In this document: piece by piece, positions 1 to 27,342 of the stretch
How positions within the stretch are numbered: position 1 is the first letter of the stretch
How the letters are laid out: every line of letters begins with the position of its first letter
Source: a virus
Taxonomy: Duplodnaviria > Caudoviricetes
Strand: one strand, 5' to 3'
IMG/VR virus record: IMGVR_UViG_3300025803_000081
Span: 1-27,342 of that record
Length of the DNA stretch: 27,342 nt
The notes under the pieces: model-generated
What the model saw: only the letters and a program-made list of their open reading frames with translations
Told to the model about the DNA's origin: nothing
Databases searched by the model: none
Translations under genes and position numbers: made by a program

Positions 1-1
1 G

Positions 2-211
2 ACGGAAGCAAAGAGAACACAGCAAGCAGCTAAAGAAGCTCAAGAGCTAAAAGGGACAACGCACCCTGTACTCGGTAAACCCGTAGCGACAATCCCGGCC
101 CGTGAGTTCTTTCGACTCACACAGAAGTACGGTCACGAGACCGTTCATTCTAAAGAATTTTTAAAGTACTACAATAAGAAGTTCCCCGAACTTAGCCCGA
201 ACAAAGCATAA
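2..211 (+). CDS. 3' part of a hypothetical phage protein (partial, ...GKPVATIPAREFFRLTQKYG...FPELSPNKA*)
   Basis: Open frame from base 2 to TAA 209-211, which overlaps the next ATG (TAATG coupling); translated by hand. Confidence 0.75.
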   Translation, partial: TEAKRTQQAAKEAQELKGTTHPVLGKPVATIPAREFFRLTQKYGHETVHSKEFLKYYNKKFPELSPNKA

Positions 212-1206
212 TGCAGACTAGAACTTACGGCGACTTATTTAAATTGATCCGGTCCCTTGCTGGGGTTGGATCTTTTGCTACATCCGAGCTAGATGACATT
301 GCGAATCTAATCAATCGTCGTTATTCCGAGGCGTTCAATACTAGTCCAATATGGCCGAGATATATAGTCACCTCCGAGGAGCGAAATATTTCATCCCTTG
401 TTCTTAGTGGAGTAACAGCAGGAGATACATCCGTTAATGGAAATTATATACTTGCTGGTCAATCCAGTTCTTCCGGGGATGCTGTTTTAGGTAGCAATGT
501 TTATTATCAGGCTGACACTAGCGTTACTTCTTCAACAATTACTGGTCCTTTAATATACAAAAGGGATGCAGCCACAGATGTCTGGGTTATCGCTTCTGGA
601 GGTGGTACAGCAACTATAAATGCAGACAAAACAATAACCGTCACTGGCAACGGAACAGATTATTTTACTCAAAATGATGGAGTTGATTCGGACACGCCAG
701 TTGGCATAAATATTTGGTCCGTTGTAAACTCAGTCGTTGCAACAGGGTTTCCTCAAGTTGAAGACGTTGTCTTGGTTCCTTATGTACAATTAGGTAAGGA
801 CACTATCGGTGAGTTCAATCGCATTCACCGCAAGAAGGCATTCCTAAATAACTCAGCCATTGAGTACGAGTTCTTCGTTGATGTAAATGGAGCTAATATT
901 TTAAATATTACTAACTCCACGGATAATAAAGCATTCGTTACTTACAAGCAACAGTTCTCCCCGTTTACGACATCCAGCAGTTATGCGGATTCAACCGAAC
1001 AGGTTCCTTCTGAGTTCTTTCATTACATTGCTCACGCTGCGTACGCTGACTTCCTCCGTATGGATGGGCAGACTGACAAGGCACTAGTCGAGGAGCAGAC
1101 CGCTGGGAACTACCTAGCACTTGAGCTAGAGAAGATCGACCTTCGCTCTAACAACAACACTCTCAACAAACGATTCTCAACTTACGTAAATCGGCAATCC
1201 CGATAA
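211..1206 (+). CDS. Putative head-tail adaptor / tail tubular protein A-like protein with a beta-rich internal insertion
   Basis: 331-aa ORF; helical N-terminus (LINRRYSEAF..WP) and C-terminus (VPSEFFHYIAHAAYADFL) resemble podovirus adaptors; position at start of tail module. Confidence 0.55.
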   Translation: MQTRTYGDLFKLIRSLAGVGSFATSELDDIANLINRRYSEAFNTSPIWPRYIVTSEERNISSLVLSGVTAGDTSVNGNYILAGQSSSSGDAVLGSNVYYQADTSVTSSTITGPLIYKRDAATDVWVIASGGGTATINADKTITVTGNGTDYFTQNDGVDSDTPVGINIWSVVNSVVATGFPQVEDVVLVPYVQLGKDTIGEFNRIHRKKAFLNNSAIEYEFFVDVNGANILNITNSTDNKAFVTYKQQFSPFTTSSSYADSTEQVPSEFFHYIAHAAYADFLRMDGQTDKALVEEQTAGNYLALELEKIDLRSNNNTLNKRFSTYVNRQSR

Positions 1207-1212
1207 CCCCTG

Positions 1213-1221
1213 TGATATAAT
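1213..1221 (+). promoter_or_regulatory. Extended -10 sigma70-type promoter (TG-A-TATAAT), 6 nt upstream of ATG 1228
   Basis: Perfect TGnTATAAT in the 21-bp intergenic gap. Confidence 0.6.
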
Positions 1222-1227
1222 AACATT

Positions 1228-1488
1228 ATGGCAAGTTCAAGAAATAACGCACTGGAGTTCAGCTCTGCAGGTTCAAAAATATTAAGAGGCGCAGTTTCTG
1301 CTAGTGGCAGATTTGGGGCTATACAATTCCTCTCGGATTCAACGCTTAGTGGAACATTGACCGCAACAAATGTTGATGGCACTGCTGATCTTTTGACAGT
1401 AGGCACATTTGGTGCTGGAACAATTATCTATGGCAACTTTACCACTGTGCAAATAAGCAGTGGTTGCGTAGCACTACACAAAGTTTAG
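1228..1488 (+). CDS. Small beta-rich virion-associated protein
   Basis: 86-aa ORF ending GTIIYGNFTTVQISSGCVALHK, directly upstream of the tail spike gene. Confidence 0.6.
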   Translation: MASSRNNALEFSSAGSKILRGAVSASGRFGAIQFLSDSTLSGTLTATNVDGTADLLTVGTFGAGTIIYGNFTTVQISSGCVALHKV

Positions 1489-1489
1489 T

Positions 1490-4033
1490 ATGCACACTAG
1501 TCTGGATCAGGCACTCGGTCGTCAGCCCCGCCTGAACAGGGTTGGGCAAAGCCTCTTGAACATTGCTTCCGGGGCTTCTGCTGCGTATTCACTACGTAGT
1601 CTAACTGGCGATGAGCCAAGGGCAGTCCGTATCCGTAGGGACGGGGACAACGAGGAGCGGGACTTTACTACTGCTGCACTAGGAACCGAAGCCGCTGATT
1701 GGACAAACGGCAAGCAGGAGACGGATCTTCCTGCTGACCTTGGTATTACTTCTTTTACTCAGTCTGGATTAGCGTATGGGCTGGCGAGTTACGGAATTAG
1801 TCTAGCTGGTGGAGCAAGTCTTGACGACTTCGATGGTACGTTTACTCCGAGTCCAGACGGCCTAACTTGGTCAAATGGCTCAGCCCTTGGTGTTAATTTT
1901 ACGTTCGATACTAGTCTAAATAAATGGGATTTAAATTTTAATGATGGAACCAATTTTGGAAACATCACAATATCCAGCACCACCAAGTACCCTTTCCAAG
2001 TAACGAACTGGGGTTCTGCATCGGTAGCATCAGGTGTTTCAGGTTTACAGACGAACTGGAGTGACATTGCTGTGTATCTTAGTTTTACTCCCATTTATGG
2101 AGCAACAACAACTTACCCAACAGCGGAGGCTGCATACAGTCTCCGTAAGGTACGAAGCACCTACACAGGCGATGTCGTAAAAGTTCGCAGGGAATCCGAT
2201 AACACAGAAAAAGGGTTTACTGCATCAGAGATTTCTTCAGGTGCATTGGTGGATTTTGTTAATGCTGACGGAACTCAGTTTATGAATTTTGATGGAACGG
2301 ATGACGACATTACTACTCCCGCCCTTCTCCCTGCTACTGACGATTTTACTTTAACAATTGTAGCATTTATTGAATCAAATCCTTCTTCTGCAATGGGCAT
2401 TTTTGGTAGTGCTGCTAGTGGGTCGGGAAGACATAATATACAGATAAATACTGATGGTACAGTTAAGTTTTTCTGCGAAAATCTAGGTGGTACAGCTACT
2501 ACAACATCTGCAATAATAGCGAAATCAATAAACACTATTGTGCTTACTCGTACGGGTCAGACCTTTGAAATCAGTTTAAATGGTGGTGGTGCTGCCAGTC
2601 AAACGGGGTCGTCAGTTGTCTTAACTACGGGTAATAACAATATTGGGGACCCGTACGTTGGTGATAATTTTCAAGGTGTTATAACATCCCTCTCCGTTGC
2701 ATCAACGACTTGGGATGGTACGATTGCTAATGTCCCAGCGGGTTCTACTGTTAATGGTTCGCCATCTACTAACGCACTCAATGATGGCTTTGTTACTACT
2801 TGGTACGACCAATCAGGTAATTCTAAAAATGCAACACAGACAACGGCTGCCAACCAACCATTGATTGTTGAAAGCGGTAGCTTGCATACTGATGGTGGAA
2901 AGCCAGCCCTAAAGTTTAACGGAACATCTCACCGACTTGAACTTTCCGCTAAGGCGAGAATTGAAAATACATCTATATTTTCTGCCTTCAGGAGTAACAC
3001 CAATACTCAGGATTCAGTTTTATTTCATCTAGCTGTTGATGCCAGTAATGCTGTTAGCATCGGATTGGGTGACCTTGCTACTAGGACGGAATTAGGCTCA
3101 AGGCTAAGGGTTGGGGGTTCAAACGTAGTCAGTGTAGGTGACAATACATTTACCAGCACTAGTCAATCATTACTGAGTTATATAGCTAGTAGTTCAGCAG
3201 CCAAAATGTTTGTTGATTCAACGGAAGAAACTGATACAGTAGAAGCAAGAACTTCTGGTCCAAATAATCGAATAGGTGCAAGAGGCGATGATGACAAATT
3301 TTTCAATGGGGACATTAGTGAAATTATTCTCTTTGACTCCGACCAGACCAACAACCGGTTCAAGATTGAGTCCAACATCAACAATCACTACACCATCTAT
3401 ACGGCTGCACAAAACGGCTTCGTAAATACTTGGTACGACCAGTCAGGTAATAGCAGAAATGCTGTAGCTGCTGCTGATGCGAACGAGCCGAAGATTGTGG
3501 AGAATGGGAATTATCTGGGTGAGTTGTCCTTTGATGGTTCTAATCATACTTTAAGTATAGCAACTGTTAGTACTTTGGGTATTGATGGGTCAAATAACAA
3601 GTCAGCATTTGCGGTTGCAAGAACTACCGCAGGGGTTGACGGATTTGTTATTGCTGGAACACCCGGGGGTGCTGACTTTCGGGGTTTACGCTATCGCTCA
3701 AGTGCAAGCGGTGGAGCAGCTAGAGTTGAAGTATCAGGTTTTGGGCTTCAAGGTGGGGACTTGTCGGATGGAAACAATCACGTTTATTCCTCGATTTTCG
3801 ATGGTACGCAAACTAAGGACTTTGACGTTTCTCTTGATGGGTCAATAACCCAAGGCAGCGGAACTGACGCTATTGATACCGATGGTACTGCTACCTTTTT
3901 CATTAGCAAGACTGGTGGAAATGCTGCCGCAGGATTTACACGAGAGTTCATTCTTTACGCCTCCGACCAGACCGCTAACCGAACAGCTATCGAAACCAAC
4001 ATCGCCAACGAATACGGCATAACTTTATCTTAA
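1490..4033 (+). CDS. Tail spike / receptor-binding protein with concanavalin-A/LamG-like domains
   Basis: 847 aa, G/S/T/N-rich; two AAYSLR..(I/V)RR motifs, two GFV.TWYDQSGN motifs, LamG-like segment FDGTDD...FQGVITSL, motif FNGDISEIILF. Confidence 0.75.
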   Translation: MHTSLDQALGRQPRLNRVGQSLLNIASGASAAYSLRSLTGDEPRAVRIRRDGDNEERDFTTAALGTEAADWTNGKQETDLPADLGITSFTQSGLAYGLASYGISLAGGASLDDFDGTFTPSPDGLTWSNGSALGVNFTFDTSLNKWDLNFNDGTNFGNITISSTTKYPFQVTNWGSASVASGVSGLQTNWSDIAVYLSFTPIYGATTTYPTAEAAYSLRKVRSTYTGDVVKVRRESDNTEKGFTASEISSGALVDFVNADGTQFMNFDGTDDDITTPALLPATDDFTLTIVAFIESNPSSAMGIFGSAASGSGRHNIQINTDGTVKFFCENLGGTATTTSAIIAKSINTIVLTRTGQTFEISLNGGGAASQTGSSVVLTTGNNNIGDPYVGDNFQGVITSLSVASTTWDGTIANVPAGSTVNGSPSTNALNDGFVTTWYDQSGNSKNATQTTAANQPLIVESGSLHTDGGKPALKFNGTSHRLELSAKARIENTSIFSAFRSNTNTQDSVLFHLAVDASNAVSIGLGDLATRTELGSRLRVGGSNVVSVGDNTFTSTSQSLLSYIASSSAAKMFVDSTEETDTVEARTSGPNNRIGARGDDDKFFNGDISEIILFDSDQTNNRFKIESNINNHYTIYTAAQNGFVNTWYDQSGNSRNAVAAADANEPKIVENGNYLGELSFDGSNHTLSIATVSTLGIDGSNNKSAFAVARTTAGVDGFVIAGTPGGADFRGLRYRSSASGGAARVEVSGFGLQGGDLSDGNNHVYSSIFDGTQTKDFDVSLDGSITQGSGTDAIDTDGTATFFISKTGGNAAAGFTREFILYASDQTANRTAIETNIANEYGITLS

Positions 4034-4034
4034 T

Positions 4035-4283
4035 ATGGAAGAGAAACAATATCTTATCTACGACACAGAAGCAGAAGCGATCGCTCGTGCTGACGAAAAC
4101 GGGAAACGTATCGGCTACGCCTACTGGACTGTAGGACAAGGAACCAAGTGGGCTACAGCACCACAGGTGACCGCTGACGACAAGTGGGCGTTGCGTGTGG
4201 ACTACAAGTACGAACTAACGGATGCCGAAGAAGCAGCCCTTGTTCCTTACTCCAACGTGAACTGGCCAACTGAGGAAGAATAA
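4035..4283 (+). CDS. Small acidic protein, possible tail-spike accessory/chaperone
   Basis: 82-aa ORF immediately after the spike gene; function inferred from position only. Confidence 0.6.
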   Translation: MEEKQYLIYDTEAEAIARADENGKRIGYAYWTVGQGTKWATAPQVTADDKWALRVDYKYELTDAEEAALVPYSNVNWPTEEE

Positions 4284-4438
4284 TGCAGGACGTAATCTCA
4301 CGAACTACTCTAGGTACTGGTGGCTTTTTGGCTACCGTCGGGTTACAGCAGGTCAATGCTGTCATCAGCCTGTTCGTGGGTATAGCTACGTTGACGTATA
4401 TGGTTCTCTCTATTTACAAGATTATTAAAAAACTATGA
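4283..4438 (+). CDS. Small membrane protein, holin-like (MQDVISRTTLGTGGFLATVGLQQVNAVISLFVGIATLTYMVLSIYKIIKKL)
   Basis: 51-aa ORF not in track; TAATG and ATGA overlaps with neighbours; hydrophobic helix and basic C-terminus. Confidence 0.7.
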   Translation: MQDVISRTTLGTGGFLATVGLQQVNAVISLFVGIATLTYMVLSIYKIIKKL

Positions 4439-4839
4439 CCCCAGAACTTATAGCAATGCTCGGTGGTGGAGTCTCTGGCTTCATTATGAAGTTTATGGCT
4501 CAACAAGCCCAGAACCAAGCTAGACTGTTCGAGCAGACCATCCGAAAGCAGGAGGTAGCTGACGCATCCGCTGACGCTGCCGACAAGCGTGGTGGTGCAG
4601 GTGGTGCTTGGATTCGTCGGTTCATCGTAGTCAGCACTATGTTCGCAGTAATCGCTGCACCATTCGTTCTGGCTTTTACGGACTTCGGCGTAACTATTCA
4701 GAAGGACACTAGTTTTCTCTTCGGTCTATTCAAGGGAGCGAAGTGGGAAACAGTCACGGGATATGTTATACTACCAGAAGTACGGCAGACCGCTCTGGCC
4801 ATTGTCGGATTCTACTTCGGTAGCTCACAGGTCAAATGA
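4435..4839 (+). CDS. Putative holin-like membrane protein
   Basis: 134 aa, N-terminal and two further hydrophobic segments, C-terminal IVGFYFGS motif typical of 3TM-holin-like phage proteins. Confidence 0.6.
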   Translation: MTPELIAMLGGGVSGFIMKFMAQQAQNQARLFEQTIRKQEVADASADAADKRGGAGGAWIRRFIVVSTMFAVIAAPFVLAFTDFGVTIQKDTSFLFGLFKGAKWETVTGYVILPEVRQTALAIVGFYFGSSQVK

Positions 4840-4991
4840 ATGAAGTCCTATCAATTATATCCGCTCTCTGGCCCATCTTCGTGGGCCTCATTGGTCTAGT
4901 CATTGTACTAGCCAAGATGCATTACAACATCGAAACATTAACAGAAAAGGTCAAGGTACTCTTTGACTTTCATAACAAAAAAGGAAAATAA
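4836..4991 (+). CDS. Small single-TM plus coiled-coil protein (MNEVLSIISALWPIFVGLIGLVIVLAKMHYNIETLTEKVKVLFDFHNKKGK)
   Basis: 51-aa ORF not in track; ATGA overlap with previous gene. Confidence 0.7.
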   Translation: MNEVLSIISALWPIFVGLIGLVIVLAKMHYNIETLTEKVKVLFDFHNKKGK

Positions 4992-4995
4992 TATT

Positions 4996-5100
4996 ATGCC
5001 AATGGGAAAAGGAACATACGGAAGTAAAGTCGGTCGTCCACCTAAGAAAAAAATGGGTAAAACAAAATCTTGCCCAATGGGTAAAAAGAAGAAGAAGTAA
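4996..5100 (+). CDS. Tiny basic protein (MPMGKGTYGSKVGRPPKKKMGKTKSCPMGKKKKK)
   Basis: 34-aa ORF not in track; GKGTYGSKVGRPPKK motif recognised from small phage proteins; TAATG overlap with next gene. Confidence 0.7.
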   Translation: MPMGKGTYGSKVGRPPKKKMGKTKSCPMGKKKKK

Positions 5101-5237
5101 TGCCCTTCTCTAAGTACAGTCCAGCACAGAAGCGTCTAGCTGCTGTCGCCGCTCCCCGTAAAAAAATAACATCCGCTGACCTCAAGGTCCTGCGTCAATC
5201 CAAAAAGAATGCAAAGAAAAATTCTAAACGTAGCTAA
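5100..5237 (+). CDS. Small basic protein (MPFSKYSPAQKRLAAVAAPRKKITSADLKVLRQSKKNAKKNSKRS)
   Basis: 45-aa ORF not in track; TAATG coupling. Confidence 0.7.
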   Translation: MPFSKYSPAQKRLAAVAAPRKKITSADLKVLRQSKKNAKKNSKRS

Positions 5238-5334
5238 GAAATTAGAACAGGCTTCCAAGGCTCACGCCGGGCAAGCCAAAGCCCTGAGGAAGATTCTGGA
5301 TGCCAGCAAAAAAACGAGCAAAAAGCGGGGGTAA
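5209..5334 (+). CDS. Small basic helical protein (MQRKILNVAKKLEQASKAHAGQAKALRKILDASKKTSKKRG)
   Basis: 41-aa ORF not in track; fills the gap between neighbours with short overlaps. Confidence 0.6.
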   Translation: MQRKILNVAKKLEQASKAHAGQAKALRKILDASKKTSKKRG

Positions 5335-5476
5335 GATCTGCCCGGAGGGTAAGGCTTGGGCGAGACGTACGTTCGATACGTACCCTAGTGCTTACGCAAA
5401 CCTTGCTGCTTCTAAGTACTGCAAGGACCCGAACTACGCTAAGAAATCAAAGGGCGGTAAACGAAAGGGACGCTAG
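5300..5476 (+). CDS. Small basic protein with YPSAYAN motif
   Basis: 58-aa ORF not in track (MPAKKRAKSGGKICPEGKAWARRTFDTYPSAYANLAASKYCKDPNY...); TAG overlaps next GTG. Confidence 0.75.
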   Translation: MPAKKRAKSGGKICPEGKAWARRTFDTYPSAYANLAASKYCKDPNYAKKSKGGKRKGR

Positions 5477-5721
5477 TGGCTCAACTTAAACAATGGCTCA
5501 AGGAGAACTGGGTAAGGATTGGCACTGATGGATCTATCAAAGGCCCTTGTGGAACTTCTAAGGATAAGAAAAATCCGGACAGATGCTTACCGAAACGTAA
5601 GGCACTCAGCCTTACAAAAGCTGAAAGAGCTACGACAGCAAGAAAGAAGAAAGCAGCAGGAGCCAAGGGAAAGACGGTCGTAGCAAATACACCAAAAGCA
5701 AGGGTACGAAAAAAGAAATGA
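5476..5721 (+). CDS. Small basic protein (LKQWLKENW...PCG...RCLPK; DUF5872-like)
   Basis: 81-aa ORF; motif pattern recalled from conserved phage hypotheticals; DUF label tentative. Confidence 0.7.
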   Translation: MAQLKQWLKENWVRIGTDGSIKGPCGTSKDKKNPDRCLPKRKALSLTKAERATTARKKKAAGAKGKTVVANTPKARVRKKK

Positions 5722-5954
5722 GAAAAGAACACAAGAGCAAGAAGGGTGGACTCACGGCAGCAGGCCGTGCGTATTTCAAAAGAAAGACCGGAGCTAACCT
5801 GAAGGCTCCTGTTACTGAATCAAATCCAACCGGGAAGCAGAAGGCACGTAAGAAATCTTTTTGCGCCAGAATGTCCGGTGTCAAAGGACCAATGAAGGAT
5901 TCCAAAGGAAGGCCAACACGCAAGGCACTAGCCCTGAAGCGTTGGAAGTGCTAA
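5718..5954 (+). CDS. Small basic protein (GGLTAAGR...RKKSFCARM; DUF6321-like)
   Basis: 78-aa ORF with the recognisable GGL..GR / RKSFCARM / ALKRWKC motifs. Confidence 0.75.
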   Translation: MRKEHKSKKGGLTAAGRAYFKRKTGANLKAPVTESNPTGKQKARKKSFCARMSGVKGPMKDSKGRPTRKALALKRWKC

Positions 5955-5972
5955 CAATTAAATATTAATACA

Positions 5973-6365
5973 ATGCCAAAAAGAAATAGAAAAGTCAAAA
6001 GCCTTGGAGACGTACTCAAGGATGTATTTCAAAAGGAACGTGAACGAGGCGCACGACTTCTTGAGGGTCAGCGTCAAGCAGACGCTCAACGTAAAAAAAT
6101 AAATGAAGTCATGGATGCCCCGAAGAAAGCACCCGCTCCACGTGTTCAGGTTATTGATACATCACGACCAGCATCAGAAGCTGACAAGAAGATGATCGCA
6201 AATCTAGACAAGCCAAAGAAGACTGCAACTAAGAAGACTGCACCTAAGAAGACTGCAACTAAGAAGACTCCCTCCCAGAAGAATCGTGAGCGTGGTGATC
6301 GACGTAAGGCAACACGCCGTCAGGATAAGACCCTGAAGCGTCGGTCCAGACTCGGTAAACGCTAA
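5973..6365 (+). CDS. Lys/Arg-rich protein with histone-H1-like KKTA(T/P) repeats
   Basis: 130 aa; KKTATKKTAPKKTATKKTP encoded by a 15-bp tandem repeat. Confidence 0.7.
   Translation: MPKRNRKVKSLGDVLKDVFQKERERGARLLEGQRQADAQRKKINEVMDAPKKAPAPRVQVIDTSRPASEADKKMIANLDKPKKTATKKTAPKKTATKKTPSQKNRERGDRRKATRRQDKTLKRRSRLGKR
6216..6269 (+). repeat. 15-bp tandem repeat AAGAAGACTGCA(A/C)CT, about 3.6 copies
   Basis: Directly visible; coding. Confidence 0.85.
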
Positions 6366-8527
6366 TGCCAACTTATACGACATACGGTGGACTCGATGAC
6401 CGAATCCTCAAGGACGGGGATGTCGGTTTCGTCGGCTTCAATAACCGCCTCCGTCCTGACCAGCTTCAGACCGGGTTCCTTGCTGATGCCCAGAACATTC
6501 GTCTGGACCGTAATGGCGAGGCACAGGTACGCAAGGGGACCGATCTAGTCCTTGCTCCGCTGGCTACAGCGGAAGCAGTCATTGCTCTACCGTTTACATT
6601 AATAGCCGATGATTCGAGCGTTACGGTTACCCAGACTGCCGGGGCACTTGTTATTACGAATGTTACCGCTACGAATTTTGTAACAGGGACTCAGGTAAAC
6701 CTTAGCGGAGTCACGGGCATTAGCCCGGACCCGAACGGGAATCGTGTAGCCATTAGGAACTCAGCTAGTCAGATAACAATTCAGGACCAGACTTACAGCG
6801 GAACTGCCGGAGGCACTGCTACGGTAAAGTTTAATATACTGAATGACTCAGCAGTTAATGCCATATACGGGAGTACTGGGTTTTCTGACCCAGCGGCAGC
6901 CGGGAGTCAGTACATTGTTGTTGCTGCTAACAACAAAGCTTTTGCGGTTAATCTAAGTACTCAGGCGACCACTCAACTTGATTACCCGGCAGGAGTATCT
7001 ATCAGTCAGCCCGTTGATATGATACAGGCATTTAACAAGGTGTTTATCTTCCGGGACGGGGAGACAGCCCTTGAGTGGGACGGAAACTTTAGCAATGAGT
7101 TTACACCGGTAGCAAGCGGTACATATACACAGCCAGTGCCCCTGTCTCTTACTGATATTGATTATGCTAGTGGTATAGCTACAGCTACTGCAAGTACAGC
7201 AGCAGTTGCTACTCTGCTAGTTGGGGACACTTTAACTTTTACTGATGCGGGTTCCTCTACTTATTCAGTAGGCGATACCATAACTGTCCAAACAATACCC
7301 AGCACAACTACCTTTACTTTTTCTACAGATAAAGCTGACGCTACCAACAAAAATGGAACTGTCCAAAAACGAGTGTCCGTAGGTCTAGGATTCAGCCATA
7401 TGCCAGCACCTCCGTTCGCTGTATATCATCAGCGTAGGTTAGTAATGCCATTTAAAAACAGCGTGGATTCCGGTGCTGATAGCTTTACCTCACGTGGTAT
7501 TCTTGATGAAATTATTGCTTCGGACTTATTGGATTCGGATACGTATGACCAGATATTTGGTAGCTACAGGTTCAATGCGGGTACGGCTGACTTCGTTGTT
7601 GGTCTGCATTCCTTTACTGACGATACCCTGATGGTGTTTAACCGAAACAGTATTCACCTAGTCAGTAATACAATTGATCTTAATAATTCAAGCATCCGGC
7701 TACTGACTGATGAGGTTGGTTGCTTAGCACGGAATAGCATTCAGCAGGTTGGTAATCGTGTTCTGTTCCTTTCTGACAACGGTGTTTACGGAACGGAGTT
7801 CTTGGATGAGTACAACCTCCGTGGTACACAGACTCCCTTATCTGAGCCGATCAACGAAACTATAAAACGAATCAACAAGGTACACGCCGAGAAAGCGGTC
7901 TCCGCTTATTTTGATAACAGATATTTTATAGCCGTCCCTCTTGATGATGCTACCCAGAATAACGCTGTACTGATATTTAATTTTTTAAATAACCAGTGGG
8001 AGAGTATTGACTCAGTCAATGATCCAAACTTTCACACAGCGAACCTTATTGTAGCCGGGGAGGGAAGCACTCGTGGCGTGTACTCAGTTAATGACATAGG
8101 AGGTCTGCATAGGATTGATGCTAGGGCTGACGGAACGGACCGGGTTATTACTCAGATCGGTGGTGCGCAGCAAAACCTTTTGGTCCCGGCTTCTCTGACT
8201 ACAAGACAATTTACTTACGGCACTCTTGAGCGTAAGCGGTTCAAGGAGTTCGAGATCCATGTTGAATCCAGCGATACAAATACTTCTGACTTCGATATAT
8301 CAGCGGAGGTAGAGAACCCTGACTCCACTGAGGCACTGGGTTCTCTTAATTCATTCAATGGCGGGGACTTAGCTGTGAACGAAGATGTTTCTATTCGTGG
8401 TAGAATAGGTGGACTCCGTGGATACGGTGTGCAGTACACAATCAATAATACAAGTGGAAGACCGAGGATTCGTGCTATTGAGTCATCAGCGTCCGATGCC
8501 TTCCGGTCAACTAAGAAAGCAATCTAA
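6365..8527 (+). CDS. Tail nozzle / tail tubular protein B (P22 gp10 / T7 gp12-like) with two inserted beta domains
   Basis: 720 aa; LADAQNIR near N-terminus, VGCLARNSIQQVGNRVLFLSDNGVY propeller motif, LSEPI, C-terminal RKRFK; synteny. Confidence 0.7.
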   Translation: MPTYTTYGGLDDRILKDGDVGFVGFNNRLRPDQLQTGFLADAQNIRLDRNGEAQVRKGTDLVLAPLATAEAVIALPFTLIADDSSVTVTQTAGALVITNVTATNFVTGTQVNLSGVTGISPDPNGNRVAIRNSASQITIQDQTYSGTAGGTATVKFNILNDSAVNAIYGSTGFSDPAAAGSQYIVVAANNKAFAVNLSTQATTQLDYPAGVSISQPVDMIQAFNKVFIFRDGETALEWDGNFSNEFTPVASGTYTQPVPLSLTDIDYASGIATATASTAAVATLLVGDTLTFTDAGSSTYSVGDTITVQTIPSTTTFTFSTDKADATNKNGTVQKRVSVGLGFSHMPAPPFAVYHQRRLVMPFKNSVDSGADSFTSRGILDEIIASDLLDSDTYDQIFGSYRFNAGTADFVVGLHSFTDDTLMVFNRNSIHLVSNTIDLNNSSIRLLTDEVGCLARNSIQQVGNRVLFLSDNGVYGTEFLDEYNLRGTQTPLSEPINETIKRINKVHAEKAVSAYFDNRYFIAVPLDDATQNNAVLIFNFLNNQWESIDSVNDPNFHTANLIVAGEGSTRGVYSVNDIGGLHRIDARADGTDRVITQIGGAQQNLLVPASLTTRQFTYGTLERKRFKEFEIHVESSDTNTSDFDISAEVENPDSTEALGSLNSFNGGDLAVNEDVSIRGRIGGLRGYGVQYTINNTSGRPRIRAIESSASDAFRSTKKAI

Positions 8528-9402
8528 TGGCAATTCTATCAAAAGGAACTGACTTCTCAACTGGCGATCAGGTCACGGCGGCTAAGCTCGATGCGCTCGT
8601 AGATAGTGCTACCTTCGCATCCGGGGCGGTCGATGATGTAAGCACAGCACTCGACGGGTCAAGCCCGCAGAAGATTATCGTAAAGGACGGGGGGATTAGT
8701 ACGGCACGATTGGCTGATGATTCTGCTACGCCAGCAAAGGTTTCATTCGTGGATGATTCTCTTGCGGCTACGGATGGACACATTTTGATAGCCGATGGGT
8801 CGGATTACCATAACAAAGAAGTGTCCGGGGATGTAACAATTTCTAATGCCGGAGTAGTTACGATTGCTAACGATGCAGTTGAGACTGCAATGATTGCTGA
8901 CGATGTTGGATTAGGGGGGAATCCTACTACCACAACACAATCATTCGCAAATGACTCAACAAGAATTGCCACCACCGAGTTCGTACAAAACAATGGAGGA
9001 ATCTCTATTGCATCGACTGGTTCTGGCGAGTTTAGTTATAGTGGTTCAACTCAGGATGTTCCAACAGCAAGTGTATCCGGTGCGCATCTGTCCCTAAGTA
9101 CTTCTACCGCTTCAATCACAGAGGCTGGTACATACTTATTTGAGTTCACTATGATGGCTGGCGATGATAATGCTAGTTTTATTCCTATCGTTACCGCTTT
9201 TGTTGGATCAACGGAAATACCTATTGCTGTGTTTACTAACGAAGCGAATGTAGGGGGCGACAATGAACGACAATTTTTTCAGGGTGCTAATTTAATAACC
9301 GCTTCTGCTAGTGACGTTGTTAAGTTCCGTGCCCAAAGATCAAGCAGCGGGGACGAGTTTAAATACAGTTACGGAATAATAAAATTAACCCGAATGAGTT
9401 AA
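8527..9402 (+). CDS. Tail fibre/needle protein with C-terminal C1q/BclA-like beta domain
   Basis: 291 aa; VTAAKL N-terminus, SGDVTISNAGVVTIANDAV repeat, STRIATTEFVQ fibre motif, ITEAGTYLF. Confidence 0.65.
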   Translation: MAILSKGTDFSTGDQVTAAKLDALVDSATFASGAVDDVSTALDGSSPQKIIVKDGGISTARLADDSATPAKVSFVDDSLAATDGHILIADGSDYHNKEVSGDVTISNAGVVTIANDAVETAMIADDVGLGGNPTTTTQSFANDSTRIATTEFVQNNGGISIASTGSGEFSYSGSTQDVPTASVSGAHLSLSTSTASITEAGTYLFEFTMMAGDDNASFIPIVTAFVGSTEIPIAVFTNEANVGGDNERQFFQGANLITASASDVVKFRAQRSSSGDEFKYSYGIIKLTRMS

Positions 9403-9403
9403 T

Positions 9404-9898
9404 ATGCAGGAGAGTAACCCATTGCTTCAGTCCGTCCTGATTGCCCTGCGAAGCGGCAACCAGCGTGAGGCTGTAGATGGGATCGAAAAGATAGTTGACT
9501 TCTGCATACTGCACGAGAACGGGAAGGTCTTCGACGGCTGGGACCGGGACGTAGTCCGGACAATGGTAGCTTATCACAAGGCCAAGGGCACTATGGTCGC
9601 TACTTATGATGAGGAGAATAGTATTACAGGTGTCTTCATGTGGTATAATTGTGACTACAATGATGACTGGAACTTTGTTCTCCAATGGGAACCCGACAGG
9701 GAGGATTATAATTCAATCTTCCTAGCATTTTTATTTGCTGAAAGCACCCAAGCGTTCAAACAACTTACTTATTTATTTTTACAACAATCAAAGGCACTGA
9801 GTACTGATCACCTGCTGGGAATCCGGCATCGCAACGGAGTGCCTACTCGTGTCGAGTACGACCAAAAACTTTTTAAAAAAATTTTAGAACTGAACTAA
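9404..9898 (+). CDS. Hypothetical protein at the position of podovirus head-assembly/GNAT-like genes
   Basis: 164-aa ORF between tail and ejection genes; function by synteny only. Confidence 0.55.
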   Translation: MQESNPLLQSVLIALRSGNQREAVDGIEKIVDFCILHENGKVFDGWDRDVVRTMVAYHKAKGTMVATYDEENSITGVFMWYNCDYNDDWNFVLQWEPDREDYNSIFLAFLFAESTQAFKQLTYLFLQQSKALSTDHLLGIRHRNGVPTRVEYDQKLFKKILELN

Positions 9899-9907
9899 GG
9901 ATACATT

Positions 9908-10810
9908 ATGGGAGGAGGAAAAGGAAAAGCACCACCAGCACCGCAACCGGTAGATCCCGGCAGGGCAACTGGTGAATACTTGTTCGGCAGTAGTTTCAGG
10001 GACGCTCAGGGAATCACTGACCCACGACTTCAGGAGCGTCTAATAGCATCGGAACGTGAGTTCCGTCCTCAGTACACTGCACTCGAACTGGCTGACATTG
10101 AGACTATGGCATTCGGTGCGGATGGTCAGGCCGGGCTTGTTGATCTATTGGCCCGTCAGGCAGAGCAGGCAGGCGAATTGCAACGTGCAGAACTCCAGAA
10201 GCAACGTGCTGCCGATGTGTCCGCTATCGAGGAGTTCGCACCACAAGTGGTGGAAGCACAGCGTGCTGCTGATCCGTATAGCACACGGCTCGCTGAATTG
10301 GCACAGGAGCAGGCTGAAGGGCTTTTTGCTGAGGCCGGGGGTCCACTATCCCCTGAGCGTCGAAGACTCGCTGAGCAGGCTGCTAGGGCCGGATCTGTGT
10401 CCAGAGGCAGGGGGATGGGACAGGCTGCTATCGCATCCGAAATACTTGGTCGTGAACAGTTCAAGTCCGGGCTTCGTCAGGAGGCTCGTCAGGCCGGGCA
10501 GAGTGCATTCCAACAGCAGCGTGCATTAGCCGGTGACATTGGGTCAACAATACTAGGTCGTCCCTCGTCAGCAATTAATCTCGGTGGTCAGTTACTTGGG
10601 CAGGCCCAGCAGGGGGCTGCTGGCCAAATGGGGCCACAACTCTTTGACCCGAACGTAGGCATTAACCTTGCACTTCAACAGCAACAGAACATGGCTCAGT
10701 ACTCAGGTGCTGTCGCTCAAGCTCAGGCGCAGCGTTCCTCTGGATTAATGGGTGGACTAGGTGCTATTGGTGGCGGCCTAGCAACCGGAGGATTATCTTT
10801 ACTCGGATAG
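9908..10810 (+). CDS. Internal virion / DNA ejection protein
   Basis: 300 aa, MGGGKGKAPPAP start, Q/A-rich helices, Gly-rich hydrophobic C-terminus. Confidence 0.65.
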   Translation: MGGGKGKAPPAPQPVDPGRATGEYLFGSSFRDAQGITDPRLQERLIASEREFRPQYTALELADIETMAFGADGQAGLVDLLARQAEQAGELQRAELQKQRAADVSAIEEFAPQVVEAQRAADPYSTRLAELAQEQAEGLFAEAGGPLSPERRRLAEQAARAGSVSRGRGMGQAAIASEILGREQFKSGLRQEARQAGQSAFQQQRALAGDIGSTILGRPSSAINLGGQLLGQAQQGAAGQMGPQLFDPNVGINLALQQQQNMAQYSGAVAQAQAQRSSGLMGGLGAIGGGLATGGLSLLG

Positions 10811-10814
10811 AATT

Positions 10815-11390
10815 ATGGCACTTCAAGCAGGATCACAGGTACGCCCAGAACTGGGCAGGATTGATTACTCAGGCTTTACTCAAGCCGCTGGCATCGAGGG
10901 TCAGGCACTGGCCAACCTCGGTGCTATGGTCGGTGGTGCTATAGTAGAGGGGGCTAAGAAGAAAAAAGAAAACGAGAAACTAAAACTAGCCACCTCTTCT
11001 GTTACAAACGTCCTTCAAGACAACCCATACGCCCGAATGGTGTTCGGTATTCCGGAGGGAACTGAAGTTACTGAGGATATCGTTAAGCCAATCGTGAAGG
11101 CATTCGGGACTGAGGAGTCACTTGGTTTGACTACTAAGTTGAACTTGGCTCTGGTTGAGTCAATGATTGATGATGACGATAAGGTTAAACCAAGCACCGT
11201 ACTGAAGGCAGATGAGCTACTCGATCTACAAGGATTCAAGGTAACAGGATCAGGGCAGATCAAGGAGAAGGGCTTTGGCGGTAAAGTACTACAGGAGACT
11301 GATCCCAGATTTAGCAGACTAATGGAAGTAGAGGGCATGGACGAGTTAGCCTTCGGATATGATGCACTTGAATTTTTAGGAACTGAGTAG
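10815..11390 (+). CDS. Internal virion / ejection protein
   Basis: 191 aa, GQALANLGAMVGGAI followed by coiled segment; synteny. Confidence 0.55.
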   Translation: MALQAGSQVRPELGRIDYSGFTQAAGIEGQALANLGAMVGGAIVEGAKKKKENEKLKLATSSVTNVLQDNPYARMVFGIPEGTEVTEDIVKPIVKAFGTEESLGLTTKLNLALVESMIDDDDKVKPSTVLKADELLDLQGFKVTGSGQIKEKGFGGKVLQETDPRFSRLMEVEGMDELAFGYDALEFLGTE

Positions 11391-11394
11391 AACT

Positions 11395-14300
11395 ATGGCG
11401 ACTTCCCGATTTCGTGATCCATCGACGGGCAAGGTAATTAGTTTTGAACACGCTGAGGGACTCAGTGGTTCCGAGTTACGAAACCTAGCCCAAAGCAAAT
11501 ACATCGACGCACTCAACGAGGACGATAGTTTCGTTGTTGACGTAATGAAGGGCCTCGGCTCTGGAGGCGTTAAGGCTATCATTGACGCTGGTGCTGGTAT
11601 TCAATCCGCTGGGGCACAGGCCCTGAGTAGCATGGGTGCGGAGAACGCTTTTGTTGATTCCCTGCTGGATAACGCCGAGTACTTACGTGGAATCTCCGAG
11701 GGGGTCGATGAAGCCATAGGACTGGATCAGGACTTCGCTAGTTCACTCGGTGGACAGATTGCACAGGGGTTCGGCCAGATGCCGGTACAGATTGCTGCGA
11801 CATTAACGGGTACTGTTGCTGGTGGATTAGTCGGTGGACCCGTTGGTGCTGTTGCTGGTGCTTTAGCTGCTGGTGGCGGTTTTAGCGCAGGCCAGATGCA
11901 GACAGAGGCAGTGCGTGACGCTGAGAATACACTGCGTAAAAAGTATCGTGATTTTTCGGAGGAGGAAAAGAAGCAGACGGCAGCATCGTCATTATCCTAT
12001 ATGGCTATCGGTGGTGCTTTGGAGTACTTCGCTCTATCTAAAGTTGTACCCGCACCACTGCGCAAGAAGGTTCGTAACTTTGTGGCCGGGAAGGGTGAGT
12101 TACCTTCCGGTGAGATCAAGCAGATTGCTAAGTCCTTGAAGCGTGAGGCTGCTGAGGGTGCATTGTTCGAGGGCATGACTGAGGCGGCTCAGGGACAGGT
12201 CCTCGATGCTTTGGCTAACGCCACGTATGACGATGATCGTGAACTGATCTCGATGGAAGTACTCGGTCAAAGATTCAACGAGTTCACTGTAGGGGCTGTT
12301 GTTGGTGGTGGTACTACTGCTGCTATCAGAACCGGAAGTAACATCGTTGGTGGTCAGCCACTCGGACAACCAAAGGAGACACCTCCACAAGACGAAGGTT
12401 CAGTGGCGGGGAAGAAACCGTTTGCTGTGCGCTATGAGCGCACAACCAAGGACGGTGGAACATCCGAGGTTAATGAGATCATTTACGCTGACAGCTTGGA
12501 GGACGCACAGGCACAGGCCAATGAGTTACTGTCCAAGGACAATGCTGTACTGAATCAGACCCTCACGGTTACTAGCGCACCTACCCCGATGGATGCTGCG
12601 CCTACTCCAGAACCGGAGGTTGCGCCAGAGCCAGAGGTTACGCCGGAGCCAGAAGATAAAATAAGATTCCACGGTAATAAGTCCGACAAGGAATTAGATA
12701 AAATAATTAATGGCACAGCTATTGAGGACACTGAAGAAAAAATAAGGCGGCTGAGAAAGGTAATCGAAGAAACAGATGCAGACGACTCTTGGCTTCCTAA
12801 TGCTCGGGAAAAAACGATAAAAGAGTTGGAGGTTGAACTTCCACTGCAGCTTGAAAGAGCAAAACGAGCTAGAGAAAGAGCAATCAAAGAGAAGCAAGGC
12901 AGAGTAGATGGCTCATTGAATCAGATGACGGATGATGAATTTGTTAATCAAGTTCCCGAAAAGGAAGCACCTGCACCTACTCCTGAACCTACACCTGAAC
13001 CTACACCTACACCTACAGCAGAACCAGTCACTGAGTTCGAGTTCACAAAGAGCGAAGGTAAGCCTGACCCTAAATATATTGGCGGTGCTGTAGTTGAATA
13101 CGCAAATGATTTTAGTCGTGCTGTTCGTATCAGCCCGAAGTCAAAAGTATTCAAGAGCGTAAGAGCTAGATTGAAGAAGCAGTACAACTTGACTGACAGT
13201 CAACTGGACGATCTCCGGAAGAAGGCTAATCAGAAGTTACGGGAACAGAATAGAGCGGGACGGCCACTGTCCCTTGATATGACTACGGAACTTCCGTCAC
13301 CTGCTCCTGCACCTGCGCCTACTCCGACTAAGCAGCCAGTTATACTTACTCAGGAGGACTTCGAGGATCCTCCGACTGAGCAGCCAGTTATACTTACTCA
13401 GGAGGACTTCGAGGATCCTCCGACTGTAGGTGCTGCTACCGAGGATGAACCTGTTGATTCAAAGACAGGGGAAGAGGCATCCGATGGGAAAATCACCACC
13501 CTGAGTAAGAATGCTGTGGAAGCTGTTGTCGGTGCGCCTCAGATCAAGACGACCCGTCCTCAACCATTATCAGATGTAACACCAGCCGACATAATCGACA
13601 TTGAAGCCCTCGTTGAAGACATTGTCGAAAACGATATTCCCGTTTGGTTCTGGTATGCGGATCAGCTTGGTCGTGGTGACTTCACACTCCCTAATACTGG
13701 CGAGACAATACAGATGGACGCTGGTCCTAGTTTTGCGTTAAAGCCCGCCAACAGAGCAGATAAGAAAATATGGGCTACAGGGAAGAGTGCAAAGGAGATC
13801 AATAAAAAGATTGCATTGCTGAAGTACATCGACAAGGACGGAAACGAGCAGACTGGATATATATTTATTGTATCAGGTGCGCCGAAGTCCATGCACCTCT
13901 TTAATGTAAATGTAGTTCGTGCGTTTTTACGAAACGCTTTTGGTGACAAGTCATTCTCCGAAGTAAAGGAGAAGATGCTTGGACTGAAACCTACAAAAGA
14001 CATACGTCAAGTCCTTGAGGATTACGATAGCTTTGATGCTATATTGGAATCACCTGATCGAAAGAAATTCGTAGATGGTCTTATAGCTCAAGGAGCTAAA
14101 AAGAAAACACCACTCAAGGAATATCTAGAAAGCGTTGGATTCTTTAACATTGATCCTAGTGATTTGATTGATGGTTTCTTCCGAGCAAATGAATTTAAAA
14201 TCAATGATGTGTTGTTGGTTCTAAAACCAAGCTACGCTGTTGATGGGCAGAACGATCATTCTACATACAGCAATACCGTGTATGGCGATGTCGAAGGTGT

Positions 14301-17232
14301 GCCGGATAAGAATGTTGATGCTTATCTCTTGATGCCGGAATCAGTCAGGAAGGAGAAACCGATTACCCTTGAGCCAGCTAAAGCAGCTCAGGTTATTTCT
14401 CCATACGGAATACACGGTGTCAGAAAGATCCAGAAACTTGACCCTACTCAAGAAGCCGAACGTAAAGCAAGTGTAGGTGCTGCACAGCAACCAACTCCCG
14501 GACAGAACGCACAGCTAGGTGACGCAGTTACCAGTGCAGAGACACTGGCCGAGAAGATTGGTGCAAAGGTACAGGCACGGAACGATATATCCCGTGACGC
14601 TCAGTACAACTACGAGACTAGAACCATTGAGTACAACCCCGAGCTACTCGCTCGTCGTGGTCCAGAGGGAGCCAAGGCAGCTATGCGTGAGGAAATTATC
14701 CACGCAAGTATGCACAAGGTCCTGATGGATCGTGCCAAGGGTAAGACACCACGCAAGGCATTCGAGGACTTCTTTAACTCAGTAGGCAAGTCAATGACTC
14801 CTGAGCAGAGGTCAATGATGCAGGAGGTCTACGGTTCGGAACTGGATGATCTCGGTAATGGTGCGGAGTACACAAGGTTCCTCGTGCAGAGCGCACTCGA
14901 TGGCCGTACGACTGAGGAGACGATGACTACTGGACCTGCATTCTCGAAGGTACAGGCACTAATCAAATCAGTACAGAACTATGCGGCACGAGTATTCGGC
15001 AAGGATCTAGAGCAGAACCGTGAGGCTGCATTCGTCATTGCTGATACTATCAAGTTGCTCCGCTCATTCAATCCGGAGGCTCGTCCCGCTAACCAGAAGA
15101 TTGTGTCCGATGCCTTGGCAATGGCATCCGGCCTTGATGGTCTTTCATCCGAAAACATATCGGACCCATTTATCGGTACGTTTGAAGAAAGAACCAAGAA
15201 AGAAAAGAAGGCTAGGAGGAAACGTGCTTTACGTAAATTCCTACAGCCAGCGAGTGACTTCTTTGCAAGCGTTCATCCTGAGATTGCTGCACTCATCAGT
15301 AGGTATATGACTGGTATGGAGGCAGCGCAGTTCCGTGCTGCTGCTATGGTGCAGGACTTCCAGAAGGGGGTCGCTGGAATCCGTAACAAAGGGGACGGGG
15401 ATAAACTTGCTAGACTTCTTTCGTACTCTCCGGACCCTGAATCAATCACCGAGGGTGAGCATCAGGATAACATTCGTCAACGTGACGAACTCCTATTGAA
15501 GTACGATCTGTACAACAAGTATAAACTACAAGTCCGTCCACTGCTTGATCAAGTCTACAGCGAGGCTACTGATGCTGGGCTGGATGTGAACTACTTACAG
15601 GAGTACTTCCCACGTAAGATCAAGGACTTCGTTGGCCTAATGAATCTATACGGCAAGGATGTTAACGAGGACTTCTTGGACTACATAGAGCAAGAGAATC
15701 AGAGACGAACTGAAAGCGGAGAGAAGTTACTCATACCATCGGACTATCCGACTGAGTTCGACAATTACCTGAACCAGAAAAAGTTCGTACAACCATCTCG
15801 GATTCCGGCTAACTTGAAGGAGCGTCGGACAAACATGATCTCCAAGGAGGCTCAACCATTCTACTACGAGCCAGAGGTTGCGTTGAGTGCTTACCTGAAT
15901 AACATCATAGTTGCGATTGAGACTCAGAAGCTACTTGGTAATGCAATCAGCACCAAGAAAAAGCCAGTTGTAATTGATGGTGAAACTGTAAAGGCATTGA
16001 ATTTAAATGACCCGACTGGTTCCTTGAATCAGTTAGTCGGTCGCTTGATTGCTGAGGGCAAGATCAACAAGGAACAGATGCAGAACCTTGAGTACGGACT
16101 CGTGCAGTTCTTCAATCCACAGGGTGCATCCGAGGCTAACATCTTTGAACTAGGACGTACATTTAGTTACGGAACTCTTCTTGTTGAGCCAACTTCCACG
16201 CTGTCACAGATGTACGATATGGCGTTCACTATGCTGGACAATGGAATACTGCCATCAATCGGGGCCTTGGTTGGCAGGAAGGGCATAAAGATGCGTGATC
16301 TCGGCCTTGACCCTGACCGACTATCTGCTGAGTACCCAGCAGGGGAGTCCGGTAAGAGGAAGTTCTTTAATGATCTAGTACGCAGGGGGCTTACACTCAC
16401 AGGGTTCCGACGTATGGACCAGTTGATGAAGGAGACTAACTTGACTGCGAACTATCGCAGGTTCCAGAAGTTAGCCAAGCTCGCACCGAACAGTAAGCAG
16501 CACCAGAAGTTCCGCAAGGAGGTTGAGTTCATGGTCGGGCCGGACGTTGACAACGTAATCAATGATCTAAAGCTAAACAAGCCGGACTCACCATTTGTAC
16601 GTGAGTTACTAGTCCGTAAGCTACTGGAGACTCAACCACTCAATCGCTTCGAGATGCCGTTATCGGTTAGCTCAAATCCAAATACTCGGATGCTGTACAC
16701 GATGAAGTCATTTGTGGTTAAGCAGATGAATCTCATTACACGCAGATACATTAGCGTTATGTTTAATTCCAGTCTTCCGTTGTCGCAAAGAGCAACTGCC
16801 GCAAAGGATCTCATTAAGCTGCTGTTCTTGTTTATGTTGGTCGGTATGCCGATTGACTTCCTGAAGGACCTCATTGCTGGTCGTGATGTTTACCCAAGTG
16901 ACTACGCAACGAATTCACTGCTACGGGTTGCTGGTATATCGAAGTACACACTGTACGAAGCTCAACGAGAAGGTATTGGTGGTGCGATCAAGAACTACAT
17001 GACTCCAGTAGGAATAGACCAGACATTCAATATGGCGACTGACATCGGCAATATACTGATGGACCCATCCTCGATACCGGACGCTAAGGCTGTAAGCTAC
17101 CTGCCATTCTCTGACCTCTGGTACTATAGATACGGTCCCGGTATAGAGAAACAGCAACGTCAGCGCACACGTAAGCGCAAGGAAGGTGTACGTCCCGGGG
17201 TATCCGAGTTCATAGAGTCCTTGGGGCTATAA
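11395..17232 (+). CDS. Giant internal virion / ejection protein, modular (polyvalent-protein-like)
   Basis: 1945 aa; N-terminal Gly/Ala hydrophobic helices and EGMTEAAQ motif, Pro-rich linkers, inserted domains, YFPR motif and C-terminal hydrophobic helix; last gene of late module. Confidence 0.75.
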   Translation: MATSRFRDPSTGKVISFEHAEGLSGSELRNLAQSKYIDALNEDDSFVVDVMKGLGSGGVKAIIDAGAGIQSAGAQALSSMGAENAFVDSLLDNAEYLRGISEGVDEAIGLDQDFASSLGGQIAQGFGQMPVQIAATLTGTVAGGLVGGPVGAVAGALAAGGGFSAGQMQTEAVRDAENTLRKKYRDFSEEEKKQTAASSLSYMAIGGALEYFALSKVVPAPLRKKVRNFVAGKGELPSGEIKQIAKSLKREAAEGALFEGMTEAAQGQVLDALANATYDDDRELISMEVLGQRFNEFTVGAVVGGGTTAAIRTGSNIVGGQPLGQPKETPPQDEGSVAGKKPFAVRYERTTKDGGTSEVNEIIYADSLEDAQAQANELLSKDNAVLNQTLTVTSAPTPMDAAPTPEPEVAPEPEVTPEPEDKIRFHGNKSDKELDKIINGTAIEDTEEKIRRLRKVIEETDADDSWLPNAREKTIKELEVELPLQLERAKRARERAIKEKQGRVDGSLNQMTDDEFVNQVPEKEAPAPTPEPTPEPTPTPTAEPVTEFEFTKSEGKPDPKYIGGAVVEYANDFSRAVRISPKSKVFKSVRARLKKQYNLTDSQLDDLRKKANQKLREQNRAGRPLSLDMTTELPSPAPAPAPTPTKQPVILTQEDFEDPPTEQPVILTQEDFEDPPTVGAATEDEPVDSKTGEEASDGKITTLSKNAVEAVVGAPQIKTTRPQPLSDVTPADIIDIEALVEDIVENDIPVWFWYADQLGRGDFTLPNTGETIQMDAGPSFALKPANRADKKIWATGKSAKEINKKIALLKYIDKDGNEQTGYIFIVSGAPKSMHLFNVNVVRAFLRNAFGDKSFSEVKEKMLGLKPTKDIRQVLEDYDSFDAILESPDRKKFVDGLIAQGAKKKTPLKEYLESVGFFNIDPSDLIDGFFRANEFKINDVLLVLKPSYAVDGQNDHSTYSNTVYGDVEGVPDKNVDAYLLMPESVRKEKPITLEPAKAAQVISPYGIHGVRKIQKLDPTQEAERKASVGAAQQPTPGQNAQLGDAVTSAETLAEKIGAKVQARNDISRDAQYNYETRTIEYNPELLARRGPEGAKAAMREEIIHASMHKVLMDRAKGKTPRKAFEDFFNSVGKSMTPEQRSMMQEVYGSELDDLGNGAEYTRFLVQSALDGRTTEETMTTGPAFSKVQALIKSVQNYAARVFGKDLEQNREAAFVIADTIKLLRSFNPEARPANQKIVSDALAMASGLDGLSSENISDPFIGTFEERTKKEKKARRKRALRKFLQPASDFFASVHPEIAALISRYMTGMEAAQFRAAAMVQDFQKGVAGIRNKGDGDKLARLLSYSPDPESITEGEHQDNIRQRDELLLKYDLYNKYKLQVRPLLDQVYSEATDAGLDVNYLQEYFPRKIKDFVGLMNLYGKDVNEDFLDYIEQENQRRTESGEKLLIPSDYPTEFDNYLNQKKFVQPSRIPANLKERRTNMISKEAQPFYYEPEVALSAYLNNIIVAIETQKLLGNAISTKKKPVVIDGETVKALNLNDPTGSLNQLVGRLIAEGKINKEQMQNLEYGLVQFFNPQGASEANIFELGRTFSYGTLLVEPTSTLSQMYDMAFTMLDNGILPSIGALVGRKGIKMRDLGLDPDRLSAEYPAGESGKRKFFNDLVRRGLTLTGFRRMDQLMKETNLTANYRRFQKLAKLAPNSKQHQKFRKEVEFMVGPDVDNVINDLKLNKPDSPFVRELLVRKLLETQPLNRFEMPLSVSSNPNTRMLYTMKSFVVKQMNLITRRYISVMFNSSLPLSQRATAAKDLIKLLFLFMLVGMPIDFLKDLIAGRDVYPSDYATNSLLRVAGISKYTLYEAQREGIGGAIKNYMTPVGIDQTFNMATDIGNILMDPSSIPDAKAVSYLPFSDLWYYRYGPGIEKQQRQRTRKRKEGVRPGVSEFIESLGL
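13333..13425 (+). repeat. Perfect 45-bp duplication with 48-bp period (QPVILTQEDFEDPPT x2)
   Basis: 13333-13377 identical to 13381-13425. Confidence 0.95.
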
Positions 17233-17269
17233 AAAAACCCCACCCCCCCGCTACGCAGAGAGATGGGGT
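17231..17269 (-). terminator. Intrinsic terminator of the leftward transcript
   Basis: Minus strand ACCCCATCTCTCTGC-GTA-GCGGGGGGGTGGGGT-TTTTTT: 15-bp stem with four G.U pairs that work only on this strand. Confidence 0.85.
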
Positions 17270-17319
17270 CACCACCAATCGAGGCCCACAACGGGAACAC
17301 ACACCCGGCCTCGGAAATA

Positions 17320-17478
17320 TTATACAGTATACGTACTCAGTAGTTCTTTGAGTCTACGCTTTTCGTCCTGTAGTTCCTTTCTTTGCTCGGTCATACGCTC
17401 GATGCGGTACGATAGGATACGGGACTCATTGCGGATCATTTCGATCTGAGTCTGTATGCGTTCTAGGTTTTCATTCAT
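17320..17478 (-). CDS. Small coiled-coil protein (MNENLERIQTQIEMIRNESRILSYRIERMTEQRKELQDEKRRLKELLSTYTV)
   Basis: 52-aa ORF not in track; heptad pattern; own promoter upstream and terminator downstream. Confidence 0.75.
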   Translation of the reverse strand: MNENLERIQTQIEMIRNESRILSYRIERMTEQRKELQDEKRRLKELLSTYTV

Positions 17479-17484
17479 AAATGC

Positions 17485-17513
17485 AAGCTAGGTATTTGTG
17501 TTTAATTTGTCAA
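17485..17513 (-). promoter_or_regulatory. Sigma70-type promoter TTGACA-N17-TAGCTT, 6 nt upstream of ATG 17478
   Basis: Perfect -35, 17-bp spacer, -10 with conserved T,A,T positions. Confidence 0.7.
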
Positions 17514-17522
17514 GTTAGAGGT

Positions 17523-17588
17523 TGGTGGAGGTGGCTGGAGTCGAACCAGCGTCCTTAACCGAGGTTAAGTCGAAATCCCTGCACCCCC
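17523..17588 (-). ncRNA. ssrA: Minimal tmRNA-like RNA: tRNA-like domain only, no tag reading frame
   Basis: GGGGGTG-CAGGGATTTCGA-CTTAAC(CTCG)GTTAAG-GAC-GCTGG(TTCGACT)CCAGC-CACCTCC-ACCA: acceptor stem with G3.U70, A73 and CCA, stemless tmRNA-type D-loop, 3-nt GAC linker, T-arm. Confidence 0.85.
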
Positions 17589-17912
17589 TTGTTTGTATTC
17601 CGGTAAGCCGAACTTCTTTCTCCACTTGGTGTACGACGAATGCGCTACGTCGCAGCACTCACAAGCCAGTCGATAGGTGTACCCATCATCACGCAGCCCG
17701 TCCACCTGCTCAATAATTTTTAACTTCTGTTCATCGGTCAGCCGTTGGCTGGGTTTTCTTTCGACCGTTGGGATTGTCCACTCAGCCGTGCCGTACTCCT
17801 CCTCCATGTACTCGATGTCCTCGATTTCTTTTTTGATTCTCTCGTGCGCCCAGTCCAGAAATTTACCCTGCTGGCTCCTGTCGTTGAAAAATAATTCGTC
17901 ATTGATATGCAT
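17565..17912 (-). CDS. Helix-turn-helix DNA-binding protein
   Basis: 115 aa; C-terminal LTDEQKLKII...TYRLACECCDVAHSSYTKWRKKF HTH pattern; TAATG-coupled to dnaB. Confidence 0.7.
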   Translation of the reverse strand: MHINDELFFNDRSQQGKFLDWAHERIKKEIEDIEYMEEEYGTAEWTIPTVERKPSQRLTDEQKLKIIEQVDGLRDDGYTYRLACECCDVAHSSYTKWRKKFGLPEYKQGGAGIST

Positions 17913-19237
17913 TACATAAACCTTCCTGTTTGGTGATAGAATTTTAAATAGTCCCCTACGTCACGTTCACCCTCACGATTCTTTGCTATCCTGTAAGAGA
18001 GTCCAGTGTAAGGGCCTCGGTAATCTTTGTCCTTGCTGGATTCAACATCTCCATTGTAAGGCCACATAAGCATCACGATGTCGGCATCGTTCTCAATATC
18101 GCCGGAGTCCTTGAGGTCGTACAGGCTTAGGCCTGTCTCCCTCTTGGCTCCTTCACGATTTACTTGAGCGAGCAGTACGATTGAGACGTTGAGGTCCAGT
18201 GCTATCTCTTTGATTCTGTGGCTGATGCCGGCGATCCCCTCTGCCTTGCTTAACTTTGAGTTAAACCCGATCAGTTGGAGGTAGTCAATGACGATGAGCT
18301 TAACGCCCTTCTTCCTGACTAGGTATCTGGACTGACTGGCGAGGTCATCAGCACCCTTGACTGAATGAACAGTACTGATAGGCAGCCCCGCTAATCGGTC
18401 AGTCGCTTCACTGAAGGCTGTGATGTCCTGCGGCGTAGCGTAACCCTGCTCAATGGAACGGATGTTCACTCCTGATATGGTCTGAACCATCCGCTTCATC
18501 AGTTGTTTCTGCGGCATCTCGAAGGAGAAGTAAGCAACGGGTGTCCCTTGGTCGATCATAGTTCTCGCTGTGATGTACAGTGCGAGTGCTGACTTCCCGC
18601 AGGAGGTGGGTGCTGCAAGTGTAAGCACTTCCCCGGCGGCGATCCCTCCGTTCCCTAGGAATCCGTCCAGCCTGCCGACATTTGTTTTGACTACATCGGC
18701 TACGTACTCACCGGACTGCATTAGTTCGATGTCCGATACGATGGAGTCCAAGGACTCCTTGACGCTGTACCCAAGTGAGTCACGTGAATTAATCTCGAGG
18801 ACATTGGTCTCGAGTTCGGACCGAATGTCATTGAACTCATAGCCCTCGCTGGTTGCCTTCTCCTGAGCGATCCGGCACTCCCGGATAAGTTTTCTCAGGT
18901 TAGACTTCTCGGCTACCAGCCTAGCGTAATGCAGGGCCTGTGGCTCCGTTGTAGCGGAGTCCATGAGGGACATGATACCTGTTACTCCCCCGATCTCATC
19001 CAGCGTATTTGACCCCTTCAGGGCCTCGCAAAGGTGGATCTCGTCGATGGGTAACCCAGTGTTGGCCAGCTTGTGGAGAGCTTCCCAGAGGAATCTCCCA
19101 CGTGCTGAATAAAAATCGCCAGCGTTGACGATGGTTGATGCGGTGTCGAAGACTGACGAATCGGATGCATCCAGACAGGATGCGATCAGGCTAGTCTCGG
19201 CTTCTAAGTTATGCGGTGGTGCGTTTTCTTCGTTCAT
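17912..19237 (-). CDS. dnaB: Replicative DNA helicase, DnaB family
   Basis: PPHNLEAE N-domain, Walker A AAPTSCGKS, FSFEM, IVIDYLQL, LAQVNRE, LKDSGDIENDAD, IAKNREG; start placed at ATG 19237. Confidence 0.95.
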   Translation of the reverse strand: MNEENAPPHNLEAETSLIASCLDASDSSVFDTASTIVNAGDFYSARGRFLWEALHKLANTGLPIDEIHLCEALKGSNTLDEIGGVTGIMSLMDSATTEPQALHYARLVAEKSNLRKLIRECRIAQEKATSEGYEFNDIRSELETNVLEINSRDSLGYSVKESLDSIVSDIELMQSGEYVADVVKTNVGRLDGFLGNGGIAAGEVLTLAAPTSCGKSALALYITARTMIDQGTPVAYFSFEMPQKQLMKRMVQTISGVNIRSIEQGYATPQDITAFSEATDRLAGLPISTVHSVKGADDLASQSRYLVRKKGVKLIVIDYLQLIGFNSKLSKAEGIAGISHRIKEIALDLNVSIVLLAQVNREGAKRETGLSLYDLKDSGDIENDADIVMLMWPYNGDVESSKDKDYRGPYTGLSYRIAKNREGERDVGDYLKFYHQTGRFM

Positions 19238-19379
19238 CCTGAAGTATCTCCATGATTGAACGTAAGCACTGACCAAGAGCTTTGTATTTCACCTGCACTT
19301 CTGGAGTGAACTTGTACGAATCAATTGAATCGTAAAGGTTAAGGGTGATTTCGGTGGCTTCTGATATGTGTTCGTTCAT
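19209..19379 (-). CDS. Small hypothetical protein (MNEHISEATEITLNLYDSID...ERRKRTTA)
   Basis: 56-aa ORF not in track, fills gap upstream of dnaB, A-rich upstream region. Confidence 0.6.
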   Translation of the reverse strand: MNEHISEATEITLNLYDSIDSYKFTPEVQVKYKALGQCLRSIMEILQDERRKRTTA

Positions 19380-19402
19380 GTGTTTTAAATAAATAGGATA
19401 GA

Positions 19403-19442
19403 GATACTTGACCCCCCGCCGAGTTACGAGAGGCCAAGCATC
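19403..19442 (-). other. Intergenic 17-bp RNA stem-loop (possible processing/stability element)
   Basis: GATGCTTGGCCTCTCGT-AACTCG-GCGGGGGGTCAAGTATC pairs fully with five G.U on the minus strand. Confidence 0.65.
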
Positions 19443-19461
19443 CTACCATAAGACGTTTCAA

Positions 19462-19791
19462 CTAACCCTGTCTTTCCAGCATCCCTATGGCTATCAATGA
19501 GTAACCAATGAGATCCCGAAAAATGTCCTTGGCTTTATCCCCCTCGGAGTTCACCGAGAGGGAGCCATCGGAACAGAAAGCCTTAGCTCTCTGGAATTTA
19601 TCCTGCATACGAATGCAGATGCCTGTGAGTGGGTCAACCCCGAACTCTGTACTGGAATCGAAGTTAGCGAACGGATTGTCGTTAGTCTCCCCACCAGTGT
19701 AGTCCGAGTTCTTTTTCGCAGTAAGGTTCATTATGTAATCAACCTCCTGCTCACGGAACTCAGCCCACCAGACCTTGTCGAACTCATTCAT
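19462..19791 (-). CDS. DUF1599 / nucleotide-modification-associated (MazG-like fold) protein
   Basis: KKNSDY, NPFANF, GICIRMQDKFQR, DLIGYS motifs. Confidence 0.75.
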   Translation of the reverse strand: MNEFDKVWWAEFREQEVDYIMNLTAKKNSDYTGGETNDNPFANFDSSTEFGVDPLTGICIRMQDKFQRAKAFCSDGSLSVNSEGDKAKDIFRDLIGYSLIAIGMLERQG

Positions 19792-19792
19792 T

Positions 19793-20080
19793 CTAGAACG
19801 GGACAGTATCCGAGGTGGTCATGGCCGGTGCTACGGACGCAGCTTGAGGTTCGTAGGATTGAACCTCGTAGGTGTCCCGTGCCTCCGCTTGCTTGCCCTC
19901 ATCGGCGTAGTCCAGTGCCAAGGATAGCAGGGGACTGCCACTCTTGGTTGTCTTCTTCCACCCCTTCAGGTAGTAGAGCCCCGGCTTATCGACATAGACT
20001 TTGCCGTTGTAGTCCGGATGAGTGTCCTTTTCCTTGCGATCATTGATTCCAAGGAGTCCTGTATTTGCTTTGTATTTCAT
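19793..20080 (-). CDS. Putative single-stranded DNA-binding protein
   Basis: NDRKEKDTHPDYNG...GWKK core and acidic tail ending DTVPF; near ERF. Confidence 0.65.
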   Translation of the reverse strand: MKYKANTGLLGINDRKEKDTHPDYNGKVYVDKPGLYYLKGWKKTTKSGSPLLSLALDYADEGKQAEARDTYEVQSYEPQAASVAPAMTTSDTVPF

Positions 20081-20112
20081 ATGTATTATTGGTTATCGGT
20101 TGTAAGAATTGT

Positions 20113-20409
20113 TTAGTCACTGTTCTCTTTGACTTCGTATGCGCCGTCTATGAAGACACGATCAATGCTGATTCCGAAGTGCTTCTCAATGGCACGGAAC
20201 TTAGCCCGTGTCATGTGATCCCATTTATCCACAATCTCGTAGCTATCCTTGAGGACTGAGATGGACTCTTCGAGTTCCTCCATCTCCTCCCTGTGGGCTT
20301 TGCCGATGTCAAGTGCGAACCTGTAGACTGAGTCCTTGAGATCCTTTAACTCGGACTGAAGTGAATCAATCTGGGATTGAAGTGCTAGTATATTTTTTGA
20401 TCCGAACAT
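20113..20409 (-). CDS. Coiled-coil hypothetical protein
   Basis: 98-aa ORF, TAATG-coupled to erf. Confidence 0.7.
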   Translation of the reverse strand: MFGSKNILALQSQIDSLQSELKDLKDSVYRFALDIGKAHREEMEELEESISVLKDSYEIVDKWDHMTRAKFRAIEKHFGISIDRVFIDGAYEVKENSD

Positions 20410-20852
20410 TAGAACCCTTGGTTGGATGTTGTCTTGGCACTCTTGCCGTGGTCGTTGGTAGCATCCGGATCTTTCGTATCGTCGATAGCGAAGAGACCAT
20501 TGAGTGCGTACTTACGAGCGTAAGAACTAGCGGAGCCAGTAATCTGTGCCTCGTCCATACCCTTCTTGGATGATGCTTCACGAGCGTAGCCTGATGCGTA
20601 GATAAAACTATCGGAATCATTATCCAATAGGTTTGCCTCAGCCTTGACGTAGACCCTGCTATCTACTCCTAACTCAACCATCTCATCTGAGATAGTCAAC
20701 GAGCAACCCCACTCAGCGAGCAGAGGTTTCAATGCGGTAAGGATGTCCTCACAGGAGCGGTAATTGTACCCTCCGAATTTGTTAATCTGCCCCTTCGGGG
20801 CTTTCAAAGAGGACTGTATCCCCTGTAATTTTTGTCGTATGTTATGACTCAT
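20409..20852 (-). CDS. erf: ERF-family single-strand annealing protein
   Basis: LKAPKGQINKFGGYNYRSCEDI and AQITGSASSYARKYALNGLFAIDD signatures. Confidence 0.9.
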   Translation of the reverse strand: MSHNIRQKLQGIQSSLKAPKGQINKFGGYNYRSCEDILTALKPLLAEWGCSLTISDEMVELGVDSRVYVKAEANLLDNDSDSFIYASGYAREASSKKGMDEAQITGSASSYARKYALNGLFAIDDTKDPDATNDHGKSAKTTSNQGF

Positions 20853-20854
20853 GT

Positions 20855-21223
20855 TTAGTTGTGGTTAAGTTTGTCGCTGTATTTTTCTACAATCCTGTCG
20901 ATTGCAAAAGCGTAGTCCTCTGAATTTACAGTACGTCCCTCAGTAAATTCATTAAGTTGCTGGGCTTGCACTACAAAATCAATAACATTCCCGCCCTTGC
21001 CGGACTTGAAACACTTCCAAGCGTTCCGTCCGTTGTGGACATAAAGAGAACACTCATCGTCATTTTCGACAAATGGACTTGAGAACCTTGTACTGCTTTC
21101 GAGATGGATCACTCCATCGCCAACGTACTCCCGTACAACCTCTTCGATTGGAACCTTCTTTTCGATCTCACATACAAGTGAAAGAACGCAGTCAGGTGAA
21201 TTTGATTTGCATATGTTATTCAT
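20855..21223 (-). CDS. Stand-alone primase N-terminal (CHC2 Zn-finger-like) domain protein, degenerate ligands
   Basis: IEEVVREYV, SPF...SLYV, WKCFKSGKGGNVIDFV. Confidence 0.75.
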   Translation of the reverse strand: MNNICKSNSPDCVLSLVCEIEKKVPIEEVVREYVGDGVIHLESSTRFSSPFVENDDECSLYVHNGRNAWKCFKSGKGGNVIDFVVQAQQLNEFTEGRTVNSEDYAFAIDRIVEKYSDKLNHN

Positions 21224-21662
21224 GTTTTTGTTTGGTTAGTTTCCGGAAGCAGGACTCCCGTTGCTTAGAATTGGTAAGTGAATCAAGGGTTCGTTGGTCA
21301 GCCCCTAAGTCACGTAATACTTGGCATTGTTCTTCAGCCGTCAAGTTGTAGGCAAACCGCTTGGTAAGTTGTGTAAGACCCACGGGGTGAAGGACATCTG
21401 TACTTTCCTGATCCAGATAGTCAGCGATGTTTCTAAGAATACTGGAGAAATTTTCGGGGGATTGGCCGCACCTCCGGTACAGGAAGTTCTCAATCTTTCC
21501 GAGGAGACTGTTGCCCATCCGTGAGATGACACCACGAACCATCCCGGTTCTGTGGTCGTGGTCAACTACCCAGTCCGACTTCCGATCATTCAGTATCGGG
21601 CATCGACCCGGCTTGTTGGCTTCACGCCACTTGGCCAGTTTGTTCTGTGGTAAGTACGTCAT
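21216..21662 (-). CDS. Recombination endonuclease VII-like protein
   Basis: CPIL...VVDHDHRTGMVRGVI...NSLLGKIEN motif of the T4 gp49 family. Confidence 0.85.
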   Translation of the reverse strand: MTYLPQNKLAKWREANKPGRCPILNDRKSDWVVDHDHRTGMVRGVISRMGNSLLGKIENFLYRRCGQSPENFSSILRNIADYLDQESTDVLHPVGLTQLTKRFAYNLTAEEQCQVLRDLGADQRTLDSLTNSKQRESCFRKLTKQKHE

Positions 21663-21958
21663 TAGGACGGATTGCTTTTTATATTTCCTAGTGCATCTCT
21701 GGGGTAGTCGATGACTTCTTTGCTGTTGCGAATAGTCGATGGTGATACTGTATGCATACCTTCTTTGTAGCCCTCCTTGTAGCCATTGTCATAACCCTCG
21801 TCATAATAGTGATGTCCAAGGATTTTTTCAACCTGTTCCGGTAGCCACATCACCATCAGGATTCTTTCAAGGTGATCGGCAAAGGTTTCGATGTTGCATT
21901 CATTATCGCTGACTTCAAGTGTGGCGACTTCATCGTAATGTTCTATCGTTATTTTCAT
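21662..21958 (-). CDS. Hypothetical protein with GYxxGYxxG repeat
   Basis: 98-aa ORF with start/stop overlaps on both sides. Confidence 0.65.
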   Translation of the reverse strand: MKITIEHYDEVATLEVSDNECNIETFADHLERILMVMWLPEQVEKILGHHYYDEGYDNGYKEGYKEGMHTVSPSTIRNSKEVIDYPRDALGNIKSNPS

Positions 21959-22140
21959 AGTTTGTTAATAGATATAAGTTCGGCGACTCCGCCTCGTTTT
22001 AATCTAAAGAAACCTTTCTTGTCCGGCCTGCTGCCGATGTACTTCATTGCCTCCTTCTCGTCCCGAGCGTGCTTGACCGCACGCCCGATGTAACCCTCCG
22101 GCATATCAGTTCTCCTGTACTGAATCCTGTACTGGTGCAT
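21955..22140 (-). CDS. Small hypothetical protein
   Basis: 61-aa ORF, co-oriented, ATGA overlap. Confidence 0.6.
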   Translation of the reverse strand: MHQYRIQYRRTDMPEGYIGRAVKHARDEKEAMKYIGSRPDKKGFFRLKRGGVAELISINKL

Positions 22141-22552
22141 TACTGACTAGCTTGGTTACATTCATCGGTACTTGAAAGAAGTACTCGCCGGATCTGATGT
22201 ACTTGTTAGAGACCAGCACGGGCTTGAGTCCCTGAATGTCCCGTGCCGAGAAGTAAACGGCATCGGATAGATCCTTATTCCATACAAAGAAAATTGTATT
22301 CGAGGTGAAGAACTTCCTCTTCCTCTCAGGTAGCTGCACTGTATCAAAGGGGAAAGCACCGCCATCCCAGACTACTTTGACCTCGCACTCAATGAGTAAC
22401 TCGTCGTCATCCTTGGTGGCTATGAGATCCTGTGCGTAGATGTCCGGGTTCTCTCGGACTTCCCAACCTCGATCCCGAATGAAGGCAGATGTAGCCGCTC
22501 TGGCGGCGGCATCGTGCTTTTCAAAAAGGGACTGGTCGAATTGTTTCTTCAT
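22106..22552 (-). CDS. Putative PD-(D/E)XK nuclease-like protein
   Basis: DLIA...IECEVK motif; start placed at ATG 22552 (ATGA overlap). Confidence 0.65.
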   Translation of the reverse strand: MKKQFDQSLFEKHDAAARAATSAFIRDRGWEVRENPDIYAQDLIATKDDDELLIECEVKVVWDGGAFPFDTVQLPERKRKFFTSNTIFFVWNKDLSDAVYFSARDIQGLKPVLVSNKYIRSGEYFFQVPMNVTKLVSNAPVQDSVQEN

Positions 22553-22785
22553 CGGTACAGTACAGTGAAGCCCTGTCCACCCATTACACAAAGTACATTG
22601 TAGTCAAGCCATTCAATTGCTTCCTGCATACTCATGCCCTGCTCCATAGGTATGCGTACCATCTTGTCGTAATCGTACACAAGAAATCCGTTGGCATCCA
22701 ATCCCAGAATGGCGGAATCGTAGCCGTCGAAACGGATTGCACCGACCTCGGCCTCGTCTATGTAGTCATGGTACTTGAGTCTCAT
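22549..22785 (-). CDS. Conserved phage hypothetical protein
   Basis: DGYDSAILG..VYDYDKM..EAIEWLDYN pattern; start at ATG 22785 (TAATG overlap). Confidence 0.7.
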   Translation of the reverse strand: MRLKYHDYIDEAEVGAIRFDGYDSAILGLDANGFLVYDYDKMVRIPMEQGMSMQEAIEWLDYNVLCVMGGQGFTVLYR

Positions 22786-23546
22786 TACATCCTCAGCAGC
22801 CAGTAAAGTTCGGCGCACTTCTTGGCAACCTTGATGCCCTTGATCAGGTCATCCTTCGGCCAGTTGTGGTGCATATGTTCGGCGGTGTCGCAGTCAACGA
22901 TCACTGATCGGCAGGCTGGCAGGTAGCCGAGCCCATGCTCCATCTGTAGCATCCAAGCCTCGATAGCTAACTGCTGGCAGTCCTTTTCGTAGACCTTAGC
23001 CTTGCCCTTGGTGTTCGCCCTGCACTTATAGTCAGCTAGGAATAGTTTACCCTCCGCATCGTGACCAATGAAGTCCACGCTCCCAGCTATCTTGATCCTG
23101 TTATTAGCGACGACCCTTTCGCAGGATATAGGCTTGACCCCAGTGGCCTCTACCCATTGGACGAATGGTTCAGCCCACTTGTTCCAAGCGGTGTCCTCGG
23201 GGTGCTGCCCCTGCTGGAACCAGAAATAGTTTATGTGATCCTCGATCACCTTATGCACAGTCGTGCCGAACTGGGAGGACTCGATCATCTCTCCTGTTAT
23301 CGGATGCTCCCGTGTGCCGTAGGTCAGCCGTTCGATGTCCTTCCAGTGAAGGTTGGGCTTTTCCCTAGCTAGTTGAGCCATCATGCGTGGCTTATAAATG
23401 CTGTCCAAGAAAGCATCCTTCACGATGCCGAGGACTGTAGTCACGGACGGGTACACCTTGCGGTGCTTCCGTGCCTGTGCCGGAGTTTCAATATCGGGAT
23501 TAAATGTTGGGTCACTGATGACCTCGCAGTTGTAGAAGTGAGCCAT
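22785..23546 (-). CDS. PD-(D/E)XK exonuclease (phage exonuclease / Cas4-like superfamily)
   Basis: YPSVTTVL, GTTVH, E..V, IAGSVD, LADYK, QLA motifs; start at ATG 23546 (MAHFY). Confidence 0.85.
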   Translation of the reverse strand: MAHFYNCEVISDPTFNPDIETPAQARKHRKVYPSVTTVLGIVKDAFLDSIYKPRMMAQLAREKPNLHWKDIERLTYGTREHPITGEMIESSQFGTTVHKVIEDHINYFWFQQGQHPEDTAWNKWAEPFVQWVEATGVKPISCERVVANNRIKIAGSVDFIGHDAEGKLFLADYKCRANTKGKAKVYEKDCQQLAIEAWMLQMEHGLGYLPACRSVIVDCDTAEHMHHNWPKDDLIKGIKVAKKCAELYWLLRM

Positions 23547-23583
23547 AAAAAAAGGTGGAGCCCACATACAAGCGAGCCCCACC
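23547..23583 (-). terminator. Intrinsic terminator-like hairpin
   Basis: GGTGGGGCTCGC-TTGTAT-GTGGGCTCCACC-TTTTTTT, 12-bp stem with G.U pairs plus U7. Confidence 0.75.
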
Positions 23584-23595
23584 CTTGATGTCAAA

Positions 23596-23985
23596 TTAGA
23601 GTTCCTCGTTGTTAATGATCTCGGTGAACAACTCTCGGAACGCTCCGAGAAGGTCAGCCGTGTCCCCAGTATCGTACAGTCGCTCGCCGATGTCTTCCAT
23701 ATCGTCACGGGTGAATGCGTGAACACAGGACTCCTCTCTCCACTTGAACTCCGAGATAGTCCAACCGATCTTCGGCTGGTTCTTGACTAGGAAGTCAAGG
23801 ATCTCGGTGTCACTGGCGAGAGGCATCTCTACCTGACTTGGGATGATGTACCTGTCACCATCCGAAAGTTCGCCGAAGTAAGCGTCCGTGAAAACAAGCC
23901 GCCCGTTTTGGATGACTTGGCGTTGTACTAGCTCCCCATCGGAAAGCTGCTGCCCTTGCGGGTATGTGTGTATGTCTAGTTGCAT
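23596..23985 (-). CDS. Hypothetical protein
   Basis: 129-aa acidic ORF, co-oriented. Confidence 0.7.
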   Translation of the reverse strand: MQLDIHTYPQGQQLSDGELVQRQVIQNGRLVFTDAYFGELSDGDRYIIPSQVEMPLASDTEILDFLVKNQPKIGWTISEFKWREESCVHAFTRDDMEDIGERLYDTGDTADLLGAFRELFTEIINNEEL

Positions 23986-24110
23986 AGGTGTATTATGGTT
24001 GCTATGATTAGAATTAGACCGACCCCCAGAATGGAGATCAGTAGAGCATATGCTGAGAAAAAGGTGCTGCGCCCTTTGTATACTAATGGTATGTCGTCAA
24101 TTGGTTTCAT
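23976..24110 (-). CDS. Small single-TM protein (MKPIDDIPLVYKGRSTFFSAYALLISILGVGLILIIATIIHLCN)
   Basis: 44-aa ORF not in track; clear hydrophobic helix; fills gap. Confidence 0.6.
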   Translation of the reverse strand: MKPIDDIPLVYKGRSTFFSAYALLISILGVGLILIIATIIHLCN

Positions 24111-24118
24111 TGATGTTG

Positions 24119-24310
24119 TCATTGATGTATGTGGTTAAGAAAATCGTAGCTGCCTGCGGGCAGGTTGACTACGTGTTCATCCGTAGCACGATGGTTGAGG
24201 AACTGTAGGAATGCAAGGATTTCTTTTGCCTCCGGCATATCCCTCCAGCAAGTGACCTTGGGTTCGATGTTTTCTGGTTTCTGTTTTGATATGTGTTTCT
24301 GATTTGACAT
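24119..24310 (-). CDS. Small hypothetical protein
   Basis: ORF in track; start moved to ATG 24310 following an A/C-rich leader. Confidence 0.5.
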   Translation of the reverse strand: MSNQKHISKQKPENIEPKVTCWRDMPEAKEILAFLQFLNHRATDEHVVNLPAGSYDFLNHIHQ

Positions 24311-24332
24311 GGTGTTGATGGTTTCGTTACTT

Positions 24333-24410
24333 AAGGAACCCCGTCTCACTTAAAGAACCGACCGCCCCCGCAAGGGCGGGTCGGATTCAGTAAGGGGATA
24401 GAAGTTCCTT
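24333..24410 (+). other. Long intergenic inverted-repeat / hairpin element
   Basis: AAGGAAC/GTTCCTT outer stem, CCGACC/GGTCGG and GCCC/GGGC inner stems around a GCAA loop. Confidence 0.6.
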
Positions 24411-24416
24411 ATGGAA

Positions 24417-24704
24417 TTAAGATGCGTTGATGACTTTACTGAGTTCTCCGGTTGGACTGATCCTGTCTTTGACCTCGTCGAGTGTCGCCCTGCGTTCTTT
24501 GTGGGCGACTTGCTCAAAGGCATTGGCGAGGTCTTCGATATGGTCGATCAATTCCTCCGGCTCCATGTCTTGGAATGGTTGCCAAGCGTTGTCGGACAGG
24601 AACTTATCCTGCTCCTCTATCGTGAGACTATCCCAGTTCTCTGGAATCTCGTCGGTCAGGTAGTGCTGTGAAGCGAGGCGTAGGTAGTATGTGTGGTCGT
24701 GCAT
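24417..24704 (-). CDS. Acidic hypothetical protein
   Basis: 95-aa ORF, co-oriented. Confidence 0.7.
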   Translation of the reverse strand: MHDHTYYLRLASQHYLTDEIPENWDSLTIEEQDKFLSDNAWQPFQDMEPEELIDHIEDLANAFEQVAHKERRATLDEVKDRISPTGELSKVINAS

Positions 24705-24709
24705 AATAA

Positions 24710-24922
24710 TTAGAAGTCAAGGTTGATGTCGGTGATGTATTGGTGAGCGGAATCGAGGTCGTCGATGATTGCATCGACCTCGTAGTATCTGTCCTGAACT
24801 GAGGCAACGTCGCCCTTGAAGTAAGGGCTGTCGATTGTCTCGTGTAAAATCGCCCGCACCTCGGTGAGTGCGTCGATTGCTTTGCTGAGATGGTCAGCGG
24901 ATTGTTGTACTGATTTCTTCAT
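24710..24922 (-). CDS. Acidic helical hypothetical protein
   Basis: 70-aa ORF, co-oriented. Confidence 0.7.
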   Translation of the reverse strand: MKKSVQQSADHLSKAIDALTEVRAILHETIDSPYFKGDVASVQDRYYEVDAIIDDLDSAHQYITDINLDF

Positions 24923-25205
24923 GGTGTGTCATGCCATTGACTGGCGTATAGATTCGGTGGGTTAATTCGTAGGGGTCATTGTCGCCCCCGTTGTCGATGT
25001 CAGCCTGTGACATTGAGTTGTATTTGGTAGTCACTTCACGATATGTAAAATGACCTTCACTCTCGACGGAGAAGTCGGAGGAAGTGTCCACCCCAAGGGC
25101 TTCTAGTGTCAGAAGGTCTTGATCGACTCCTGCCTGAGACAGTTGGTTGCGGACGATCTCGCCTGTAGCGAGGTTGCGAATGCGGAATAGTTCTACTGTT
25201 TTCAT
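24894..25205 (-). CDS. Hypothetical protein
   Basis: 103-aa ORF, co-oriented. Confidence 0.65.
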   Translation of the reverse strand: MKTVELFRIRNLATGEIVRNQLSQAGVDQDLLTLEALGVDTSSDFSVESEGHFTYREVTTKYNSMSQADIDNGGDNDPYELTHRIYTPVNGMTHHEEISTTIR

Positions 25206-25216
25206 GGTGTATTGTA

Positions 25217-25633
25217 TTACTTATAGAAGATATGCCTACCAATCTTGGTAGTGCGGGTCAATGATTTTGCCCAGTACGGATTGCAGTAATCCGCATGGTA
25301 GTGATCAGCCCCTCCGGTATAGTTGGTGGCTGGTGATTGTGTAATAAACAAAGCCTCGCCCCATCTTGGGTGACGCTTGGCCTTGGCGATTAGCTGGTCG
25401 ATCCTCCCGCTATTCCAGCAGGAGAATTGCAACCGCTGTAAGCAGACCTGCATAGGTGTGAGCCTACGCTTGGCCGAGCGGGTCAGTATGACCTCGTGTA
25501 CGGCCTCCATTGCCCCATCGTGGTACTCACCCCCAGCTTCGAGGATGAGCGTTGCTGTGACAATCTCAGTGCTGTTGTAGGCACTGGCCGTGGCGCACCA
25601 GAATAGTGCGGTGACTGTGAGTAGTAGCCTCAT
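25217..25633 (-). CDS. SleB/CwlJ-like cell wall hydrolase (Hydrolase_2) with N-terminal signal peptide
   Basis: LEAGGE, AVHEVILTR, QFSCWN, TGGADHYHA, PYWA, IGRHIFY; signal-like MRLLLTVTALFWCATASA. Confidence 0.9.
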   Translation of the reverse strand: MRLLLTVTALFWCATASAYNSTEIVTATLILEAGGEYHDGAMEAVHEVILTRSAKRRLTPMQVCLQRLQFSCWNSGRIDQLIAKAKRHPRWGEALFITQSPATNYTGGADHYHADYCNPYWAKSLTRTTKIGRHIFYK

Positions 25634-25926
25634 GATTCGATTGATTCCTTTCCAGCTTTGAGTCCGGCTTGGTAAGCGAGGGACATGAGTACGTCGATTG
25701 TCGTACCGATTTCCATCGGGGATATTGCAGTCACAGCACCCAAGTACTCGTCCTCAATCATACCCTTTTTAATTGCGTCATCATTGAGGTTAGCAGCTTG
25801 AAACGTGCAGGCACTTGCGACCCCCTTGATTGTATTGCTTGGGTCTCCTGCCTCGAATAGCACGGAGAGCATTTCTACCATTTTTTGGTGATTGTTTGCG
25901 GATAGTGTAGGTATTTTAATTAGCAT
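25630..25926 (-). CDS. Hypothetical early protein
   Basis: ORF in track; start moved to ATG 25926 after the ACCAATCAATACT motif. Confidence 0.65.
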   Translation of the reverse strand: MLIKIPTLSANNHQKMVEMLSVLFEAGDPSNTIKGVASACTFQAANLNDDAIKKGMIEDEYLGAVTAISPMEIGTTIDVLMSLAYQAGLKAGKESIES

Positions 25927-26010
25927 AGTATTGATTGGTGTATTGATTGGTGGCTGTCTCATCAGTTGCAGTTGCCAACCTGCAAGACAGGCTCTCGCCT
26001 GTTTCGACTA

Positions 26011-26244
26011 TCATATTTTGTGGACGATGCGGATTATGTGTCGCACCTCCACGGACGTTACGTCGCCGACCTCTACCATACTGGACGCATAGTCCAGAGC
26101 CTTCTGCTCGGAGGAGAATGAGTTGTACTCCGTACCATTGAACTCCCCTGTTTCTTGATGTCGAGCAAACGGATTATACGTGGAGCGAACCACGTAAAAG
26201 TTGTCGGAAGCGATGACAGGGACGATGTATTTTGAATTTTTCAT
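26011..26244 (-). CDS. Hypothetical early protein
   Basis: ORF in track; start moved to ATG 26244 after the ACCAATCAATA motif. Confidence 0.65.
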   Translation of the reverse strand: MKNSKYIVPVIASDNFYVVRSTYNPFARHQETGEFNGTEYNSFSSEQKALDYASSMVEVGDVTSVEVRHIIRIVHKI

Positions 26245-26263
26245 ATATTGATTGGTTGATGGA

Positions 26264-26446
26264 TCAGACATTGCCATTGATGATATCAAAGATCGCCCTT
26301 GCTCCATCGAGCCGTGCAATAGCGTCGCAAAAGCTGGGATGGTCAACAGGATACCCTTGGTCATCGAGGCGGTGAATGGCATGATCCAGCTTGTCGAGCA
26401 AATGGATTATGCGGTCATGGTCGTGGTCATTTATATTTATTGCCAT
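26264..26446 (-). CDS. Hypothetical early protein (His/Asp-rich)
   Basis: ORF in track; start moved to ATG 26446 after the ACCAATCAATACT motif. Confidence 0.65.
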   Translation of the reverse strand: MAININDHDHDRIIHLLDKLDHAIHRLDDQGYPVDHPSFCDAIARLDGARAIFDIINGNV

Positions 26447-26473
26447 AGTATTGATTGGTTGGTGATTAAAAAT

Positions 26474-26488
26474 GACGGACTGTCCGTC
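26474..26488. promoter_or_regulatory. Perfect 7-1-7 palindrome GACGGAC-T-GTCCGTC (operator-like)
   Basis: Directly visible between terminator and first early gene. Confidence 0.45.
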
Positions 26489-26493
26489 TACCC

Positions 26494-26524
26494 AAAAAGC
26501 CGTGACCCCAAAGAGCCACGGCTT
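26494..26524 (-). terminator. Intrinsic terminator-like hairpin upstream of the first early gene
   Basis: AAGCCGTGGCTC-TTTG-GGGTCACGGC-TTTTT. Confidence 0.7.
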
Positions 26525-26732
26525 GTTTGTGTTTACCAATTCGTGTCCCCCTTGCTACGTCATCGAGGTCGGCCTGCTGGCCGTCCCACCCCTCCACTTC
26601 CAGAGAGGCCATCCGAGGTATCACCGTGTCGGAGTCCGGTCGCCCACATGTGATCCAAAGTGTCTTGGTGGCTTCTGATGGATCAGAGATGCGAGGTGCG
26701 AAGTCCGAGGTCGGAGTCGGTAGCGGTTGGAC

Positions 26733-26744
26733 TGTCAAAGATCA
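26733..26744 (-). promoter_or_regulatory. boxA-like antitermination sequence TGATCTTTGACA
   Basis: 10/12 identity to E. coli rrn boxA TGCTCTTTAACA, oriented with the early transcript and upstream of terminators. Confidence 0.55.
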
Positions 26745-27046
26745 AACTAACGATGCCCATCATTCATATGCCGACGGATATGTCGAGAATAAAATAATCC
26801 CTAAAAATGAAACTAGGAATCCCCGAAAATGAAACCACGTGATCTATATAACTAGGGTGAATTCGACATACAATCGGGATGCAACATCGTGCAATTATTA
26901 CGTAAGTCGTTGATAATCAGTACTGGTTGCATAAAATTGCATACCTCTAGATTGGACGAGGATGCCCTGTACGGTCTTTGGATTTCAAATGGCACTCCCT
27001 CCCTCGTCGCCGGAGAAAAGCCCCTGTGGACGGAATCCGTATATTA

Positions 27047-27063
27047 TTGAGATCCGGTCTCAA
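27047..27063. promoter_or_regulatory. Palindrome TTGAGA-N5-TCTCAA (Fur-box-like geometry)
   Basis: Perfect 6-5-6 inverted repeat in non-coding DNA. Confidence 0.4.
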
Positions 27064-27137
27064 CAGGAGAATCCGAGCCAAAGGCTCCCCCTATATTGGC
27101 TAGTACTCATAAAGTTTCTACTCCTCCTATAATTTCT

Positions 27138-27209
27138 AGAATGCCTACTGGATATAGAGTGCCTACTGAATCGAGAGTGCCTACTGGATCGAGAATGTCT
27201 ACTGGATGC
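27138..27209. repeat. Four tandem 18-bp units AGA(A/G)TG(C/T)CTACTG(G/A)AT..
   Basis: Units start at 27138, 27156, 27174, 27192. Confidence 0.9.
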
Positions 27210-27253
27210 ATCACTCCTAGAAAGAATAAAAATCCTACTCACAATAGTCCGAC

Positions 27254-27328
27254 TAGCGGTTCTAGTCCCAGTAGCGGTTCTAGCCTCGGTAGCGGTTCTA
27301 GGATGCCTAGCGGTTCTAGCGGTTCTAG
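27254..27328. repeat. Five copies of TAGCGGTTCTAG at 18/18/18/9-bp spacing
   Basis: Copies start at 27254, 27272, 27290, 27308, 27317. Confidence 0.9.
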
Positions 27329-27342
27329 GCGGTCGGGCTGGC

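Follow-up and report, generated by a model that had tools for sequence, protein, structure and literature searches.

Tag-less tmRNAs already described

tmRNA derivatives made of the tRNA-like domain (TLD) alone are already on record. The tmRNA of mycobacteriophage DS6A (tmRNA Website tmID 11587; Phage__Mycobacterium.9; JN698994, about 28478-28560), which has both tmRNA ends and no tag frame, is listed as 'TLD only' (PMC4131195). In vivo inhibition of tmRNA by an RNA that consists of the TLD alone goes back to Mao 2009, which both PMC4131195 and PMC11915505 cite. According to PMC4131195, inhibition by a similar TLD-only molecule was strong whether or not the molecule could be charged, perhaps through titration of SmpB; PMC11915505 repeats the inhibition and ascribes the test to the DS6A form, and SmpB titration as such has already been proposed. 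Message-less forms also occur in organelles, as mitochondrial tmRNAs (RF02544) and as CDS-less forms of about 65 bp in plastids of the Mallomonadaceae (PMC11915505). In print, phage RNA mimicry directed against trans-translation thus amounts to one phage gene and one 2009 experiment. We found no survey of TLD-only genes in phages in the literature, though more short forms from viruses may be recorded in the tables of the tmRNA database.

We analysed a 66-nucleotide element of this kind in a stretch of DNA of 27,342 nucleotides from a marine phage, hereafter the window. The preliminary description of this DNA knew of no tag-less tmRNA in a phage, a statement that DS6A overturns (PMC4131195, PMC11915505): the kind is already published, and this copy is a compact variant that overlaps a gene. 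New with this copy are the compact hairpin form, its layout of 25 + 4 + 34 residues and the fact that the HTH gene in front of it terminates inside the RNA. Both the DS6A RNA and the present one are phage-borne and share G3.U70, the stemless D-loop and the T-arm. However, the DS6A form measures about 80 nt, includes an internal loop plus a further small hairpin, is intergenic and lacks an encoded CCA, whereas ours is a plain hairpin of 66 nt that encodes CCA and overlaps the upstream gene. The organellar forms are message-less too, and those of plastids equal it in size (PMC11915505), but they are organellar genes, the mitochondrial ones served by a nucleus-encoded SmpB, whereas the phage element would meet the full tmRNA of its host. 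The same division into 25 5' residues, a tetraloop and 34 3' residues is found in the engineered Thermus TLD of PDB 2CZJ, which was crystallised with SmpB (PMC3985003, PMC3929946); that molecule, however, is a laboratory construct without CCA, and its loop is UUCG where ours is CUCG. Full-length phage tmRNAs (Streptomyces phages, mycobacteriophage Bxz1) are likewise phage-borne ssrA genes with the same TLD, but they keep the tag frame that this element lacks. Finally, loss of an upstream stop codon by RNA maturation is also predicted for the Carsonella smpB-ssrA overlap and in the nonstop regulation of arfA (PMC4131195); in Carsonella the overlap joins a full tmRNA to the gene of its cofactor, whereas in the window the RNA is tag-less and the gene is a phage HTH gene.

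A complete tRNA-like domain closed by a short hairpin

The element lies on the minus strand, from 17588 to 17523 of the window, its letters being as given in the preliminary description, and ends in CCA after the 25 + 4 + 34 residues. Sequence and Rfam place the 5' strand of the acceptor stem at 17582..17588, with G3 at 17586 and a predicted RNase P cut directly before 17588; positions 17588-17582 pair with 17533-17527 to form a stem of 7 bp. The following 12-nt D-loop (17570..17581) is stemless and ends in UCGA, as supported by the Rfam match and the covariation set; in tmRNA, this end is part of the elbow bound by SmpB (PMC3968760). Helix 2 (17554..17569), with 6 bp and a CUCG loop, is supported by the fold and by covariation, with changes on both sides at five of its six pairs. 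It occupies the position of the variable arm, as in standard tmRNA, and this hairpin replaces the pseudoknots and the tag frame. A GAC linker and a perfect T-arm (17534..17553; Rfam and covariation) lead to the 3' segment (17523..17533), assigned from the sequence and from comparison of elements, which contains the 3' acceptor strand with U70 (17529) and, at 17526-17523, the discriminator A and the encoded CCA. Acceptor, helix 2 and T-arm all form in the MFE fold (-24.4 kcal/mol), the stability of which is not exceptional (z -1.61).

In an Rfam search of the window, the element matches RF00023 from end to end (57.6 bits, gathering cut-off 47, E 2.4e-20), with 310 central model positions skipped in the alignment. 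The TLD identity proposed in the preliminary description is therefore sound; of the two programs that it named for checking, Rfam agrees, while ARAGORN calls no gene at the element. G3.U70 with discriminator A and CCA, the stemless D-loop, helix 2 and the T-arm are those of a standard tmRNA. The mRNA-like part, which would bring the pseudoknots, the resume codon and the tag frame, is absent, and no second piece occurs within the window, which may be less than the entire genome. The two-piece model RF04321 gives 17.5 bits (E 8.9), and the ends stand in standard order; the 3' acceptor piece does not precede a 5' coding piece, which rules out a permuted tmRNA. A tRNA-Ala is ruled out as well, there being no cloverleaf with D-stem and anticodon arm, no ARAGORN gene and no tRNA family in Rfam; nor did the Rfam search report an mt-tmRNA match for the element. 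As in TLD-only or CDS-less forms of the DS6A type, both TLD ends are intact, there is no tag frame, the length falls within about 65-85 nt and the structure is under selection across homologues. The element is thus a complete tmRNA TLD without the message region. It is present in a single copy within the window, and the search pattern was found in none of 300 base shuffles of the window.

Could this short form be a product of assembly or decay? ssrA is a common integration site, at least one of the loci retrieved by our strict pattern (L012) is an attachment-site fragment beside an integrase, and many genome matches of the pattern are mere 3' ends of full tmRNAs. It is nevertheless extremely improbable that the present element is a full-length ssrA collapsed in assembly, the remnant of a decaying gene or the attachment site of an integrase. 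Contigs of 1084 nt (run X5) and 176 nt (run X3), from independent public runs, span helix 2 with no insert and no joint listed there, and 17 fetched records contain the identical element, which argues against an artefact. Covariation of the stems argues against decay or collapse. An attP, attL or attR site is set aside, both ends being present and no integrase being found among the window proteins scanned. Covariation and bridging contigs thus already contradict all of these non-functional readings. In further public-run contigs the element is flanked by different sequence, and loose ends fall at 17522-17523 and 17589. These data are contigs and carry no information on expression: the element does coincide with a peak of depth in the one RNA run, X1, but this peak came from short contigs of relatives, which differ at 3 and 5 positions, and the same peak is seen in X3, a run of unlabelled kind, so it was rejected as expression evidence.

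Conservation and spread of TLD-only elements

The strict pattern retrieved at least 120 viral loci, with an estimated total of about 520 stretches in IMG/VR. The class is therefore common, and it is mostly unannotated because ARAGORN misses it. BLASTN against annotated phages returned partial matches only, with none of 247 records reaching 80% coverage. A second pattern, which fixed neither the 5' strand nor position 70, also gave at least 120 loci. Among the matches listed, 55 had a 7-bp acceptor and a full T-stem (37 unique), and all 37 unique elements carry G3.U70, neither base of which the pattern demanded.

Helix 2 was assessed in 119 unique elements chosen on acceptor and T-stem, with helix 2 left free; 35 are short (at most 71 nt to the discriminator) and 84 long. 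At positions 2-6 of the helix, 169 of 175 cells are paired in the short forms, against a shuffle mean of 96.5, and 390 of 420 in the long ones, against 188.5. In an alignment of 31 sequences, 8 of 11 pairs changed on both sides and covariation reached 0.784 versus 0.216; such shuffle-based tests are inflated by relatedness, but slid controls gave no more than 0.09-0.16. Stems that are intact and covarying, together with the retained G3.U70, argue for selection rather than decay. The preliminary description had read the intact stems in this way, and the homologues with compensatory changes that it envisaged do exist. Sequence, structure, covariation, alanine identity pair and wide spread in phages are established for the element, which is real, conserved and probably functional.

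Other features vary. An encoded CCA is present in 18 of the 35 short forms and in 28 of the 84 long ones, and the neighbours are diverse, with many long forms lying among head genes. One long form of about 79 nt (L002, L009, L019, L024, L031, L059, L061, L069 and kin) often separates the terminase gene from the portal gene, or the prohead protease gene from the capsid gene, and has a small extra hairpin, which covaries. The gene is accessory: among 27 helicase-relative loci, the RNA is present in 14 and absent from 8 (with some flank present), 5 ending too early, and it was not seen in phages C75C1 and P8625.

No smpB was found among the window proteins scanned, among about 106 neighbour ORFs of the viral homologues (104 of 125 listed ORFs plus 4 added) or among a further 81 of 141 neighbour ORFs examined, so the partner would be the SmpB of the host. 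A pattern scan of genomes gave 118 matches; judged by eye, more than half of these are complete tmRNAs of which the pattern met the 3' end, preceded by a GGGG that stands there by chance, and we discarded them. Full-length ssrA is kept in four of five bacterial genomes tested that have a short form, and smpB in all five. Saccharibacteria MAGs also have 62-nt TLD-only forms (L290, L311, L327) among genes without Pfam match, with a normal ssrA elsewhere. In another Saccharibacteria MAG, a form of 73 nt lies about 580 nt away from smpB (L303; G004:C12:3324-3396, 3975-4367), and full-length ssrA was not found in this incomplete 0.5-Mb assembly; the form may belong to the cell as a tmRNA without tag, or the assembly may have collapsed here.

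The stop codon of the upstream gene lies inside the RNA

The RNA sits close to the end of a minus-strand replication operon in the order Erf, SSB, DnaB, HTH gene, RNA, 52-aa gene and terminator-like hairpin. The DnaB-like helicase (17912..19276; phrog_19, E 1.4e-71) is followed by the 115-aa HTH-type gene (17565..17912; Pfam HTH_Tnp_1, 26.3 bits, cut-off 24.1). Behind the RNA lie a coiled-coil-like 52-aa gene (17320..17478), kept at the same place in relatives, and the hairpin that closes the operon (17236..17270), all on the minus strand. No sigma-70 promoter was found just upstream of the RNA. Just behind it, ahead of the 52-aa gene, is a promoter-like site on the same strand (17485..17513; TTGACA, 17 nt, TAnnnT), which falls under the threshold of the promoter scan; its motif occurs twice in the whole window, and a like site is present in L130, making two of the 20 loci examined, window included.

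The preliminary description missed that the HTH reading frame (17912-17565, 115 codons) runs into the element. Its last seven codons and its stop lie within the RNA, with TAA at 17567-17565, so that cleavage by RNase P would turn the HTH message, in other respects complete, into a nonstop mRNA. Where the RNA follows an HTH gene, it holds or precedes the stop in five of the six variants with DNA (window type, L130, L131/132, L274-276 and L414), in two reading frames; in the exception, L422, the HTH gene has its own stop about 100 nt upstream of the RNA. In L075, L210 and L212 the RNA comes after an intact DnaB stop, and in L210 it stands ahead of the HTH gene. An obligatory stop-codon overlap is rejected by these four loci. 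Among HTH homologues of at most 140 aa, 9 of 58 end in peptides resembling translated RNA and most of the others about where the RNA would begin, judging from the protein sequences. HTH genes without the RNA (L135, L277) likewise overlap the next gene. A tree of the HTH family, built from 45 rows with trimmed tails and leaving out repeat proteins and some of the remoter matches, does not show that the overlap arose more than once and is compatible with one inherited origin.

Over the wider set, ORFs of at least 95 codons enter the element in 9 of 26 short and 4 of 52 long forms, 65 of 78 elements having no such overlap; a comparable overlap is given for 273 of 115,660 bacterial t(m)RNA genes (PMC4131195), counted by a different method. 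In another phage group, lambda-type portal genes read through the element in frame, with lengths of 62, 65 and 74 nt, all 2 mod 3. These elements (L001, L005, L026, L050, L054, L206, L218, L287 and kin) lie in the 3' tail of the portal gene with the frame kept, and one portal-embedded copy was found in a Pirellulales MAG. In L016 (1104) and L046 (1854), the first G of the element is the last base of the TAG stop of a 390-codon gene. In L212 (797-1195), directly after DnaB, an ORF starts at the element and reads through it; by eye it resembles an HNH nuclease, a possible means of spread.

Is the main role of the RNA then in cis, as a tRNA-like cut signal that punctuates the operon and renders the upstream mRNA nonstop? 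The HTH or portal protein would then build up only under weak host tagging, compare arfA and Carsonella smpB. The missing HTH stop ahead of the RNA in two frames, the RNA 5' end near the point where RNA-less homologues end, the in-frame portal read-through and the overlap frequency relative to bacterial genes, counted differently, all speak for such a role. We nonetheless regard it as doubtful at best: most elements have no overlap, the RNA can follow an intact stop or precede the HTH gene, RNA-less HTH genes overlap their neighbour as well, the tree allows a single inherited origin, and any tRNA-like fold would do as a cut signal, with G3.U70 unneeded. To no greater degree do we credit a self-arming translation switch, whereby excision of the RNA would create a nonstop HTH message whose full-length product host tagging destroys until the RNA has accumulated and disables tagging, or releases the chain with an alanine tail only. 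Were this switch real, hundreds of phages would rewire ribosome rescue with message-less tmRNAs, and in some of them the dosage of a gene (HTH regulator, portal) would be coupled to it. The stop-codon overlap deserves one experiment.

Possible action on trans-translation

The elbow of the TLD is where SmpB attaches to tmRNA, whose 5' end is generated by RNase P (PMC3968760). In vitro, TLD with SmpB directs polyalanine synthesis that needs no template (Shimizu and Ueda 2006, cited by PMC3929946 and PMC2481249). The element encodes a message-less tmRNA head that is likely cut from the replication-operon transcript. RNase P and 3' trimming would release the free 66-nt RNA, and at the same time strip the HTH gene of its stop codon; AlaRS would charge it via G3.U70, and SmpB would settle on the elbow, being drawn off full-length tmRNA. 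The complex of Ala-TLD, SmpB and EF-Tu could then enter nonstop ribosomes and accept the chain but offer no resume codon; untemplated alanine would be added and release left to back-up routes. We lean slightly towards such an alanylated, SmpB-binding competitor that would lower ssrA tagging in the infected cell. It is favoured by the Rfam match, the invariant G3.U70, helix 2 covariation, the layout shared with 2CZJ, the published in vivo inhibition and template-free polyalanine synthesis, the lack of a phage SmpB at the loci scanned and the retention of full ssrA in most genomes tested. Competition and tag-less rescue, the two mechanisms offered in the preliminary description, remain the leading readings. 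As a natural RNA sized like the crystallised SmpB-binding fragment, the element offers an easy test object for the role of tag-less tmRNAs in vivo. Trans-translation is under study as a target for antibiotics, and the element would provide a natural lead for its inhibition.

Competition is not without difficulties. Blocking rescue could cost the phage ribosomes, a C-terminal alanine run may act as a degradation signal in the RqcH pathway, and the accessory nature of the gene also counts against it. Simple titration does not need a strict G3.U70, since inhibition was reported with or without charging; the invariant pair suggests that charging matters, and it fits equally a productive role, in which the RNA strips chains from stalled ribosomes and ejects the mRNA, the ribosome being recycled by ArfB, ArfA/RF2 or drop-off with Pth, as proposed for organellar CDS-less tmRNAs. 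These tmRNAs co-occur with SmpB (PMC11915505), TLD and SmpB are enough for A-site entry and peptidyl transfer (PMC2481249), and the 73-nt form near smpB in G004 could represent such a system. We still consider productive rescue unlikely, as the sole in vivo test cited in PMC4131195 and PMC11915505 gave inhibition, an RNA without a stop codon cannot complete release alone, and the G004 case may be a collapse. More improbable yet is an anti-defence decoy, a link that the preliminary description had raised, in the form of an abundant tRNA or tmRNA look-alike that absorbs an anti-phage RNase or offsets the stalling caused by cleavage. Such a decoy has a general fit only, with phage tRNA-like genes in highly expressed operons, the head genes around many homologues included. 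The anticodon loop is the usual target of tRNA-cleaving defence nucleases, and the element has none; its conserved features are those for SmpB and AlaRS, and no defence or counter-defence gene recurs beside it among the neighbour ORFs scanned.

Host and other features of the window

Verrucomicrobia phage P8625 has a protein that shares 63% identity with one encoded in the window, a weak hint at Verrucomicrobia as host, and phage C75C1 matches 8 of 33 proteins. In 301 genomes of the phylum of bacterial genome G006, the HTH protein was not found, and the tmRNA 5' pattern gave 8 matches.

The window contains further RNA candidates on the minus strand. A RAGATH-24 RNA (RF03049; 26543-26738) scores 47.1 bits, above cut-off, with one stem expanded by 94 nt. 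Right behind the ORF at 26382-26011 is a hammerhead type II ribozyme match (25948-26009; 40 bits, cut-off 37), a second possible RNA cut site on the strand of the element. On the plus strand, short tandem repeats lie in an ORF-poor stretch at the contig end (27140-27342).

Follow-up and report, generated by a model that had tools for sequence, protein, structure and literature searches.

Products of non-stop messages get tagged. In tmRNA, the 5′ end is made by RNase P and the tRNA-like domain (TLD) is bound by SmpB (PMC3985003). What could a tmRNA do that has no tag to give? One such phage RNA is on record, the 'TLD only' tmRNA of mycobacteriophage DS6A (tmID 11587; PMC4131195 and PMC11915505, citing Mao et al. 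2009), and a similar tag-less RNA is described as inhibiting tmRNA in E. coli whether it could be charged or not (PMC4131195; the inhibition also in PMC11915505). Tag-less mitochondrial tmRNAs co-occur with SmpB, and it has been suggested that they help with incomplete mRNAs (PMC11915505). A second theme is the message that loses its stop by processing. In phage T4, a maturation cut between the last codon and the stop is proposed to down-regulate an accessory gene, segB, which adjoins tRNA-Arg (PMC2330249). The smpB coding sequence of Carsonella extends into the tmRNA gene ssrA, in half of the strains only, and a non-stop feedback is proposed by the authors (PMC4131195). In selB-selC an ORF runs into or through the tRNA with a Gly-first tail, a layout that is conserved yet lost in some lineages; a non-stop mRNA was proposed there as an untested idea (PMC8124441). 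The arfA gene of E. coli makes its working protein as a non-stop product, the level of which reports on trans-translation (PMC8012679).

The locus described here resembles all of these and matches none. Its RNA is, as in DS6A, a phage tmRNA cut down to the tRNA-like domain with no tag frame, but it is 66 nt long and overlaps a gene; the passages on DS6A mention no gene overlap, and the two were compared by description, not sequence. DS6A is a mycobacteriophage, whereas the phage studied here is described as podovirus-like, uncultured and aquatic. Compared with segB, which involves an ordinary tRNA and a homing endonuclease, the excised RNA is a part-copy of the rescue machinery itself. Carsonella, a reduced endosymbiont, has a full tmRNA and the gene of its own partner; here a tag-less phage RNA meets an unrelated helix-turn-helix (HTH) gene. 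The selB-selC pair is chromosomal and has a clear functional tie between protein and tRNA, and no such tie is known for the HTH protein and the mini-tmRNA. The arfA case rests on an RNase III cut or a terminator, concerns a rescue factor and was shown experimentally, whereas the cut here is predicted, by RNase P, and the protein has a DNA-binding fold. Both themes, the tag-less tmRNA and the non-stop message made by maturation, are known; our literature searches, which reached few subscription papers, did not turn up their combination, a phage gene that overlaps a tag-less tmRNA.

A tRNA-like domain at the end of the replication arm

The window, the whole stretch of 27,342 nucleotides that was analysed, is a linear virus record and about 75% complete. 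Its virion arm lies on the plus strand and its replication arm on the minus strand, the latter encoding an exonuclease, endonuclease VII, Erf, SSB and DnaB (Pfam, PHROG) and ending in the order dnaB, HTH gene, RNA, 52-aa ORF and terminator-like hairpin. The nearest named record is phage C75C1, with a DnaB 42% identical and a similar gene order. The features at the end of the arm are the following.

17912..19276, minus strand: DnaB helicase (Pfam DnaB and DnaB_C; PHROG 19), upstream of the HTH gene in the same predicted transcript.
17565..17912, minus strand: 115-aa HTH ORF, with a long helix at the N-terminus and a three-helix HTH at the C-terminus; the start ATG and the dnaB stop overlap (TAATG).
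17523..17588, minus strand: tag-less tmRNA of 66 nt, tRNA-like domain only (Rfam RF00023, fold, covariance model, covariation).
17565..17588, minus strand: HTH/RNA overlap, with seven codons (GGAGIST) plus TAA belonging to the RNA as well; RNase P is predicted to cut between 17589 and 17588.
17485..17513, minus strand: sigma-70-like promoter candidate downstream of the RNA (perfect -35, 17-nt spacer, 3/6 at -10; consensus match only).
17320..17478, minus strand: 52-aa ORF, function unassigned, last gene of the replication arm; this ORF stands 3′ of the RNA in L030 too.
17236..17270, minus strand: intrinsic-terminator-like hairpin closing the replication arm.

Elsewhere, at the head of the early arm, a RAGATH-24 RNA match occupies 26543-26738 on the minus strand (47.1 bits against a cut-off of 45.3, with a 94-nt insertion).

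The RF00023 match at 17588-17523 (57.6 bits, E 2.4e-20) covers both tmRNA ends, and only 2 nt replace 310 positions of the model, so that the mRNA-like domain with its tag frame and pseudoknots is absent; ARAGORN called no tmRNA at this locus. What is left has a 7-bp acceptor stem with G3-U70, discriminator A, an encoded CCA, an open D-loop, a 6-bp P2 hairpin and a T arm. This is a tRNA-like domain with alanine identity (G3-U70, discriminator A, CCA) and no anticodon arm, and it belongs with the DS6A-like TLD-only RNAs, being virus-borne and having a short P2 that joins both TLD halves. Our own covariance model scores it at 79.4 bits, and folded alone the RNA is weak (z -1.61). Among nine distinct sequences of the clade, covariation is present in all three helices, with 9 of 18 pairs changing on both sides and 95.7% of alignment cells paired, in an alignment fitted to our own model and biased towards structure to that extent; none of 500 shuffles reached the covariation score, and slid controls dropped to 38-55% paired. 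All nine share G3-U70 and have identical terminal acceptor pairs. One aberrant T loop was seen, in the mini-tmRNA at L152:2624-2689, which scores 48 bits all the same.

How common are such RNAs? A pattern scan gave at least 119 viral stretches, with an estimated total of about 130; in the genome collection a slightly looser pattern matched 8. TLD-only RNAs are therefore mainly viral, and widespread. The eight matches in bacterial assemblies (L388-L395; they include Saccharibacteria, Acidimicrobiales, Sinomicrobium, Prochlorococcus, Christensenella and Mycobacterium) are probably viral contigs or prophages. L011-L128 hold about 70 distinct TLD-only RNAs; most measure 80-84 nt and bear an additional internal hairpin on P2, and tRNA clusters are the setting of several. 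The mini-tmRNA of the window had no close DNA match among 50,697 phage records. An attP remnant of host ssrA was also considered and ruled out, both RNA ends being present and covarying; no integrase match was found among the 30 ORFs scanned of the 131 listed on this contig of about 75% completeness.

In the 400 nt upstream of G1, the first base of the RNA, no sigma-70-like promoter was seen for the window type (the scan covered sigma-70 types only). The sole perfect -35 site lies downstream of the RNA, as does a similar site in L143, and the candidate there could drive the 52-aa ORF, not the RNA. In L215, L222 and L263 the RNA starts a few bases 3′ of a terminator-like or hairpin-plus-T sequence. 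Within the mRNA of the window the acceptor pairs are predicted to form with a probability of 0.84 (0.65 for the seventh pair). Of 12 loci folded in context, 9 favour the acceptor stem, the others being L143 (0.01), L231 (0.03) and L263 (0.39). Eight public runs were found, one of them on record as RNA; all are assembled contigs, hence blind to ends and strand. In run X1 the summed depth is 466-2144 on the RNA against 7-42 beside it, but at two variant positions all of the depth belongs to another allele common to several loci, and DNA is a possible source; the depth is given no weight here.

The HTH gene and its missing stop

The initial annotation had placed the HTH stop inside the mini-tmRNA and G1 exactly on a codon boundary, and both placements are correct. 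The ORF (17912-17565, minus strand; 115 codons) runs seven codons and a TAA into the RNA, its translation ending in LPEYKQ followed by GGAGIST, and the TAA (17567-17565) lies within the 5′ strand of helix P2. The 324 nt from 17912 up to 17588 make 108 codons, so that codon 109 begins with G1 (17588).

What kind of protein would be left if the message were cut there? It matches Pfam HTH_Tnp_1 (E 9e-6), its structure model (pLDDT 81.5) has helices at residues 6-40, 60-75, 80-86 and 91-100, and a homologue search gave 91 matches at E<=1e-3. Fold searches with the model returned nothing at E<=1e-3, the weak matches being HTH-type proteins. We had considered an ArfA/BrfA-like rescue factor; this is ruled out, as the Pfam and PHROG families are HTH only and the fold matches are HTH proteins. 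G1 lies 11 residues past a YxxW motif that closes the last helix of the model, and the median distance from YxxW to the natural end is also 11 (range 1-20) in 46 homologues with YxxW of 85-115 aa, taken regardless of RNA. Because G1 falls after the last helix and at the median C-terminus of the family, the truncated HTH would be a complete domain of family length, lacking only the stop in its message.

It seems reasonable to assume that dnaB, the HTH gene and the RNA are co-transcribed. Host RNase P, to judge from how tmRNA 5′ ends are made, would likely cut the shared transcript at G1 (17589/17588), leaving a stop-less HTH message from which a 108-aa, full-size HTH protein is predicted to be made, tagged and destroyed. 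Making the mini-tmRNA would thus likely turn the accessory HTH gene down. Ribosomes on the overlap may in turn compete with folding of the RNA. Most likely the arrangement was inherited, is tolerated or even mildly useful where the gene is accessory, and is weeded out by selection where it is essential; it need not be a tuned sensor. We see about an even chance that this attenuation, coupled to processing, is an inherited side effect, either tolerated or mildly useful.

Is the missing stop a peculiarity of the window? Of the seven HTH lineages with DNA across the junction to a downstream RNA, six reach G1 without meeting a stop: the window type, L144/L145, L133/L143, L147, L132 and the P0008 type, whose junction is a loose contig end at 17597 in runs X5 and X6, translated and matched by hand. 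The HTH cores of these lineages are about 40-61% identical to the window protein. The exception is L226/L263, a cluster of 15 members whose HTH gene stops 100 nt short of the same RNA type and is separated from it by a hairpin. The C-terminal peptides of P0003, P0005, P0095 and P0098 look like a translation of the RNA; being protein only, these four stand outside this count, as do tails of the P0007 type and the short ones of P0096/P0097 and P0120/P0125, which have no DNA tie. A conserved lack of an in-frame stop before the processing site, the pattern of a non-stop-regulated gene, is therefore found in all but L226/L263.

The details are not conserved. The six stop-less lineages divide evenly between G1 at codon position 1 and G1 at position 3, and the stop is at +8, at +22 (TAA or TGA, with P2 compensated) or past the RNA at +86 and +89. 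The tail measures from 2 to about 30 aa, and its length, its frame and the RNA allele vary even inside the P0003 cluster (at least 90% identity), where it takes four forms, one of which may be a contig end; the tail is for this reason not a conserved part of the protein. A second-frame read-through in P0135 comes from a single contig and is a possible error. The significance that the initial annotation saw in the codon boundary has to be given up as a 1-in-3 coincidence, and a stop in helix 2 as a conserved device is likewise rejected, because both vary. As far as these sequences tell, what persists is the missing stop itself, not its position, the frame or the tail. Had the stop been lost by chance in the window, relatives should have theirs upstream of the RNA; L226/L263 does, but the other six lineages overlap, so the overlap is not a one-off stop loss.

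L226/L263 has a feature of its own. At L263:1555-1572 a G-run and the last 7 bases of the RNA stand in the 3′ end of the HTH gene, at the same +11 position, and an intact copy follows 140 nt downstream behind the hairpin. The 7-mer is present in 0.2% of 40-nt windows, and the L263 match was noticed after the fact. The site is likely the scar of a mini-tmRNA copy whose interior was deleted, which suggests that the overlap is ancestral and escapable.

In a core tree of 47 rows, built without the tails and without 4 partial rows, the overlap label has to change three times, with at least two of the changes forced by supported branches. One supported clade joins 12 overlap rows with 15 that lack the RNA, the partner of P0008 is the uncoupled L226, and 16 HTH rows have no RNA nearby. 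The HTH gene and the RNA are each found without the other, and in L154/L155 the RNA is upstream of the HTH gene. Eighty dnaB relatives fell into 21 clusters at 90% (one dropped for its short flank, one counted in two states): 5 with HTH and RNA, 3 with HTH only, 2 with RNA only and 11 with neither (Fisher p 0.056). A neutral model in which each saturated codon is a stop with probability 0.051 is not rejected, since it puts P(no stop) at 0.12-0.77 when lineages number 5-8 and free codons 1-5; conservation of the overlap is therefore no proof of selection. Inheritance would also give a conserved overlap, with the encoded Erf protein presumably recombining phages at the RNA they share.

These data bear on a bolder reading, in which the arrangement is a selected feedback or sensor circuit. 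One cut would yield both a non-stop HTH message and an RNA that titrates SmpB; HTH protein made early would be destroyed, and later it would accumulate once trans-translation is blocked, acting as a timer or a report of takeover. The overlap in six of seven lineages sits on two separate supported branches, the uncoupled L226/L263 carries the likely scar at +11, and HTH and RNA tend to co-occur among the dnaB clusters; the inhibition of E. coli tmRNA by a similar RNA (PMC4131195, PMC11915505) and the regulation of arfA as a non-stop mRNA (PMC8012679) fit as well. However, the neutral model stands, L226/L263 is uncoupled, the order in L154/L155 is reversed and 16 HTH rows do without the RNA. No HTH target is known, and blocked rescue would strand the HTH protein on stalled ribosomes unless another release route exists. 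We regard a selected circuit as possible if rather doubtful.

Other genes that meet the RNA

The HTH gene is not the only one found at G1. In five lineages (L030, L150, L154, L156, L152) dnaB itself is directly upstream of the RNA, and in all five it keeps its stop, with gaps of 0, 1, 6, 12 and 35 nt; these lineages are related and do not count as independent events. Three HNH endonuclease genes have their start codon at the very beginning of the RNA.

L149:797-1192: HNH endonuclease gene.
L150:2588-2983: HNH endonuclease gene.
L156:2602-3003: HNH endonuclease gene.

The G of their ATG is G1 and they read in frame through the entire RNA, so processing of the RNA would remove the HNH start. In L146/L148 the HNH gene occurs without the RNA, and L157 has neither the RNA nor an obvious ATG there. 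With these genes included, the circuit may be put as a single RNase P maturation event that would give a trans-translation inhibitor and a non-stop regulator message (or, in the sister phages, an HNH gene stripped of its start), the regulator being a timer that reads the state of host rescue; we offer this tentatively and would not be surprised to see it fail.

A further overlap involves an unrelated conserved ORF in the tRNA-rich phages L214/L218/L230, which has 60 codons before G1, meets the mini-tmRNA with G1 at codon position 1 and has its stop in P2. It had no PHROG match, and synonymous changes exceed non-synonymous ones in 3 of 3 pairs, an apparent sign of purifying selection. Elsewhere G1 is the last base of a TAG, in a terminase-small-subunit-like gene (L069 1498-1501) and in a family of exonuclease genes (L020, L034, L084, L114), which suggests that such cuts can be harmless or rare. 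A cut there leaves UA, and one may speculate that poly(A) addition could complete a UAA. Frames of 2-5 codons with ATG or GTG starts enter the RNA at codon position 1 in L154, L152 and L042/L070/L083; these may be remnants of deleted genes or chance.

Do mini-tmRNAs overlap genes more often than tRNAs do? A survey with a crude gene caller covered 84 mini-tmRNA loci with distinct upstream DNA, of which 8 follow another RNA and were set aside. The remaining 76 comprise 13 overlapped loci, 4 in which a TAG ends on G1, 3 with an ORF starting at the RNA and 56 separate ones. Control tRNAs, taken from one of the 64 parts of the collection, numbered 247, of which 125 were set aside, and 5 of the other 122 were overlapped. 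The automated excess (17/76 against 5/122, Fisher p 1e-4) shrinks with the HTH rows removed and the exonuclease family counted once (10/69 against 5/122, p 0.022), and is not significant when only ORFs judged plausible by hand are kept (5/69 against 2/122, p 0.10). It is suggestive only, because our searches for HTH and dnaB genes enriched the mini-tmRNA set and because several of the overlapping frames are shadow ORFs.

Could the overlap simply be inert compaction? The RNA would then be a mobile module that related phages swap by recombination, and its maturation would be late, rare or confined to a separate transcript; the HTH protein would be made normally with a harmless junk tail, and non-stop mRNA would be negligible. 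The same type of RNA does stand behind many different genes and in front of different downstream genes, most scored loci (56/76) are separate from the upstream ORF, and stops abut G1 in L030, L062 and L231. Tight packing is seen on ordinary tRNAs too: the first G of the tRNA-Arg at L231:1745-1821 is the middle base of the TGA of the upstream gene. The HNH read-through implies that some unprocessed mRNA is translated, and the excess over tRNAs fades with plausible ORFs. On the other hand, in none of the five lineages does the RNA cost dnaB its stop, which is what one would expect of a cut that matters; nor did a separate promoter come to light, and the automated counts exceed those of the control tRNAs in both the full and the reduced set. 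We judge compaction without effect unlikely.

What maturation would mean for the phage

It is highly improbable that the RNA acts as a tag-less rescuer, in which alanyl-RNA and SmpB would take the stalled HTH chain and free it untagged, restoring the output of the upstream gene: charging looks selected, given the acceptor bases invariant in nine of nine sequences, and the mitochondrial suggestion (PMC11915505) points the same way, but the effect reported for a similar RNA is inhibition, charged or not (PMC4131195), and an RNA with no reading frame has no stop for release and would need another factor.

Attenuation of the HTH gene by maturation of the RNA is thus the reading we prefer: the consequence of processing is likely, and the feedback circuit is plausible and not distinguished from tolerance. 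DS6A is the only phage example of a tag-less tmRNA named in the literature consulted here. The clade offers natural paired alleles, overlapped, abutting, separated and start-codon-fused, in a cassette of 400 nt. If processing limits the upstream protein, this would give experimental backing to a mechanism only proposed so far for segB, smpB and selB. If the feedback is true, it would mean a phage that senses host ribosome rescue.
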